Part shown: positions 1 through 64,000 of the stretch, piece by piece
Layout: the number at the start of each line of letters is the position of its first letter
How positions within the stretch are numbered: the first letter of the stretch is position 1
Source: a virus
UHGV virus genome: UHGV-0363627
Strand: one strand, 5' to 3'
Length of the DNA: 64,000 nucleotides
Position numbers and translations under genes: made by a program
Notes under the pieces: generated by a model
Told to the model about the DNA's origin: nothing
Database searches by the model: none
What the model saw: only the letters and a program-made list of their open reading frames with translations

Positions 1-1
1 A

Positions 2-3000
2 GCATTAGATGATGCTGCAACAGCTTTAGGTATTACTACTGAAGGTAAAAATATAAATGATTTAGCAAATGCCATTTATCGTAAATATAATGAAAAAGGA
101 TATATAACAAGAGTTTATAACGATGTAGGATTTCCTATTATTGATAGAGAACTAAATGTAAAACGATTTAGTGATGAAATGACAGAAGAAGAAAAGAAGA
201 TACATGACTTTATGGTTCTTCTACAATTTAATAAACTAAATCAATTAGGTAATATTGTTAATAATACTCTTAGTGTATTGACAGCAGATAAATTTGGTGC
301 TAAACCTAGTTATTATGCTACAGATAGAATATTTAGACAAATAGATGATATATTAGCAAGTGATGATAAATTATATACTGAAAATAAAAAAGGTGAAATA
401 ATTCCAGTGGTTGAAGCTATTTATCCTGGTATTAGTAAAGGTGTAGATAATTTTGCTAAAGCTGATATTAAAAATAGTAGTTATTCTTCTCTTGCTGCTA
501 TGTTGAAATATTCTTCTGTCACTGCATTAAAAGTCGGACAACAAGTATTTGAAACAGCAGAACCTAATTTTGTAGAACTTATATATAATATAGCTAAATA
601 TACAAAAAATGGAAAATTATCAGAGAAACTTTATAATGATTATAAGAAATATCTTGTTAAGAGATTATATGTAAATGATAATAATCCAGCTATTATATAT
701 CCTATTAGTCTAGATGATGATGGTAGTGTATTAATCAAGCAATCCTCTACGGGCAAGCTACATATAGATATTGAAAATGAAATGTCTAGAATTGCTGGTA
801 TTGGAAGTGAATATACTGAAAATACTAATTTTAAAATAGCTGATATTAATAATCCAACTAAAGAAGAAGTATTAGCTTTTGCTAAATTAAGTCCTGCTCA
901 AAAAGTTCTTTATATTAAAGAGAATTTTGATAATATAGGTATATTTGATTTTATAACAGTAAATAAGTTTAATGAATTTACTATTAAACAAAAAGGTTAT
1001 ATATCAAATGAACTTAAACTTAATCAAGGTAATTATACTAATGATTATTTATATGATTTATTTGATTTAGCTTATTTAAGTAGCAATCCAATTATTAGAT
1101 TGGCTGCAATAGACTTGGTAAAATATACTTATGTTGTAGAAGGAAATAATTTTAAAGCTGGTAATATTGCTCGTGCTATTTCTACTTTACCATTAAAACC
1201 TACTAATGTTGGTGGTATGAATATTGGATTTAGTACTAAACTTGCTTTTGATAATTATAGATTTATTGCTCCAACTACAAATGTTTCAGAAAAATTAATT
1301 ATTGGTTTTATTCGTCAAAATTATGATGATTTTCCTGCTAGATTTGTAGATGTAGATAAAATTATAAAGAAAAATGTAAATCATGCTCAAGATATTGAAT
1401 TTAATAATGATGGTTCGATAACTGTTTATACACATGGTATAGCTAATACAAAAGATTTTAATAAATTAGGATTATTGAATAAAGATGAGGCTTATGAAAT
1501 AATAAAAATTAGACATGGTAATACAGCAAAATTATATTATGGAATTAATCATATAGAAAATGTTACATATTATCCATTAAATAAACTTGATGAAATTGAT
1601 ACTAATAAAACAATAGAAGATAGTTCAGTTGCTCGCAACAACGTATATAAATCTTTATTCGATGTTGTATATGGATATAGAAGCGAAAAACTTGCTGAAC
1701 AATATGCTTTATATAAAGATAAATTTGTTAATGCTACAGAAATAACTATAGATGAAACAAATAATATAAGTGAAGTATTAGCTATAGCAAATCATAATTT
1801 CTTTAATAAGTCACAATTAATTCTTCGTAATACTGGATTTACAGGAGATAAATTAATAATAAATAATGCTATAAATGGTAAGAAATATGCTGCTACAAAA
1901 ATTACAGAAGAAGTAGCTAATAGACTTAGAGGAAATACTAGTAATCTTTATCAAGATTATATTGATTTTCTTGATAAATATCCTAATTATAAACCAGAAA
2001 GTGATTACGGTATCTTGCCCGTAGTGGAATATGGCAAAAGATATAGTAGCATTGGAGAACGTGATGCAGCTAGTTTTGCTATTAAACAAACTGTTGCTAT
2101 TGCTAGACAAGAAAGTTTTGGCGGTAATAAATTAGCTGAAAGTATGATGAAAATACTTAATAATGCTAATATCAATTATAAAGATACAAAAGAAATTGCC
2201 AACAATCTTCCTGTTGCTTCTTCGACTGTTGCTAAATTTGTAAAAGCTACTGCTGATAGATTGATATATGATGCTTATCATTTTACTATTGATGAGAATG
2301 GTAATGAATTGAAATTAAATGATGCTAGAGTTATAGAAAGAGTGTTGAAAGATGATAATCTTGAACGTAAGTTTATTACTCTTATTAATACAATCACATC
2401 ATTTAAAGATAGATATTCATTTAGTAATATTAATGTTGAAGGTTATGATGAAGATACAAAAGAAGCGTTAGAAACAATAAAAGAAGCTATTAATAAATTA
2501 AATAATGATACTATTGTGCTTCAAGCTAAAAGAAGTTATTGGAGAGAATTTATTAATAGTAGTACTACTAATCCTAATATTAAATCTGGATTGCAAGATG
2601 CTCTTACATTTTATGGAGATACAGGATTTTTTGATTTGAATATACAAGATATTGCATTTAATCATAATCAATTAGTTCAAGCTGTTGTTGGTGAAAGTCA
2701 AGCTATTATTAAAGAAGGAGAGTTTAGAGGTAAAATTGAAGCTCAACAATTTACTAAAATGCTTTCTGATTTAAAAGCTGAAGCTGCTAAAAATGGTAAA
2801 TCTATTGATTGGAATAAAATTGTTGATGAAAATGGTCGTCTTGTTCAGCCAAATAATAAAGAATGGTTTGAAATGAAAGACAAACTTAATAAAGAATATG
2901 TAAATGCTGTAGATGAAACAAAAGATAAATTTAGTGTTAAAGCATTAAGAGCTAAATTAGAATATGATGCATTTATAGCTGCAACTACAGAGTCACAATT

Positions 3001-6000
3001 TATTCCTATTAAAGATTATGATTATAACGGAGAAGAAGTTACTGTTGATTATACAAGAGAAACTATTACTAATCAATATGCTGTATTATATAATAAAAAC
3101 CCAAAAGTTGCTGAATTGTATGCTGAATATAAAAGATTGATGAAAGAACAATCTGATATATTAAGTAATATAATTGGTAATACTCCAACAGAAGAACAAG
3201 ATGAAAAGATACATCAAATATATCTTAAACTTCGTTTAATGACTTCTGACTTTGATGAAAATTATGAAATTAAAGATGATGAAGATTTGACTGCTGCTAG
3301 AACATTACAAGCATTTATTGATAGAAATAGATATTTAAAAGAATTGTTTTTTAATAGAAATATTAAAGTTGGTTTTGAAGAACAGCTTAATAATGCTTTA
3401 AAAACAATATCTGATATTGAAGGTGCTCGTGACCATGAAGGACGACTTCTTATTCCAATGAATATTCTTATGCAGAATAAAGAATATAGAAAAGCTAAAG
3501 CGTGGTTGAGAGCTAATGCAATGTATAAACCAGATGCTGATTTTATTAATGAAATTAATGCTTGTTTGACTGCATTAAATGACCCAACTATTGGTAAAAC
3601 TTCTGCTTTAAATATTGCTATTGAACAAGCAAACGCTCGTGATGAATTTGGTATTATTGATGGTAGAAAGTTTACTGCTGAACAAATAGAAAGAATTAAA
3701 AAAGAAACAGTTCGCAATTTCCATTTTAGTAAAAGAAGTGGTTTGCCTTATGCTGGTATATTAAGAAGTCAAGATGATGATGTTGTTATTTATAAATATG
3801 ATTTCTATGATAGTTTGCGAAATGATAAAGTTAAGTCAGAAGATGAAATAGAAGATATAGAAGCAATTAATAAAATTCTTGATAAAGTTTGGGATAGTAC
3901 AGCTAGAGTGCTTAATACAGGTAGCGATAAACTTACTATAGATGATTTGAATAAATTGTCTAAGTTGTTGGAATTATACGGCCTTGATAAAACTAAAAAT
4001 AAAAAGGCTGCTGAATTTATTGCTGAAGAATGTGTTGTTGATTATAATAATGCAGCTTATGAAGCGGATAAAGCAAGAGCATATAAAAACGGTGATGAAT
4101 GGTATCAAGCATGGAAGAAAGTATTTGAAACTGTAGATGATGATGGTAATGTTGTTCCTAATACAATATTCTATGGTGTTCTTAAACCTAAAGATGAAAG
4201 TAAATGGATTGACAAAAATAAAACTGATTATATAAGATTGATTAATAAACACGTTCAAAATACTAAAACTCAATATTACTATGAAGTTATGAGAACTAAT
4301 AGAGATAATATGAGTAAAGAAGAATTTAAAAAATGGTATTTTGATAATCATTATTATAATCCTTATAGTCGTCAATATGAACCATTGAAAATATGGACAC
4401 ATACTGAATATATAGATGAAAGTGGTAATAAAGCTAAAGGTAAATGGGAAGCTAGAATTAATCAGACAGATTTAGAGCCTAATAAAGATTATGTTAATGA
4501 GAAGTATGATAAGAATTATCCAACTTATAAAGAAGGTAGTACATATAAGGCTAAGCAAGAAGATGGAACTCGTAAAGAAGTAAGTTATGATAATTCTAAT
4601 TATAAATCATTAAATGAATATGAACTGAAACTGTTGAACAATTTAAAGAAGATAATGATGCAATATGCTTTTACTGATAGTAATAAATATTATGTAAAAC
4701 AAGGTTATCTTCCTTCTATTAGTAAAGAAAAAGAATTTGATTATAAAGATATATTTAAAGAAGCTATGGCATTTATTGGTGTTAGTTCTAATATTCCTAC
4801 TGATACTAAATGGCAAGATTTGGAGAATATAACTTATAATACTGATGAAGAAAAAGATAATCCAATGTTGCAAATGTTATTAGATAGAAATAGTTCTAAG
4901 TATGTTGAAGTTCCTCATTTTCCTAAACCTGGTGAAAGTGAAGCTGAATTTATTAAACGTAAACAAGAAGCTAAAGATGTTAATGCTAAGATAAGAGAAG
5001 AAAATGAAAAGATACATAATCAATTGATTAATAAAGATTGGGAAAATGTATTTAAATCGTTTATAATAAATAGTGCTAGATATGATGCTATTAGATTAAT
5101 TAAAGGTAAATTATATGCAGCCGATGATGCTTTATTAAGTTATGATGCTTATAAACTTAATTATAAGAATGAATTAATACAAGATTATAGATTAAGTGCA
5201 GAAAGTGAAGTTGAATATAAAACTGAAAGTAATCGTAATACATCTGCTCAATTAAGAAATTATATTCGTAGAGTTGTAAGAGATACTTATAAGAATAATA
5301 CAAATCCTCAGTTATTGAAGTTTGCTAGTATTGCTCAAAATATGGCTGGTAGTAAATATATGATGTTAAATATTACTGGTGGTATTGCAAATATTCTTAC
5401 AGGTCAGACTAACCTTGCAGCAGAAAGATTTGCTAGAGAATACTTTAATGAGAAAGATTGGATAATTGGTCAAAATCTTTATGTTGGTGGTGCTATTAGT
5501 TATATGTCTAATATGTATAATGATAAATCTACTACATTACAAGATGGTATTATAAAACTAGCAAATGTTGTTGATTATGATAGAATAGCAGAATTGACAG
5601 CTAATGATATAAAAGGTAATATAAAGAAATTAAGAGGTTTATTATTTACTCCACAAACTGCTGGTGAACATTATATGCAAAATACTGTTCTTCTAACAAT
5701 GATGAAAAATCATCATATAATTAAAGATGCTAATGGTAATGCTAAAATAGTATCGTTTGAAATGTTTAAACGAGAAAAAGAACTAGAAGCATTAATGATT
5801 GTATTGAATGAAGAAGAACGTGCTGCTTATGATAAATTCTTTAATGATATTCTTGCTGATGAAAATAGACGTGCTAATTATAATATGTTTAATGATAATG
5901 TCATAACAGATTTTATTAGAACACATCTTACAAAAGAAAGAATGGTTGAATTTGTAAGAAAACGTAAAGAGTTAATGAAAGAAGCAAAGAAGAAGTTTGA

Positions 6001-6943
6001 AGAATTACCAGATGTTTATAGTCAGTTTGAACTTGTTGATGATTATGCAAATCTAAAAGCTGATGCAGATATTGAACTTAAAGACTTTGCAAAACTTGTA
6101 GAAAAAGTTATCAGAGTTAATAAGAAAATACACGGCGTATATGATAAAATTGGTGCTGCTAAAATTGAAAATGAATGGTGGGGTGGTATTGTAATGCAAT
6201 TCCATAAACATCTATATCCTGGATTTAAGAAAAGATATAGACGACATGGTTATTACGATGAAGTATTAGAAACTATTGAAAAAGGTAGTTATAATAGTCT
6301 TATGCAATTTATTAATACTCCTTATCATTTGACTAAATATAAACGCAGTCAAGAAGAACTTGATACACTACAAGCTATTCAAGAATATTGTAAAAATGCT
6401 ATTAGTTTTATTACTCATATCAGACTTAATTATAATCTATTATCAGAAAGTGAACGTGCTAATATTAGACGTGCTTATGCTGATTTTGTTTATACAGGTG
6501 CAGCTGTAATTGGAGCAATAGCATTGACTGCAATAGCTGGAGGTGATGATGATAATGAAGAAAGTATTTGGTATAACTTATTAATGTATCATGCTGATAG
6601 ACTTGCTTCAGAAGCATTTGCATTTACTCCTATTGGTCTTGCTAGTGAAGGTGAAAAACTTTGGTCTAGTCCTGTTGCTATATGGCAAAGTGGTGATGAT
6701 TTATTAAAAGGATTAGCATTTGGAGTTCAAACATTAATTGATAATGGATTTGAAGGAGAATATAAAACAGGTCGTTATGCTGGAGAAAATAAACTTAAAG
6801 TTATAATTGGTAGAAATATACCTGTATATCGTAATATACAACGTATTATTGAATTGCCTGATAATAATAGTTATTATAAACTTGGAGATAATGCTTTGTC
6901 TGTTATACCTGTTAAAAAAATAGGTGAATGGATAAGAGAATAA
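2..6943 (+). CDS. Giant virion-associated protein, 5' partial. The reading frame is open from the window start. The first in-frame ATG is at 179. The stretch from 179 to the stop is 2254 aa.
   Basis: Frame 2 is open from nt 2 to the TAA at 6941-6943 with no stop upstream of the ATG at 179. Size and position at the end of the structural block resemble crAss-like giant virion proteins. No catalytic motif recognised. Confidence 0.6.
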   Translation, partial: ALDDAATALGITTEGKNINDLANAIYRKYNEKGYITRVYNDVGFPIIDRELNVKRFSDEMTEEEKKIHDFMVLLQFNKLNQLGNIVNNTLSVLTADKFGAKPSYYATDRIFRQIDDILASDDKLYTENKKGEIIPVVEAIYPGISKGVDNFAKADIKNSSYSSLAAMLKYSSVTALKVGQQVFETAEPNFVELIYNIAKYTKNGKLSEKLYNDYKKYLVKRLYVNDNNPAIIYPISLDDDGSVLIKQSSTGKLHIDIENEMSRIAGIGSEYTENTNFKIADINNPTKEEVLAFAKLSPAQKVLYIKENFDNIGIFDFITVNKFNEFTIKQKGYISNELKLNQGNYTNDYLYDLFDLAYLSSNPIIRLAAIDLVKYTYVVEGNNFKAGNIARAISTLPLKPTNVGGMNIGFSTKLAFDNYRFIAPTTNVSEKLIIGFIRQNYDDFPARFVDVDKIIKKNVNHAQDIEFNNDGSITVYTHGIANTKDFNKLGLLNKDEAYEIIKIRHGNTAKLYYGINHIENVTYYPLNKLDEIDTNKTIEDSSVARNNVYKSLFDVVYGYRSEKLAEQYALYKDKFVNATEITIDETNNISEVLAIANHNFFNKSQLILRNTGFTGDKLIINNAINGKKYAATKITEEVANRLRGNTSNLYQDYIDFLDKYPNYKPESDYGILPVVEYGKRYSSIGERDAASFAIKQTVAIARQESFGGNKLAESMMKILNNANINYKDTKEIANNLPVASSTVAKFVKATADRLIYDAYHFTIDENGNELKLNDARVIERVLKDDNLERKFITLINTITSFKDRYSFSNINVEGYDEDTKEALETIKEAINKLNNDTIVLQAKRSYWREFINSSTTNPNIKSGLQDALTFYGDTGFFDLNIQDIAFNHNQLVQAVVGESQAIIKEGEFRGKIEAQQFTKMLSDLKAEAAKNGKSIDWNKIVDENGRLVQPNNKEWFEMKDKLNKEYVNAVDETKDKFSVKALRAKLEYDAFIAATTESQFIPIKDYDYNGEEVTVDYTRETITNQYAVLYNKNPKVAELYAEYKRLMKEQSDILSNIIGNTPTEEQDEKIHQIYLKLRLMTSDFDENYEIKDDEDLTAARTLQAFIDRNRYLKELFFNRNIKVGFEEQLNNALKTISDIEGARDHEGRLLIPMNILMQNKEYRKAKAWLRANAMYKPDADFINEINACLTALNDPTIGKTSALNIAIEQANARDEFGIIDGRKFTAEQIERIKKETVRNFHFSKRSGLPYAGILRSQDDDVVIYKYDFYDSLRNDKVKSEDEIEDIEAINKILDKVWDSTARVLNTGSDKLTIDDLNKLSKLLELYGLDKTKNKKAAEFIAEECVVDYNNAAYEADKARAYKNGDEWYQAWKKVFETVDDDGNVVPNTIFYGVLKPKDESKWIDKNKTDYIRLINKHVQNTKTQYYYEVMRTNRDNMSKEEFKKWYFDNHYYNPYSRQYEPLKIWTHTEYIDESGNKAKGKWEARINQTDLEPNKDYVNEKYDKNYPTYKEGSTYKAKQEDGTRKEVSYDNSNYKSLNEYELKLLNNLKKIMMQYAFTDSNKYYVKQGYLPSISKEKEFDYKDIFKEAMAFIGVSSNIPTDTKWQDLENITYNTDEEKDNPMLQMLLDRNSSKYVEVPHFPKPGESEAEFIKRKQEAKDVNAKIREENEKIHNQLINKDWENVFKSFIINSARYDAIRLIKGKLYAADDALLSYDAYKLNYKNELIQDYRLSAESEVEYKTESNRNTSAQLRNYIRRVVRDTYKNNTNPQLLKFASIAQNMAGSKYMMLNITGGIANILTGQTNLAAERFAREYFNEKDWIIGQNLYVGGAISYMSNMYNDKSTTLQDGIIKLANVVDYDRIAELTANDIKGNIKKLRGLLFTPQTAGEHYMQNTVLLTMMKNHHIIKDANGNAKIVSFEMFKREKELEALMIVLNEEERAAYDKFFNDILADENRRANYNMFNDNVITDFIRTHLTKERMVEFVRKRKELMKEAKKKFEELPDVYSQFELVDDYANLKADADIELKDFAKLVEKVIRVNKKIHGVYDKIGAAKIENEWWGGIVMQFHKHLYPGFKKRYRRHGYYDEVLETIEKGSYNSLMQFINTPYHLTKYKRSQEELDTLQAIQEYCKNAISFITHIRLNYNLLSESERANIRRAYADFVYTGAAVIGAIALTAIAGGDDDNEESIWYNLLMYHADRLASEAFAFTPIGLASEGEKLWSSPVAIWQSGDDLLKGLAFGVQTLIDNGFEGEYKTGRYAGENKLKVIIGRNIPVYRNIQRIIELPDNNSYYKLGDNALSVIPVKKIGEWIRE
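742..759 (-). repeat. Dispersed motif copy (orientation R: ATCCTCTACGGGCAAGCT on + strand) inside the giant ORF, coding SSTGKL. Consensus is tGTAGCTTGCCCGTAG(A)GGAATG.
   Basis: Match to the family consensus on the minus strand. Confidence 0.8.
2022..2040 (+). repeat. Degenerate motif copy ATCTTGCCCGTAGTGGAAT inside the giant ORF (codes ILPVVEY)
   Basis: 14/18 match, GTAGTGG variant. Confidence 0.45.
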
Positions 6944-6954
6944 TATCTCGCTGA

Positions 6955-6973
6955 AACTTGCCCGTAGGGAATG
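6955..6973 (+). repeat. Motif copy AACTTGCCCGTAGGGAATG, 12 nt after the giant-ORF stop
   Basis: Consensus match. Gives rise to spurious ORF 6958..7209 (MPVGN...). Confidence 0.8.
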
Positions 6974-7077
6974 ACATGGTAATAATCATGCTGCTCCTTA
7001 TGGGCATTTTCGTATTAATACACTTGATAGAATTATTGTTAATATTGAAGATGGAGCAATTGCAAAAAATAAAGGCG

Positions 7078-7112
7078 GACAACCAGTTAATAACCAGTCA
7101 TCCGCCTACTAC
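7078..7112 (+). terminator. candidate terminator hairpin after the giant ORF (GGCGGAC...GTCATCCGCC), no clear U-tract
   Basis: 6-bp GC-rich stem in AT-rich context about 140 nt after the stop codon. Confidence 0.25.
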
Positions 7113-7338
7113 TCACATTCATAACAATTCATTACTATGCCTTCTCGCTTACAGATTTGCCGTCTGTTGCATTTTATTAGTCAGCATGATAGTTTGTATT
7201 GATTTTTGACAATCATTCGTCAGAGAGCCTTAAAATAAGTCGTTGTATTGACAACTATATTCGTTATCATCAATAACTCCAGCTATAATAGCAACAATCA
7301 CAACACCGACAAATATAATATCTATTATTCTTTTCATT

Positions 7339-7509
7339 TCAATTAGTTTCTCCTATTCTCCAAACAATAAACAAAACAAATAATATTATTCCAATCAAAA
7401 TACCAAAACCAAATTTATTAGATTGTTCTTGTTCAGTATCATCTTCGTTAATAAATACTTTTGCTACTACATATCCAATAATAGCAATAACAACAATAGG
7501 CAATGTCAT
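7339..7509 (-). CDS. Small 56-aa two-TM membrane protein (MTLPIVVIAIIGYVVAKVFINEDD...). Not in the supplied ORF track because it is under 60 aa.
   Basis: ATG (minus) at 7507-7509, TGA at 7339-7341. Hydrophobic composition. Found by hand translation. Confidence 0.25.
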   Translation of the reverse strand: MTLPIVVIAIIGYVVAKVFINEDDTEQEQSNKFGFGILIGIILFVLFIVWRIGETN

Positions 7510-7709
7510 AACAATTTCTTTAATAAATTACACATTCTTTTAGCATCATTTTCTTTATCATATACAACAGGTACACTTTTTCCCTTTATCATTATAATAG
7601 CTGTATAATAATAACCATTTCTTGCTTTTTGTTGAACAGCAAATTCTTCTTTGTCATTATAAGTAAATTTCTTTACAATAACAAGTTCTTCTTTTTCTTT
7701 CATAATCAT
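7506..7709 (-). CDS. hypothetical protein (67 aa)
   Basis: ORF in the minus-strand gene block. 4-nt overlap with the upstream gene (translational coupling). Confidence 0.4.
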   Translation of the reverse strand: MIMKEKEELVIVKKFTYNDKEEFAVQQKARNGYYYTAIIMIKGKSVPVVYDKENDAKRMCNLLKKLL

Positions 7710-8422
7710 TCAATTTTAATTTCTTCAAAAGGTTCAAATTTTCTAGATTTAATTCTTCCTAATATTTTCTTTTTATAATCTTCATTTAAACTAACAACAG
7801 GGGTAGTTTTTCCCTCTAAATATATAAATTCTAATTTTCTTTCTTTTGTATTATCATTTACCCATTTACATAATCTAATTTTACTCCCATTAAATAAAAA
7901 ATTATGATTTAATATGTAATATGATTTTAAATTATTAATAGGGACTAATACTTCCATCTTTATTAATGAAGATAAAGATGCAGCAAAAGTTTTATTATTC
8001 ATCCCAGTATGTCTATTAACATCATCTCTAGTAAAATAAACATAATTACAATCTCGTTTTATTATACTAGCGACATATAATAATAATTTAATAGATGAAT
8101 CATTAGTAAAACTAATTTTATTCCAATGCAACAATCTATAATTTAATACAGGATGCATTTGTATAAATGGTTCTTTACTTATATCTTTATTAATATTTAT
8201 ATCAGTACCATCAGACAAATTAGTACTTACTGTATTATTATAAGTATTAGTATCAAAAGGTGTTGGCAAATAATCACCTTTATCAATTTTATCTTGTAAT
8301 TTAGTTGTTTCTTTACAATCATTTATAATTTTATTACAACTAACATTACTTAATTTACCTTCTCTTGCTTTCTTTGCTAATTCTTCAAGCATATCGGCAG
8401 CTTCATTTTGTACTATATCCAT
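7706..8422 (-). CDS. hypothetical protein (238 aa)
   Basis: Long ORF, acidic N-terminus. No recognisable motif. Confidence 0.5.
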   Translation of the reverse strand: MDIVQNEAADMLEELAKKAREGKLSNVSCNKIINDCKETTKLQDKIDKGDYLPTPFDTNTYNNTVSTNLSDGTDININKDISKEPFIQMHPVLNYRLLHWNKISFTNDSSIKLLLYVASIIKRDCNYVYFTRDDVNRHTGMNNKTFAASLSSLIKMEVLVPINNLKSYYILNHNFLFNGSKIRLCKWVNDNTKERKLEFIYLEGKTTPVVSLNEDYKKKILGRIKSRKFEPFEEIKIE

Positions 8423-8728
8423 AACAATATTATTTAGTGATTAATAAAATTTGCATGGTCTTGATGACTACTCAAATATAACATTATAAATCAGACTACG
8501 CAAGTACGTACCAACCAAAACTATGCAAAATTGATATAATTGCCTGATAATCAGCTATTTACAGCTCCTTAATAATATTATTATATATAATAAAATATTG
8601 ATGTTCCAGCATATCATAAATAAAACCGCTACTACTTTCACAAGCAATAGCGGCAACAAATTTAATACTTAAATCAACAACAGTATCTTTAATATCTTTC
8701 ATTTTTTCAATATCAATTAGATTATTTT

Positions 8729-8748
8729 AGCTCGCCCGTAGAGGAATG
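8729..8748 (+). repeat. Motif copy AGCTCGCCCGTAGAGGAATG; left arm of motif-pair hairpin A
   Basis: Pairs with inverted copy at 8779-8794 (31-nt spacer). Confidence 0.8.
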
Positions 8749-8778
8749 CTAGGCATGATAGCTAGCTTAATCATCACT

Positions 8779-8794
8779 TTCCTACGGGCAAGCT
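8779..8794 (-). repeat. Motif copy (R) TTCCTACGGGCAAGCT; right arm of hairpin A
   Basis: Inverted relative to 8729-8748. Confidence 0.75.
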
Positions 8795-8859
8795 GTAATA
8801 TCAACAATAACTAAATCGTCAATATAAATAATAACTAAATTATAACATTTACTAGCAGT

Positions 8860-8878
8860 AGCTCCCCCGTAGGGAATG
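8860..8878 (+). repeat. Motif copy AGCTCCCCCGTAGGGAATG; left arm of hairpin B
   Basis: Pairs with 8894-8911 (15-nt spacer). Confidence 0.8.
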
Positions 8879-8893
8879 CTAGCATTACATCAT

Positions 8894-8911
8894 ATCCTCT
8901 ACGGGCAAGCT
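8894..8911 (-). repeat. Motif copy (R) ATCCTCTACGGGCAAGCT; right arm of hairpin B
   Basis: Inverted relative to 8860-8878. Confidence 0.8.
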
Positions 8912-8949
8912 ATATTATCTATTACATCTTTTTCATTTTTACCTCCTTT

Positions 8950-9141
8950 CTATGCTAATTGACCATCAAAATAACTTTCACATTCATCGCAATAAATTTC
9001 AACTACTTCATTATCAGTAATCATATCTATTGTTTCATCATCAGCATAATCTTCTATATAAACAGTATTACCGCAATATGGACATGAACAAATATAACCA
9101 CGTCCATCTTCATCATAAATTCCAACAATTTCTTCTTCCAT
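8950..9141 (-). CDS. small zinc-ribbon protein (63 aa)
   Basis: Two CxxC pairs (CSCPYCG ... CDECESYFDG). Confidence 0.45.
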   Translation of the reverse strand: MEEEIVGIYDEDGRGYICSCPYCGNTVYIEDYADDETIDMITDNEVVEIYCDECESYFDGQLA

Positions 9142-9143
9142 AA

Positions 9144-9404
9144 TTACAACATTTCAAATTTATCAATAACACATTTATAAAAATCAGCAGGCATAGAGCC
9201 AAATATTCTTGCTATTTCTCTAATATTTTCTCTAAATATAACAGTAGGAAAAACATTAGTTTTATATTTATTATTTGCAATATCTCGATTACAAGTTACT
9301 ATATTACATTTTATATCTTTATCTTTACATGTATCTTGTAATATACTACTAACAAATTCACAAGCAAGACAATCTTTAATTGTTATAACTTCTATTATTT
9401 TCAT
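9144..9404 (-). CDS. glutaredoxin/NrdH-like redoxin (86 aa)
   Basis: CLAC (CxxC) active-site-like motif near the N-terminus, then a VFPTVIF stretch resembling the glutaredoxin TVPxIFI motif. Thioredoxin-fold size. Confidence 0.5.
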   Translation of the reverse strand: MKIIEVITIKDCLACEFVSSILQDTCKDKDIKCNIVTCNRDIANNKYKTNVFPTVIFRENIREIARIFGSMPADFYKCVIDKFEML

Positions 9405-9697
9405 ACTTGTACAACTTCTTCATCTGTAAAACCATGAGCAAGACTAAAATGATTACGAAAATCATCAAGAGTTCTAACATACATTTGACTTTCAATATCA
9501 GCTCTAGTATATATAACTCCAGGACTCCATTTACCATTTAATTTAATAAGATTATCTCTTGCTTCTATAACTTTATATAAATTCTCAGTTTTAATATGAA
9601 TAAAATAATCTCCAGCATTTACTGGAGAATTATTATATAAAGGTTTTAATTTATTTGCCTGTGCTTCCATAACCACCTTGTCCTCTATCTGTTTCAC
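9401..9697 (-). CDS. hypothetical protein (98 aa)
   Basis: ORF, overlaps its neighbours by a few nt. Confidence 0.4.
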   Translation of the reverse strand: MKQIEDKVVMEAQANKLKPLYNNSPVNAGDYFIHIKTENLYKVIEARDNLIKLNGKWSPGVIYTRADIESQMYVRTLDDFRNHFSLAHGFTDEEVVQV

Positions 9698-10325
9698 CTA
9701 AATCTTCTAATTTATCAACTTCTTGCCATTCAATCTTAGTTCTTTTACGAACAAGAATTTGAGCAATTCTATCTCCTACTTTATAAGGGAATTTATTCAT
9801 ATCATTAAGTTCATATCTATCTCTATCTATAGCATTAAGAACATGAATATAAGAATCATTAGATTTATTATTATTAATTTTGTCTAAGTTAATTCTAATA
9901 CTATCAATTATATTTAAAAAATTAATATTATCTCTACATTTAAATACCACCGTTATTTCTCCTCTATAAGGTTCATCTATACAACCAGGCATATTAGCTA
10001 TATAATATTCAGTTTTAGTAAGAGAACTTCTAGGTTTTACTTCGCATTCATAATCTTTATCTAAAGCCATATGTAATCCTGTATGAACAATATATCTATC
10101 TTTTTTAGCATCATATTCAATAGATTGAGCATATAAGTCACAACAAGCATCGCCATCGTGAGCATAAGTAGGAAGAGGTATATCTTTATTTTCTCTCCAA
10201 CATTTAACAGGTATTATTTTATTAAGTTCATCTTGTTTAATTAAATAATTAAGCACATCTCCATTTTTACTACCAGAAAGTAACATTTTAAGTGCATGTT
10301 CTACATAATTTTCATTTCTTTTCAT
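9651..10325 (-). CDS. dut: dUTP pyrophosphatase (dUTPase), with N-terminal extension
   Basis: C-terminal dUTPase motifs GDRIAQIL (motif 3) and RGQGGYGSTG (motif 5). Confidence 0.75.
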   Translation of the reverse strand: MKRNENYVEHALKMLLSGSKNGDVLNYLIKQDELNKIIPVKCWRENKDIPLPTYAHDGDACCDLYAQSIEYDAKKDRYIVHTGLHMALDKDYECEVKPRSSLTKTEYYIANMPGCIDEPYRGEITVVFKCRDNINFLNIIDSIRINLDKINNNKSNDSYIHVLNAIDRDRYELNDMNKFPYKVGDRIAQILVRKRTKIEWQEVDKLEDLGETDRGQGGYGSTGK

Positions 10326-10342
10326 AATCTTTATTTATTTAA

Positions 10343-10849
10343 TTACCAATCAGTACATAAAGAAAGTTTAATAGTTTCTTCTCCTAAAATATCAATAGCT
10401 TGTTGAGCAAGTTCTTTAGATTTAAAATATATACCATCAGAACAACAACTTGCTACATATGCTATTTCTATTTTATTACCAGGATAATCTATATAAAGAT
10501 AATATTTATATTCAATTTTATTCTTATTATCCCAATCAGGTTGCCAACCACCATTAAGATATTTAGCAACATTCATTAGTTGATTAATGGCAAGAAGCTT
10601 TTTGGCTTGCTTTTCAGAAGTACAATTATTTGTATCATTATAATCATTATTTAGAGCTTTTATAAATTTTATATTACAAAAAGCATCAGTATAATAAGTT
10701 TTTTTATCTTTAAATAATTCTTTAGCTATATCATCATAAGTAAGTTCTTTTTTAATAGGTCTAAATTTAATAATATTATTTTCTAAATATGCTTCTGTTC
10801 CTTCAGGAATATCAATTTTAATTTCATTAATTGTCTTTTCCATAATCAC
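10343..10849 (-). CDS. hypothetical protein (168 aa)
   Basis: ORF only. Confidence 0.45.
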   Translation of the reverse strand: MIMEKTINEIKIDIPEGTEAYLENNIIKFRPIKKELTYDDIAKELFKDKKTYYTDAFCNIKFIKALNNDYNDTNNCTSEKQAKKLLAINQLMNVAKYLNGGWQPDWDNKNKIEYKYYLYIDYPGNKIEIAYVASCCSDGIYFKSKELAQQAIDILGEETIKLSLCTDW

Positions 10850-10855
10850 ATAATT

Positions 10856-11923
10856 TTAAATAACAAATTCATATTCTAATGCTTCTTTTAATTTTCTACT
10901 TTTATCTCCAAACATTATACTATCCATTCGTTTCGCACCTGTAGCTGTATCAACATTACTATAATAGCCAGTAATAGAATTATAAGCACCCCATGCAGTA
11001 CCAACTATTTCTTTTTGTCCGATACCAACATTATAATAGTCCCAAGTATCACTAATAATATTCAACTTACGTGTACTAATATCTGCATCATTACAAGCCT
11101 GACCATTTCTATATATAACTTGTTTATAACTATGACCTGTATTAAGAAGTTTCGCTTTTTCTTCATCTGTCAAATAAAATTCACAGATATATTTCATAAC
11201 TTGTTCATCAGTCATTTTTATACTTTCTAATAAATTATATGCATCATTTGTAGCTTGTATAATTTGTTTTGTAATTCCTAATACACGATGGGCTTCTTCT
11301 ATATTTTTATGAACAGAACTAGTATGTTTATATGATAAAGCATTTCCACTCTTCAAAGCAGCAGCTAATGTATTTTGACAAATAACCCTAATAGGAGTAA
11401 ATAATATTTTAACTCCACCATTACCATCATGATTATTAACAAATAAAAGATAATTTTCTACAATATCACCTTTTACTCTAATATTATCAGGTAATTTAGC
11501 AGAAACAAATATTCTTTCTCCATTACCAAAGAAACCAGCAGTTTGCCATTTAGCTTCATTTGTTCCTATTGCATCATCAAAGAATTTAAAAGCTTCTTTA
11601 TTTTGAACAATAGTATATTGTTTCTTAACAGTACCTAGAGGAATTTTATAATCATCACGATAAGTACAATAAGCATTAGGACAAGTAGTATATAAATTAC
11701 TACCTAAAATATGTGCATCAGAATCTTTCTTTTTAAGATTATTAAAATCATCTAATGCTTTATCCATATTTATTACATCAATAGGCATTTTAGCAACAAG
11801 TTCATGTTTCTTAACTTCATAGTCAAGACCAGCTTTAATCATTACTTCTTCTGTAGTTTTACAATCTTCTACATTGACAACCCCAGCATATCGCCAGGGT
11901 TGTCCAATAACTCTATAACTCAT
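10856..11923 (-). CDS. hypothetical protein (355 aa)
   Basis: Long ORF. No motif recognised. Confidence 0.5.
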   Translation of the reverse strand: MSYRVIGQPWRYAGVVNVEDCKTTEEVMIKAGLDYEVKKHELVAKMPIDVINMDKALDDFNNLKKKDSDAHILGSNLYTTCPNAYCTYRDDYKIPLGTVKKQYTIVQNKEAFKFFDDAIGTNEAKWQTAGFFGNGERIFVSAKLPDNIRVKGDIVENYLLFVNNHDGNGGVKILFTPIRVICQNTLAAALKSGNALSYKHTSSVHKNIEEAHRVLGITKQIIQATNDAYNLLESIKMTDEQVMKYICEFYLTDEEKAKLLNTGHSYKQVIYRNGQACNDADISTRKLNIISDTWDYYNVGIGQKEIVGTAWGAYNSITGYYSNVDTATGAKRMDSIMFGDKSRKLKEALEYEFVI

Positions 11924-12207
11924 AATTTTATATCTTTAAGTTTAACAACAGCGGTAACTCTAGTAAAAATAACTCCTTCTTCACAATCATCAAGTCCTTT
12001 CTTATTTCTATATTCACCAAGACAATATCCAAGACTATCAATATTTGCTAATTCTCCAGACATACATCCTCCATGTTTTCCATACATACAGCATTGTGAA
12101 CAAGAAAATATATTAGATTTTATATTAGATTTAATACATCTAACAATACCAAAACCTTCAATTAATGCTTCTTCTCCAATATTTAAAGCAAGAGTATTCT
12201 TTTTCAT
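11920..12207 (-). CDS. Cys-rich small protein (95 aa)
   Basis: CSQCCMYGKHGGC ... C ... C cysteine cluster. Confidence 0.4.
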   Translation of the reverse strand: MKKNTLALNIGEEALIEGFGIVRCIKSNIKSNIFSCSQCCMYGKHGGCMSGELANIDSLGYCLGEYRNKKGLDDCEEGVIFTRVTAVVKLKDIKL

Positions 12208-12208
12208 A

Positions 12209-12994
12209 TCATTTAATAGTTAAAGTTTGATTTTCACAAAGTCGAGCAACATTTAATTTAGCTTCTCTAGTAAGAATATAATTTTTATATCTTGTTTTAT
12301 CTATATCGACAGACAAACTTCCATCAGTATCTTCATGATTAAAATAAGTATTAACAATATCATAATTTAATTTATCAAGAAGTTTAATCAAAGGTATGTT
12401 AAATTTAATTTCAACACTAGTAGATTCTAAATCATCTTTAGTAAAATTAATTTGATTTTCTTCAGAACATTCAGCATTAAAATTAGCATTTAATGTACTA
12501 AGAAAACTATCAACATCAATGCTTTGTAATTCATTAGAATCTAATAGCATATCATTATTCCATAATTCTCTTAATCTATCAAAAGCAGCATCTTTTAATT
12601 CTAAAACAAGATTAGTATCAACTTCACAAACTTTACTTGCTCTAGTCATTAATTTACTATCATCTAATTCTATTACTTTATTGCCAGACTTATTAGTATC
12701 ACCATATTTAAGAACTGCATCTAGCATACTGGCTTTTAATCTATCAACAATTCTTTGTCTTGATTTAGATAAAGCATCTATTCTAGTTTTTTCATTTTTA
12801 CAATAATCAATACGAGAAGAAATTTCTGCAATAACTTTTCTATAATTATCAAGTTTTTCTTTAAGATTATCTTGAGTAATTTCAAGTTCTTTTGCTAATT
12901 CTTCTGTTATTTCTCCACCATTTTCAATTATTTCATCTATAATAGATGATAATCTCATATCAATACTATATAAACTTTGATTAATTGTTCCCAT
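12209..12994 (-). CDS. hypothetical coiled-coil protein (261 aa)
   Basis: Heptad-like charged composition. No catalytic motif. Confidence 0.45.
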   Translation of the reverse strand: MGTINQSLYSIDMRLSSIIDEIIENGGEITEELAKELEITQDNLKEKLDNYRKVIAEISSRIDYCKNEKTRIDALSKSRQRIVDRLKASMLDAVLKYGDTNKSGNKVIELDDSKLMTRASKVCEVDTNLVLELKDAAFDRLRELWNNDMLLDSNELQSIDVDSFLSTLNANFNAECSEENQINFTKDDLESTSVEIKFNIPLIKLLDKLNYDIVNTYFNHEDTDGSLSVDIDKTRYKNYILTREAKLNVARLCENQTLTIK

Positions 12995-13171
12995 ATCAAT
13001 AATTCTTTACTGTTTCAATAATAGTTGATTTAATTTTACCGCAATTAGAACAACGATTGATAATAATTTTACCAATCACATTTCCTCGAACATCTTTGCA
13101 TTCTTCTTCTTTATAAATTTCATATTTATGTAAATGAAGAAAACATTTTAAATCTTGCAACTTATTCATAT

Positions 13172-14044
13172 TTATCCTTCTCTAAATTCATAACCTAAAT
13201 CCATTAATTTATTTCTAATCATACCAGCAATTATACGGGCGTTTTCATGTGGTCGTCCAGTAGTTCCATAATATCTTAAATCTAATATATGACACCATTC
13301 TTTATAAGAGTAAGTATATGCACAAATAGTTGCAGTATCAAGAGGAAGAACACCGCGAGCATCTTGTCTATTCATTTTATATATATCTATAAGACGTTTA
13401 TATGAACTAAAACTTAAATCACAAGAATCAAAATATTCATTAAGTTTTTTACTACCTACAGAAAATACTTTATGCTCATCATTATTTATCATTTCTGCTT
13501 CTTCATTCGTCATCCAATGAGGTCTACAAAGAGTTCCATCTTCATATACATATCTAGTACTTCTTTCAGCAATACTATTAGGAGAAACTCTATTAAGTTC
13601 TCTACTAGTACTAATTTGAGTAGTAACTTTAAATGTATATCTTAACATAGGCATAGTTATTTGTCTATGTTCTTCAATACTAATAAATTTATGTCTATCT
13701 ACTTGATATTGTTTAATTAATTTAATAAAAGGATAATCTTCATTATCCATTATAAAATTTCTATTTGTAGAAACATAAGTATAGCCATCAAACACATGAA
13801 TATTAATATAAGGACAATTAGCATAATAAGCAGCTAAATCTCCTAAATTTCTATCATGATTAGGTATCATTGCATAAACACTTTCATGACGAAACATACT
13901 CCAATGTTTATCATTAATCAATCTTCTTATAGTAGCTTCATCATTACCTGTTTCTCTACCATAACAAACTCTTGCACATCTTGCAACATGAGCTTTAGCA
14001 TCTTCTTGTAACCAAAGTTCAACTGAAGGTTCAATAATTTTCAT
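13172..14044 (-). CDS. thyX: flavin-dependent thymidylate synthase (ThyX-like), divergent
   Basis: Segments aligning by eye to ThyX blocks: HWSMFRHE (cf. HGHETPFEH), RELNRVSPNSIAERSTRY (cf. RQWFRHRIASYNELSGRY), RGVLPLDTAT...LDLR (cf. ARIVLPL...LNLR). Confidence 0.55.
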   Translation of the reverse strand: MKIIEPSVELWLQEDAKAHVARCARVCYGRETGNDEATIRRLINDKHWSMFRHESVYAMIPNHDRNLGDLAAYYANCPYINIHVFDGYTYVSTNRNFIMDNEDYPFIKLIKQYQVDRHKFISIEEHRQITMPMLRYTFKVTTQISTSRELNRVSPNSIAERSTRYVYEDGTLCRPHWMTNEEAEMINNDEHKVFSVGSKKLNEYFDSCDLSFSSYKRLIDIYKMNRQDARGVLPLDTATICAYTYSYKEWCHILDLRYYGTTGRPHENARIIAGMIRNKLMDLGYEFREG

Positions 14045-14055
14045 ATCAATTATAA

Positions 14056-14469
14056 TTAAAAATTCGACAAATCTAAATTAATATCATTACGAAGAAAATC
14101 AAAATCTTTTGGATGCATATAATTAATTTTATCCAATGCTTCAACATTATCAAAATAATTTTCAAGAGCATTATCATTTATAAATATATAACTACCAAAT
14201 CTAATTGTATCTTCTTCTTCAAATGTTTTAATAAACAACGTAGCTATTTCTAGCTTTGCTTTACATTCTGGACAAACTACACCATTAATAGTATTAATTT
14301 CTTTTGAGCAATCTCTGTTCATTGTATTAAAGAAAGGTGTATAAAACATCGGTTTCTTACATATATAACAAACAGTAGGTGCAGCATTAACACCATAATC
14401 AGGATGATTTTTAAGTACATTGTAGCTTGCCCGTAGGGAATGCCTACCATTATAACTACAATACTTCAT
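14056..14469 (-). CDS. Zn-finger hypothetical protein (137 aa). The N-terminus carries one copy of the dispersed motif, coding HSLRASY.
   Basis: CYICKKP ... CPECK. Motif copy at 14424-14442. Confidence 0.45.
   Translation of the reverse strand: MKYCSYNGRHSLRASYNVLKNHPDYGVNAAPTVCYICKKPMFYTPFFNTMNRDCSKEINTINGVVCPECKAKLEIATLFIKTFEEEDTIRFGSYIFINDNALENYFDNVEALDKINYMHPKDFDFLRNDINLDLSNF
14424..14442 (+). repeat. Motif copy AGCTTGCCCGTAGGGAATG in CDS 14056..14469. Lies between a 7-bp inverted repeat ATTGTAG/CTACAAT (14419-14425 / 14456-14462).
   Basis: Exact consensus. Confidence 0.85.
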
Positions 14470-15358
14470 CTTTTATAACTTTAGCTATTTCATTATATAA
14501 ATCTTGTAAACTACCATTATTATAAATAGTTTTATCAGCATTAATATTTATCTCTTCGCTAACATGATTACTATTATAATATTCTATATGAGCATCATCT
14601 CGCCAAATACGAATAACTTTACCGCCTGCTTTATGAATAGCTTCTTCTTCATCTTTAAATCTAACATCTGGTATAATACATAAAGAATATCTATTAGCTA
14701 TTTCATGAGCATTATTAATAGTAGGTCTAATCCAAACATTATTATCAAATCTTTTCTTCATTAATTCTGTTCCAATAAATTGAAGAAGAGTTCTAATAGT
14801 AATAGCAATTTTACCGTCAAATTGTTTTATATAATTAATTAATCCTGTAACTTCTAAACTTTTAATATCAATTAATTTATAATCATTAGGATAATTATCT
14901 CCAACCAACTTTTGTTTATCCCAAAGATAATAACCTTTATCTTTATTTTCATTAATTTGTTTTATACTAAGTCCTGTTATAATAGAAAGAACTTGTTTTA
15001 ATGGGTCGGCAAAATGAATAATTAAATCTTCTCTTAATAAAGCATTTGTAACATAATATCTTTTATTCCATTTATCATAAGTTGGATTATTAACTAATAA
15101 TTGATACGTAATAATACTGGCAACAACATCTTTACCACTATGTGCTTTGCCAGCAATTCCAATAATTTTAGCTTGTTTCATATCTTTAAATTTATAAGTT
15201 ATCGTAACAAATATAATATTATTATCAATATCATCAAAACAAACAATCAAGAAATATTTGGCAGAAATAAATTTTCTATTTCGCATTTCTAGCCATTCTG
15301 ACATACTTTTGTCAAAATCCTTACAATGTATCACGACAATATAGAAAATCAAATACAT
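14456..15358 (-). CDS. deoxynucleoside-monophosphate kinase-like P-loop protein. An alternative start at 15181 (MKQAKIIGIAGKAHSGKD) is plausible.
   Basis: Walker A IIGIAGKAHSGKD resembles T4 gp1 dNMP kinase N-terminus (LSGVKRSGKDT). Confidence 0.45.
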   Translation of the reverse strand: MYLIFYIVVIHCKDFDKSMSEWLEMRNRKFISAKYFLIVCFDDIDNNIIFVTITYKFKDMKQAKIIGIAGKAHSGKDVVASIITYQLLVNNPTYDKWNKRYYVTNALLREDLIIHFADPLKQVLSIITGLSIKQINENKDKGYYLWDKQKLVGDNYPNDYKLIDIKSLEVTGLINYIKQFDGKIAITIRTLLQFIGTELMKKRFDNNVWIRPTINNAHEIANRYSLCIIPDVRFKDEEEAIHKAGGKVIRIWRDDAHIEYYNSNHVSEEININADKTIYNNGSLQDLYNEIAKVIKDEVL

Positions 15359-15460
15359 GCAAAATCTGACCTATTCTGAGCCATGTTTTGATATGTTTTG
15401 GATATAAACAAAAAATGCTGCCGACAATGACTTATCATCATTATCAGCAGCAATAACTTC

Positions 15461-15892
15461 TCATCGTATTTTATAAATAATACAATCAGGATTTTCTCTT
15501 TCTTGAACTAATTTTACATCTATATTAGTATCTTGTGTTATATCATAAAATATATCTTTAGTATAAATTTTATATCCACCTGTATAATCTCTAACTAACG
15601 GAATAGCATTATTAACTTTATCTTTATAAAGACAAACATAATAACTTCGTTCATTAGTTTCAGCATCATATTTATGTAATATCTGATATGATTTAGCTTT
15701 ATAATCAGTAAATATAATTATACTTTGAAAGAATACTGAATAATAACTTTTATTTCTATCAAATACTTTATTAGATATAACTTCAAATTCAAGATTAATA
15801 TCTCCTGTTATCTTCTGTGTAGGTTTAGCCGTCTTGACATTCCCTACGGGCAAGCTACGTTTTACAAAATTAAATCTTACATTTTTTACCAT
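15461..15892 (-). CDS. hypothetical protein (143 aa); motif copy near the N-terminus codes SLPVGN
   Basis: ORF. Motif at 15838-15858. Confidence 0.4.
   Translation of the reverse strand: MVKNVRFNFVKRSLPVGNVKTAKPTQKITGDINLEFEVISNKVFDRNKSYYSVFFQSIIIFTDYKAKSYQILHKYDAETNERSYYVCLYKDKVNNAIPLVRDYTGGYKIYTKDIFYDITQDTNIDVKLVQERENPDCIIYKIR
15838..15858 (-). repeat. Motif copy (R) CATTCCCTACGGGCAAGCTAC in CDS 15461..15892
   Basis: Exact consensus. Confidence 0.85.
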
Positions 15893-15893
15893 T

Positions 15894-17084
15894 CTAATCT
15901 ATTAAATAAACTTCTCTAATATGAAATGGACAATTAGTAACTCCACTTCTTTCGCCAAAAGCAATAAACACACTTTTACCTATATATTTTTCTTTATTAT
16001 CAAGTATTTCTTTTTGTCGTTCATGTGGATAACTAAATCTTGTTTCAAAAGTTTCATTATTAATATCATTACGACAAGTTATAATAGGTAAATCTCTTTT
16101 TTGTTCTTTTTGAATATCAATAATAACAAATCTTCCATCAGTTTTATCTTTATATTTAGTTAGAAAACCAACTCTACGTTTACCAAATTGATATTCAACA
16201 TTAGGATTACGAAGTATAAGACCTTCAAAACCAAGTTTTATAAAACAATCACGAGCATATATAGCAGTATAATCATTTGATATTTCAACACGAGGAAGAT
16301 AAACTAATCTATTAGTATTATTTAGATGAGCATCTTTATTTGCAAATAAAATTCTATGATTGTTTAAATAATTATCAAGAATATCAAATCTATGCTCTTG
16401 TGTCATATCAGCGATAGCTAAATCATAACACCAAAATTGTAATAGTTTATTTCTATCATCAGTTTTATCTTTAACAAAATGATTAATCTCATTTATACTA
16501 TAACCAGGAAGATAAACTTCACCATCAAGAACAAAATGTTCAATCACCATTAAATCTAATAATTCTTTTGGCAATACTGATAATAAATAATCTTCAAGAC
16601 TATCAAGAGTAGTCCAAATAAGACCTTCTCTACTTTGAAATCTTAATCGTGTAGAAGCAAATATATCATTATCTTGATAAGCAGATATAAAACATCTTAA
16701 ACCATTAATTTTCCATTGTCCTAGCATTAATGAATATTTCTTCCATAAATTGCTATTATAAGTTTTCGCTAACATAGCAAGAAGAACATCATTGTTATTA
16801 TTACTTCTATCATAAGGAAGATAATTATTCAAATAATCTAAAGAAGGAAAATCATTAACAGTATTGTCATCACGTATTTCATTAGCAAACATATATCCTT
16901 GTTTAACTTTTTCATTAATACGTGATTTAACTTCTTTCAAACCATCTTTTTGAGTAACAATATATTTTTCTTGACGAATAGTTTTACCAACAACTCCATA
17001 TTGTACAACTATTGAATTATCATTTAACTCAACACCCCAACAACATGGTTGTCCAGTATTATTTCTTCTAAATAACCATTGCAT
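15894..17084 (-). CDS. ATP-dependent DNA ligase
   Basis: KINGLR (motif I KxDGxR variant), EGLILRNP...YQFGKR (motifs IV/V), size 396 aa. Confidence 0.6.
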   Translation of the reverse strand: MQWLFRRNNTGQPCCWGVELNDNSIVVQYGVVGKTIRQEKYIVTQKDGLKEVKSRINEKVKQGYMFANEIRDDNTVNDFPSLDYLNNYLPYDRSNNNNDVLLAMLAKTYNSNLWKKYSLMLGQWKINGLRCFISAYQDNDIFASTRLRFQSREGLIWTTLDSLEDYLLSVLPKELLDLMVIEHFVLDGEVYLPGYSINEINHFVKDKTDDRNKLLQFWCYDLAIADMTQEHRFDILDNYLNNHRILFANKDAHLNNTNRLVYLPRVEISNDYTAIYARDCFIKLGFEGLILRNPNVEYQFGKRRVGFLTKYKDKTDGRFVIIDIQKEQKRDLPIITCRNDINNETFETRFSYPHERQKEILDNKEKYIGKSVFIAFGERSGVTNCPFHIREVYLID

Positions 17085-17085
17085 A

Positions 17086-17574
17086 TTATTTCTTATTAAA
17101 ATTAAATACTAATTTACCTTCAGGTATTTTAATCTTTTTCGACCTAACAATACCACCTTTATCATTAATAGTACTTATAGTAGTTTCTCCAGTAAACATA
17201 TCCGTTGTTCTAGCTTTTCTAGTACTTCTAGAATTTTTACTAACTTTTCTTTTTCCATCTTTATAAGGATTCATTGGAGGATTAAGTTTTTCATATTCGA
17301 GATTAGCGGCAATTCTTTCATTAAGTTTATCACAATACAAATTATATTGTTCATCACTTAATATATTTTTTGCAACAGCATCTTTAATAGTATAATCATA
17401 TCTTGCTAAATCAGCATAATAAGTATAATAAGTAGTCGCTGTTATTCTCATACCATCAGGAAGATGTCTTGTAACATCTAAACTATGTAACAATTCATCT
17501 AAAACTTTACAATGTCCTTTATTATTAATTTCACTATTAATAAAATTAATATCTATTTTATCCAATTCTATCAT
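17086..17574 (-). CDS. hypothetical protein (162 aa)
   Basis: ORF, basic C-terminal region. Confidence 0.4.
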   Translation of the reverse strand: MIELDKIDINFINSEINNKGHCKVLDELLHSLDVTRHLPDGMRITATTYYTYYADLARYDYTIKDAVAKNILSDEQYNLYCDKLNERIAANLEYEKLNPPMNPYKDGKRKVSKNSRSTRKARTTDMFTGETTISTINDKGGIVRSKKIKIPEGKLVFNFNKK

Positions 17575-17999
17575 AAATCAACTTTTTTACATCTATATAT
17601 TAATATATTCTTTGGTTTTCCAATAAGTAAATGATTATATTTAAACCATAGTATTACATTACCTGTTGAATAAGTTTTAGGAATTTTACCTTCATATTTA
17701 ACAATACCTTCTTCGTAATTAAAATTACTATGTATAGTGTTAGAAAAATCATCTTGATTAATTAAATTAAATTTCTTAATATATTCAACATTTTCTTTAT
17801 CTGATAAATCAATATCACCATAACAATATATATTATCGCTAGTAATTGTTTTATCATCAATAATAATTTTTCTATTTGCTTCTAATTCTTCAACTTGTTC
17901 ATCAGTTAAAGGTATCATCGCAGCAACTTCTTTTGCATAATTATTAAAACGGCAAAGTATTGCTCTCTTCCGTATTCCAATCAATTTCAATGTTTTCAT
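17571..17999 (-). CDS. hypothetical protein (142 aa)
   Basis: ORF. Confidence 0.4.
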   Translation of the reverse strand: MKTLKLIGIRKRAILCRFNNYAKEVAAMIPLTDEQVEELEANRKIIIDDKTITSDNIYCYGDIDLSDKENVEYIKKFNLINQDDFSNTIHSNFNYEEGIVKYEGKIPKTYSTGNVILWFKYNHLLIGKPKNILIYRCKKVDL

Positions 18000-19131
18000 C
18001 TTCTTGTATATAATTTATTACATTTTTAAATAAATTGTCAATAACTTGTATAGAGTAATTTTGTCTTAATTCAGCAAAATCTTTACATTCATATTCTTTA
18101 GGAATAAGTATAGGAGTAATATTGAATTCCTTCTTTAAATATATAGCTTCTTTTTTACCAGTCATATCATTATCCATAAGACTGATAATATTATATCTAT
18201 CTTTTATATTATTAAGAAGATATTCATATTCTCTATCTTTTAATTTATAACTTTCACATGGAATATTAATTAAGCCTATTGTAGCTTGCCCGTAGAGGAA
18301 TGATGACATAGTAGTCTTGTTTAAATAGCTTTTTAAAGCAAGCCTATCTTTAGTAGATTTAGTTATAACTATATAATCATATTTATCATTTGTATTAAAA
18401 TTAAGAACGCCTTCAATATGATTACAATTAGTAATAAATCTAACATCACCTTTCTTACGATTAGGAAAATAAAGTTTAATATTATATATTCCATGTTTAT
18501 CTTGTCCTAATATATAACCATAACATAAATCTTTTTTATTATGATAATATTTAGGTTCAGGATTAATATTACGATTAATATAAAATTGGTCAATAGGATA
18601 AACAAAATTAGTATTAAGCAGACTAATATCTATATCAAATTGTTTCCAATAATTTATATCATAATCTTCCCAATTACGAATTACAAGTTCTATAACATTT
18701 TTTCTATTACGAATATTATTAATACCTATATTTATTTCATTATCTAAATTTTCATCCTTTTCTGTTCCATAAAAAATATCTTTAAAAGTTCTCATTATAT
18801 GTTTAAGAACTTTCATAAAATCATTTTTATTATTTATATCAATATGTGTATTATACGCATTACTTATTACATAAGCGGCAACATCAAAACAATCACCCCA
18901 AAACATTTCATTACCAAAATCTCTAAACTTTAATTTGTTTTTATTATTGTAACGAAAACCAGCAGAAGGATGAATATCTACTCGTAAAGGATTGCTTATT
19001 AAAGTTCCATTATTAATACAATCTTTTATAATATCTTCTGATATATTTAAATATTTGCTGAATATCTTAATTTGACTAACTTTAGAGAGTACATAATCTT
19101 TACTTATTGTACCATTATTTATGTTTCTCAT
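17944..19131 (-). CDS. DnaG-like (TOPRIM) DNA primase
   Basis: TOPRIM-like acidic cluster SLMDNDMTGKKEA. Located in the replication block. Contains a motif copy (SFLYGQAT). Confidence 0.45.
   Translation of the reverse strand: MRNINNGTISKDYVLSKVSQIKIFSKYLNISEDIIKDCINNGTLISNPLRVDIHPSAGFRYNNKNKLKFRDFGNEMFWGDCFDVAAYVISNAYNTHIDINNKNDFMKVLKHIMRTFKDIFYGTEKDENLDNEINIGINNIRNRKNVIELVIRNWEDYDINYWKQFDIDISLLNTNFVYPIDQFYINRNINPEPKYYHNKKDLCYGYILGQDKHGIYNIKLYFPNRKKGDVRFITNCNHIEGVLNFNTNDKYDYIVITKSTKDRLALKSYLNKTTMSSFLYGQATIGLINIPCESYKLKDREYEYLLNNIKDRYNIISLMDNDMTGKKEAIYLKKEFNITPILIPKEYECKDFAELRQNYSIQVIDNLFKNVINYIQEDENIEIDWNTEESNTLPF
18283..18302 (+). repeat. Motif copy AGCTTGCCCGTAGAGGAATG in primase CDS. Flanked by ATTGTAG...ATAGTAG, 30 nt apart.
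   Basis: Exact consensus (A-insert subtype). Confidence 0.85.
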
Positions 19132-19132
19132 A

Positions 19133-19774
19133 TCAAATTATACCTAATCTTTTTAAATGATATTTAGCTATTATTTCTGCTTGTTCTTTTTCTTTATATC
19201 TACCAAAATAATATTTTTTATTTTTATATATAAATTCTACTCGCCAAAGTTTTTCCGTATTATTAAAATAAATACCTTTAGGATTAACAAAATTATTTCT
19301 ATTATGACTATTTAAAGAATAAGTTGTTTCTCTTAAATTACATTTTCTATTATCAAATTTATTTTGATTTATATGGTCTATTATAGTATTATTACATTTT
19401 TTCGGTAGTATGAGTTGATGTAATAATATTTGTTTATTATTTTTATAAGTAACAACATATCCAGCACTAGTTATAGTCCATCTATAATGTTCACATTTGC
19501 TTACATCTTCAATATCAATTATAGCTTTATTTATTATATTATTTTTTTTATCTGTTATTAATATTTCTGCATAATTATCATATATATTTATTTTACTATA
19601 ATCATTAGATGTTTGAACTATGCATCCATGCCGTTTCATTTGTAAATAATGTCTATTACATAATCCTTTATATTTGACAGGATTATTACAACCTTCTACA
19701 GAACAACATTTAATCATATCAATAATATTTATATTAATAAAAAAATGGCTAGAACTAATTAAAGTCCTAGCCAT
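19133..19774 (-). CDS. HNH homing endonuclease with AP2-like DNA-binding domain (free-standing)
   Basis: N-terminal CSVEGCNNPV...CNRHY Zn knuckle, HNH core DHINQNKFDNRKCNLR, C-terminal AP2-like WRVEF...KKYYFGRY. Confidence 0.75.
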   Translation of the reverse strand: MARTLISSSHFFININIIDMIKCCSVEGCNNPVKYKGLCNRHYLQMKRHGCIVQTSNDYSKINIYDNYAEILITDKKNNIINKAIIDIEDVSKCEHYRWTITSAGYVVTYKNNKQILLHQLILPKKCNNTIIDHINQNKFDNRKCNLRETTYSLNSHNRNNFVNPKGIYFNNTEKLWRVEFIYKNKKYYFGRYKEKEQAEIIAKYHLKRLGII

Positions 19775-19792
19775 TCTACTAACAATTAAATA

Positions 19793-20788
19793 TTAAAATG
19801 GTAAATCTTCACCGCTAACAGGAGTACCATAATTTGCATTAGGGTCAAATGCTCCAGCACCACCAATAGGAGTAGCACCACCCATACCAATATTAGTAGG
19901 AGTTACTCCAGTAGTAGGAACTCCTGGAATAGCTGGCATGTTAGGAGTTTTAGGTTTATTTGGAACTTCTTTGTCAGTTACAGATTCTTTAGAAACATCA
20001 ACTCTCAAATTAGGAGCTTTATCTTGATGATAAATTTCAATAGCACCTTCACCAACAAAATTAGTAAAACTATAATCACCAGCTTGATTACCTGAAGCTA
20101 CAGGTGTCCAATACATTTCTTTAGTTTTTCTATCACGAACTCGAACATATTTAAGCAACTTCATCCAAATAGGAAGAATTCCACCTTTATCATTCTTGTA
20201 ATATGGTTTGCCATCATTTTCAAGAATAGCAATAAAGTTTTCAAATAATGCTCTCCAACCAGCTAATACTTCTTCTGGCTCAACAGGAACATATTGTCCT
20301 TCTTCATCAGTATCAACATAAGAAAGTGCAAGTTTATCTTCCATTTCTTCTGTCATTGGTTTACCACGAAGAACAAATACATCAAGAATATGTTTAAGCC
20401 ATCCCATTTGCTGATTAAACTTCCATTCTTCATCACCACCTTCAATAGTCAATGCACTACTTTCAACAGGCATTACACGAAGAGTAATATAACGTCTATC
20501 AGTTTCTTTATCATGATTACTAGCAAAAGTAAATGCAAGATAAGGAACAGCAAGACCAGCAAACGATGTAGCATTATCTTCTTTCTGTGTTGCCCATTTC
20601 ATTTCAACAGTATCAAGATGACCAATAAACAAACCGTTAGAACGATTATAATCATCTTTAGAAAATTTCAATCTACTAGCACCACGAACACTTCCTAAAC
20701 CTCTACGTTTCTTTTTCGGAGTTTCAACATTAGCACCATTAACATTAGCCTCTTCAACATTTGTAACTTGTGGATTAATTGTAGTCAT
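19793..20788 (-). CDS. hypothetical protein with SSB-like C-terminal tail (Gly/Pro-rich linker ending ...GEDLPF)
   Basis: C-terminal acidic-aromatic tip DLPF after a disordered G/P-rich linker, as in bacterial/phage SSB tails. Confidence 0.35.
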   Translation of the reverse strand: MTTINPQVTNVEEANVNGANVETPKKKRRGLGSVRGASRLKFSKDDYNRSNGLFIGHLDTVEMKWATQKEDNATSFAGLAVPYLAFTFASNHDKETDRRYITLRVMPVESSALTIEGGDEEWKFNQQMGWLKHILDVFVLRGKPMTEEMEDKLALSYVDTDEEGQYVPVEPEEVLAGWRALFENFIAILENDGKPYYKNDKGGILPIWMKLLKYVRVRDRKTKEMYWTPVASGNQAGDYSFTNFVGEGAIEIYHQDKAPNLRVDVSKESVTDKEVPNKPKTPNMPAIPGVPTTGVTPTNIGMGGATPIGGAGAFDPNANYGTPVSGEDLPF

Positions 20789-20820
20789 AACTTAATTAAG
20801 TTTTAAAAGATTAATAACTA

Positions 20821-20871
20821 TTTTGTACAAAATAAGGCTGTACAATCAACATTAGTATCATGTACAGCCTT
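20821..20871 (-). terminator. rho-independent terminator (11-bp stem AAGGCTGTACA / TGTACAGCCTT) after gene 20897..21727
   Basis: Perfect 11-bp inverted repeat 20834-20844/20861-20871. T-rich on both sides, so possibly bidirectional. Confidence 0.6.
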
Positions 20872-20896
20872 TGAAAATCATTTTTATAACAGAAGA

Positions 20897-21727
20897 TTAT
20901 TCAGCAGAAGTTTCTTCATTTTCTCCTTCTTCGTTATCTTTCTTACGAGTAGATTCAACATCACGATATTCTTTCAATACAGCAGCTTTAATTGTTACAT
21001 CTTTGCAACCATCATTGATAACAACATCCATAAGTTCTGTAATATCAACAGAGAAAATACGACTATGAGATTTCATTGTTTCTCCCATATTAGCTTTCAA
21101 TGCAGTCCATACAGAAGCATCAGCAAATGTAACAACATTACCAATACCAACAAACTTAGAAGGATTAGCGCATTTAGCACCACGATATTTATCAACAACT
21201 TCGGGCTGCAATGAATTAGCAATCATTTCAATCTGTGCTTCTTTAGTCATACCTTCAGCAGTCAAAGCAGCAACAAAATCAGCTTCACCATTAGCTTTTG
21301 CACTTTCAAAGATATTATCAAAGTCATTAGTCACATAAGCCATCTTAGCATCCTTAGTCCATCTTTCAGAAACTTTTATAGGATTACCTTTAGCATCAAA
21401 TTCCTGAATACCTTTAGCAACAGCCCACATATCAAATGCTTCGTGAATAGCATCAATACCAGCAGGAGAAGTAATATCAATATTATTTTCTTGACACCAT
21501 GCTACCAATTCTTCATCTTTCTGTGCAATAGCCATATCAATAGCAGCAGTGTTACCAACAAACATTACATAATCACCACTTGCAATACCTAAAGCACGAG
21601 TAACAGGAGCAGTCAATCTAAAAGAACCAGGAGTTGTATTAGCAATAAGTTCAGGCTCAGCAACTACACCACGTTTTGCAAGATTAACTACTGACATACC
21701 GAAAGACAATTTACCAAATGTTTTCAT
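20897..21727 (-). CDS. hypothetical protein (276 aa), followed by a strong terminator
   Basis: ORF. Hairpin terminator immediately downstream. Confidence 0.45.
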   Translation of the reverse strand: MKTFGKLSFGMSVVNLAKRGVVAEPELIANTTPGSFRLTAPVTRALGIASGDYVMFVGNTAAIDMAIAQKDEELVAWCQENNIDITSPAGIDAIHEAFDMWAVAKGIQEFDAKGNPIKVSERWTKDAKMAYVTNDFDNIFESAKANGEADFVAALTAEGMTKEAQIEMIANSLQPEVVDKYRGAKCANPSKFVGIGNVVTFADASVWTALKANMGETMKSHSRIFSVDITELMDVVINDGCKDVTIKAAVLKEYRDVESTRKKDNEEGENEETSAE

Positions 21728-21817
21728 AATTGTAAAATTTTAAATGTGAATAAATAAATTAATTATATTAATACAAATAGCATTAATCAAAGTTTTAAGA
21801 GTTTGACTAATTCAACT

Positions 21818-22744
21818 CTATTCTTCTACAGTTTCAACTTCTGCATCAATAACATCATTATCATTGATAGCGATATTATCTTGAAGTTTCCACTCTAATT
21901 TTTCTTGACAACCCATCAAAATATCACTAGCAATATCTCTAGCACCAAGAGTAAATGCTCTATGACTAATCATTATTCTAGCATATTTTTGATAAGTATC
22001 TTTTGTAAAGAAACCAGCTTGTTGAGCTTCTTGATAACTAAAATGTGATGTACATTCTTGAATATGAATTTCATTACCAATACTTCTAGCACGTTTAAAT
22101 TTATATTCAGTAATATAATCAATAGGTTGTGGAGGTATTCTAAATATTGGAATTTTGTTTTGTTTAGCAATTTCAGCAGCAACTATTCTATTAGGTGCAA
22201 TAGCAAAATTACTATTCAGTTTAAATTCATCATAAACATTACCATTATAATCTTGATAATATCTAACTTGATAAACTCCAACTATATCTCCATTACTTTC
22301 TTTAGTTATTTCAGCAGCTTCTTTAGCTGTAGCACACTTTTTACAATACTCAGGTAGATTATTCTCATTATAAGCAATATTGCCATCTGTATATTGATAC
22401 AGACAAGTATAATCGTGAGTACATTCCCAAATTACTTGTGCCTTTGACAACAAAGCCTTGATAATATGAATATCTATTACCGTTTTACCACTGACAACAT
22501 GAATATGTTCTATACAAGTGCTAAAAGGAAGAGCCAAATCTTTTGCTCTCATAAGAATAGCAAGACCATCGTTAATAGTCTTAATACCACCTTTCTCACT
22601 TCTTACAATTTCAGTAAGAAATCTTTTAGCAGATGCAAGTTGTTCTTCATCCAATAGATTAATAGTATCTATTGTACAATTACCAACATCATGTTTAACA
22701 ATAGCAACATCTTTCTTTTCTTTTACTTCTTTATCTTCTGTCAT
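21818..22744 (-). CDS. hypothetical protein (308 aa)
   Basis: ORF. Confidence 0.45.
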   Translation of the reverse strand: MTEDKEVKEKKDVAIVKHDVGNCTIDTINLLDEEQLASAKRFLTEIVRSEKGGIKTINDGLAILMRAKDLALPFSTCIEHIHVVSGKTVIDIHIIKALLSKAQVIWECTHDYTCLYQYTDGNIAYNENNLPEYCKKCATAKEAAEITKESNGDIVGVYQVRYYQDYNGNVYDEFKLNSNFAIAPNRIVAAEIAKQNKIPIFRIPPQPIDYITEYKFKRARSIGNEIHIQECTSHFSYQEAQQAGFFTKDTYQKYARIMISHRAFTLGARDIASDILMGCQEKLEWKLQDNIAINDNDVIDAEVETVEE

Positions 22745-22792
22745 AATGTCAAAGAGCTTTATTGTTTTTGATTACATGACAAATATAAGCAA

Positions 22793-24163
22793 TTATTCTG
22801 AACTACCAAAACTTTGAACATAATATTTTTCATTCTCTGTAATATTTTTTATTTCATGATTTTCATTAATAGGTTTTAGTCTACTACAATCATTTTCTTC
22901 ATTTGTACCTATCATATATAATTTATAGATTTTTATTTTATCAGTATTAAAAGTAAGTTTATTATATCTATATAGAAACTCTTTTATATTATAGCAGTTT
23001 GGCGACATGAATATAATCGCATTACACGTAATTTCTAGACTGTCTGACGAACAATTTTTAATGGATAATACTCTAATATTGTTTGAGTTGAAAGATTGCA
23101 CAGAAAGGCTGGAAATGGCTTGTGCGGCGAAGTTTTTTACTTCTCCTTTTCGATTACCAGTCTTATATCTTATAAAATCTCCAACATTTTCATCATAAAC
23201 AGGTCTAGCTTCAATATCATTATGAAATTCACCACATGATATATTATTTTTATTAAGAGTTTTATAAACTTCTGTTGCAAGAATAGTATTCTTACTAACT
23301 ATTATTACTTTCTTATCTTTTAATTCTCCATTTAATAAATCTATAACTATAGGTATCTTATTTACATTATTATTTACTAAATTATTACGTTCACGAAAAA
23401 TATTATAAGCAGTAGAACATCTTTCTTCTATACTAATAGGATTAAATAAATCATCTATTTGCTTATTAAAAGGTATAGTTACATCAAGATGTTCATTCCA
23501 ACCATTATATTGAGCAATAGATAATCTTACAGCTTCAGCAGATTGACCTGTAGTTTTATCTCCTACTCTAGCACGATTTATATTTTCAAGACTACCAAAT
23601 ATATTAATAGTTTTATTTATATAATCACTATATTTATCATATAATTCTTTTTCATCCTGTCTAGCAAATTGTACTCCAATGTGAATTTCCTCTACGGGCA
23701 AGCTATATTTAGCTGCATATTTGGCAGCATAATCAGCTTGATTTAATATAGGAAAATATTTATAAAGATAAGCACGAGAATCAGGATGAATTTTATCTGT
23801 TGTTATAATAAATAGTCCATATTTAATTATACTATTAATATAATTTGCTTGATACATATCAGTTAATCCAACATAAAAAGCTATATCATAATTATAATGT
23901 ACACCTATTTTTACATAAACAGAAGTAATACAAGCATAATTATTAGAACTTACATTGTTTTCTTTTAAATAATTCACAATACTAGTTCTAACATCATAAT
24001 CTTTAACTACAATAAGAGCTTTTATATTTGGATTTTTCTCTATACTTCTTTTCATTATATATTCTATTAGTATAGCAGGATTATAAGGTTCAAGAAGTAT
24101 ACAACAACCTTTACATTTATTTTCTCTCCATTTATTTGCTATATCAATATATGTTTTATTCAT
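22793..24163 (-). CDS. hypothetical protein, possibly a degenerate helicase-like replication accessory protein (456 aa). Contains a motif copy (SLPVEE) next to a tandem AAKY-AAKY duplication.
   Basis: Long ORF overlapping the polB stop by 8 nt. No clean Walker A. Confidence 0.35.
   Translation of the reverse strand: MNKTYIDIANKWRENKCKGCCILLEPYNPAILIEYIMKRSIEKNPNIKALIVVKDYDVRTSIVNYLKENNVSSNNYACITSVYVKIGVHYNYDIAFYVGLTDMYQANYINSIIKYGLFIITTDKIHPDSRAYLYKYFPILNQADYAAKYAAKYSLPVEEIHIGVQFARQDEKELYDKYSDYINKTINIFGSLENINRARVGDKTTGQSAEAVRLSIAQYNGWNEHLDVTIPFNKQIDDLFNPISIEERCSTAYNIFRERNNLVNNNVNKIPIVIDLLNGELKDKKVIIVSKNTILATEVYKTLNKNNISCGEFHNDIEARPVYDENVGDFIRYKTGNRKGEVKNFAAQAISSLSVQSFNSNNIRVLSIKNCSSDSLEITCNAIIFMSPNCYNIKEFLYRYNKLTFNTDKIKIYKLYMIGTNEENDCSRLKPINENHEIKNITENEKYYVQSFGSSE
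23685..23704 (-). repeat. Motif copy (R) ATTTCCTCTACGGGCAAGCT in CDS 22793..24163
   Basis: Consensus with one extra T. Confidence 0.8.
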
Positions 24164-25178
24164 CTACATCATCAAATAAAGTATTGTACATTCCACTAAA
24201 TTTACGAATTTTACTCTTTCCTTTACCTTTAGGAGTAATACCTAACTTAATCGGGTCTATTAATTTCATACATTCATTATAATAATATTTAAAATCAATA
24301 TTTCTTAAACTAATATCAGTATCATCTAAAGTATTTACAACACAAACTTTAACTCCAGCTGCCATTCTTGACCTACTATTAGTAATATTATGAACTTTTT
24401 CTATTGTATATCCATCATTACTAATATAAAATCTAACATATCGCTGACAAACTATTTTTGTAAGTATTCCATTAACAACTTTTGTTTCTTCAACATGAAA
24501 TTGTCTACCAACATTTTGAGTCATACAAAAATCAAGAATATTAGTAGCTTTTTGAAGAGTTTCCATTATAGGAACTTTATTAATGAAATATTCATAAACA
24601 GCTTTAGCAACAATAGGTTTATCATATCCTTTTTGTAAGTCAATACGATACATATCTGGGTTCATTGCTCCTTTAAATTCTGTCTTTAACTTTCTAACTT
24701 CTTTCTTTTCTTCTCTAAATAAGGCTAAATAATTATTTACATTGCTAGCTATAAGACAATGAAGAATATCACTATCTGCTTCCATTTTAGTTTTTTGTTG
24801 CCATCTAGTTGTTATATCATTAAACAATGCTTTATCTTTTTCATAAACTTTTACCATAATACCATCTGTATTAGCAGATATAATATGTATATTATTAAGT
24901 TCAAGTTCTTCACAAAGCATAAGCATCATTAATTGACCATTTATAGTAACTCGAAGAGTAGCAAGTCTATCATAAAGTGGACTATTTTCATCTCCAAATT
25001 TACCATATATACTATTAATGACAATTTTTAATACAAGTGCAAGCACATCTTTAGGAATACCATCAATTATAGCTTCTTCGCTATGCTTAACAGTAACACG
25101 AGTATCTTTCATCCATTGTATTAGATTACGAAATGCACTCTCAATCATATGAGCAGGAGCAACACTATATGCAGCCAT
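24156..25178 (-). CDS. family-B DNA polymerase, C-terminal exon (palm motifs B and C)
   Basis: KIVINSIYGKFG (motif B, Kx3NSxYG) and ISANTDGIMV (motif C-like). Confidence 0.65.
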   Translation of the reverse strand: MAAYSVAPAHMIESAFRNLIQWMKDTRVTVKHSEEAIIDGIPKDVLALVLKIVINSIYGKFGDENSPLYDRLATLRVTINGQLMMLMLCEELELNNIHIISANTDGIMVKVYEKDKALFNDITTRWQQKTKMEADSDILHCLIASNVNNYLALFREEKKEVRKLKTEFKGAMNPDMYRIDLQKGYDKPIVAKAVYEYFINKVPIMETLQKATNILDFCMTQNVGRQFHVEETKVVNGILTKIVCQRYVRFYISNDGYTIEKVHNITNSRSRMAAGVKVCVVNTLDDTDISLRNIDFKYYYNECMKLIDPIKLGITPKGKGKSKIRKFSGMYNTLFDDVDE

Positions 25179-25510
25179 AATACTAGGATAATACGACGCG
25201 CATTAACATCATAGCTTTCACTATGAACCTGACTATATCTTAATCTTATAACAAGATTTCTCGCACTTCCACATTTATTAATAATGTGTACTCCTTTCGG
25301 ATAGTCGATGAACTTTACTATTATTATATTTCACAATATAATGAGTAGTCTTAGCTGCTGATTGTCCATTATTACGATACTTAGGAATATTATTCCATAT
25401 ATCATCTGTTATTTCTTTTCTACTTTCGTAACTATTGCCATTTAGATTTTCATCTTCTGTTTTAGTAATAACAGCTTTAGGAGTTTCCAGCAATTCACGA
25501 GATTACGACA
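25179..25510 (-). other. Group I-like intron in the polB gene, without an intact homing-endonuclease gene. Boundaries are approximate.
   Basis: 332 nt separate two collinear polB ORFs. It shares five ordered conserved blocks with the helicase intron (AATTGCTGGAAACTC, AGATGAAAATCTAA, GACAATCAGCAGCTAAG, AAAGTTCATCGACTATCC(C)GAAAGG(G)AGTA with GAAA tetraloop hairpin, TAAGATATAGTCAGG). Confidence 0.6.
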
Positions 25511-26786
25511 CTGCGTCACTTATGTCAAAATGATAAATTGTAAAAGCATTATCTCTTTGTAGCTTGCCCGTAGAGGAATTGCTAGATATATCCCATTCAG
25601 TAGTACTCCATATTTCCATTGGTCTATCTTTACTATGAAGTCCACCTGTAGCTAGAGTATAATTAACATCACCAATAATAACTTCTTTCTCAAAAGCATC
25701 TTTGCTAACTCTATATAATGTAGTCTTTTTTATTTCTTTAAGTAGTTCTTGTAACTGTGGAGTTTTAAATTCAACACAATCAAATATAATCTTACCTAAA
25801 TTCATAGCAGTTCTTTTAGTTCTTCCATCTTTCCATTTCTCATATGGAATACCACTATATTTAGTATAAAACTTTTGAAATAAAACATTAGCCATATTAC
25901 TACGACTACTATTAAGAACATCTACTTTATAAGAAGCAGAAACAGCATATCGAGATTTAATTTCATTAGGATTAAGACGAACAATTTCACAAACAATAAA
26001 TACATCATTTTTATTATAATGCATCATATCTGGAATATATTCATCTATTATATATCTATCCCATTTATCAATTACATTGGTGAGCTTTTTATAATCATAA
26101 CCTTTATATCTTGTATCTTTTGCATAATAGTGATAATCTTTATCACATATATCAGGTAATTCGTATTCAAGAAGTTCATACCATTGTAGATTTATACTAG
26201 TTTGTTTTAAGCCTTTTGGAATATATTTCTTTTCTCCAGTTTTACTATCAACAATAGTTCCAGCTTTATTCAAAGCAAACACTTTCATTACATCTACACC
26301 TTTAAACGGCAATGGATATTTTCTTAAACTTCTTAATAGAAAATCATTTTTAGCACCATCTTTATTATCTTGTAATTCAATTATCTTTTTTGATGTTTCA
26401 TAAAGCCTTGTAATAAGTTCTTTTGTAGTATCTGTTTGACCAAAATACATTAATAAAGCAGCAATCATAAGATTATCATAGCTTTGACTATTATAACCAT
26501 ATAAATCACTACGAGGATAAAGTTCATTAGCTTTAAATCCATTAATATATTCAACCATTGAGAATAATTGACTATCATCTGTATCTGTAATATAAAATTG
26601 TTTACATTTTACAACATCAAGTCTTTGTAATAATTCTTTAACAGATATTTTTTGAACAATAGGAATTGCTTTTCCTTTACTATCTACAACATCTTTAAAA
26701 GTATCAAGATAACTAGCTAAATCAATAAATGTTATCGAAAAAAAGTTAGGAAGTACTTCCACATCATAACATTCTATTCTTATCAT
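25503..26786 (-). CDS. family-B DNA polymerase, N-terminal exon (3'-5' exonuclease domain plus start of motif A)
   Basis: Exo I-like YDVEV. Ends ...HFDISDAVS immediately before a TAA. The downstream ORF continues the polymerase with AAYSVAPAHM, consistent with an intron in motif A (D..S.Y). Confidence 0.6.
   Translation of the reverse strand: MIRIECYDVEVLPNFFSITFIDLASYLDTFKDVVDSKGKAIPIVQKISVKELLQRLDVVKCKQFYITDTDDSQLFSMVEYINGFKANELYPRSDLYGYNSQSYDNLMIAALLMYFGQTDTTKELITRLYETSKKIIELQDNKDGAKNDFLLRSLRKYPLPFKGVDVMKVFALNKAGTIVDSKTGEKKYIPKGLKQTSINLQWYELLEYELPDICDKDYHYYAKDTRYKGYDYKKLTNVIDKWDRYIIDEYIPDMMHYNKNDVFIVCEIVRLNPNEIKSRYAVSASYKVDVLNSSRSNMANVLFQKFYTKYSGIPYEKWKDGRTKRTAMNLGKIIFDCVEFKTPQLQELLKEIKKTTLYRVSKDAFEKEVIIGDVNYTLATGGLHSKDRPMEIWSTTEWDISSNSSTGKLQRDNAFTIYHFDISDAVS
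25561..25579 (+). repeat. Motif copy AGCTTGCCCGTAGAGGAAT in polB exon (codes SSTGKLQ), 56 nt from the intron boundary
   Basis: Exact consensus. Confidence 0.85.
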
Positions 26787-27313
26787 ACATATCTTCTCAT
26801 ATTATAATATTTTATAGCATTAACAAAATCTGTTTTTATAGCTTTCTTTACCTCAGCTTCATTATATTTATCAAATGAAAACTTTATATTGTAAAAACAA
26901 TATTTTCCATAATTGATAATCTTATTAGAACAACCATTAGGAAAAATAGTACGAGTACTATTAATCACAATCATATATCTATAAGGAACTCTCATAAGTT
27001 CTTCATTCAATATATTGCGACAATTACTCATACTATTCTCATAAAGTTTGTATGAACAATTATAAGTAGAACATTTAATATTATACGTAATGTAACATTG
27101 TTCAAGCATATTTCGTCCTGTATATTCAAGCCAAATAGCTTTTAAATCTTCTAATAATTTATTACGAAAATTCTTATTACCATACATAGGTAAAAGAATA
27201 ACAATATCAGAAGTTATACATCCTATGCCAATATCAATAGTACGACCAATATTAAACATTCTATTTATACAATACTGACAATGAATACAAGTATCAACAG
27301 TCATATAAAACAT
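26783..27313 (-). CDS. Cys-rich hypothetical protein (176 aa)
   Basis: CIHCQYC cluster. Confidence 0.4.
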   Translation of the reverse strand: MFYMTVDTCIHCQYCINRMFNIGRTIDIGIGCITSDIVILLPMYGNKNFRNKLLEDLKAIWLEYTGRNMLEQCYITYNIKCSTYNCSYKLYENSMSNCRNILNEELMRVPYRYMIVINSTRTIFPNGCSNKIINYGKYCFYNIKFSFDKYNEAEVKKAIKTDFVNAIKYYNMRRYV

Positions 27314-27552
27314 TATAATGATAATAATTTATCTACAATATAAAGTTCACCGCACCATAAATAATTATAACTTTCAATCATAGGAGAATTAATTCTAATA
27401 TCATCATAACTATTAACAATATCCCAACCTGTATTGTTATATCTGCCTATTATTATATCATTTTCTGATATACCAACAATCATAACTTCTTCATCCGATT
27501 CATTTTTATAAGTTTTACCGAGATGTTTCTTTATAAATTCTTCAGCCGTCAT
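27313..27552 (-). CDS. small hypothetical protein (79 aa), paralog of 27549..27797
   Basis: Shared pattern F(I/V)K..LGK.....E....MIVG....(D/E)..IIG.YN with the adjacent ORF. Confidence 0.4.
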   Translation of the reverse strand: MTAEEFIKKHLGKTYKNESDEEVMIVGISENDIIIGRYNNTGWDIVNSYDDIRINSPMIESYNYLWCGELYIVDKLLSL

Positions 27553-27797
27553 AATATTTTAATATTTGATGGTCTCACATAATAATAAGTTTTAAACATA
27601 GCAGATTGAATAATAAATTTATCACCTTCATAATTATCATTATAAGGGTCAGTCATCCATCTGTCTGTGACATAATTATAAAATCCTATAATAACATATT
27701 CAGTATTGCGATAACCAACAATCATTCCTTTATCTGCAAATTCATTTATATGACATTCTTTACCAAGATTATTTTTTACAAATTCTATATTATCCAT
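27549..27797 (-). CDS. small hypothetical protein (82 aa), paralog of 27313..27552
   Basis: See paralog above. Tandem duplication. Confidence 0.4.
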   Translation of the reverse strand: MDNIEFVKNNLGKECHINEFADKGMIVGYRNTEYVIIGFYNYVTDRWMTDPYNDNYEGDKFIIQSAMFKTYYYVRPSNIKIL

Positions 27798-28767
27798 AAC
27801 ATATATACAATTTATTCTTACATCTACTACAAGCTACATACAATCGTCTTAACAAATCATCTACATTACTATAAGCATTACCATTTTTATCATAACACAT
27901 ATCATTTATATCAACAAATACATTATCATAAGTACTACCTTGGCTTCGATGACTTGTTAAAGCAAATCCATAATCTATATCTCTTGAAATAATAATCTTA
28001 CCTGTATAATCAACTACATTTTCAAGCAAAAGATACTTTCTCTTAAACTCATAATATTTCTTCCAACAACTAGAACGAGTTTTAATATCAGCATTTTTTG
28101 CTTTATTAATAAGATAATTTACCTCATCACAATATGTTTTCAATGTATAAGCATCAAAATGATTTATAACAAATAAAGGCTTAGTAACAGCTCCACCATG
28201 TATAGCTTGAAACCTTATCATAAAACCTTTAAAATTATAAGTTTCATCTTCATAATTAACTATGTCTTTAATAATATATTCTTCACTATTATTAATAATA
28301 ATATCATTAAAATCATCAACAATAGTTGTATAAGACATTATCAAATCATTTCTATTAATTATAGTCTTATCAGCATTTCGAACAATAGTTTGACGAATAA
28401 CTTTATTCCAATAAGATACAGCATTATTAGTATATGCTACCATACGATACAAATCAACATTTGTTGCAAAATTTTCATCAGAAAATCTATTCATAACAAC
28501 ATTTGTAAATTCTTGTCGATTATATACTTTATATCCAACATCACCATTTATATTTTCTCTGTTTTTATAAATATAACTAAGAAAATTAAATGTTCTATGT
28601 TTTATATCATCACGTAGCATTGCCAACAATTCAGTAACAGGATTATCTTTTTCTTGTCGTACAATTTCTTTAAGTTCGCTAGTCTTATAAGCATTTTTAA
28701 AAGCAGTACTAACTTTCTCATTTACAGGACTAAGCTGATTTGCATCCAATAATCTTATAACTTTCAT
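27790..28767 (-). CDS. Dda/RecD-like SF1 helicase, C-terminal exon
   Basis: C-terminal SF1 motif TSHRSQGSTYDNVFV and ...YVACSRCKNKLYI. Confidence 0.6.
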   Translation of the reverse strand: MKVIRLLDANQLSPVNEKVSTAFKNAYKTSELKEIVRQEKDNPVTELLAMLRDDIKHRTFNFLSYIYKNRENINGDVGYKVYNRQEFTNVVMNRFSDENFATNVDLYRMVAYTNNAVSYWNKVIRQTIVRNADKTIINRNDLIMSYTTIVDDFNDIIINNSEEYIIKDIVNYEDETYNFKGFMIRFQAIHGGAVTKPLFVINHFDAYTLKTYCDEVNYLINKAKNADIKTRSSCWKKYYEFKRKYLLLENVVDYTGKIIISRDIDYGFALTSHRSQGSTYDNVFVDINDMCYDKNGNAYSNVDDLLRRLYVACSRCKNKLYICYG

Positions 28768-29964
28768 TATAAGCCTGACTATATCTTAGTTGCATTATCA
28801 ATATCTATATAAGGTAAAAATTGTTCTTTATATTTTTTATCAAGTTTAAAAAAATCAACAAAAACATATCCTTTATGACTCTTTTTTGTACCGTTTATAA
28901 CTTGACTGACATTTTTAGGTGTAAAGCCATTATCTCTAAGGTCTTGTGAACCATAAAATATTCTAAATTCATGTTCATCATTATTTGTTATAGCTAAAGA
29001 AATACCAATATAAATTCTATTATTAGTTTTACCTGGCATATATTCATAATTTTTATCAGTATCATAATTATTTTTATAAATCCATTGATAGCCTTTATGA
29101 ATATTTCTTTTTCCTGAACAACAATCAGCTATACATCCAGCGTAAAAATGCCCAATTTCTTCCGCTTCTGTAGCTGATGCCCATTCTTTAACAATATTAC
29201 CTAAAATATCTATTTGTAAAACAGGTTTTGAATTAGGATTAAGTTCATATTTATTTCCATAATTACCATTTTCTTTACCAATAAAATGTTTGTTATAAAA
29301 ATAATTTTCATTTCCTTTTTTCCCAATACAAGTATCACCTTCATTTCCATTAACTAAACAACCACCATTTTCAATACATTTGTATTTAGCTATTAATTCT
29401 TTTTCTATAGTTATACTATCTTCAATAGATATATCTATTTTATTTATAACTACTTTAACTTTAGAAACATCTTTAACTTTATTTTTCCAAAGATTATTTC
29501 TATTATTAAAATTAAATGCTCTACTAATAGTACCTTGACCTACATAAAATGGTAGTTCTTCATCATTATAATAATGAAGATAAACACAAATTCTTTCTAA
29601 ATCTTTAAAAGAATAATCATACTTACTAGGAATATCTTTAACGCTATTAATATTCCTTTTCTTTTTGTTAATTGTAAAATTAAATGTAACCATATATTTA
29701 TAATTTAAAAGTTCATTACAAATATATGGCGAAAATTGATAATTTGCAACTTTCTCCGTTTCGATTTTTAAAAAATCTACTCCCTTTCGGGATAGTCGAT
29801 GAACTTTGTTCATTTCATAATTCACATTATTACTTAGAACCTTAGCTGCTGATTGTCATATATTATTAGTTTTTCAAGCATTCACACTTAGATTTTCATC
29901 TTATGTTGTAGCACTAATAACTTCACGAGTTTCCAGCAATTAGAAGAATTTTATATCGGCAATG
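28768..29964 (-). other. Group I-like intron carrying the GIY-YIG homing-endonuclease gene, splitting the Dda-like helicase gene. Boundaries are approximate.
   Basis: The helicase N-terminal ORF ends at TAG 29965-29967 and the C-terminal ORF resumes at 28767. The intervening 1.2 kb holds the HEG and the same conserved blocks as the polB intron. Confidence 0.6.
28779..29825 (-). CDS. GIY-YIG homing endonuclease encoded inside the helicase intron
   Basis: VYLHYYNDEELPFYVGQG (GIY-10aa-YIG spacing) plus downstream conserved R and N. C-terminal region resembles I-TevI-type DNA-binding modules. The 5' end of the ORF overlaps conserved intron core sequence. Confidence 0.7.
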   Translation of the reverse strand: MNYEMNKVHRLSRKGVDFLKIETEKVANYQFSPYICNELLNYKYMVTFNFTINKKKRNINSVKDIPSKYDYSFKDLERICVYLHYYNDEELPFYVGQGTISRAFNFNNRNNLWKNKVKDVSKVKVVINKIDISIEDSITIEKELIAKYKCIENGGCLVNGNEGDTCIGKKGNENYFYNKHFIGKENGNYGNKYELNPNSKPVLQIDILGNIVKEWASATEAEEIGHFYAGCIADCCSGKRNIHKGYQWIYKNNYDTDKNYEYMPGKTNNRIYIGISLAITNNDEHEFRIFYGSQDLRDNGFTPKNVSQVINGTKKSHKGYVFVDFFKLDKKYKEQFLPYIDIDNATKI

Positions 29965-30453
29965 CTATTCACCGATGTAAAGAACTTTAATTTTTCTATC
30001 AGCGCAATATTTATTAATATAAGTAACTAATGCTTTATTAAGCATACTAGCTTCATCAACAATAAGAACTTTTACATTAGCAACTTTAGGCGGACCAATA
30101 GGTTTAAAAGCAGGCAAATTAGGGTCAAAATCTTCAATATTAGTATCAATTCTAAACCCAAAAGCAGCTTGTATAGTAGTTACTTTTCTACCTCCTGTAG
30201 CATTAGACAATATACGACAAGCTTTATGTGTTGGAGCAGCAAGATAAAACATACTTGAACCATATTTACTATGCTCAATTATATAATTTGTAACAAAAGT
30301 TTTACCACACCCTGCTGCGCCAGATAATGCTTGAACATTTTTAAGTTTATTAAAATCTTCAGCTATAAAACTTATTATATTATCGACAGCTTTTTCTTGA
30401 CTAGGAGTAAAATTAGGTTTAATAGCTTTTTGGTCTAAACTAATCATATTCAA
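29965..30453 (-). CDS. Dda/RecD-like SF1 helicase, N-terminal exon (Walker A)
   Basis: LSGAAGCGKTF Walker A, LIVDEASM Walker B/DEAD-like. Confidence 0.65.
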   Translation of the reverse strand: MNMISLDQKAIKPNFTPSQEKAVDNIISFIAEDFNKLKNVQALSGAAGCGKTFVTNYIIEHSKYGSSMFYLAAPTHKACRILSNATGGRKVTTIQAAFGFRIDTNIEDFDPNLPAFKPIGPPKVANVKVLIVDEASMLNKALVTYINKYCADRKIKVLYIGE

Positions 30454-30862
30454 AAAATACTTCTTTTATTGTATCTATATCTATATCATTTAATAATGTA
30501 TCATGATAAACTTTAGTTATAGCACATATTCTTTTATTATTAATAAAACAAATATTAGCTTTAACTTTTAACCCAATAGCAATACTAGTATAATGTTTTG
30601 TTCCAACATCAACCGTATCTTCACCATTACGAATTATCTTTATTCTATGACCATTTTCATCTAATCTTCGAGTATAAATAATTCGTTTTCCTTTAGTAGA
30701 AATACTATTTTCATCAATATCATATAAAACATCATTTGCTTTTAACTTATATTCGTTATTAACAATAGCGATGACACCTTCAATAGTTTCTACTACATTT
30801 GTCTTAGGTTTACTTTTCTCTTTTTTCTTAATAGCAGATAAAGAGAAATTAAAAGTTACCAT
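30440..30862 (-). CDS. hypothetical protein (140 aa)
   Basis: ORF. Confidence 0.4.
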   Translation of the reverse strand: MVTFNFSLSAIKKKEKSKPKTNVVETIEGVIAIVNNEYKLKANDVLYDIDENSISTKGKRIIYTRRLDENGHRIKIIRNGEDTVDVGTKHYTSIAIGLKVKANICFINNKRICAITKVYHDTLLNDIDIDTIKEVFFEYD

Positions 30863-30866
30863 AACA

Positions 30867-31157
30867 TTATCTCTTATATTGTTTCTTACTATTAGTCATT
30901 ATAGCTTGTTTCATAGTACGTTTGTTTTCCGTTCTATCCTCTACGGGCAAGCTATCCTGAACTTCAACCACTTCATCATTTGTCATAATTCTTGTATATC
31001 CTTTATAATTACATAAGTAATCAATTTTTCCAGATATAGAATTACTCATTCTCACACCTTTACTAATTCTAACAGTTTTGTCATTAGTTACAATTTTAAT
31101 TCCATTAATTGCTTTCAGTGCTTTGATAACACTTACTTCATCATAATTTTTTGCCAT
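30867..31157 (-). CDS. hypothetical protein (96 aa) with in-frame motif insertion SLPVED
   Basis: ORF. Motif 30936-30953 flanked by 7-bp direct repeat AGGATAG. Confidence 0.4.
   Translation of the reverse strand: MAKNYDEVSVIKALKAINGIKIVTNDKTVRISKGVRMSNSISGKIDYLCNYKGYTRIMTNDEVVEVQDSLPVEDRTENKRTMKQAIMTNSKKQYKR
30936..30953 (-). repeat. Motif copy (R) ATCCTCTACGGGCAAGCT in CDS 30867..31157. 7-bp direct repeat AGGATAG on both sides (18-nt unit).
   Basis: Exact consensus. Confidence 0.85.
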
Positions 31158-31184
31158 ACTTTACATAAGTTTTAAATTAAACAA

Positions 31185-31225
31185 TAATATTAATAAAAGC
31201 AGAAGCAACACTAGTTACTTCTGCT
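31185..31225 (-). terminator. rho-independent terminator (stem AGCAGAAG / CTTCTGCT) downstream of gene 31256..31552, directly preceded by a motif copy
   Basis: 8-bp stem 31198-31205/31218-31225 followed on the minus strand by UUUAUUAAU. Confidence 0.5.
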
Positions 31226-31230
31226 ACAAA

Positions 31231-31250
31231 ATCTCCCCCGTAGAGGAATG
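31231..31250 (+). repeat. Motif copy ATCTCCCCCGTAGAGGAATG, intergenic, adjacent to terminator 31185-31225
   Basis: CTCCCCC variant, as at 8860. Confidence 0.75.
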
Positions 31251-31255
31251 TTAGA

Positions 31256-31552
31256 CTAATCAACCAACTCTAGTCCTAACATCTCTGCAACAACATTATA
31301 CTGTTCTTTTTCAAAATCTTCATCTTCTTCATAATGTTCAGCATCTTTAATAAATTCTTCATAACATTCTTTACAAAATGCCATATTAAGAACAGCTATA
31401 AAATATATAATCTCATTATCATCTTCAATAAGTTTATTACATTGGTCACAAATAAGTTTATTACCATAACCAAACTTACATTTATTTCTTGCTTCATCTA
31501 AAGTCAATTCTATAATAAGAAATCCTTTTTCATTTTCTATCTTTTTTACCAT
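31256..31552 (-). CDS. Zn-finger hypothetical protein (98 aa)
   Basis: CDQCNK ... CKEC. Confidence 0.4.
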   Translation of the reverse strand: MVKKIENEKGFLIIELTLDEARNKCKFGYGNKLICDQCNKLIEDDNEIIYFIAVLNMAFCKECYEEFIKDAEHYEEDEDFEKEQYNVVAEMLGLELVD

Positions 31553-31964
31553 AAACTAAATTATTAAATTCTTCAACACTAACAGTTTTATCCCAATCAA
31601 TTCCACCATGCTTATCAATTATTTGTTGAGCAACATCAATAGGTAATAAACCAACAGTAGTAGTAACATCTTCAGGACATTCTGCATATACTTTAAGAAG
31701 TTCTTCATCTTGATTAGGAAAACCAAATTCAACAGTTTCCATAGTATGACCTAAAGTTCTATAACCATTTTCAGAAGAACAATAATTACCATTATGTATT
31801 TGTAGACTTATACTAAACCCATCATTGCAAACAACACGAGGACAAAAGAACCAAGTATTATTATAAGTCATATTATCACCATAATACTTATTATACATCA
31901 TAATAGTAACACCTTTTTGAAATATAGACATTTGTATTAGTCTAAAGAAATGTATTAATTTCAT
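31530..31964 (-). CDS. hypothetical protein. Start trimmed to internal Met 36 of the 179-aa track ORF, to remove a low-complexity N-terminus and the overlap with the upstream gene.
   Basis: Starting at 31964 makes the gene abut 31966..32313. The N-terminal 35 aa of the long ORF look like AT-rich read-through. Confidence 0.35.
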   Translation of the reverse strand: MKLIHFFRLIQMSIFQKGVTIMMYNKYYGDNMTYNNTWFFCPRVVCNDGFSISLQIHNGNYCSSENGYRTLGHTMETVEFGFPNQDEELLKVYAECPEDVTTTVGLLPIDVAQQIIDKHGGIDWDKTVSVEEFNNLVYGKKDRK

Positions 31965-31965
31965 A

Positions 31966-32313
31966 TTATTTATCTTTAAATTGTTCACCAAACATTTGTT
32001 CAAAATCTTCTTTAGGACAAAGCATGATTCCGTTATTAGGAATAGCAACAGCTTCTTTTTTAATAGCAACTAATCTTCCTGTTCTATATGGATTTGCTTC
32101 TTGTTTTTCAACTTCAATGATAAATACGCCACCATCATCAATAACTTTTTGACAATCAGGACATATACTACCATCTACTATTTCTCTAGGTGCTTGAGTA
32201 TCTCCTTTAAGTCTACCAAACAAAGCAATACTATGATGTTTACCACAAATAAAACATTTAATCATACTTGGATTAAGACCATGATTTTTACTAAGTGTTA
32301 TATTTTTACTCAT
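31966..32313 (-). CDS. Zn-ribbon hypothetical protein (115 aa)
   Basis: CFICGKHH ... CPDCQ. Confidence 0.45.
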   Translation of the reverse strand: MSKNITLSKNHGLNPSMIKCFICGKHHSIALFGRLKGDTQAPREIVDGSICPDCQKVIDDGGVFIIEVEKQEANPYRTGRLVAIKKEAVAIPNNGIMLCPKEDFEQMFGEQFKDK

Positions 32314-32507
32314 ACTTCAAATATTATAGTAGCTCTATCAGCATTATAATTCAACTCTTTTATTCTCTCAATAATCATATCGCGATAATCATTTTTCAAA
32401 ACATGACAATCATCAGCAAGTTCTATCACACGTTCTAATTCTTCTATATCATTAGCTGCAACAAGAAGAACATTATTAGATTTATTAGTACATTTAAAAC
32501 ATTTCAT
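32310..32507 (-). CDS. hypothetical protein (65 aa)
   Basis: ORF, 4-nt overlap coupling. Confidence 0.35.
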   Translation of the reverse strand: MKCFKCTNKSNNVLLVAANDIEELERVIELADDCHVLKNDYRDMIIERIKELNYNADRATIIFEV

Positions 32508-32645
32508 ATCAATTATTTATTTCTATATTATATAAAAATTCAGAATGAGCCATTTATTTGACATCTGACGGACTTTCTCACAAAAGTAATACAAATTATC
32601 ACGATTGATATAAAAGTCTATCAGAAGTCAAAAGAAGTGGCAAAT

Positions 32646-32873
32646 TTAGGCTGTAGCGGTCAATAAGTATTCAGGAATCGCATGATACTGGGAATGACCA
32701 CATCGAATATCATAGTATATTGCATCAGTGTTATTATCATAAATAACATTAGCAATAACAACTTCACGTTGATTAGCCTTACAATGAACAGTTTCTCCTT
32801 TATGAAATTTAGCATATTTGCTAATAAGACTATCAACCATAACATCAGTTAAAAGGCTTGCAATAGTATCCAT
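32646..32873 (-). CDS. hypothetical protein (75 aa)
   Basis: ORF. The alternative-frame ORF 32660..32845 is rejected. Confidence 0.35.
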   Translation of the reverse strand: MDTIASLLTDVMVDSLISKYAKFHKGETVHCKANQREVVIANVIYDNNTDAIYYDIRCGHSQYHAIPEYLLTATA

Positions 32874-33044
32874 AGTTATTTCTTTTTTACTAAATAATCA
32901 TTATCTTTTTTATTTTTAGAATGAATACAACGAATCTTACAATATTCACAAGGTAAAATTTTTCCATTATGTTCTTCTAATATAACAAAATTATATTTAC
33001 AGTAATCTCCTTCTTTTACCATAATCAATATATTTAAATTAAAC

Positions 33045-33091
33045 AATAATCAAATAAAAAACCAGTACTATCTTCACAGACAATACTGGTT
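33045..33091 (-). terminator. rho-independent terminator (stem AACCAGTA / TACTGGTT plus U-tract) downstream of gene 33251..33700
   Basis: 8-bp stem 33060-33067/33084-33091. The minus strand continues UUUUUUAUUUG. Confidence 0.55.
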
Positions 33092-33250
33092 ACTAAAATA
33101 ATTAACACAATGTATTTATGCAGTTGTAATAACTCCAAGACTATTATAAATAGTTTAGACTTCATTTATCTCATCAGTTGGAGTGCAACTACTCCTACTT
33201 TCACAAGCAAGAGTAGTCTGTTTACTATGAAATTGCAGTTAAACATATAA

Positions 33251-33700
33251 TTATTTTTCAGATTTTCTTTTTTTTACAACAGCTTCAAGAATATCAGTCG
33301 GAATATCTTTAAATTTATCCATTAATTCATTAATATTATTATCAGCAATTTTATTAAATTCGCTTATGCTAACATTAATATTATGACATAAAGACTTATT
33401 AATTTTTACAATAGTATTAATAGCATCATTGACAACGCAATTAACATATTCAATTTCATCTTTTGTCATATCTTTAGCTATTGTAGCTTGCCCGTAGAGG
33501 ATTGACAGCAAATAAGCATAACTTAATGGACATTCTTGAGCTTTAACAACAGCTTCAAGAAAACCAGTTCTATCTTCATCATACTTTTTACAAAAATCTT
33601 CAATCCAAGCAATAGCATCTAAAAACTTTTCTTTATTAGTTTTAGCTATAACATCTTGCCCGTAGGGAATGTCAATCATAACAACTTTCTTCATATTCAT
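33251..33700 (-). CDS. hypothetical protein (149 aa) carrying two motif copies (IPYGQD, ILYGQAT)
   Basis: ORF. Motifs at 33485-33504 and 33653-33671 in the same frame. Confidence 0.45.
   Translation of the reverse strand: MNMKKVVMIDIPYGQDVIAKTNKEKFLDAIAWIEDFCKKYDEDRTGFLEAVVKAQECPLSYAYLLSILYGQATIAKDMTKDEIEYVNCVVNDAINTIVKINKSLCHNINVSISEFNKIADNNINELMDKFKDIPTDILEAVVKKRKSEK
33485..33504 (+). repeat. Motif copy AGCTTGCCCGTAGAGGATTG in CDS 33251..33700
   Basis: Consensus, preceded by the TTGT extension. Confidence 0.85.
33653..33671 (+). repeat. Motif copy ATCTTGCCCGTAGGGAATG in CDS 33251..33700. 6-bp direct repeat ATAACA 30 nt apart.
   Basis: Consensus. Confidence 0.8.
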
Positions 33701-33848
33701 TTTATTTAATTATTAAAACCAAATGCATTATCTTCACTAACATAATCTTCATAAAGACTACCAACTTCTATTTCTGATATATCTTTATTAACAACATCAG
33801 AATCAATACTAATAGTATTTTCTTCTTTATCAACAGTTTCTACATATT

Positions 33849-34076
33849 CTATAGCCATAAATCAATATATTTAATAATACCACTTATAGTAGCAAAAATT
33901 ACAACAACGCTAATAACAAATGTTATAATATCAAATAGCTTAACACCTCGACCATATCGAATATCAGATACAATACAACATATAACAAATACACTTATAA
34001 TAAGCATAACTAGAATAGCAACAATAAGTGCACTTAATACAAAGAGATTTATTATATAAGTCATATTATTTGGCAT
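33849..34076 (-). CDS. small membrane protein (75 aa, two TM helices)
   Basis: Hydrophobic stretches LFVLSALIVAILVMLIISVFVICCIV and ITFVISVVVIFATISGII. Confidence 0.45.
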   Translation of the reverse strand: MPNNMTYIINLFVLSALIVAILVMLIISVFVICCIVSDIRYGRGVKLFDIITFVISVVVIFATISGIIKYIDLWL

Positions 34077-34393
34077 TAATCCTCTACGGGCAAGCTACGA
34101 TTGACTTCTTTAGCAACAAATTCATCTAATAAAGCAGCAGTTCTATTACTAAATTCATCAAAAGCAGCAGTAAAACATTCAAGAAATTGTTTATTACTAT
34201 AACGATATTCTCGTTTAAGTCCATCTTTAATAATAATAAATCTATCTGCCAATAGAGATACATTTGCATCTTCACCAAAACATCTTTTCAGATATTCAAT
34301 AGTAACACCTCTAACATTAGCATTATTTCTAACAACATTAGACAAAGCTAATACATGAGCTGGAGTTTCAGGTTTTTCTTTTTTCTGTTTCAT
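34076..34393 (-). CDS. hypothetical protein (105 aa). The C-terminus is formed by a motif copy (…SLPVED-stop).
   Basis: ORF. Motif at 34079-34096 supplies the last 6 codons. Confidence 0.45.
   Translation of the reverse strand: MKQKKEKPETPAHVLALSNVVRNNANVRGVTIEYLKRCFGEDANVSLLADRFIIIKDGLKREYRYSNKQFLECFTAAFDEFSNRTAALLDEFVAKEVNRSLPVED
34079..34096 (-). repeat. Motif copy (R) ATCCTCTACGGGCAAGCT forming the last codons of CDS 34076..34393
   Basis: Exact consensus. Confidence 0.85.
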
Positions 34394-34517
34394 AACTAAT
34401 TAATTTAAAAGATTTACAACTACAAATATAATAATATTCTCACATATAACAATTATTATTACAATTATTATTTACAGCAATATAGTATATTATTATAACA
34501 GATGATGTTATAACTAT

Positions 34518-34573
34518 TGCTACAAATAAAGAAACCGCATAAGCTGTAACAAATGAAACAACTGTATGCGGTT
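34518..34573 (-). terminator. rho-independent terminator (stem AACCGCATA / TATGCGGTT) ending the long non-coding transcript downstream of gene 35018..35590
   Basis: 9-bp stem 34533-34541/34565-34573, then UCUUUAUUUGUAG on the minus strand. Confidence 0.55.
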
Positions 34574-34708
34574 ATAAAAATAAATATAATTGATATGGAA
34601 AATGTAATGTCAAGAGAGTTATTATTGAAAGTCTTATAGATAAATCAACAAAGGTAATAAACGAATAATAAATGGTATCATAATAAAGATAATAAAGGAC
34701 TAATAAAA

Positions 34709-34756
34709 GGTATAACAAAAGGTATAGCAAAAGATATAGCAAAAGATATAGCAAAT
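34709..34756. repeat. Four tandem 12-mers (GGTATAACAAAA GGTATAGCAAAA GATATAGCAAAA GATATAGCAAAT) in a non-coding locus
   Basis: Direct tandem repetition read from sequence. Produces the spurious LYLLLY ORF on the minus strand. Confidence 0.8.
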
Positions 34757-35017
34757 GAAGATATTGAAGATGAGATTATAACTAAAAGTTATAGGCATAT
34801 AACGAAAAGTTATAATGATGATGCAAGAGTAATTCGAGCAGAAGATATAATAACAATTAGAATAATGAGAGTTAGAGTTGTAAGAGAAGCAATTAGAGTA
34901 AGAATAATAGTAGTAAGAATTATAGCAGCAAGATATAGAAGTTTATTAGGAAGAGGATTAGGAAGTGGAGCAGTAGGAATAGCTCCAGGTACTCATGCTC
35001 ATTCTCCTCTTCTATTA

Positions 35018-35590
35018 TTAATCAGCTTTAATTTTACCACTAGCTGTTATTAATTTATCTAAATCTTTTTCTTTATACATATCATTATAATCTTGTATAA
35101 ATTCTTCTCTTTTACCATAAAATAGTTCATTATGATTAATAACAACTTTATGAATATCGGTTGTAAGACGAATTATATTATCTCTTTGCAATTTATAAAG
35201 TGCATCTCTAACAAATCTCGTATTTTTACAAATATGTTCATAATCATTTTTATTAATGACAATAACATTACTGTTCCATTTAAGATTTCTAATAAGAACT
35301 TTAATAGTTTTATGAACATATTTATCAGCTGCATCATCTATATCATTCAATCTATCACTAATTTGTTTATATGATACACCTATAGGTTTAGATTCTATAC
35401 CTCTTAATAGTCTATGACCAAATTGTATATCTTGTTCGACATCTTTATAATTATATTGAACATTAAAAGGAGTAGGGAGTATAGTATTTGAACTATTAAC
35501 AATAGAATTAATATATCTACTTTCTGTATTAGCAAGAGCAATTTTATTAGCTTTAGTAAGTTTTTTAGTATCGAATTTGAATGTTGGCAT
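35018..35590 (-). CDS. hypothetical protein (190 aa), paralog A of a duplicated cassette
   Basis: Aligns with 35891..36481 (NLKWNSNVIVINKNDYEHI / NIKYNSNVIVISDDDIDAI etc.). Confidence 0.5.
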   Translation of the reverse strand: MPTFKFDTKKLTKANKIALANTESRYINSIVNSSNTILPTPFNVQYNYKDVEQDIQFGHRLLRGIESKPIGVSYKQISDRLNDIDDAADKYVHKTIKVLIRNLKWNSNVIVINKNDYEHICKNTRFVRDALYKLQRDNIIRLTTDIHKVVINHNELFYGKREEFIQDYNDMYKEKDLDKLITASGKIKAD

Positions 35591-35830
35591 AGTTGTATAG
35601 TTATTAGTTATTAATTATAGTTATCAGTGCAAATATAGGAATAAAATGTATAATAGCTATACAAATTATAGAGAAAATTATAAAGTGTATAGTAAATATA
35701 CATTTTGCTGCATGAGCCAGATACAAAAATGTATAGTAACTATACAAAACATAATATCGTAAATCGCTGATACAGAGGCTTGTAGCTGCTTTACACCAAA
35801 ATCTATATAGATATATAGAATATTTTATTA

Positions 35831-35888
35831 TCAGCTATATCATCAACAACATGACAACTCTTATCACCAACTCCAGCAACGACAACAT
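35831..35888. repeat. 58-nt element, copy 1 (TCAGCTATATCATCAACAACATGACAACTCTTATCACCAACTCCAGCAACGACAACAT), about 240 nt upstream of paralog gene A
   Basis: 57/58 identical to 36711-36768. Confidence 0.85.
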
Positions 35889-35890
35889 CA

Positions 35891-36481
35891 TCATTTTATA
35901 ACTATTCTACCATATTTATTTGTCTCAATATCTTTATTTTCATATAACTTCTTATAATGTCTCATAAATTCATCATATCTACCATAAAGAATATATTTAG
36001 GATTAATAATAAATGTATCTTTTTTAGTAGTTCTAGCTAAAACTTCATAAGAACATAATTGTCGAATATTACGGTCAAAAACTTGTTTATTTTTAGTAAT
36101 AGCATCTATATCATCATCACTAATAACAATAACATTACTGTTATATTTAATATTACGAGCAATAAATGCAACAATATTAGTAGCTATTTCTGATTTAATA
36201 TCAGATAATACTCCAAATATATTAGGTGAAACAATACAATATTTACCTCTTTCATAAGTAATACAATCAATATTAAATGTACTACCATCTGCTAGAATAA
36301 ATGCTTTAGTTTTAACATATTCTTCAAGATTAATATCAAAAGGCATAGGTTTAATAAGTTTTACCCATTTAGTAGCATCATCAAGTTCAGAAGAAACATA
36401 ATTAGCAACAGCTTGTTTTTCTGTTTTAGTAAGTCCTTTAATAGCTGGATTACTAGAAAAATTAAATATTGGTTTTTTCAT
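35891..36481 (-). CDS. hypothetical protein (196 aa), paralog B of the duplicated cassette
   Basis: See paralog A. Both copies have a near-identical 58-nt element about 240 nt upstream. Confidence 0.5.
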   Translation of the reverse strand: MKKPIFNFSSNPAIKGLTKTEKQAVANYVSSELDDATKWVKLIKPMPFDINLEEYVKTKAFILADGSTFNIDCITYERGKYCIVSPNIFGVLSDIKSEIATNIVAFIARNIKYNSNVIVISDDDIDAITKNKQVFDRNIRQLCSYEVLARTTKKDTFIINPKYILYGRYDEFMRHYKKLYENKDIETNKYGRIVIK

Positions 36482-36710
36482 AATTGAATACTTTAGAGTG
36501 ATTAAATAAATGATTTTGCGAATATATCATCTGTATTCGATATTTACAAGTAATAATAGGTATAAAATTCTATATGTACTCAAAAGTATATAGTTTGTAT
36601 GAGCCAGTTATAAAGTTGATACTTTGGAGTATCAATTTTTTATAGCTAAAATGCTGATAATCAGACAGATAAATGAAAAAATTGCATCTTATAGATATAT
36701 AGTAATATCA

Positions 36711-36768
36711 TCAGTTATATCATCAACAACATGACAACTCTTATCACCAACTCCAGCAACGACAACAT
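36711..36768. repeat. 58-nt element, copy 2, about 230 nt upstream of paralog gene B
   Basis: 57/58 identical to 35831-35888. Confidence 0.85.
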
Positions 36769-36982
36769 TATCTTTTATGTCATTAACTCGACAACCGCCA
36801 ACGCCACCAACCACGTCACCGCAACGCTTAGCACCAACTCCAACAACGCTGCAAGCAATTTTATGTTATTATTTCGAGTTGCACTACTATCATCAGCATT
36901 GTTTATGTTATTATTATGAGAAGCCACAGTAAAACTATCTAAAAGAAAAGGCAGAGTAACCGTAGTCACTCCGCCAACTTCT

Positions 36983-37678
36983 TTAGAATGGAACTTCTTC
37001 TGTTGTAGATTCTGCACTTGCTAACAATGCTGCACGATTTGCTTTAGCTGCACGAGCTGATTTCATAGCCTCACGCATCATCTCTCTTGTATCAGCAATA
37101 GCATCACGATATGCTTGAACAAGAAGTTCATCAGTCGGTTGCTCAACACCTACAACATGATAAATATATCTGTCATACTCTTTCACGCCGTACTTATTCT
37201 CCTTACGAGTAAAAGGATTCTGAGCATCAACACCAGCTGGAACAAATTCAGCAAGAATATTCATAGTCAAACCAGCAATATATTGGTCACCAAAGCCAAC
37301 TTCGATAGCATCAGCAATATACTTGATAAATCTACCAAAGAACTGATTACCTCTCATTGCCAATTCAAGCTGCCAATACGGCATCTGAATAGTACGAATA
37401 TAAGCTGGTTGATAAACACCATTAGCATCTTTAGCAACGCCAATAATAGGTTTGTCCAAAGTCATGAACAAATTCCAATATTCCTTGCCAGTTTTGCCAT
37501 TACGTTTGTCAAGCTGAACAGATGCAATAGTAACAGTAAGGTCTTTGTTAGCTTGATTGCCTTTCAAAGCTGCTACAATTTCATCGTAAGGCTTTGCCGG
37601 CACAGGAGTAACATTATTAGCTACTGCATTGTTAGCTGCATTACCATTCACATTCTGAGTTGTTTTATTTGTTGCCAT
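36983..37678 (-). CDS. putative single-stranded DNA-binding protein (SSB-like; acidic C-terminal tip …TTEEVPF)
   Basis: 231 aa. N/Q-rich N-terminus, beta-rich middle, C-terminal acidic tail ending in PF. GC content locally elevated. Confidence 0.4.
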   Translation of the reverse strand: MATNKTTQNVNGNAANNAVANNVTPVPAKPYDEIVAALKGNQANKDLTVTIASVQLDKRNGKTGKEYWNLFMTLDKPIIGVAKDANGVYQPAYIRTIQMPYWQLELAMRGNQFFGRFIKYIADAIEVGFGDQYIAGLTMNILAEFVPAGVDAQNPFTRKENKYGVKEYDRYIYHVVGVEQPTDELLVQAYRDAIADTREMMREAMKSARAAKANRAALLASAESTTEEVPF

Positions 37679-37805
37679 AATAATTAAGTATTAAATTGTT
37701 AATAATAAATTATACCGACACACATCATCGGCAAAATCTTTTATGTCATTAATATGAGATGTCACATTTTAGTTAAGCTGGTATAACACCAGCCCAACCA
37801 TTAAT

Positions 37806-38069
37806 TTAATCTGTGACATAAAGCACATTAGTAAGAAAAGCACAACCACTAACTATAGCACACAGCATCGCATTAACACTATCTACATGATAATAATTAA
37901 GATAAGCAATCGCAAATACCACAGCTACTATTAGCAAGAAGATAGTAGCCAAAGACTTCAAGATAATCTTTTTCATGATTAATAATTTAAAAAGGATAAA
38001 TATCGTCATCATCAATGACATTATAACTCTCAGTTGTGGTATTTTCATCTTCGATGATTTTCTCACCAC
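37806..38069 (-). CDS. small membrane protein (87 aa)
   Basis: Hydrophobic helices. First gene of the minus block next to the switch region. Confidence 0.4.
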   Translation of the reverse strand: MVRKSSKMKIPQLRVIMSLMMTIFILFKLLIMKKIILKSLATIFLLIVAVVFAIAYLNYYHVDSVNAMLCAIVSGCAFLTNVLYVTD

Positions 38070-38238
38070 ATATAGCTTCTATTAAAGCGTCTGTAAAATT
38101 ATTTTCTATATATTCCATGATTATCAGTTTTAGCACAATCAACACCGACTGCAAAATCTTTTATGTTATTACCATGAGAATAATCAACTTTGTTATTTTC
38201 TCTGTCTTTAGCATACGGGGGTATCTAATTCAATTTTA

Positions 38239-38252
38239 AGACCCGGGGGTCT
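38239..38252. promoter_or_regulatory. G/C-rich near-palindromic box AGACCCGGGGGTCT, the first of three G-rich boxes in the switch region. The others are GAAGGAGGTGAAC at 38455-38467 and ATAGGGGAGGGGGCTG at 38683-38698.
   Basis: GC islands in an otherwise about 25% GC intergenic region. Each is followed by a degenerate 35-40-nt direct repeat (…ATAGCTTCATTTTTATAACTATAAATTC / ATAGCCTCACCTTCACAACTATAAACTC…). Confidence 0.4.
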
Positions 38253-38789
38253 ATCATACATAGCTTCATTTTTATAACTATAAATTCTAAATTCAACTAT
38301 AAATTCCACTACAAACTCTACTACATTTTCATCATTCAAATCATTATAATTTTTACTTTATTCTTCACCTGCTTTATTACTTGAATTATTTTTAATATCC
38401 TTATCATAATCACCTATTATATAAGAGGATGTTCAATCACTTTTAGAAGGAGGTGAACTATATATAGCCTCACCTTCACAACTATAAACTCAATATAATT
38501 TATTACTTCATCTCTAGTCTTATCTTTATTTCTTTAATTTTTATACCTATTTTTATTATCTCTGTTTCATCATCTTCATTATTTTACTTTATAATTTTTA
38601 TCATCTTTATTTTCTATCATCTTTATTTTCTATTATATTATTTTCTTATTTCTTATTTCATTCTTTTTTATTATCTATAAATATAGGGGAGGGGGCTGTT
38701 CAATCATCATCTTTAATAGAGGGTTTATTATATTCACCTTCTCTTTTATATTTATCTTTATTATTTGCTATCTCTTTGTTGTTTATTGT

Positions 38790-38806
38790 ATCTTGCCCGT
38801 AGAGGA
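38790..38806 (+). repeat. Motif copy ATCTTGCCCGTAGAGGA in the divergent switch region. Loop of a perfect 8-bp hairpin TATTGTAT/ATACAATA (38784-38791 / 38811-38818).
   Basis: Consensus core. Confidence 0.8.
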
Positions 38807-38869
38807 TATTATACAATATCTACAACTTCATCTTCTATTATATCTTCTGTTATATTAGCTGTAAACCTG

Positions 38870-38990
38870 CCTTTATATTAGCTTATTATAGCTATATATA
38901 ATTATATTATTATATAATATATAATATAGATAATATATCTATATAAGATATATAATATAAGATAGATTTATATAGATGTTATTAATCATC
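38870..38990. repeat. About 120-nt almost pure A/T low-complexity tract (TATA/ATAT-type) in the divergent switch region. Candidate DNA-unwinding element.
   Basis: Near-absence of G/C over about 120 nt. Confidence 0.6.
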
Positions 38991-38994
38991 TTAA

Positions 38995-39234
38995 TTGTTA
39001 AAAGTTGTTACAGCTATTGTTTATCTCGATAATATTACTTATAATTGTATTGATGAAATTATAAATGATAATGATATGAATAAAGTTATTGAAAAAGCTG
39101 AAGCATTTATAAGTAAAAATAAAAGACAAAATGCTGCTATAAAAGCTAAAGAAGAACCTAAAGAAGAAATTAAAGTTAAAACCAATAGAAAGTTTAATCT
39201 TGGAGAACTAGGAATTAATTGTATAACCAAATAA
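38995..39234 (+). CDS. hypothetical protein (79 aa), first gene of the plus-strand block
   Basis: ORF. Confidence 0.4.
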   Translation: MLKVVTAIVYLDNITYNCIDEIINDNDMNKVIEKAEAFISKNKRQNAAIKAKEEPKEEIKVKTNRKFNLGELGINCITK

Positions 39235-39773
39235 AATTATTGATTATGTTGAAAATTAAGAGTGACTTAAAGAATTACGGAATTGTAGTTCCTACTAGTA
39301 TTAATGAAATTAATGCTGATTATTTTGAAAAATTATTGAAAGATGTAGAAGTTGCTGAACACTATTCTATTGTAGCTATTTGCTATAAAGATAAATTGTT
39401 TAATTGTGCAATGAGTGTTAAAACTGATTCTAATATTAAAGTTGATATTACTCCAATTATTGCTAAATCTAATAAATATAAAACTTGTGATAGACCTATA
39501 ATGGATAGTTTGTCTATTGAAAGAGGAACACATTTTTATATTCCAAATAATATTAATAGTTTTGCTTCTGTTGGTAAATATTGTGCAGATGATAAAGACC
39601 TTTATATGTCTATTATGAATGGTTCTTATTTTAAGAAAAGTAATGAAACAAATATTGAAGCTAAGAATAATGCTCCTGATTGTTATTTTATAGAATATAA
39701 AGTTATTCCTAACTGTGATATTAAAGCTGTATATTCTAAAGATGCTAAATTTGAGAGTATTATGAAGTTCTAA
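39219..39773 (+). CDS. hypothetical protein (184 aa)
   Basis: ORF. A motif copy sits immediately after the stop. Confidence 0.45.
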   Translation: MYNQIKLLIMLKIKSDLKNYGIVVPTSINEINADYFEKLLKDVEVAEHYSIVAICYKDKLFNCAMSVKTDSNIKVDITPIIAKSNKYKTCDRPIMDSLSIERGTHFYIPNNINSFASVGKYCADDKDLYMSIMNGSYFKKSNETNIEAKNNAPDCYFIEYKVIPNCDIKAVYSKDAKFESIMKF

Positions 39774-39774
39774 C

Positions 39775-39792
39775 ATTCCCTACGGGCAAGCT
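39775..39792 (-). repeat. Motif copy (R) ATTCCCTACGGGCAAGCT immediately after the stop of CDS 39219..39773
   Basis: Exact consensus. Confidence 0.85.
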
Positions 39793-39805
39793 ATAATTAG
39801 ATAAT

Positions 39806-40339
39806 ATGGATGATGTTTTTTATGGAGAAGATATAAATACAGATTATCCTGTTGTTTATAAAAAGTTTGATGATGTTTTAAAAGATATAGTTTTTGCTAA
39901 TGATAATGAAAGATTGCTTTGTGCAAGTATTATTGAAAGTCTAGAATTAGAAGCTAGTATTCAATTTCGTGCTGATAATGGAGTTCATATACCTTATATT
40001 GGTAAATTTCGTAAAAATCTTATTCGTAGAAATGTATTGAAGAAATATAAGAATTTTCTTTCTGAAAGTAATAATCTCACTAAAGAAGAAAAAAGAGAAT
40101 TTTTAAGAGCATCTTCTATTGAAGAAAGAAGATTACGTGATGAAGAAATTGCAAGAAAGAAAGCATTTAAATTTACACCTGGTAAAGAATTTACTGATTA
40201 TGTAAATCTTTGTAGAAAGAAAGGAATGAAATTTGCTAAGTTATATTATGAATTTAAAAAGAAGATGATTGATATTCCTTTTATACAAGAAGTACATGAT
40301 AGTTATATGGAGATTTTAACAGATGATACAAATAGATAG
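39806..40339 (+). CDS. hypothetical protein (177 aa)
   Basis: ORF, basic C-terminal half. Confidence 0.45.
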   Translation: MDDVFYGEDINTDYPVVYKKFDDVLKDIVFANDNERLLCASIIESLELEASIQFRADNGVHIPYIGKFRKNLIRRNVLKKYKNFLSESNNLTKEEKREFLRASSIEERRLRDEEIARKKAFKFTPGKEFTDYVNLCRKKGMKFAKLYYEFKKKMIDIPFIQEVHDSYMEILTDDTNR

Positions 40340-40922
40340 ACTTTTGACGATTGATGATACAGGTATGCCAAAAGCTCCTAGTATAAAACAACTTCTTGAT
40401 AAAGATGTTAAAGCATTATATCTTAGAGATAATACTCCTGATAAAATGATGTATATAAAAGAAGTTGGTGTTATATATTATCTTGCTGACCCGAAAGGTC
40501 CTTGTATGCAAGAAGGACTTAGTAGACAAGAAGCATTAAAAAGAGCAATAGAAAATTTTGATTTACCTGTTAATTATCGACCAGATTTATTAGTAGAAAA
40601 ACTTATAAAGCGTTATCATGACGAACGTGTAGGTGTAGTTGGAACTGCTGTTGAATCTTTACAAAAAGCTATTCATAATGTTACTCTTGCTGGTAATATT
40701 TTAAATGAATTATTAAATAACAAATTGAGTAGTGGATTAACCGATGAAGATGCTACAACTGTTATTGATATAATGGATAGGCTTAATAAAAAGATTACAG
40801 ATTTACCAAATCTTATTAAAAGTTTAAATGAAGCACAACAGCAATTACAACTTGAAGAAGAAACAATACGAGTTAGAGGAGGTAATAATGCTGAATCTAG
40901 TATGATTGAAGAAGATATATAA
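40323..40922 (+). CDS. hypothetical protein (199 aa)
   Basis: ORF. Confidence 0.45.
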   Translation: MIQIDRLLTIDDTGMPKAPSIKQLLDKDVKALYLRDNTPDKMMYIKEVGVIYYLADPKGPCMQEGLSRQEALKRAIENFDLPVNYRPDLLVEKLIKRYHDERVGVVGTAVESLQKAIHNVTLAGNILNELLNNKLSSGLTDEDATTVIDIMDRLNKKITDLPNLIKSLNEAQQQLQLEEETIRVRGGNNAESSMIEEDI

Positions 40923-40933
40923 AATAAAAGAAT

Positions 40934-41935
40934 ATGATACTATCAGATAAACGATATGAACAAGTTAGATTAATCTTTAAAGAAGAAGGTCATAAATATA
41001 ATGATACTCTTGGTAATGATTATGTTTCTACTACAACTATATTACATAGTTATCAGCCTTCTTTTGATAAAAGCTATTGGTTAAAGAAAAAGTCAAAAGA
41101 GTTAGGAATAAGCGAAAAAGAATTAGAAGAACAATGGAATACTATTACTAAAGAGGCTTGTGCAAGAGGTTCTAATACTCATAATGGTTTAGAAGATGGT
41201 ATTAAAGGTAGTAGTCAATTTCAAAATGCTGTTCAATATTTGAATATTGAAAGAGATGGAGAAATGATTACTGTTGCTGATATTCCTTTATTCGGTGCTG
41301 ATTATAAACTATTGGATATAGATTATTTTATTGAAGCAACAGGGAATAAATATCCTCAAATATATGAAGCTTTTGCTAAATATACTGCTGCTGGATATAA
41401 AATATATTCTGAAATAGGATGGTTCTTAATAGATTATCTTTTAAGTGGTACTATAGACGTTCTTTTAATTAGAGAAGATGGTTTTATTATAGGAGACTGG
41501 AAAACTAATAGAGGCGGTCTTGTTTTTAAAAGTGGTTATTTTAAGAAAGATAAATCACAAAAACCTGCTCAATTAACTAATATTTGGGTTGATAAAAAAG
41601 AAACTCTTTTAGCTCCTGTTAATAATTTACCTAATTGTAATGGCAGTATTTATAATTTACAATTAAGTATGTATGCTAAAGCTGTAGAGATTATATTAGG
41701 TATTCCATGTAAAGGACTTTGGTTATGTCATATTGATAGTGATTTTGAACTTAATGAATATGATATGCCGAAAAGATTTGAAGATGGTCTTTATCACATA
41801 AAAGATAATCCTATTGAGAAAACTAAATTTTATGTTATGCCTTATAGAAGTACAGAGATAGATAAAGTTTTAGCTGATAGAAAAATGAAACTTAAAGCTA
41901 ATGAAGTTAAACAACAGTTTAAACTTGAAATGTAA
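40934..41935 (+). CDS. putative PD-(D/E)XK-family nuclease (333 aa)
   Basis: GTIDVLLIREDGFIIGDWKTNRGG resembles the D...(D/E)xK core of RecB/Cas4/lambda-exo-like nucleases. Confidence 0.35.
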   Translation: MILSDKRYEQVRLIFKEEGHKYNDTLGNDYVSTTTILHSYQPSFDKSYWLKKKSKELGISEKELEEQWNTITKEACARGSNTHNGLEDGIKGSSQFQNAVQYLNIERDGEMITVADIPLFGADYKLLDIDYFIEATGNKYPQIYEAFAKYTAAGYKIYSEIGWFLIDYLLSGTIDVLLIREDGFIIGDWKTNRGGLVFKSGYFKKDKSQKPAQLTNIWVDKKETLLAPVNNLPNCNGSIYNLQLSMYAKAVEIILGIPCKGLWLCHIDSDFELNEYDMPKRFEDGLYHIKDNPIEKTKFYVMPYRSTEIDKVLADRKMKLKANEVKQQFKLEM

Positions 41936-42267
41936 TGAATAAAGATTTATATGTTGCGATAGCTACTATTGTCGGTATAGTTATTATTATACTTGCTACT
42001 ATATTTAATAGCAAACCTGTTCCTGAAATTCGTTATATTCCCTACGGGCAAGATACAACGAGTTTAAAAGAACTTGTTCTTACTAAAGAACTTCTTAGAC
42101 GAACTCAAGATAGTCTTAATGCTTATAAATGTGATACAACTATTTCAGCTGAACTTTTTGTTGCTAAATATAAATTAGAAAGAATTAGATATTATAATAA
42201 CATTGCAGCCAAAGGAAACAACATTCGTTTTTTGAGGGGCTGGATAAACAGAGTTTTAAATGAATGA
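41935..42267 (+). CDS. hypothetical protein with N-terminal TM helix (110 aa); contains a motif copy (IPYGQD)
   Basis: ORF. Motif at 42037-42054. Confidence 0.4.
   Translation: MNKDLYVAIATIVGIVIIILATIFNSKPVPEIRYIPYGQDTTSLKELVLTKELLRRTQDSLNAYKCDTTISAELFVAKYKLERIRYYNNIAAKGNNIRFLRGWINRVLNE
42037..42054 (-). repeat. Motif copy (R) ATTCCCTACGGGCAAGAT in CDS 41935..42267. Imperfect inverted flank TCGTTATA / TACAACGA.
   Basis: One mismatch (AGAT). Confidence 0.8.
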
Positions 42268-42544
42268 TATTAGAAGTATAAGTAAATATGTTTATGGTGA
42301 AATAAAAAAAGTTGTAAATGGTAATAAATATCAAATTGGATATATTACCATGAAACATTGTTCACTTTTTGATGGAAATCCTGATAAAAAAGTATTAGAA
42401 AATAATGGTTTTTCTACAGGATATATATTGTATGTAAATAATAAATTTGAATGTGGCCCTTTTGGTTATAATCTTACTAAAGAAGAAGTATTAAATAAAT
42501 TAGATGAATTAATAGAATATTATGAAAAAAGAAATACTATTTAA
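42260..42544 (+). CDS. hypothetical protein (94 aa)
   Basis: ORF. Confidence 0.4.
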   Translation: MNDIRSISKYVYGEIKKVVNGNKYQIGYITMKHCSLFDGNPDKKVLENNGFSTGYILYVNNKFECGPFGYNLTKEEVLNKLDELIEYYEKRNTI

Positions 42545-42752
42545 AAAAAATAATCTTAGGCTTATTGAAACTATTGAATTAAATAAAGTTGATGATTGTA
42601 TTATTGAATATGCTGTTTTTAAACTACAGATAAAGAAGTTTGGAATATGGATAACTTTTAAAAAGATTATATGTGAAAGTAATGATAAAGAGCAATATAA
42701 TTTTGATAAAAATAATGCTATTGAATTGTTTAGAATTATAATAAATGTTTAA
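42522..42752 (+). CDS. hypothetical protein (76 aa)
   Basis: ORF. Confidence 0.35.
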   Translation: MKKEILFKKNNLRLIETIELNKVDDCIIEYAVFKLQIKKFGIWITFKKIICESNDKEQYNFDKNNAIELFRIIINV

Positions 42753-42755
42753 GTT

Positions 42756-43172
42756 ATGGCTAATTTTAAAATTGCATTAGATAAAGTTCTTTATCGTGAA
42801 GGCGGTTATGTTAATGACCCAGATGATAAAGGTGGAGAAACTTATAAAGGAATTTCAAGAAAATATAATCCTGATTGGAAAGGATGGCGTATAATTGATA
42901 ATACAAAAAAAGAACATCCTAAAGATTTTAAAGGTTATCTTAATAGAAATCCAGAACTTGAAAAAGCTGTTTATGATTTATATAAAGATAAATATTGGGA
43001 TTGTTTTGATTTAGATGAAATTCCAAATCAACAAGTTGCAGATATTATGTTTGATACTTGTGTTAATCAAGGTGCTGTTGCTGCAATTAAATTTGCAGAA
43101 AGAAGTCTTGGACTTAGAGAAACTGGAATTTGGAAACTTGATTTATTTAATAAATTAGTTGCTTTAAAATAA
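42756..43172 (+). CDS. endolysin, GH108-family N-acetylmuramidase-like domain
   Basis: REGGYVNDPDDKGGETYKGIS matches the GH108 signature EGGYVNDPxDxGGxTKYGI. Confidence 0.65.
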   Translation: MANFKIALDKVLYREGGYVNDPDDKGGETYKGISRKYNPDWKGWRIIDNTKKEHPKDFKGYLNRNPELEKAVYDLYKDKYWDCFDLDEIPNQQVADIMFDTCVNQGAVAAIKFAERSLGLRETGIWKLDLFNKLVALK

Positions 43173-43180
43173 AATTATAA

Positions 43181-43477
43181 TTGAATAGAGTTATGAAAAA
43201 GATTATTATAATGGTGTTGATTATAGAGATAATTAATTTAAGTTTAACATTGTTTGTTATCAATAAAATAAAAAATGTAGAAGTCTTTAACGAATGCAAT
43301 GTTGATACTGTTTTTAATAAACTTCGGATTGACTCTATTCAATATAATATTATTCAAAAAGATAGTACAATAATAACAATTAATAATATAATGAAAGATG
43401 AAATCAATAAAGCTGATAGTCTTAATAATGATAGTGCAGTTATTTTATTTAGACAGTTATTGCAAGAGTTGGAGTAA
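43181..43477 (+). CDS. holin-like small membrane protein (98 aa, one TM helix)
   Basis: KKIIIMVLIIEIINLSLTLFVINKI TM segment. Sits between the endolysin and the spanin-like ORF. Confidence 0.35.
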   Translation: MNRVMKKIIIMVLIIEIINLSLTLFVINKIKNVEVFNECNVDTVFNKLRIDSIQYNIIQKDSTIITINNIMKDEINKADSLNNDSAVILFRQLLQELE

Positions 43478-43808
43478 TGATAGTATTCCATTCCCTACGG
43501 GCAAGCTACAACAAGATAGTATTAATGTTGGTATTAATGAAATACGAGCAAGTAATAGAGTATTTATTAAATATAAATTTAAAAATAATATTATAGCTTT
43601 AAAAGATAGTATTATTCATCTACAAAATAAAAAAATAGATGTTTATAAAGATGCTTATGATAAAATGAAAGATGCTGCTATAGCAACTGAAAGAATAAAT
43701 CAACAATTACAACGTGATGTTGATAAATACAAAAAGAGAAATGTTATATATGGCGGAGTTGCTGGTGGATTAGCGACTTCGCTTTTATTGTTTATATTAA
43801 TTAAATAA
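43398..43808 (+). CDS. spanin-like protein. It has an N-terminal signal/TM with Cys22, a coiled-coil and a C-terminal TM, which is u-spanin-like architecture. It contains a 36-nt motif insertion (PFPTGKLQQDSI).
   Basis: N-terminal hydrophobic LIVLIMIVQLFYLDSYC. C-terminal VIYGGVAGGLATSLLLFILI. Overlaps the preceding ORF as embedded lysis genes often do. Confidence 0.35.
   Translation: MKSIKLIVLIMIVQLFYLDSYCKSWSNDSIPFPTGKLQQDSINVGINEIRASNRVFIKYKFKNNIIALKDSIIHLQNKKIDVYKDAYDKMKDAAIATERINQQLQRDVDKYKKRNVIYGGVAGGLATSLLLFILIK
43490..43507 (-). repeat. Motif copy (R) ATTCCCTACGGGCAAGCT in the spanin-like CDS. Perfect 9-bp direct repeat GATAGTATT at 43479-43487 and 43515-43523 (36-nt unit).
   Basis: Exact consensus. 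Confidence 0.9.
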
Positions 43809-43816
43809 CTATAGTT

Positions 43817-46075
43817 ATGGCTAAAGAAGTATATCCTTTTGCTGAATTTATTAAAGAAGATAAATCACATTATAAAACTGCTACTGAAGCTGGATATTAT
43901 GACCCTTATAATAATTTTCTTATAGGTGATAGTGGTGGATTTCTTATGAATATTAGACCAGGTAGATTTGTAAATACTCATTTATTTACAGAGATGGCTG
44001 ATGTATTTAAGAAAGAAGGTAAATATACTAATTTTAAAAAAGATAGTATTCCTTATAGACAATTAAGAAAAAGAGAAACACATAGAAGATATTATGGATA
44101 TTCTGCACCTTGTTGGGAAAATCCAGATGGTAGTATAGAGGATATTCATATAAGTGGAGATTATTATAATTTCCTTAATTATACTCGTATGAGTATGACC
44201 GATGATACAAGTGTTATTAATAGTAGTAAAGGTGGTGTAGGTCAAAAAAAATATAGTTTTCCTAGATTTATTGATGCTCAATATTGGAGTCATAATATAT
44301 TAGAATTTGCTAAAAATAATGGCTTTCATATTATTATAGTTAAAACTCGTCGTGGAGGTTTTAGTTATATGATGGCAGCTAGAAGCGCTAACGCTATTAA
44401 TCTTCAAAAACATAAAGTTTTTATAAATGTTGCATCTGATAAGAAATATCTTACTAAGAAAGGTGGTTTAACTGACTTTGCAATTAATAGTTTAAAATTT
44501 TATGAAGAAAAGACTATGTTTAAAAGAGGTATATTTAGTCCTAATGTAGAAGATTTTCGTTTAGGATTTAGATTACCTAATGGAGTTGAAAGTGAAGATA
44601 GTTGGCAAAGTTCTCTTATTTCTGTATCTGCTGCTAATGACCCAGACTGCGCTATTGGTAAAGATGCTATCGGAGTTAATGTAGAAGAGCTTTCTACAAT
44701 GGATAACTTTGATGACTTTATGTTTGTGACTGAACCTGCAATGACTGTTGGAGATATTACTACAGGTATGTTAGTTGCATGGGGAACAGCTACTGCTACT
44801 AATATGCAAGTATTTGAAAGTAATTTTTATAATCCAAAAGGATATAATTTTATGCCATTTGAAAATGTTTGGGATAAAGATTGTAGACATGAAGTGTGTG
44901 GATTTTTTAAAAGTTATGCATGGGGTATTGAAGGAGAGATAGATGGTGTTAAAGGAGTTGATGAATTTGGGAATTCACGAATAGATATAGGTTTGCAATT
45001 AGCTGATAGAGGTAGAAAAAATATGAAGACTAATGCTAAAACTTATGCTGATTATATTAACTATTGTGGACAGAGAGCATTATTTCCAGCAGAAGCATTT
45101 AGTAGTGCAACTGAAAATATATTTGCAAGTGAAGAATTTAATAAATGGGAAGATAAACTTCGATTGGATAATAATTTAAAATTTTATGTTGATGGACAAT
45201 TATTTATGCAAAATGGAGTTGTTAGTTTTAAAAGTAATGAACGAATTAAAGCTGAAGACCCAACTGCTAAAATATATGATTGGATAAATGGTGTTCCTAG
45301 AAAAGGAAACGAAGACCCTCATGGTTGTGTTAGAGTTTGGTTTGCTCCACAATATGATATTGAATATACAGAATTTGGACAACGTAAAGTTATTCCTAGA
45401 GGAACATATACTATTACTTATGACCCTGTTGGTATTGATAAAGAAAAGAAAGCTATTACAAATAAACATTCGCATAATAGTATAAGAGTTTGGGAAAATC
45501 CTTCTGCTAGAAATGGATATAAGTTTAAATGTTGTGCTGCTTATTATGGTAGACCAGATAAACTTGAAGAAGCTGATAAGATATTTTATAGGCTTTGTGT
45601 TTGGTATCATTGTTATGGAACAGGTATTGTTGAAGTCAATAGAGGTGAAACTGTTTCTAATATGAAGAAATGGAAAGCTCTACAATATCTTGCACATGAA
45701 CCTTTATTTGTTTGGGATTCTACTATTAAAGGTAAATTTAGTACAACTTATGGATATGTTGTAACAGATGGTGCAAAGAAACTTGATGCGTTACGATTAT
45801 TAAAAGAAATATTATATGAAGTAATAGGTAAAACCGATAATGGAGAAGATATATATGCTTTTACTAGAATATATGATTATCAAGCTATATTAGAATTAAA
45901 GAAATGGAACGCAGAAGGAAACTTTGACCGAGTATCAGAAATGTTGTTATATGCAATATATTATAAGTCGTTGGATATAAAAGGTAGATTAGATATGCAA
46001 ACAAAGAAGAAAATAGAAGATTTAGACGAAAAATCTAAGAATGATTTTTGGAATAGAGAATGGTTTACTGATTAA
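43817..46075 (+). CDS. terL: terminase large subunit
   Basis: 752 aa immediately upstream of portal. VKTRRGGFS resembles the terminase Walker-A-like K.RQ.G.S/T. Size typical of crAss-like TerL. Confidence 0.65.
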   Translation: MAKEVYPFAEFIKEDKSHYKTATEAGYYDPYNNFLIGDSGGFLMNIRPGRFVNTHLFTEMADVFKKEGKYTNFKKDSIPYRQLRKRETHRRYYGYSAPCWENPDGSIEDIHISGDYYNFLNYTRMSMTDDTSVINSSKGGVGQKKYSFPRFIDAQYWSHNILEFAKNNGFHIIIVKTRRGGFSYMMAARSANAINLQKHKVFINVASDKKYLTKKGGLTDFAINSLKFYEEKTMFKRGIFSPNVEDFRLGFRLPNGVESEDSWQSSLISVSAANDPDCAIGKDAIGVNVEELSTMDNFDDFMFVTEPAMTVGDITTGMLVAWGTATATNMQVFESNFYNPKGYNFMPFENVWDKDCRHEVCGFFKSYAWGIEGEIDGVKGVDEFGNSRIDIGLQLADRGRKNMKTNAKTYADYINYCGQRALFPAEAFSSATENIFASEEFNKWEDKLRLDNNLKFYVDGQLFMQNGVVSFKSNERIKAEDPTAKIYDWINGVPRKGNEDPHGCVRVWFAPQYDIEYTEFGQRKVIPRGTYTITYDPVGIDKEKKAITNKHSHNSIRVWENPSARNGYKFKCCAAYYGRPDKLEEADKIFYRLCVWYHCYGTGIVEVNRGETVSNMKKWKALQYLAHEPLFVWDSTIKGKFSTTYGYVVTDGAKKLDALRLLKEILYEVIGKTDNGEDIYAFTRIYDYQAILELKKWNAEGNFDRVSEMLLYAIYYKSLDIKGRLDMQTKKKIEDLDEKSKNDFWNREWFTD

Positions 46076-46163
46076 CACCAATAACTATTTACTATTATAA
46101 AATATAGTGGAATTAGTTGGGATATTATAGATATTATTTTATTTGTAGAAAAAAGTATTAATT

Positions 46164-48542
46164 ATGGATGTTATAGGATATAAACAAAATGTAGATTTTC
46201 CTCAACAGAAAGTTTCTGCTGCTGAAAAAGCTAAACCTGAATGGTATGCTAATTGTTGTGATTATGTTATATCTTCTGGACTTAATTGTATTGATACAAA
46301 AGATATAGAAGATAAATATAATTTTTTAAAAGAAAATATATCAGAAAATGATTATAAAAAGATATTAAATCCTTATAATGTTAAAGAAGAAAAGTATAAA
46401 AGATTTCCAGCAACAATGAGAAATTATGATATTACTAGTGGTATCATAAGAAGATATGTTGGAGAATATATACAAAATGCTCATGATTTTATTGTTAGTG
46501 CTAATAATCCCGAAGTTGTATTGGCAAGAAATGTAAAGTTAAATCAAGAATTGACAATGCTTGTGCAACAACAAATAGCACAGAGAATACAACAAGAGTT
46601 GCAATCATTTATACAACAAGGTGGCAATCCAGAAGAATTTAATCCTCAACAAGCTATAGATATTGATAAATTTATAGAAGATTTTAATGAGAATTATATT
46701 GATGATATATCAGCACAAGGACAAGCCATATTAGATGTTATAGATGATTTGACAGATAGTGTTGCTTTATATGCTAGAGCATATTTTGAATGGGTTACAT
46801 TTGGTAGCTTTTATACATATACAGAAGTAAAAGGAAATACAATTCATAAACGAGTTGTTTCAAATAGAGATGCTTTTCCTACTCCAAATGATAATCAATT
46901 AGTTGAAGATTTTGATATGTTTGCTGAAAGACGAAAGATGTCATTACAGCAGATAATGGACGAATATTCAGAAGATTTATCAGATAAAGAAAAAGAATAT
47001 CTTGTATCATATTATAAAAACGGTAATCGTGGTGGAGAATATGATAATACATGGTATTGGAATAATTATAAGAAAACATTCCCTGATATATGTAAGAAGT
47101 TTAATGATACTGAAATTAAACAAGTTCCTATAATGACTAGAGATTTAAATCAAGGTCTTATAGATGTTTGGAAAACTGTTTGGAAAGGAGAAGTTAAAAA
47201 AGGCATTCTTACTTATCAAAATAATGGTTTAATTACAACCAGAATTGTTGATGAAACTTATAAGTTAAATAAAGCTATTGGAGATATTTCTATTGAATGG
47301 TATTGGGATACACAAGTTTATGAATGTGATAGAATTGGAGGTAGACATAATTCAATTTATCCTTTTAAAGCTAGACCAATAGATTATAATAGAAATGGTA
47401 AACTTCCTTATAATGGTTTAATGGAACTTCTTCCTGGTTATGGTAAATTTAGTATTATTGATATTATTAAGCCATATCAGATATTTGGAAATATTGTTGC
47501 TTATCATAGAGAAATGGCTATTGCTAAAAACAAACTTAATGTTCTTATGATAGCTAAGTCGTTATTAGGTACTAAACCTGATGATACAATTTATAAGATG
47601 GCGGCAGATGGAGTTCTTTATATAGATGATGAAGATGACCAAGGGATGTTAAAAGCTCAACAAGTAAGAATGCTTGAAACTAGACAAAATGATTATATTA
47701 CTCAATTAGGACAACTGTTACAAGAGAATGAACAGATGGCTATGATGAAAGTAGATATGACACCTCAACGATATGGTGCTATTGCTAATAGTGCTGGTAA
47801 AGGTGTTACAGAAGAAGCTGTCATTCGTGGTAGCATGGGTAGTGTTATCGTTGAGTTTATGTTTGATTGGGCTAGGGAACATGACTATGCTAGAGATTTA
47901 GATTATACTAAACTTGCATGGATAGATGGTCTTAATACATCATATAAAGATAAGAATACAGGAAGTATTAAATATTTAAGTCTTGATGTTAATTCTCATA
48001 TTTATGCGGATTATGTAATTAAAGCAAAGTTGTCTGTTAAAGAAAGAGAGAAATTAAATCAATATAAACAATTTGCTTTTAGTGCTGCTCAAAATGGAGA
48101 TATGAGTATGGCTGTTGCTGCTATTGAAGGTGATAATTGTGCTGAGATTAAACGTCTTATAGATAGATTACAAGATGCAAAAACTAAGCATGAAGAAACA
48201 ATGAAACAAATGGAACAGCAGATGGAACAAATGAAACAACAGAATGAACTAGCAAAGATACAAGCTAAAGGAGAACAAGATAGAGAAACTTTAGCGTTAG
48301 AGAAGTATCTTGATAGTGAAATAGAGAGTTTGAAAGCTATGCTTAGTTCTGATGATGCTTCATTCCCTACGGGCAAGCTAGATGAAATAAAAGAATCTAT
48401 TGAAAGAGAAAAGCTAAATATTGAGAGAGAAAAAAATAGAACTGAAGCTGCTCTTAAAAATAGAGAAATTAATGCTAAAATTCTTGATAGTAATAATAAA
48501 CTTAAAATTGCTAAGACTAATAAAAATAGACATGATAAATAA
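46164..48542 (+). CDS. portal protein
   Basis: 792 aa between TerL and scaffold/MCP. Acidic coiled-coil C-terminus. Contains a motif copy (SFPTGKL). Confidence 0.55.
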   Translation: MDVIGYKQNVDFPQQKVSAAEKAKPEWYANCCDYVISSGLNCIDTKDIEDKYNFLKENISENDYKKILNPYNVKEEKYKRFPATMRNYDITSGIIRRYVGEYIQNAHDFIVSANNPEVVLARNVKLNQELTMLVQQQIAQRIQQELQSFIQQGGNPEEFNPQQAIDIDKFIEDFNENYIDDISAQGQAILDVIDDLTDSVALYARAYFEWVTFGSFYTYTEVKGNTIHKRVVSNRDAFPTPNDNQLVEDFDMFAERRKMSLQQIMDEYSEDLSDKEKEYLVSYYKNGNRGGEYDNTWYWNNYKKTFPDICKKFNDTEIKQVPIMTRDLNQGLIDVWKTVWKGEVKKGILTYQNNGLITTRIVDETYKLNKAIGDISIEWYWDTQVYECDRIGGRHNSIYPFKARPIDYNRNGKLPYNGLMELLPGYGKFSIIDIIKPYQIFGNIVAYHREMAIAKNKLNVLMIAKSLLGTKPDDTIYKMAADGVLYIDDEDDQGMLKAQQVRMLETRQNDYITQLGQLLQENEQMAMMKVDMTPQRYGAIANSAGKGVTEEAVIRGSMGSVIVEFMFDWAREHDYARDLDYTKLAWIDGLNTSYKDKNTGSIKYLSLDVNSHIYADYVIKAKLSVKEREKLNQYKQFAFSAAQNGDMSMAVAAIEGDNCAEIKRLIDRLQDAKTKHEETMKQMEQQMEQMKQQNELAKIQAKGEQDRETLALEKYLDSEIESLKAMLSSDDASFPTGKLDEIKESIEREKLNIEREKNRTEAALKNREINAKILDSNNKLKIAKTNKNRHDK
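48362..48379 (-). repeat. Motif copy (R) ATTCCCTACGGGCAAGCT in the portal CDS (SFPTGKL)
   Basis: Exact consensus. Confidence 0.85.
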
Positions 48543-48575
48543 ACCGAAAGACGTATTGCTATAAATGTTAATGAT

Positions 48576-48622
48576 AAGTCTGATGTTATTCGTGATGAAT
48601 GATGTCAGACTTTATTTTTTTC
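48576..48622 (+). terminator. rho-independent terminator after the portal gene (stem AAGTCTGA / TCAGACTT plus TATTTTTTT)
   Basis: 8-bp stem 48576-48583/48605-48612 followed by a T-run. Confidence 0.6.
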
Positions 48623-48821
48623 CTGAATTTTGACCGATTTTCAGGCTCTCTGCCAGCACTTTACATAATTTCGGATATATTGTTCAGCCACTGCAAATAA
48701 ATCGCTCTGACACAAAGGAAAGTGGCTCATTTTGCCTCATTTGAAACATTTTGCACCAATGATAACAAATTGTTAGTAATGGGCTTATAGATATAGATTG
48801 CTGATATAATTGAAGGTACAT

Positions 48822-48829
48822 ATATTTGT
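48822..48829 (+). promoter_or_regulatory. Candidate Bacteroidetes-type -7 promoter element TATATTTG (TAnnTTTG), about 25 nt upstream of the scaffold-like gene
   Basis: Exact match to the TAnnTTTG consensus. Position is appropriate. Follows the portal terminator. Confidence 0.35.
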
Positions 48830-48853
48830 TTTCATAATAATAATTAAACGTAT

Positions 48854-50113
48854 ATGAATATGGGATTACAATTTGGTTTTGAAGGACAAAAAAGTGCTGC
48901 TGCTGCACAAGAAACAAAAGTTGATGTTAATACAGGAGAAGAAACTAAAGTTGATAACAATGGTGAAGAAGTTGCTACTTTAGATAACAATGGCAATCCT
49001 GGTGAACAAACTCCTCCAGCAGATAATAATAGAGAAGGTGATAATGACAATTTAGAAGTTGGAGCTGTTGTTAGTTTAGGTGAAGATAATTATACTGTTA
49101 ATGAGAAAGGTGATTTAGTTGATAAAGATGGAAACATTTTTAAAGAAGCTAAAGATGTAAAGGCTTTTCTTGAAGAATATGAAGTTACTGAAAAAGATGA
49201 AACTCCAGTATTTGATATTAATGGTATGATTGAAGCTGTCGGAACAAAAATTACAGATGAAGATGGCGAAGATGTAGTTTTTGAAAATACACCAGAAGGG
49301 GCTGCTGCTTATGTTAATGAAGTTCTTGAATTAAAGAAAGAAGAATTTGCTAAAGCTGGTGTTGAAGCATTGATTGAGAAATATCCTATTGTAAATGATT
49401 TCCTTAATTATTATATTGCAAATGGTAATTCTTATGAAGGATTTGGACAAAATAAAGATAGAAGTTCTATCGTAATTGATGAAAATAATGAAGCACAGCA
49501 AGAAGTTATTATTCGTGAGGCTTGGAAAGAAAGTAAACGAGCTGGTAATGTTGATGCTTACATTAAATATCTTAAAGATAGTAATCAATTAAAAGATGTT
49601 GCTCAATCTGAATTAGAAGGATTGCAAGAATATGATAGACGAGTTAAAGAACAAATTGCTAAAGAAGCACAAGAAAGAATAGTAAAAGAGCAACAAGAAC
49701 AAGAGCAATATTGGGGAATGGTCAAAGAAATAATTGACAATAAACAAATTGCTGGTTACAAACTTCCAGAAGTGATTATGCTCAATAAAGATGGTAAACA
49801 AGTTACTGCTTCTTTGAATGACTTCTATAATTATGTTTATCAAGTTGATGATAAAGGTATTAGTAGATACGAATATTCTTTAATGAATAAGACGCCGAAA
49901 GAAAGATGTGAAAGACAACTTCTTGAAGCTTATTTAGATTTTACTGGTAATGATTATACTAGTCTTATTAATTTAGCAATGGCTGAAGAAAAGAAGAAAC
50001 AATTAGTATTAACTTCTGCAAATAAAAAGAATAAAGTAACTATTATCAAACCAAAGAGAGAAGAAACAAAAACTGCTGGTTCTACTGCAAATAAGATAGC
50101 TAGTAGTTATTAA
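48854..50113 (+). CDS. scaffold-like acidic protein (419 aa)
   Basis: Highly acidic, coiled-coil, directly upstream of the MCP. The second ATG at 48860 gives MGLQFGF, matching the start of gene 51633. Confidence 0.35.
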   Translation: MNMGLQFGFEGQKSAAAAQETKVDVNTGEETKVDNNGEEVATLDNNGNPGEQTPPADNNREGDNDNLEVGAVVSLGEDNYTVNEKGDLVDKDGNIFKEAKDVKAFLEEYEVTEKDETPVFDINGMIEAVGTKITDEDGEDVVFENTPEGAAAYVNEVLELKKEEFAKAGVEALIEKYPIVNDFLNYYIANGNSYEGFGQNKDRSSIVIDENNEAQQEVIIREAWKESKRAGNVDAYIKYLKDSNQLKDVAQSELEGLQEYDRRVKEQIAKEAQERIVKEQQEQEQYWGMVKEIIDNKQIAGYKLPEVIMLNKDGKQVTASLNDFYNYVYQVDDKGISRYEYSLMNKTPKERCERQLLEAYLDFTGNDYTSLINLAMAEEKKKQLVLTSANKKNKVTIIKPKREETKTAGSTANKIASSY

Positions 50114-51612
50114 TGTTTAATTTAAAATTATTTTTACTTATGTACACGATGCGAAAATTGAGTACAGGTAGATATGATGATAGAGGTTATTCTAATGAAG
50201 AATCTATCGCTAATCTACAGCTTACTCGACCTGTTGAATTAAATGCTTTCCTTACTTATAACTATGGTATGGATAGTGATAGATTTCCTCTTAGTTTTAT
50301 GACAGAAGGACAAGGCAGTAGAGGTATTACTACTTGTAAGACTGTTCAGTGGACTTGGAAAACTATGGGAAGAATGAAGTTTACTGATTATGTAACTTAT
50401 TTTAATAGTGGTAATACTAAACCTGGTATTGGTGGTACTGAATTTGAAGTTCATTTTGCTTCTCATTGGTTTATTGAACAATATGGTTTGCTTGCACCTG
50501 ATGGTATTACACAAGTTCGTATTCAGAAAGATTGTGGACAGAGTGCTTATGGATATAAATATATTCTTGTTTGTACTAATCCTGACCCTAATTTCTTTAT
50601 CGACCCAGACCTTTTAGCTAAAGGTAAATATTGGAGTTTAACTGCTCCTACTGTTAGTGAAAGTTATTCTAAAGGTAATAGAAGTAATTCTATGGGACCT
50701 GGTGAAATGACTTCACAATTGGAATTCTTTAGATATAGTAAAGAAATTGCTGGTAATCTTGCTAATACTGTTACTCAGTATGAATTTATTGATGAAAATG
50801 GTGCTAGTAATAAACTTTGGATTAATGAAGAAATGCGCCAGTTCAATCTGAATATGCGTGTAATGAACGAAGAAAGATTGTGGTTGCATGAATATAATAG
50901 ATTGCCTGATGGTACGGTTAAACTTATTGATAGAGATAATGGTAAACCTATTTATCAGACTGCTGGTATGTTAGAAATTTGTCGTGAAAGTAACTATGAT
51001 ACTTACGGTGAATATTTGACATTGAATAAACTTGAAAGAACTATCGGCGATGTTTTGAATAAAGATACTGATGATGGAACAATGGATGTTGTTCTTATGG
51101 GTGGTAAAGGATTTATTCAGGATTTCCAGTTAGCTGTTGAAAATGATGCAAGAGCTAAAGGTTTTGTTACTCCTCTTGGAGAAAAGAAAATCATGGATAA
51201 CGGCGATGGTCTTGCTTATGGTAAATACTTTAATCAGTATAAGACACCAGATGGTCATACTATTACAGTTAAACATTGTGCTTTCTTTGACCATGGTACT
51301 CCAGCAGAAGCTGCTAAACAGAATGGTATGATTCATCCTCGTACAGGACTTCCTATTACTTCACATCAGGCTTGTCTTATTGATATGTCTAGTTATAAAG
51401 GTGTGCAGAATGTTCGTATTGTTAAACAAGCTGGACAAGAATATATGGCTAAAGTTATTGAAGGTATGACACCGATTCCTGCGTCTTGGGGTATTCCTTC
51501 TACTGGTCATGCAGCTACAGATGTTGATATGGCTCGTTATGAAATTAAAGGTTCAATGGGACTGCAAGTTAATAATGCAACTAAGATGTTCTTGTTGAAG
51601 TGTGTATTGTAA
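50113..51612 (+). CDS. major capsid protein
   Basis: 499 aa following portal and scaffold. Size and position match crAss-like HK97-fold MCPs. Confidence 0.55.
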   Translation: MFNLKLFLLMYTMRKLSTGRYDDRGYSNEESIANLQLTRPVELNAFLTYNYGMDSDRFPLSFMTEGQGSRGITTCKTVQWTWKTMGRMKFTDYVTYFNSGNTKPGIGGTEFEVHFASHWFIEQYGLLAPDGITQVRIQKDCGQSAYGYKYILVCTNPDPNFFIDPDLLAKGKYWSLTAPTVSESYSKGNRSNSMGPGEMTSQLEFFRYSKEIAGNLANTVTQYEFIDENGASNKLWINEEMRQFNLNMRVMNEERLWLHEYNRLPDGTVKLIDRDNGKPIYQTAGMLEICRESNYDTYGEYLTLNKLERTIGDVLNKDTDDGTMDVVLMGGKGFIQDFQLAVENDARAKGFVTPLGEKKIMDNGDGLAYGKYFNQYKTPDGHTITVKHCAFFDHGTPAEAAKQNGMIHPRTGLPITSHQACLIDMSSYKGVQNVRIVKQAGQEYMAKVIEGMTPIPASWGIPSTGHAATDVDMARYEIKGSMGLQVNNATKMFLLKCVL

Positions 51613-51632
51613 TAATTTAAAATAATAGTATT

Positions 51633-52757
51633 ATGGGATTAGAATTTGGTATGACGAATGGTAATGCTAATAAAGCAGAAGTAGCAAAAGAAACCACAGA
51701 AGAAACTAGACAGAAATTTTCTAATAGTGAGGAACGAGAAGCGTTTCTTAGTAAAGAATATACAAATAAAAGAAGTGTTACTATTGCCTTAACAAACAAT
51801 TATTCTTTCTATAGAAAAGCTAACGATAAAGTATTAGATGAACGTAATGAGTATATTGGTAGTTGTGTTCGTACTTCACGTACTTTAGCTAGTAACAAAG
51901 AAGAAATGAACGCTTACTTTCCAAATCTTATTGGAGTTTCTCCTAGTAATGAAAATTATATTACAAAAGTCAAAGAGTATTTGAATAATATTCAAGTAAA
52001 AGTAGATAAGTTAGGTGTTAAACTTAATACAAGTTTTGTTTATTATCAGTATCGACATTATCTTAAATATAAAGATGCTGAAGATAAAATTAATGCTGAA
52101 TATGATGCAATAGACAAGACAAATACTAAAGCTCTTAAAGAAGGACTTGAAAAGAAAATTACAGCTCTTAATGCTCTTGAAAGTGAACAATACAAATATG
52201 GTTATCCTGAAAATATTGCTGATTATCTTTTATACAGACATTGTTTGTTATATAAAGATATAGCAAAAGAGCCAGCTTTAATTAATAACGATAAATCTAT
52301 TCGTTTTTGGATTAAAGATGAAGCTAAAGAAGCTAAACTTCAAGAAGGATTGCGTATTGAACTTAACAAAGCTAAACGTAATTATGTTGGAATTTGTGAT
52401 GATGATGATTACTTTAAAAATGTTTATGTTCAGTATTGTGTTATTAAAGGTATGCCAATTTCTGCATCTCTTGCTGAAAGTAAGATTACACAGCAGAATA
52501 ATCTTGATAAATTTAGTCAAGAAGAACCTGTTAAATTTAATAAGATATGTTCGGATAAACAACTTGTTGTTAAGTCATTGATTGAACAACTTATTGAAAA
52601 TGGAGTTCTTAATAGGCATCCTTATTCACAAAATATTGTTGCTGCTGATAGCGGTGATTATATTGGAGCAAATATGAAAGAAGCTGTAATATGGTTTACT
52701 AATCCAGATAATGCTAATGCCGTTGAAGCATATAAGAATAAACTAAATTATATGTAA
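51633..52757 (+). CDS. head-associated protein (374 aa)
   Basis: ORF downstream of MCP. Shares the start module ATGGGATTAsAATTTGGT (MGLxFG) with 48860. Confidence 0.4.
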   Translation: MGLEFGMTNGNANKAEVAKETTEETRQKFSNSEEREAFLSKEYTNKRSVTIALTNNYSFYRKANDKVLDERNEYIGSCVRTSRTLASNKEEMNAYFPNLIGVSPSNENYITKVKEYLNNIQVKVDKLGVKLNTSFVYYQYRHYLKYKDAEDKINAEYDAIDKTNTKALKEGLEKKITALNALESEQYKYGYPENIADYLLYRHCLLYKDIAKEPALINNDKSIRFWIKDEAKEAKLQEGLRIELNKAKRNYVGICDDDDYFKNVYVQYCVIKGMPISASLAESKITQQNNLDKFSQEEPVKFNKICSDKQLVVKSLIEQLIENGVLNRHPYSQNIVAADSGDYIGANMKEAVIWFTNPDNANAVEAYKNKLNYM

Positions 52758-52758
52758 T

Positions 52759-53418
52759 ATGACAATAGAAGAGATGCACGTCATGTTTAGAGAGGTAGCA
52801 CAACAGATGGGGTTACAGACTGTACGTGCTATCTTTTCTGAAAATATAGATATATGTCTTAATAATGCTATTAATGCAAAAGTCAGAAATTTGTTAGCTG
52901 AAAATATTGGTAATATACCAACTAATAAAGCAAAACAAATAGGAGTATCTCCATTAAATAGTTTACGAACTTTGTATAAAGAAGGAATTATTGATGCAGA
53001 TGATATTAATGGAGATGGTACTGAAATAAGTCCTTTTACATTTAATATTGATACGACTGAAATAATGTTGATAACAGGTTTCAAACTTTATTATGATACA
53101 AAACTTTATGAATGTAGAATAATTGAGAATGAAGAATTGAGTGATACATTACGAGATTTTTGTAATAGAGCATCTAAGACATATCCTATAATTACTGCAT
53201 TTGGTGCTGAAAATGAAATAGATGTACAATTATATAATGGTGATGATAAGATAAAACCTAAACAAATAAAGTATAGTTATATCAAATTACCGAATACAGT
53301 TGTATATGATGAAGAATATGGAGATAACAATATAAATTGTGATTTACCAATATATCTTCATAATGATATAGTAAATGATGCAGTAAAATATTATTTATCT
53401 AGTATTGGTAAAAATTAA
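52759..53418 (+). CDS. hypothetical structural protein (219 aa)
   Basis: ORF in the structural block. Confidence 0.4.
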   Translation: MTIEEMHVMFREVAQQMGLQTVRAIFSENIDICLNNAINAKVRNLLAENIGNIPTNKAKQIGVSPLNSLRTLYKEGIIDADDINGDGTEISPFTFNIDTTEIMLITGFKLYYDTKLYECRIIENEELSDTLRDFCNRASKTYPIITAFGAENEIDVQLYNGDDKIKPKQIKYSYIKLPNTVVYDEEYGDNNINCDLPIYLHNDIVNDAVKYYLSSIGKN

Positions 53419-53430
53419 AATTGATAAGTT

Positions 53431-54315
53431 ATGAGACGATTTATTTTAGCTGATAAAACAGCAATGGCTAATTATCCTACTACTATTCCTTTGACTGCTG
53501 GACAAGTTGCATTTGCTGCTTTTAAAGATGATGGTGCTGGAACAGATGATGGTGCTGGAACAGATGACACAGGTTTAGTACTTGATACTGACGGTACTAA
53601 AATTAAAAAAGAAGGAGTTATTCTTTATCACGATGGACAGAAGATGTGGAATATTCCTATTTATAAGAATAGCTTTAGTTATGTGAAAAGTGGTTATGCT
53701 GCTGGTACTGCATTTAATTGTGATGTAACAATCCCTGCTCCTACAGCTGGTTTGACTTATACTATGATTCTTGTTAAGAAAGGCATGCCTTTTAATCATA
53801 GAAATAAATGGACAGGAACTTATTTAGCAAAAGATGGTGATACGGCTAATACAGTTGCAGCTTATTTGAGAAAATATTTTTCAGCTAATGCTGCCGAACT
53901 TGATATTAAGGTAACAGGTTCTGCAAGTCAGGTTATTATTACAGGTAATGATAAACGACAAGATTATGAAATTGTATTTGCTGATGATTTAGCTGGAACT
54001 GCTCAGACACCTACTCATGCTATTGCTCCAACTAATGATGCTAAAGCTATTCAGGAAATGTGGTTGCAAGCTGCTGGAGATATGGGATATACAGATACAT
54101 TTGATGATTTTATTTATCGTGGTCATTATCCTCTCAATCCTCTACGGGCAAGCAATACAGCTGATACAGGCTTTATTGTTTATACTCTTCAGTTTGCTGA
54201 ACCTAGAACTACAAGAACTGTAGATACTGCCATTAATCAAATTGTTCAAATTGCTTTACCGACAAGTACTTTAACAACTGAAATCGACGCTGTACTTACT
54301 GCTCTTGCCAAATAA
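53431..54315 (+). CDS. hypothetical structural protein (294 aa) with internal 18-nt tandem repeat (DDGAGT x2.3) and a motif copy (NPLRASN)
   Basis: ORF. Tandem repeat 53526-53567. Confidence 0.4.
   Translation: MRRFILADKTAMANYPTTIPLTAGQVAFAAFKDDGAGTDDGAGTDDTGLVLDTDGTKIKKEGVILYHDGQKMWNIPIYKNSFSYVKSGYAAGTAFNCDVTIPAPTAGLTYTMILVKKGMPFNHRNKWTGTYLAKDGDTANTVAAYLRKYFSANAAELDIKVTGSASQVIITGNDKRQDYEIVFADDLAGTAQTPTHAIAPTNDAKAIQEMWLQAAGDMGYTDTFDDFIYRGHYPLNPLRASNTADTGFIVYTLQFAEPRTTRTVDTAINQIVQIALPTSTLTTEIDAVLTALAK
53526..53567 (+). repeat. 18-nt tandem repeat (GATGATGGTGCTGGAACA x2.3) inside CDS 53431..54315, encoding DDGAGT repeats
   Basis: Direct tandem copies. Confidence 0.8.
54137..54153 (-). repeat. 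Motif copy (R) ATCCTCTACGGGCAAGC in CDS 53431..54315 (PLRASN). CAAT...CAAT flanks.
   Basis: Consensus minus the final T. Confidence 0.75.
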
Positions 54316-54386
54316 CTTGATTGATTAGAGATGTTAGCCGAATATTAATCAAAAAGGAGTTATTGATATTAATCTTATGATTAGTA

Positions 54387-55022
54387 TTGGTAACTCCTTT
54401 TATTGTATATATTTTTATGGATTTGATGAATAGTGCTGTAGAACAAGGAATTTGGTCTGCTATTGTTGTTGGGATTTATCTTGTTATTGCAAAAGTGATT
54501 GATACTTATAAAGAAATTAAAAAACATAATAAAGAAGAAGAAGTCAAAAAACATCAAATAGTTATTAATCAAAAATTGATTGATAGCGTTGCAAATATTA
54601 GTGATTTTATTACATTAACTACAAAAAATATAATAGGTAAAGATAAAGAAAGATGTGTAAATGCTATCAAACATTTATTTAAATCATCTGCTAATTCTAT
54701 TATAAAATTTGGTACTGATACAATTATTGCAAATAATATTCAGATTAATAAAGTAAACATATTAAGTAATATTGAAGATATTGTTAATGCTGAATATTAT
54801 AGTTTGTATAGTGCGTTAATGCTTTATCATACTGATGCAAATCCAATTACTGATTATATAAAAGTAGATTGGAAAAATGAAATTAAAGATGTATTGATAA
54901 ATATTATTTATAATGAAAATCTTAATAAAGAACAAAAACTTTATAATATAAACAATAAGATAAATATTAAAATAAATGATTATAGTATTTATGTAACTAA
55001 TAAATATTTAGAGAAATGTTAG
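54387..55022 (+). CDS. hypothetical protein with N-terminal TM helix (211 aa)
   Basis: ORF. Confidence 0.4.
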   Translation: MVTPFIVYIFMDLMNSAVEQGIWSAIVVGIYLVIAKVIDTYKEIKKHNKEEEVKKHQIVINQKLIDSVANISDFITLTTKNIIGKDKERCVNAIKHLFKSSANSIIKFGTDTIIANNIQINKVNILSNIEDIVNAEYYSLYSALMLYHTDANPITDYIKVDWKNEIKDVLINIIYNENLNKEQKLYNINNKINIKINDYSIYVTNKYLEKC

Positions 55023-55243
55023 AATTAGATATTGTAAAACCAAAATATGAAGAAAAACTTGTATTAATGGAAACAAATAATATTAAGAAAAAGAAATTTG
55101 GATTTATGATACAAGAGAAAGAAAAAGATATTGGACAAATATTATCTATTGTTGTTTTACATGGATTTGACAATATAGATATATTTGATGACAATACAAA
55201 ATTAAATTTGTTTGATATGAGTAATAATATAGTATATGAATAA
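55016..55243 (+). CDS. hypothetical protein (75 aa)
   Basis: ORF. Confidence 0.3.
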   Translation: MLELDIVKPKYEEKLVLMETNNIKKKKFGFMIQEKEKDIGQILSIVVLHGFDNIDIFDDNTKLNLFDMSNNIVYE

Positions 55244-58211
55244 ATATTCTTATTTAAAAATACCACTTGATTATGTTTGTATTTATAACAAACTTGCATA
55301 TTGTTTATATGCTTATGGTATAGATATAATTAAAGATTGCTCTGCTTCTTGTAAAACAAATAATAAAACTATTATTGAACTTTGGAATTTGTTTCAATTA
55401 GCTGTTGTTTGTTTTGAAAAGAATGAAATTGATAAAGCTGATTATTTTATTGATTATATAAAATCCAATCTTGATAAAATATATAATTCTATTAAAATAC
55501 CTAATTATAAAGGAGCAAATAATTATTATATTGATGAAGAAGGCAATAAACATACTTGTATAGTTTGTAATGGTTGGATATATGAAACTCCAAATCTTGT
55601 TACAACTTATGAATTTGTAATATCTGGTGGAACAACTATTGAAGATAATGGTAAAGGACAAACAATAAATATTCAAATAACATCTACAAAAACTATATCA
55701 GATGGAAATGATGTTCAAACAGAAGATGTACCATTTGATATAAGATATAATAATGTAGATGATGCTAATTGGATAGTATATAATTATAATGATAAAACTT
55801 TAACCATTAAACCTAATTCTTCTGAACCTAGAACAGGTAATATTTATTTTGAACAAAATGAAAGTAATAAACGAATAGATATTACTATTAATCAAGCTAA
55901 AGATGCTACTGAATATGAATATTATTTTGAATATGAACCTGATTCTTTTGTTTTTGAAAAAGAAGGTGGAGAAATTCAATTTAATGTTACAAAAAGTAGT
56001 AAAAGAGAATTAGCAGAAGGCTTGCCCGTAGGAGAAGAAATACCTGTTGAATGGAACGCAAAGATTGATGGATATGGATTTAGTTATAATACATTTACAA
56101 ATAAAGTTGTAGCTGAAGCTAATGATTATAAAGCACGTACAGGTAAACTTATTATTAATCGACCTGAATTGGGTACATCAAAAGATATTGAAATATCTAT
56201 TACACAAAAAGCTGGCGAACTAAATATTATATATAGTTTACAAGCAATTGCTAATACTAATATTGTTCCTGCTTTAAACGGTAAAGTAATAATAACGGTT
56301 TTATCTACAAAACAAGGTTATTATGGTAGTGAACCTATTGGTGACCCTGAACAAGTGCCATTTACTATTACTTCTGCTAGAGGATTTTTAAGCGGTGTTA
56401 ATGAAAACGGTGCTGTTTGGAATATGACAGAAAATATATCTGAAACAACACGAGAAGATACATTAATTGTTACACAAAATAATGCTGAGGGTAAAGAAGT
56501 AAGAATTAAAATTATCCAACAACCAGCTGTAGTTGATTATATTTATGCTTTTAACACTGATGCAGATACTATACGTATAGAAGCCACTGGGGGTAATAAA
56601 ACATTAAATGTTATATCAACGAAACAGAAAACTGTTAACGGAAAGCCTTACGGTGATGCTATTCAAATTAATTATAATTCTTCAATTACAGAAGGGTTTT
56701 CTATTAATAAAAATGTTGTAAATACTACAGAAAACCAAAATGAAGAAGAAAAACGAGGAACTGCAACATTTGTACAAGATGAAAGTAAAAAACAATTTAC
56801 TGTAACTATTATACAAAATGCTGCTACTGAGTCTTATGTATATACATTTTCAGTAGCAGAAGGAACTAATAAAGTTAGTTTTCCATATAGTGCCAGTCAA
56901 AAAACATTTAATATAACATCTGAAAAACAGAAATTATTAAACGGTAGTCCTTCAGGCGGTAAAGTACAAGTTGGTTTTAAAACTATTATACAAGGTGATG
57001 GTTATAGTGTTGGAGCAACAACAGAAAAAACAACAGAAATTAAAGTTAGTGAAAATAAAACAACTAATATAAGAATTGGTAGCGTAAGGTTTATTCAAAA
57101 TGAAAGTAATAAAGAATTACCTATTAGTTTAGAACAAGCTGCTGGAACATCTGAATGGAGATATAGTCTTGAAGTAACTGAAAGTAAGATAAATGTTCCT
57201 AATTATGAAAGCAGTGGAATTAGAAGAAATTTTACAATACAAAGCTATAGAAAATTATATATAAATGATGTTTATCAAGACCAACAAGCTAATGTGCCTT
57301 ATAATGTTTCATCTAATCAATCATGGTGTCAAGTAAATAATAATTCTACACAAATATCTGTTGATGAAAATTTAAGTTACATGCGAACAGCTATTGTTAC
57401 AATTACACAAACAGAAACAAATAATAATAAAAATATTGATATTAATCAAGAAGGTTCTAGTACAAAATATGAACAAAAAATAACTGCTCCTGATTTTTAT
57501 TTTCAACACGGTGAAAGTGTAAAAGTAGAAACTGCTGTTGCTGAATCATATCATTTAATAAATGGGCATATAATTCAAAATAAATCTGAACATAAAATAA
57601 TAGGAATTACAAGAAATGATTCAAATGGATATTATGATTTTGTTTATGATAAACTTAATATAACATGTACTATTACTAGATTCACAGAATCATTTAAGTC
57701 TAGCTATAGAATGAAAACTTCAATTGGTAATGCAGATGGTCGTGTTCTGTATATTAATCCGTCAGTTCTTGTTAATAATATAAATATAAAAGAAATATCA
57801 CTTTCTGATATTTATCTTCTTATTAAAGAAAATTATATTACAACTTATCAAAAACTTATAACCCTTATAATTAATAATAATAAAGCAATAAAAGAAAAGC
57901 CTGATAATGTTGTTAATAAACAAATTATTGATTGTTGGAATTTATTTCAATCCGCTGTTGCTGCTTATAATTTAGGATTTGAAAAAGATGCTGATTTCTT
58001 TATAAGTTTTATAAATTGTAATATAGATAATATAATTAATAAATATGGAGAAATATATAATGAAACTTTCTATTTCGAACACCCTGATATGATTGGAATA
58101 AGAGGAACAGAAATAACAATAGATGATATTGATTTTTATGTTAATGATGAAGATGGTAATATTTATCAAAAAGTAAATAAAGATGAAACCGATAATAAGA
58201 AAATTAGGTAA
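55236..58211 (+). CDS. tail/fibre protein with BACON-like repeat domains and homologous N- and C-terminal modules (991 aa)
   Basis: Repeated about 90-aa units ending in ...RTGNIYFEQNESNKRIDITINQA / RTGKLIINRPELG...ISITQKA / RGTATFVQDESKKQFTVTIIQNAA / IGSVRFIQNESNKELPISLEQAAG, typical of BACON domains known from crAssphage. N-terminal ELWNLFQLAVVCFEKNEIDKADYFIDYIKSNLDKIYN is repeated as DCWNLFQSAVAAYNLGFEKDADFFISFINCNIDNIINKYG near the C-terminus. Confidence 0.55.
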   Translation: MNKYSYLKIPLDYVCIYNKLAYCLYAYGIDIIKDCSASCKTNNKTIIELWNLFQLAVVCFEKNEIDKADYFIDYIKSNLDKIYNSIKIPNYKGANNYYIDEEGNKHTCIVCNGWIYETPNLVTTYEFVISGGTTIEDNGKGQTINIQITSTKTISDGNDVQTEDVPFDIRYNNVDDANWIVYNYNDKTLTIKPNSSEPRTGNIYFEQNESNKRIDITINQAKDATEYEYYFEYEPDSFVFEKEGGEIQFNVTKSSKRELAEGLPVGEEIPVEWNAKIDGYGFSYNTFTNKVVAEANDYKARTGKLIINRPELGTSKDIEISITQKAGELNIIYSLQAIANTNIVPALNGKVIITVLSTKQGYYGSEPIGDPEQVPFTITSARGFLSGVNENGAVWNMTENISETTREDTLIVTQNNAEGKEVRIKIIQQPAVVDYIYAFNTDADTIRIEATGGNKTLNVISTKQKTVNGKPYGDAIQINYNSSITEGFSINKNVVNTTENQNEEEKRGTATFVQDESKKQFTVTIIQNAATESYVYTFSVAEGTNKVSFPYSASQKTFNITSEKQKLLNGSPSGGKVQVGFKTIIQGDGYSVGATTEKTTEIKVSENKTTNIRIGSVRFIQNESNKELPISLEQAAGTSEWRYSLEVTESKINVPNYESSGIRRNFTIQSYRKLYINDVYQDQQANVPYNVSSNQSWCQVNNNSTQISVDENLSYMRTAIVTITQTETNNNKNIDINQEGSSTKYEQKITAPDFYFQHGESVKVETAVAESYHLINGHIIQNKSEHKIIGITRNDSNGYYDFVYDKLNITCTITRFTESFKSSYRMKTSIGNADGRVLYINPSVLVNNINIKEISLSDIYLLIKENYITTYQKLITLIINNNKAIKEKPDNVVNKQIIDCWNLFQSAVAAYNLGFEKDADFFISFINCNIDNIINKYGEIYNETFYFEHPDMIGIRGTEITIDDIDFYVNDEDGNIYQKVNKDETDNKKIR
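56020..56033 (+). repeat. Degenerate motif copy GCTTGCCCGTAGGA in the BACON protein CDS (GLPVGE)
   Basis: Core CTTGCCCGTAGG retained, 3' end diverged. Confidence 0.5.
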
Positions 58212-59580
58212 AGTTAGTATAACTCCAAAAGGAGATTACGATGTTAGTCGAGATTATAATATTCTTGATGCTATTAATGATAATGGTAAAACTTTTATCG
58301 CTAGAAAAAATGTTCCAAAAGGAACTCCTACTAATAATAAAGAATATTGGATGGAAATAGCTAGTGGTAAAAATGCTACAATACAAAATGTAACAGCAAG
58401 TGTTGATAATCATATAGGAACGCCAGAATGTATTATAACATTAGAAGGTGATGAATTTAATAGAATTATAAATTTAGAATTTAAAAATTTAAAAGGAGAT
58501 ACTGGTGCTAGTATAAATATTATTTCTAATCTTAACAATGAAAGTGAATTACCTGCTGATGGTAGATATGGAGATAGTTATTTAATTGATGGCAATTTAT
58601 ATTTATATGTTGGAGAAAATGGCAATGTCGCTAGTAATCCAAAATGGCAAAATAGTGGTAGAATTAAATTTAGTTATGAAGATTTTACCCCAGAACAAAT
58701 AGAAGATTTAAAACAACCTGCTTATGATGCTGCCAATGAAATAAAAACAGATTATAATGATAATGTAAAACCAAGTATAACAGAAGCCATTAATAATGCT
58801 AATCAAGCTACTCAAAATACAACTAATGCTATAGAAGAAGCTAACACTCAATCAGATTATGCTAAAGAACAAGGAGATTATGCTAAAGAACAAGCCGATA
58901 GAATTTCTAATTTAGACCTTTCTTTATATAGAGTTGTTATTAATTTACCTAATATACCTAACATGTCTGATGATGATAAAAATAAAATATATCTTAAAGT
59001 ATCAGCAAAACAAGGAGAAAGTAATAAATATGATGAATTTGTAGTAGTTGATGATGCATGGGAATTGTTAGGACAATATGAAGCTGCTATTGATTTAACT
59101 GAATATGTTGGTAAGACTGAATTAAGTAATGAAATAGCTACATTACCTAAACTTGATAATATCTCTAAATTTGTTTGCATTAATGAAAATGGAAAAGTTG
59201 CAGGAATAATGACAAAAGAGCAGGTTGCATCAGTAATGTCAAGTATTTTAGGAACTGTTTTATTTCATTTTGAAATAAACTTTAGTAGTACTCAGTATGG
59301 TGGTGGTGAAATTAATGATAGATATACATATAAATCACCAGGAATAGAATTTTCTATATCAGATTATACCGTAAACGGATTTAAAGTAAATCATAATATT
59401 GGTTCTAAGAAATACGCTATTACTATTGCTAAATCATCAAATGCATTTAATGGTCTAGAAGGAAAACCTGAAGCTGACATATATTATGCTGAAAATACTG
59501 AAACTTCATTTTATATTATATCTGGGGCAGGTAATAATCCAGCAAATGTTATTATATCTGTAACTGGAATTAAACAATAA
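58183..59580 (+). CDS. tail-associated protein (465 aa)
   Basis: ORF overlapping the previous gene by 29 nt. N/T/E-rich. Confidence 0.4.
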   Translation: MKPIIRKLGKVSITPKGDYDVSRDYNILDAINDNGKTFIARKNVPKGTPTNNKEYWMEIASGKNATIQNVTASVDNHIGTPECIITLEGDEFNRIINLEFKNLKGDTGASINIISNLNNESELPADGRYGDSYLIDGNLYLYVGENGNVASNPKWQNSGRIKFSYEDFTPEQIEDLKQPAYDAANEIKTDYNDNVKPSITEAINNANQATQNTTNAIEEANTQSDYAKEQGDYAKEQADRISNLDLSLYRVVINLPNIPNMSDDDKNKIYLKVSAKQGESNKYDEFVVVDDAWELLGQYEAAIDLTEYVGKTELSNEIATLPKLDNISKFVCINENGKVAGIMTKEQVASVMSSILGTVLFHFEINFSSTQYGGGEINDRYTYKSPGIEFSISDYTVNGFKVNHNIGSKKYAITIAKSSNAFNGLEGKPEADIYYAENTETSFYIISGAGNNPANVIISVTGIKQ

Positions 59581-59837
59581 TTTATTAATAAATTAATAAT
59601 AATATACTTAATATTGATAATAACTTTAATATTTTTTTTTCATGAAAAAGATATATTATAATAGTCTTTATAATTACTTGTTAAACAAGATTGAATATTA
59701 ACTATTAATAGTTATTGTAAATCTAATAATAAATATATTGCAACTAAATCTGATGTAGGCTATTATGCATTGGATGTTATAGATGATGAAATAGTAAAAG
59801 TTATTTTTAAATAATTAATCTTTAAACAATTACAATT

Positions 59838-60071
59838 ATGATTACAAGAAATCATTTACTTTATGCAATTATAGCGATAGCTGTAGCTGCATTGTTTGGT
59901 ATTACATTAAGTATGACAATAGAATGTATGATACCTGTTAGTTTTGTTGCTATTTGTTGTGCTGCTTATGAAGGTATACACAATAATAAAACTTATTGGA
60001 AATCAATAGTAGATGGTGCTGTTCCAGCTATTCTTGGTGGTTTATTAATTTGGTTGTGTTTTGCTTTATGA
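59838..60071 (+). CDS. small membrane protein (77 aa)
   Basis: Two TM helices. Confidence 0.35.
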   Translation: MITRNHLLYAIIAIAVAALFGITLSMTIECMIPVSFVAICCAAYEGIHNNKTYWKSIVDGAVPAILGGLLIWLCFAL

Positions 60072-60400
60072 TAGAAAAGATAATAGACTTGATAATAAAC
60101 AACTTTGATTTTTCTTTTATGCTTGCTATTAATGGACTTACTTATTTTATCATTAAGATTATTGATGATATGAATGGTAAAAAGAAAGTTCCAACTTGGC
60201 AAAAAAGATTAGTATTAGTTGTTTGTATTGGTATAATTACTACTGTTTATATCAAAATAGGATATGGTGATATGAAGATGTTATTAAATAGTGCTATACT
60301 TGCTCCTGTATTTTGGAAGTGGTTAGCTGCTCCTATTTGTGATAAATTAGGTATTAATTATAGAAAAGTTGATGAAGTTATTAATGATAAAAGTGAATAA
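59996..60400 (+). CDS. membrane protein (134 aa)
   Basis: Hydrophobic segments. Overlaps the previous ORF in another frame, so one of the two may be mis-started. Confidence 0.3.
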   Translation: MEINSRWCCSSYSWWFINLVVFCFMIEKIIDLIINNFDFSFMLAINGLTYFIIKIIDDMNGKKKVPTWQKRLVLVVCIGIITTVYIKIGYGDMKMLLNSAILAPVFWKWLAAPICDKLGINYRKVDEVINDKSE

Positions 60401-60425
60401 GTAAAAGTGTAATGATAAGTCATGT

Positions 60426-60444
60426 ATTCCTCTACGGGCAAGCT
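60426..60444 (-). repeat. Motif copy (R) ATTCCTCTACGGGCAAGCT forming the 24-nt loop of a perfect 13-bp hairpin (AATGATAAGTCAT 60411-60423 / ATGACTTATCATT 60448-60460), intergenic
   Basis: Exact consensus. Confidence 0.9.
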
Positions 60445-60648
60445 ACAATGACTTATCATTATATTAGTATTAATCAATTAAATATTACAATTATGAATTG
60501 GAATGTATTTTGTACATAAGTTATTAAATTATTAACAAGAATTGCTGAAGGTGGTGGAACAGGTGGTGGAGTTTCTTCTGATGAATTTAATAAACTTAAA
60601 CAACAAGTTAGTGATATACAATCTGATGTAACAACTGTTGAAACTAAA

Positions 60649-60957
60649 GTGACTAATCTTGAAAATAAAACTAATTTTAAACTTATTAATGAAACAGCTA
60701 CTACTAAAACAATTAGTCCTAATATTTATTATAAATGGGGTGAAGTTGCTGAATTGAATATTACTTTAGGTGATGCAGCTAATGATGATATAGTCAATGA
60801 ATATATGATTGAATTTATTAGTGGAGCAACTGCCACTAAATTAGTTCTTTCTGCTGATTTGAAATATGAAGAACCATTGACTATTGAAGCTAATAAGATT
60901 TATCAGATTAATATAGTTAATAAAATTGTTGTTGATATTAATGTTAGTAATGTATGA
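60649..60957 (+). CDS. Hypothetical fibre-associated protein. The track start is a GTG. The reading frame is open upstream to 60520 (VIKLLTRIAEGGGTGGGVSSDEFNKLKQQV...) with no ATG.
   Basis: In-frame open sequence 60520-60648 encodes a Gly-rich plus coiled-coil N-terminus typical of fibre proteins. Start codon uncertain. Confidence 0.3.
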   Translation: MTNLENKTNFKLINETATTKTISPNIYYKWGEVAELNITLGDAANDDIVNEYMIEFISGATATKLVLSADLKYEEPLTIEANKIYQINIVNKIVVDINVSNV

Positions 60958-62540
60958 GAAGAAGATATTTAAGAAATAGAGCAAGAGGAAATATTATTTA
61001 TCCTGGACTTATAGCCGCTTGGCCAGCAAAAGGTAAATCTAATGATGATGAAGATAAAGCAACTCTTAAAGATTTGACAGGTAATGGACATGATATTACT
61101 TTGAATGGGTTTGCTTTTAGTGAGATGAGTGGGTATGGAGGGTATTCTACAGATTTTAAAAAATGGTCTACTGTTAAAGATAGCGGTGTTTTTGAAAAAC
61201 AATATAATAAAATTGTAATTACTGAATCAAATACCGTCACCAAGGCTTTATTATATTATACTTTTACACTTAATGCAATGAAAGTAAAAGTAACTGGATT
61301 GCAACAAAATCAATCAATTAAATTTGGTAATGATGGTAGTAATTATATAGTAAAAACAATAACTGAAGATGGAACATATGATATAGATTTTACTGATATT
61401 GAAAGTACAAAAGCTAGATGTATAATTCCTGGATTTATTGGAAAATGTAATATAACAATAGAACTTCTTCCTGAATATGAAGGAGCATTAGTCTTTGATG
61501 GTGTAGATGATTATGGTGTTAATGAGGATATGCCTATACAAGATGATTTTACTTTAATATTAAAGACTACCCCTCTTAATTATAATAAAGATTATAATGT
61601 GACTGTTCTATCTAAAGATGCGGGAGATTATAATAATTGTGCTTTTTCGTTAAGATATAGGAGTTATCTTAGTTATGGGCTTGAAAGTGGAAGACAATAC
61701 CCGATAAATTATCCTATTATATATGTAACTCCTACAAACTATAATTCGATTATTGTAAATAAAGGAAATGGAAAAGATACAAATATAATAAATTTAGGTC
61801 GTTTAAGAAATAATATTTATCATGCTAAAATGGCTTTCTACTCTGCCTATCTCTTTGACCATTCTTTAGACGAACAAGAAATCAAATCTTTTATTCGTAA
61901 ATATATTGACCCTGAATATCTTCTTCCATCTGAAATTCCTACTCCTGATTGTTATTATGATTTTAGTCAAGGTAGTAATGATGATGAAAACAGAGATACT
62001 ATTAAGGATTATAGTGGTAATAGAAATGATGCTGTTGCTCATAACTTTGCTTGGAATGAAGAAAGTAGTGGATATAAAGATGGTGCATTAGTATTTGATG
62101 GTATAGATGATTATGTAAGTCTTGATGCTTTTGATAGTGGGTTTAAGACTATGTTTATGCTTGTAAAACCTTTTTCTGCAAATCAAATATTATATGACCA
62201 AAGAGCGATAATCAATAAATACGATTATGCTATATTTACTGATAATAAACCAATAGCATACAATGGTAGAAATATAAATGGTACTTATATTAATAACGAG
62301 TTCAACAATTATCATGGACAGGATGTTATTAACAAAAAACAATTAATAATGGTAAAATCAAAATTAACTCAAATGCATAAACCATATATTGCTTGTAATC
62401 AAAGTAATTCAGATTTTTTTGCTAATATGGCACTTTATAAATTCCTCGGTTTCAAAGAAGCTCTAACAGAAGAACAAATAAATGCCATAATAAAGAAATA
62501 CAATCTCCTTGACGGAGTAGATGAAATCGAAGTAAGTTGA
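60954..62540 (+). CDS. tail fibre / receptor-binding protein with two LamG-like (concanavalin A-like) domains
   Basis: Twice-repeated LamG signature: DLTGNGHDITLNGFAFS...EGALVFDGVDDYGV and IKDYSGNRNDAVAHNFAWN...DGALVFDGIDDYVSL. Confidence 0.5.
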   Translation: MRRRYLRNRARGNIIYPGLIAAWPAKGKSNDDEDKATLKDLTGNGHDITLNGFAFSEMSGYGGYSTDFKKWSTVKDSGVFEKQYNKIVITESNTVTKALLYYTFTLNAMKVKVTGLQQNQSIKFGNDGSNYIVKTITEDGTYDIDFTDIESTKARCIIPGFIGKCNITIELLPEYEGALVFDGVDDYGVNEDMPIQDDFTLILKTTPLNYNKDYNVTVLSKDAGDYNNCAFSLRYRSYLSYGLESGRQYPINYPIIYVTPTNYNSIIVNKGNGKDTNIINLGRLRNNIYHAKMAFYSAYLFDHSLDEQEIKSFIRKYIDPEYLLPSEIPTPDCYYDFSQGSNDDENRDTIKDYSGNRNDAVAHNFAWNEESSGYKDGALVFDGIDDYVSLDAFDSGFKTMFMLVKPFSANQILYDQRAIINKYDYAIFTDNKPIAYNGRNINGTYINNEFNNYHGQDVINKKQLIMVKSKLTQMHKPYIACNQSNSDFFANMALYKFLGFKEALTEEQINAIIKKYNLLDGVDEIEVS

Positions 62541-62561
62541 AACAATTAAATTAAAAGAAAT

Positions 62562-62831
62562 ATGAAGTTTATCATACTACCAATAGAAGACGCTAAAATA
62601 ATCTTTAGCGAAAAAGAACTTGAAACTCATAGAAAGAGTATTGATGGAAATGAAGTAATAGTTCATGAAGAAACTTTACTAGAGAAAAGAAAAACACTTG
62701 AATTTAGAGAACTTCCAACTGATACAGATGGTACTATTCAATGGACTTATCCGAGCTATGAATATAATACGGATGAACTTAATAATTTGTTGGAAAGTGA
62801 TGAATGGAGTAGTAAGGAGGAAATAATATGA
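62562..62831 (+). CDS. hypothetical protein (89 aa)
   Basis: ORF. Confidence 0.35.
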   Translation: MKFIILPIEDAKIIFSEKELETHRKSIDGNEVIVHEETLLEKRKTLEFRELPTDTDGTIQWTYPSYEYNTDELNNLLESDEWSSKEEII

Positions 62832-63058
62832 TAAATGGTATTGTTAATAAAGTAGGTGTAGATAAAATTCTACATCTACTTGTTTGCTTAAGTCTTACTT
62901 TAGAACTTAGAAGATTTATTGATTTATGGATTGCTATTATAATAGTATTTATTATAGCAATTAGCAAAGAAGTATATGACAAAGTAAGCAAGAAAGGAAT
63001 GTGTGATTATAAAGATATAATCGCAGATTGTATTGGAATTATTATTGGTTGTATTTAA
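62828..63058 (+). CDS. small membrane protein (76 aa)
   Basis: Two hydrophobic helices. Confidence 0.35.
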   Translation: MINGIVNKVGVDKILHLLVCLSLTLELRRFIDLWIAIIIVFIIAISKEVYDKVSKKGMCDYKDIIADCIGIIIGCI

Positions 63059-63071
63059 AAATTAAATTATT

Positions 63072-64000
63072 ATGGACACAATACCTATTTCAACAAATAG
63101 CGACCAAAGAATTGGTATTCAATTTAGAAAGAAAAATCGTTTACCTATTAATCCTAATGATGTACACATTAAAGGTAAACTTTATACTAATCCTAATACT
63201 CCTTTTGAATTTGAATTAAATAAAGGAGCTCTTACTAATTGTACTATTAAAGATAATATTGTTTGGTTTAATATAACTCCTAATTTTAAATCAGGTACTG
63301 TTGTTTTTGAAGGTTATAGATTTACATCATCCGAAGATGTATTAGGCAAATATATTAAACAAGAACTTGATATTAATATTACATCTAATACTGATGTTCG
63401 TAATCTTCAAGATTATGCTGTTGCTGATGTTATATTATATGGAGAAGAGTCAGATGCCACTGAACCTATCAACCCAACAGATGTAAATAAAATAGTACAA
63501 GATTATCTTACAACTAATTTGCCTGGTTTAGTAACAAATTTAATTCAAACTAGTGTTGTAAATGAAGTAACAAAACAACTAGCTGATAATTTAACAGGAA
63601 AAATAGATACAGAAGTTATTAATAAAATAAATAGCATACTTCCTAAAATTGTTGTTAATGCCATTAATACAAAAATAGCTTCTGATGATTTAGCTAAAAA
63701 TAATTTAGAAGATGTTGATTTAGCTAAATTATTAGAAAAAGGTAACGCTGCTGGTTTAGCTTCTAAAGATTTATCTAATGTAAAAAGTAATTCTATAGTA
63801 AGTAGAATTAGTACTTCGGATGCTGATAATCTTGTTAAAAATACTCCCGCTTTTGAAGCTTTGAGTAAATCTCAACATGATGCAGTTAAAGGTAAAACTA
63901 AAGATGAAATTAAAGCATTGTTTTATACCAATAGATATGAAACACAAACTGCAATAGATTTATCTCAAGCTCCTTACAAAGATGTTACAACTTTATTATT
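63072..64000 (+). CDS. tail fibre-like protein, 3' partial (open to window end; not in the supplied ORF track)
   Basis: ATG at 63072. Frame verified open by hand through 64000 (more than 309 aa). N/T/D-rich with repetitive K.I motifs. Confidence 0.5.
   Translation, partial: MDTIPISTNSDQRIGIQFRKKNRLPINPNDVHIKGKLYTNPNTPFEFELNKGALTNCTIKDNIVWFNITPNFKSGTVVFEGYRFTSSEDVLGKYIKQELDINITSNTDVRNLQDYAVADVILYGEESDATEPINPTDVNKIVQDYLTTNLPGLVTNLIQTSVVNEVTKQLADNLTGKIDTEVINKINSILPKIVVNAINTKIASDDLAKNNLEDVDLAKLLEKGNAAGLASKDLSNVKSNSIVSRISTSDADNLVKNTPAFEALSKSQHDAVKGKTKDEIKALFYTNRYETQTAIDLSQAPYKDVTTLL

Follow-up and report, generated by a model that had tools for sequence, protein, structure and literature searches.

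The nearly identical 59-nt sequences that precede two neighbouring RepL-like genes of a crAss-like phage are probably copies of one piece of a conserved leader, duplicated when recombination joined a second initiator module. The repeat would then mark where recombination took place; it would be neither a dedicated regulator nor a gene for a small RNA. Both copies lie within a 64,000-nt stretch of the virus genome UHGV-0363627 (hereafter the window), which belongs to a crAss-like phage of the Crudevirinae. They are identical at 58 of 59 positions, and weaker similarity stretches the pair to 86 nt at 87% identity. The initial annotation had described a near-identical element about 240 nt upstream of each gene, and this is what we find: copy 1 is 240 nt from the start codon of gene A, copy 2 is 229 nt from that of gene B, and these are the only two copies in the 64 kb (0 expected). 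It had also suggested that such near-identity reflects selection, e.g. on an operator or a small RNA. We think it likely that it reflects recombination instead of selection on a paired operator or sRNA.

The explanation that we prefer runs as follows. The hypervariable slot just downstream of the SSB-like gene would hold an exchangeable replication module. Such a module would combine a RepL-like winged-helix initiator gene, a -7-like promoter box of host type and, as candidate initiator-binding sites, repeated palindromes specific to it. The leader before this slot would comprise the SSB terminator, three tandem promoter-like M-boxes, two GATAAG boxes and a TATA palindrome, with the 59-mer as its final stretch, including GATAAG box 2. 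In the lineage of the window, modules B and A would have been put in tandem by recombination at a near-identity of ~13 nt, ATAAAA(T)GATGATGTT, common to the intercistronic spacer that follows gene B and to the leader element at its 5' end. This event would have deleted the usual companion gene of B and doubled 59-95 nt of the leader. The copies would be so similar because both derive from the well-conserved backbone of closely related genomes. As direct repeats, they could in turn be substrates for further unequal exchange. L033 is a possible B-B-A product, on a contig whose first base is within the array and which could be an assembly loop.

Table 1. Features of the module slot and its flanks, in window coordinates
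Feature	Position	Strand	Basis
Conserved non-coding right flank of the slot	34394..35017	.	skew, repeats
Gene A, RepL-like replication initiator paralog (putative), 190 aa	35018..35590	-	26% identity to B; same family profile
Module A upstream region	35591..35802	-	palindromes, box, -7 box
TATA palindrome CTATATATCTATATAG, right end of element, A/C-type spelling	35803..35818	.	found in relatives
59-mer copy 1 (duplicated inner copy)	35830..35888	-	repeat count and box count
Junction zone ATAAAATGATGATGTT	35884..35899	-	3' spacer of B almost identical to 5' end of leader element
Gene B, RepL-like winged-helix replication initiator (putative), 196 aa	35891..36481	-	C. communis gp43 match; Pfam; AF2
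Module B upstream region	36482..36686	-	repeats, palindrome, box, -7-like box
Degenerate TATA palindrome (CTATATATCTATAAG), B-type right end of element	36687..36701	-	same spelling in all B-type relatives (L007-L016)
59-mer copy 2 (native position, last part of conserved leader)	36710..36768	-	repeat count
Three tandem M-boxes (CTCrwrwTAATrACATAAAA)	36901-36920, 36859-36878, 36773-36792 (span 36773..36920)	-	promoter-like
GATAAG box 1 (GAGTTGGTGCTAAGCGTT), in older tandem unit of leader	36823..36840	-	motif count
Intrinsic terminator 3' of SSB-like gene, 11-bp stem and T tract	36940..36975	-	terminator scan
SSB-like gene, conserved backbone gene upstream of slot	36983..37678	-	tblastn
M-box 80 nt upstream of SSB-like start codon	37739..37758	-	motif count
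M-box upstream of first small gene of leftward operon	38159..38178	-	motif count

Two RepL-like genes with their own upstream repeats

Genes A and B had been proposed to be paralogs and indeed share 26% amino-acid identity over 188 aa (E 2e-15). The repeat thus does not come from a uniformly young duplication, the case in which it would have been simply recent. We tentatively assign both proteins to the RepL-like winged-helix replication initiators. The assignment is transitive, via family homologs, since neither protein itself matches Pfam RepL (PF05732) at E <= 0.1. B resembles the 'RepL' protein gp43 of Carjivirus communis (30% identity, E 2e-6). A profile built on the A/B family recovered 175 clusters, and 17 of 58 family members recovered with it match Pfam RepL. 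Three of those checked exceed the gathering score (P0011 with 28.1 bits, P0006 with 22.4 and P0012 with 20.6, for a cut-off of 20.3). What is matched is the winged-helix region of the profile (positions about 46-143 out of 164), and four family members match the phage O N-terminal domain. In the AF2 model of B (pLDDT 89.8) the C-terminal half is a winged helix; the best PDB fold matches, i.e. the C-terminal domain of CodY, GntR, MarR, HlyU and the C-terminal domain of ORC2, are all winged-helix domains and all weak (E >= 0.1).

Each gene type comes with its own set of upstream repeats, which are candidate binding sites. The TATAG...CTATA boxes noticed initially are real and correspond, before gene A, to three 17-bp palindromes TGTATAGTAACTATACA (35647-35663, 35686-35702 and 35730-35746) spaced by 39 and 44 nt; the spacing is similar in A and C' modules (39 to 45 nt). 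A -7 box TATATTTG precedes gene A at 35630-35637. Module B carries ACTCnAAAGTAT repeats at 36488-36499, 36578-36589 and 36619-36631, a palindrome TTGATACT/AGTATCAA at 36616-36635 and a -7-like box before the gene at 36519-36526. The two upstream regions also share, as had been reported, the ATGAGCCAG box, found exactly twice in the window and each time ~120 nt before a start codon: this CTGGCTCAT box is at 35712-35720 in module A and at 36599-36607 in module B. The A ortholog of L005 is preceded by the same repeat type as gene A of the window, and the repeats change as the proteins diverge, those of the more distant B-like genes of L015 and L017 (63-65% protein identity) being of other kinds. 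With its own repeats and a promoter-like box before it, each gene would therefore make an initiator-plus-binding-site module, and we infer that A and B start replication by binding their own candidate sites.

A conserved leader upstream of the slot

The gene labelled SSB-like from the start has 41% identity to the 'putative ssb' gp02 of C. communis (tblastn), which bears out the label, and is 93-99% identical in nucleotides among relatives. The hairpin of its terminator (36950-36975, - strand) is kept in L015, L017, L023, L025, L026 and cr110_1. The second copy had been said to run into a GC-elevated extension ending at this gene. The elevation is clear (GC 0.45-0.50 at 36750-36899 vs about 0.25 for the genome), but the extension does not abut the SSB-like gene, as the terminator hairpin lies between them. 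On the + strand the same 36750-36899 interval has far more C than G (skew -0.42 to -0.56), and the extension holds a partial tandem copy of the element with a period of 87 nt (family D7).

The window has exactly 5 M-boxes (0.24 expected), all on the - strand between 36773 and 38178. The three tandem ones in the leader are each followed by G/T-rich sequence and are kept, with lineage-specific spelling, in L023, L025 and L026. The Bacteroides -7 promoter consensus is TAnnTTTG; by eye, M-boxes do not fit it and we rejected them as host promoters. We regard them as putative phage-specific promoters. There are 3 GATAAG boxes in the window (0.02 expected): besides box 1, box 2 (36736-36753) lies inside copy 2 and box 3 (35856-35873) inside copy 1, each as an imperfect palindrome at the centre of the 59-mer. 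Boxes 1 and 2 are paired in all relatives, and related boxes follow the SSB gene in cr110_1 (TGATAAGACTT, twice) and in C. communis (CTGATAAGACTTGTC and CTGATAAGTCTTATC). The TATA palindrome CTATATATCTATATAG recurs in L023 and L026 and, in Delmidovirus cr110_1, upstream of the RepL-like gene; L031 has retained it.

The leader is 91-95% identical to that of relatives, vs 87-90% at third codon positions of the SSB gene, and its architecture is kept in divergent relatives; upstream of the SSB-like gene, the segment 37679-37751 is 96-100% identical across all relatives. Judging from this conservation, the leader is constrained. It may act as promoter or as origin-proximal or regulatory control common to all module types. 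In the right flank of the slot the strand skew is reversed, and one finds a 12-nt tandem repeat AAAAGATATAGC and TATAAC-N5-GTTATA palindromes. C. communis has a comparable repeat-rich non-coding region after SSB and gp04.

All polymorphic alleles of the 59-mer are common to both window copies, including a 12-nt block, GTTGTCGTTGCT, whose alternative allele, GATAGAGATAGT, is found in L001, L005 and L010; between the two, all five adenines of GATAGAGATAGT are changed, plus two guanines. The M-box before the native copy has no counterpart before the inner one. Neither copy, on either strand, folds better than shuffled sequences (z -0.15 to -0.99), and the element has no hairpin-forming inverted repeats. 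A Rfam scan gave no family over the 59-mer, and no other long imperfect repeat pair was found in the window. We also considered a peptide read from the - strand frame through the element (...VVVAGVGDKSCHVVDDI...). The frame has no ATG, and a +1 shift from gene B at AAA-TGA would be required. A 2-nt indel between L001 and window copy 1, in the TATA stretch just 3' of the 59-mer, shifts the frame and moves the stop (41 aa in the window vs 82 aa in L001), and the changes among relatives are mostly non-synonymous. An antisense ORF (MTTLITNSS...) was also discarded, being of low complexity and variable length.

One slot, exchangeable modules

The number of copies varies among related phages, a comparison that the initial annotation had suggested: it is mostly one, and two in the window and in L010. 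Around 18 related genomes have the 59-mer once each, as part of the conserved leader that separates the SSB-like gene from a hypervariable slot. Its 39-nt core is present once, at the native position, in every single-module relative scanned (L001, L003-L009, L011-L017). The slot of these genomes holds one module of C type (L001, L003), C' type (L004, L006), A type (L005) or B type (L007-L009, L011-L017). Relatives thus differ in modules that are present, absent or replaced, and their sequences split by gene type directly past the TATA palindrome. The order of SSB followed by a RepL-like gene is kept in L020 (cr110_1; hhalign probability 99.8%) and in L023-L028. A megablast of 34400-37800 against phage records gave no match, and IMG/VR contains one relative only.

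Stacked modules and their junctions

The B-then-A tandem is present in at least 4 independent assemblies, with exact B and A proteins on the long contigs L030, L031, L032 and L033. Since the same arrangement recurs across several samples, we rejected an assembly artefact as its source. In single-module genomes the native 3' flank of B is the companion gene, with no copy of the element. This flank reads GTTATAAAATGA followed by TGATATTATG in L007-L014 and ends in AAAATGATGATGTTATG in L017; the leader reads ACATAAAAGATGATGTTGTC. The inner 59-mer begins where the 3' spacer of B and the leader have ~13 nt in common. In L010, where C' and B are stacked, the inner copy starts at the same nucleotide as in the window, both reading TATAAAATGATGATG(T/C)TGTCGTTGCT, and the native 3' flanks of both B and C' contain AAAA(T/C)GATGAT(A/G)TTATG. 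The join of B to A in L031 is at another short homology, which lies within the companion gene; the GATAAG box is absent and most of the 59-mer is gone. Three junction designs are seen, including that of L031 at another position, and all are at short homologies (10-16 nt). In its right half, each element copy is spelled as the element is beside the same gene type elsewhere, which points to assembly from two donors.

The shared start nucleotide of the inner copies in the window and L010 must be interpreted with care. It would also be expected of a process that prefers a site. Alternatively, there could have been one ancestral junction and then replacement of the upstream gene, so that the junctions would not be independent events. 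Recent gene conversion had been put forward as a cause of the near-identity. The window copies have all polymorphic alleles in common, as conversion would have it, but the two element copies of L010 differ at 5/39 positions, so homogenisation is not general. The junction model does not need conversion, which may nonetheless have acted on the window copies.

Alternative explanations

That the 59-mer is a cis-regulatory operator or sRNA gene, held identical before both paralogs by selection for the same control, is the most appealing of the alternatives, yet an unlikely one. The leader is somewhat more conserved than third codon positions of the SSB gene, and the GATAAG box at the centre of the 59-mer recurs in cr110_1 and C. 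communis, in both after the SSB gene. Being an imperfect palindrome found in these two phages as well, the box could well make the native copy a protein-binding site. But the initial idea of a selected pair is not supported by the comparison with relatives: most have a single copy, L031 has the same B-then-A order with no GATAAG box before A and without most of the inner copy, and the copies in L010 have diverged at 5/39. The inner copy is also missing the M-box of the native one, and the 59-mer has neither an Rfam family nor, on either strand, a fold better than shuffled sequence. An ancient tandem duplication, with A and B diverging in place, gene conversion keeping the 59-mers alike and deletion between repeats producing the single-module relatives, seems to us less probable still. 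It would account for the alleles that the window copies have in common, including the 12-nt block GTTGTCGTTGCT, and a recombination-proficient phage is expected to delete between direct repeats. Against it, the native 3' flank of B in single-module genomes is a companion gene in place of an element copy, the right halves match the spelling of their gene type elsewhere, and L031 and L010 show other joins.

We give slightly less credit again to the element being the recombination site of a site-specific cassette system, like integron attC, that inserts and excises RepL modules. Stacking does recur (in the window type, in L010 and possibly in L033), the inner copies of the window and of L010 share one left boundary, and the B module is flanked by direct repeats. 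However, there are three junction designs, with L031 joining elsewhere, and every junction is at short sequence homology. The element lacks hairpin-forming inverted repeats, and each module has its own promoter-like box, unlike integron cassettes. Neither the ten Pfam-scanned ORFs at 25.5-32.3 kb nor the neighbours at 33.2-38.1 kb contain a recombinase or integrase domain. Finally, the repeat as template and variable repeats of a diversity-generating retroelement is effectively refuted. This was raised by a sub-threshold match to RT-9 (RF03080) at 36897-36976 on the - strand (32.6 bits, E 0.0017 in 501 nt) and by the alleles of the 12-nt block, which differ at all five adenines of GATAGAGATAGT. 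But the score is below the gathering score of 46.1, nine related loci have no match at E <= 0.1, and the matched sequence is the SSB terminator (its 5' half) and an M-box. We set aside a retron for these reasons too. Two guanines are also changed in the allele block, the copies differ at one position only, the genes scanned include no reverse transcriptase and the window lacks any further pair of long imperfect repeats.

Comparison with known systems

Mosaicism of replication modules is well known in lambdoid and other tailed phages, where, as in Botstein's modular theory, an initiator and its cognate iterons are exchanged as a unit at conserved boundaries. Similarly, the initiator gene here travels with its own candidate binding-site repeats, alleles only 26% identical occupy the same slot of genomes otherwise 93-99% identical, and the exchange points are in conserved flanks. 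Yet the initiator is RepL-like, its repeats are upstream of the gene whereas those of lambda O are inside it, and modules are stacked in tandem with duplication of the boundary sequence. The winged-helix family would be that of the RepL of phage P1 and of Firmicute plasmids (PF05732), although the window proteins are below the Pfam threshold and their candidate sites are upstream of the gene, unlike oriL of P1, which is inside repL. We discarded the integron cassette as a parallel, given that we found no recombinase domain in the flanking genes scanned, that the 59-mer folds with z of only -0.15 to -0.99 and that there is no single crossover point, the join of L031 differing from those of the window and L010.

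In T4-type phages, PeSLs consist of an early promoter and a stem-loop terminator and are present in many copies per genome (PMC2839356, PMC4122927). Here too, the non-core genes of a hyperplastic region have short intergenic sequences, conserved ones, on either side, and recombination between these makes close relatives differ by insertions, deletions and replacements; two copies enclose the B module, and such direct repeats could release circles. Unlike a PeSL, the inner 59-mer forms no stem-loop and its promoter-like box is lost, terminator and M-boxes being upstream of the native copy only. There are also only two copies in 64 kb, and element copies are not the sole partners in junctions, which also involve other sequences at homologies of 10-16 nt.

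C. communis, the prototypic crAssphage, has two repL genes with 24.6% identity, at opposite ends of the block of replication genes; their copy number varies among close relatives, and an origin is predicted beside one of them (PMC10983915, preprint). The window is thus another crAss-like phage with two distantly related RepL genes (26% identity), and its gene B is homologous to gp43, but its RepL-like genes are adjacent and follow the SSB gene. The proteins gp06 and gp08, near the SSB of C. communis, are not members of the A/B RepL-like family. That study gives no account of module swapping or of a repeated boundary element (PMC10983915). In phi14:2, early non-coding regions are highly transcribed (bioRxiv 10.1101/2020.03.07.982082); they are only a loose precedent, since its g004, which we rejected as a parallel, is not an SSB homolog.

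Implications for crAss-like phages

The locus bears on the replication origins and the persistence strategy of crAss-like phages. These are among the human gut's most abundant viruses. In one lineage of Crudevirinae, a RepL-like initiator and its candidate binding sites appear to be a hot-swappable unit, sometimes stacked, behind a conserved leader, which suggests a route for strains to differ in replicon specificity. One might speculate further, tentatively and by analogy, that the leader (three tandem phage-specific promoters, two GATAAG palindromes and a TATA palindrome) and the module repeats are the replication origin of these phages. Transcription from M-boxes into a stretch strongly skewed to G over C might activate or prime initiation, as in the origins of T7 and T4, with the swappable RepL-like module setting initiator specificity. 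Modules might then be determinants of incompatibility or immunity among co-resident crAss-like strains, and a phage with two stacked modules might gain two replicon specificities, which could serve lytic and plasmid-like modes. The M-boxes, the GATAAG boxes, the TATA palindrome and the type-specific repeats are testable parts of such an origin or promoter. The repeat itself would be an ordinary result of phage mosaicism. In practice it interrupts assemblies made from short reads, as in L034, L041 and short contigs like them, and strain typing can be misled by it.

Two copies of one element beside diverged paralogs

The window contains two copies, and these two alone over its 64 kb, of the 59-nt repeat ATCAG[C/T]TATATCATCAACAACATGACAACTCTTATCACCAACTCCAGCAACGACAACAT (58/59 identical, with none expected by chance). 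The pair widens to 86 nt at 87% identity when weaker similarity is included, and no other long imperfect repeat pair was found in the window. This confirms the initial annotation, which had reported such a near-identical repeat upstream of two paralogous genes. These genes, A and B, lie on the minus strand like all genes at the locus and share only 26% identity, so the element does not sit within a larger and uniformly young duplication, an origin that had been considered for it. The ATGAGCCAG box noted in both upstream regions is indeed found exactly twice in the window, each time with a start codon some 120 nt downstream. Apart from this box the A and B modules show no sequence relation there; near matches occur in relatives (CTGGCTCAA in L005, CTGGCTCGT in L007 and L012). 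The GC-elevated extension of the native copy, itself the last part of the leader, was also correctly described (GC 0.45-0.50, C far exceeding G on the plus strand) and holds a partial tandem copy of the element with an 87-nt period (repeat family D7). It does not abut the SSB-like gene as claimed, since an intrinsic terminator lies between them.

At the 5' edge of the element, a 12-nt block has two alleles differing at 7 of 12 positions, both hexamer doublets: GTTGTCGTTGCT in the window, L004, L006 and most B-type genomes, and GATAGAGATAGT in L001, L005, L010 and L031. Neither tracks the downstream gene type.

Features of the locus and of other regions, with coordinates in the window unless a relative is named
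Feature	Coordinates	Strand	Remark
59-nt element, native copy	36710-36768		
59-nt element, inner copy	35830-35888		
Gene A	35018..35590	-	
Gene B	35891..36481	-	
SSB-like gene	36983..37678	-	
ATGAGCCAG boxes	35712-35720, 36599-36607	-	CTGGCTCAT read on - strand; amid type-specific repeats
12-nt block	36769-36780, 35889-35900 region		
GC-elevated stretch	36750-36899		
Intrinsic terminator	36950-36975	-	
Rfam RT-9 match	36897-36976	-	sub-threshold
M-boxes (five)	36773 to 38178	-	
M-box		-	5' of first small gene
M-box		-	80 nt 5' of SSB-like start codon
M-boxes, three in tandem		-	in leader; last one abuts native 59-mer
Companion gene, L007	4099-4377		
Companion gene, L004	4798-5310		
Companion gene, L006	downstream of 7207		
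Non-coding region	34394-35017		right of gene A
12-nt tandem repeat	34705-34755		AAAAGATATAGC, about 4 copies
Repeat-rich stretch, Carjivirus communis (L018)	1713-2374		non-coding, 3' of SSB and gp04
CYCTACGGGCAAGMTA examples	745-760, 34082-34097, 39778-39793, 60430-60445	+	
CYCTACGGGCAAGMTA examples	14423-14438, 38789-38804	-	
Split helicase, whole	27790-30453	-	
Helicase, N-terminal part	29965..30453	-	AAA_19, AAA_30, PIF1
Helicase, C-terminal part	27790..28767	-	UvrD_C_2
I-HmuI-like NUMOD homing-endonuclease ORF	28779..29825		between helicase parts
Recurring insertion flanks	near 25201-25495		beside ORF 24156..25178

Putative replication initiators

Identity to Delmidovirus and Carjivirus (Crassvirales, Intestiviridae, Crudevirinae) is 75-77% in the structural genes, and the SSB-like protein shares 41% identity with the annotated Carjivirus communis SSB. 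A leftward operon starts at the strand-switch region (around 38.3-39 kb), and the locus lies inside the first 3.5 kb of this operon. Neither A nor B has a direct match in Pfam or PHROGs. B resembles C. communis gp43, a 'plasmid replication initiation protein RepL' (tblastn, 30% identity, E 2e-6), and a profile from A, B and close homologs retrieved 175 protein clusters, mostly of about 170-230 aa. Pfam RepL was matched by 17 of 58 family members, its curated cut-off was exceeded by 3 of the 10 members scanned individually, and four members matched phage protein O in its N-terminal, origin-binding domain. AlphaFold2 gave a confident model (pLDDT 89.8) in which the C-terminal half is similar to DNA-binding domains of the winged-helix type. 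We therefore read A and B as putative RepL-like winged-helix replication initiators, an assignment that is transitive rather than direct.

A hypervariable slot behind a conserved leader

Relatives were found via DNA pattern, SSB homology and look-up of contigs encoding homologs. A 39-nt core of the element is present exactly once, 3' of the SSB-like gene, in the related genomes L001, L003-L009 and L011-L017, which are 93-99% identical to the window across this gene and the leader. Their sequences part right after a TATA palindrome according to the gene that follows, of C type in L001 and L003, C' in L004 and L006, A in L005, and B in L007-L009 and L011-L017. Given this single core copy and this divergence by gene type, the 59-mer belongs to the backbone and lies at the left border of a hypervariable slot. 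On its right the slot is bordered by a stop codon, that of either the RepL-like gene or a companion gene. Other relatives, L010 and L031 among them, carry stacked modules, and cassette number varies among relatives. In single-module relatives the companion gene is variable and starts 5-13 nt after the RepL-like gene; its product in L004 has 170 aa (MKKVNSNKLKELTEEQ...). It is absent from the window's lineage, and L031 retains its first ~100 nt only.

Each module carries its own upstream repeats: three 17-bp palindromes TGTATAGTAACTATACA spaced by 39 and 44 nt in the A type, three ACTCnAAAGTAT motifs with a palindrome TTGATACT/AGTATCAA in the B type, one 31-nt inverted repeat in the C type (L001), and three GTCTGTAAAATACA motifs spaced by 39 and 45 nt in the C' type (L006). 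B-like genes of greater divergence (63-65% identity) carry yet other repeats. Each start codon has, ~40-45 nt upstream, a -7 box of the Bacteroides type (TAnnTTTG or close to it). Such gene-type-specific repeats fit the pattern of modules made of an initiator and its cognate sites, and we predict that the proteins bind them.

The window has exactly five copies of the M-box CTCrwrwTAATrACATAAAA (0.24 expected). The order of terminator, three M-boxes, two GATAAG boxes and TATA-rich palindrome, followed by module-specific repeats and then the gene, is kept in the divergent L023, L025 and L026, with lineage-specific M-box spelling and a less clear palindrome in L025. GATAAG-type boxes also lie 3' of the SSB gene in Delmidovirus cr110_1, where the family is clearly represented by the next sizeable gene (hhalign probability 99.8%), and in C. 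communis, where the copy GATAAGTCTTATC is palindromic around its central base. Identity to relatives is 91-95% in the non-coding leader versus 87-90% at SSB third codon positions, and reaches 96-100% in the SSB M-box and 5'UTR. The M-boxes are putative phage-specific promoters or factor-binding sites, and the leader a putative shared regulatory or origin-proximal region.

Origin of the second copy

In single-module genomes the end of B reads ...GTTATAAAATGA; next comes TGATATTATG (TGATGTTATG in L017), a stretch containing the companion-gene start codon. C' ends ...TAA, then AACGATGATGTTATG, and the leader element starts as ...ACATAAAAGAT(G/A)ATGTTGTCGTTGCT. The window junction reads GTTATAAAATGATGATGTTGTCGTTGCT. 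It is best read as a crossover within ~13 nt of near-identity, which deleted the companion gene and set leader sequence and the A module behind B. The right-hand spelling of each element copy follows its own gene type (B-type ...GATGATATTACTATATATCTATAAGATGC, A/C-type ...GATAATAAAATATTCTATATATCTATATAGATTTTGG), which points to a locus assembled from two donor genomes. Short contigs (L034, L041) break at the repeat; an assembly artefact is ruled out by the exact B and A proteins occurring together on the long contigs L030, L031, L032 and L033, from several samples.

L010 stacks C' then B, and its inner copy starts at the same point as that of the window; the two junctions could descend from one event, with the upstream gene replaced later. 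The two L010 copies differ at 5/39 positions, each resembling the allele usual with its downstream gene. L031 has B then A with a junction unlike the window's: the native spacer and the companion-gene fragment follow B, the fragment meets the element at ...CTTGTTGATGATATAGCTGAT, and the inner copy lacks the GATAAG box while retaining the TATA palindrome. In L033 the order is el-B-el-B-el-A (el, the element) with an 880-nt period, on a contig that begins within the array and for which an assembly loop is possible; this array would be the product expected from unequal exchange between copies. The junctions are of several designs, every one formed at a short homology, and scanning of neighbour genes revealed no recombinase domain, which argues for homology-driven recombination over a site-specific system.

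The near-identity of the copies had instead been ascribed to selection, for example on an operator or small RNA. This is not supported: the 59-mer folds no better than shuffled sequence on either strand, and the repeat is a recombination junction within a swappable replication-initiator locus. ORFs through the element have no proper start codons, and their reading frame differs from genome to genome through an indel just 3' of the 59-mer. A match to Rfam RT-9 (RF03080; 32.6 bits, gathering score 46.1) consists of the SSB terminator hairpin and an M-box-like tail UAAUAACAUAAACAAUG. It was judged due to chance and is absent in nine related loci; no RT gene was found among scanned neighbours.

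Relation to known systems

Replication-module mosaicism, known in tailed phages, is among the closest concepts. So are the PeSL cassettes of T4-type phages (PMC2839356), but the element falls outside their definition, with no stem-loop, an inner copy without promoter and only two copies. Prototypic crAssphage is reported to have two distantly related repL genes of variable copy number, with an origin predicted beside one of them (2024 preprint, PMC10983915); the adjacent stacked modules and boundary repeat seen here are not described there. The finding is useful to crAss-like phage biology, though of a familiar kind.

Other observations

Beside gene A, the 620-nt non-coding region shows reversed strand skew, its plus strand being purine-rich. 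It contains TATAAC-N5-GTTATA palindromes besides its tandem repeat, and is conserved yet indel-rich in relatives. It may serve as an origin or give rise to a non-coding transcript, and a comparable stretch exists in Carjivirus communis. A GC-rich 16-nt motif, CYCTACGGGCAAGMTA, is dispersed over 23 sites on both strands (0 expected), at gene boundaries and also within ORFs; the copy at 34082 is oriented toward the reversed-skew region. A helicase is apparently split around a homing-endonuclease ORF. The flanks of this insertion recur elsewhere at 71-81% identity, and the window may therefore hold two related intron-like or endonuclease insertions.
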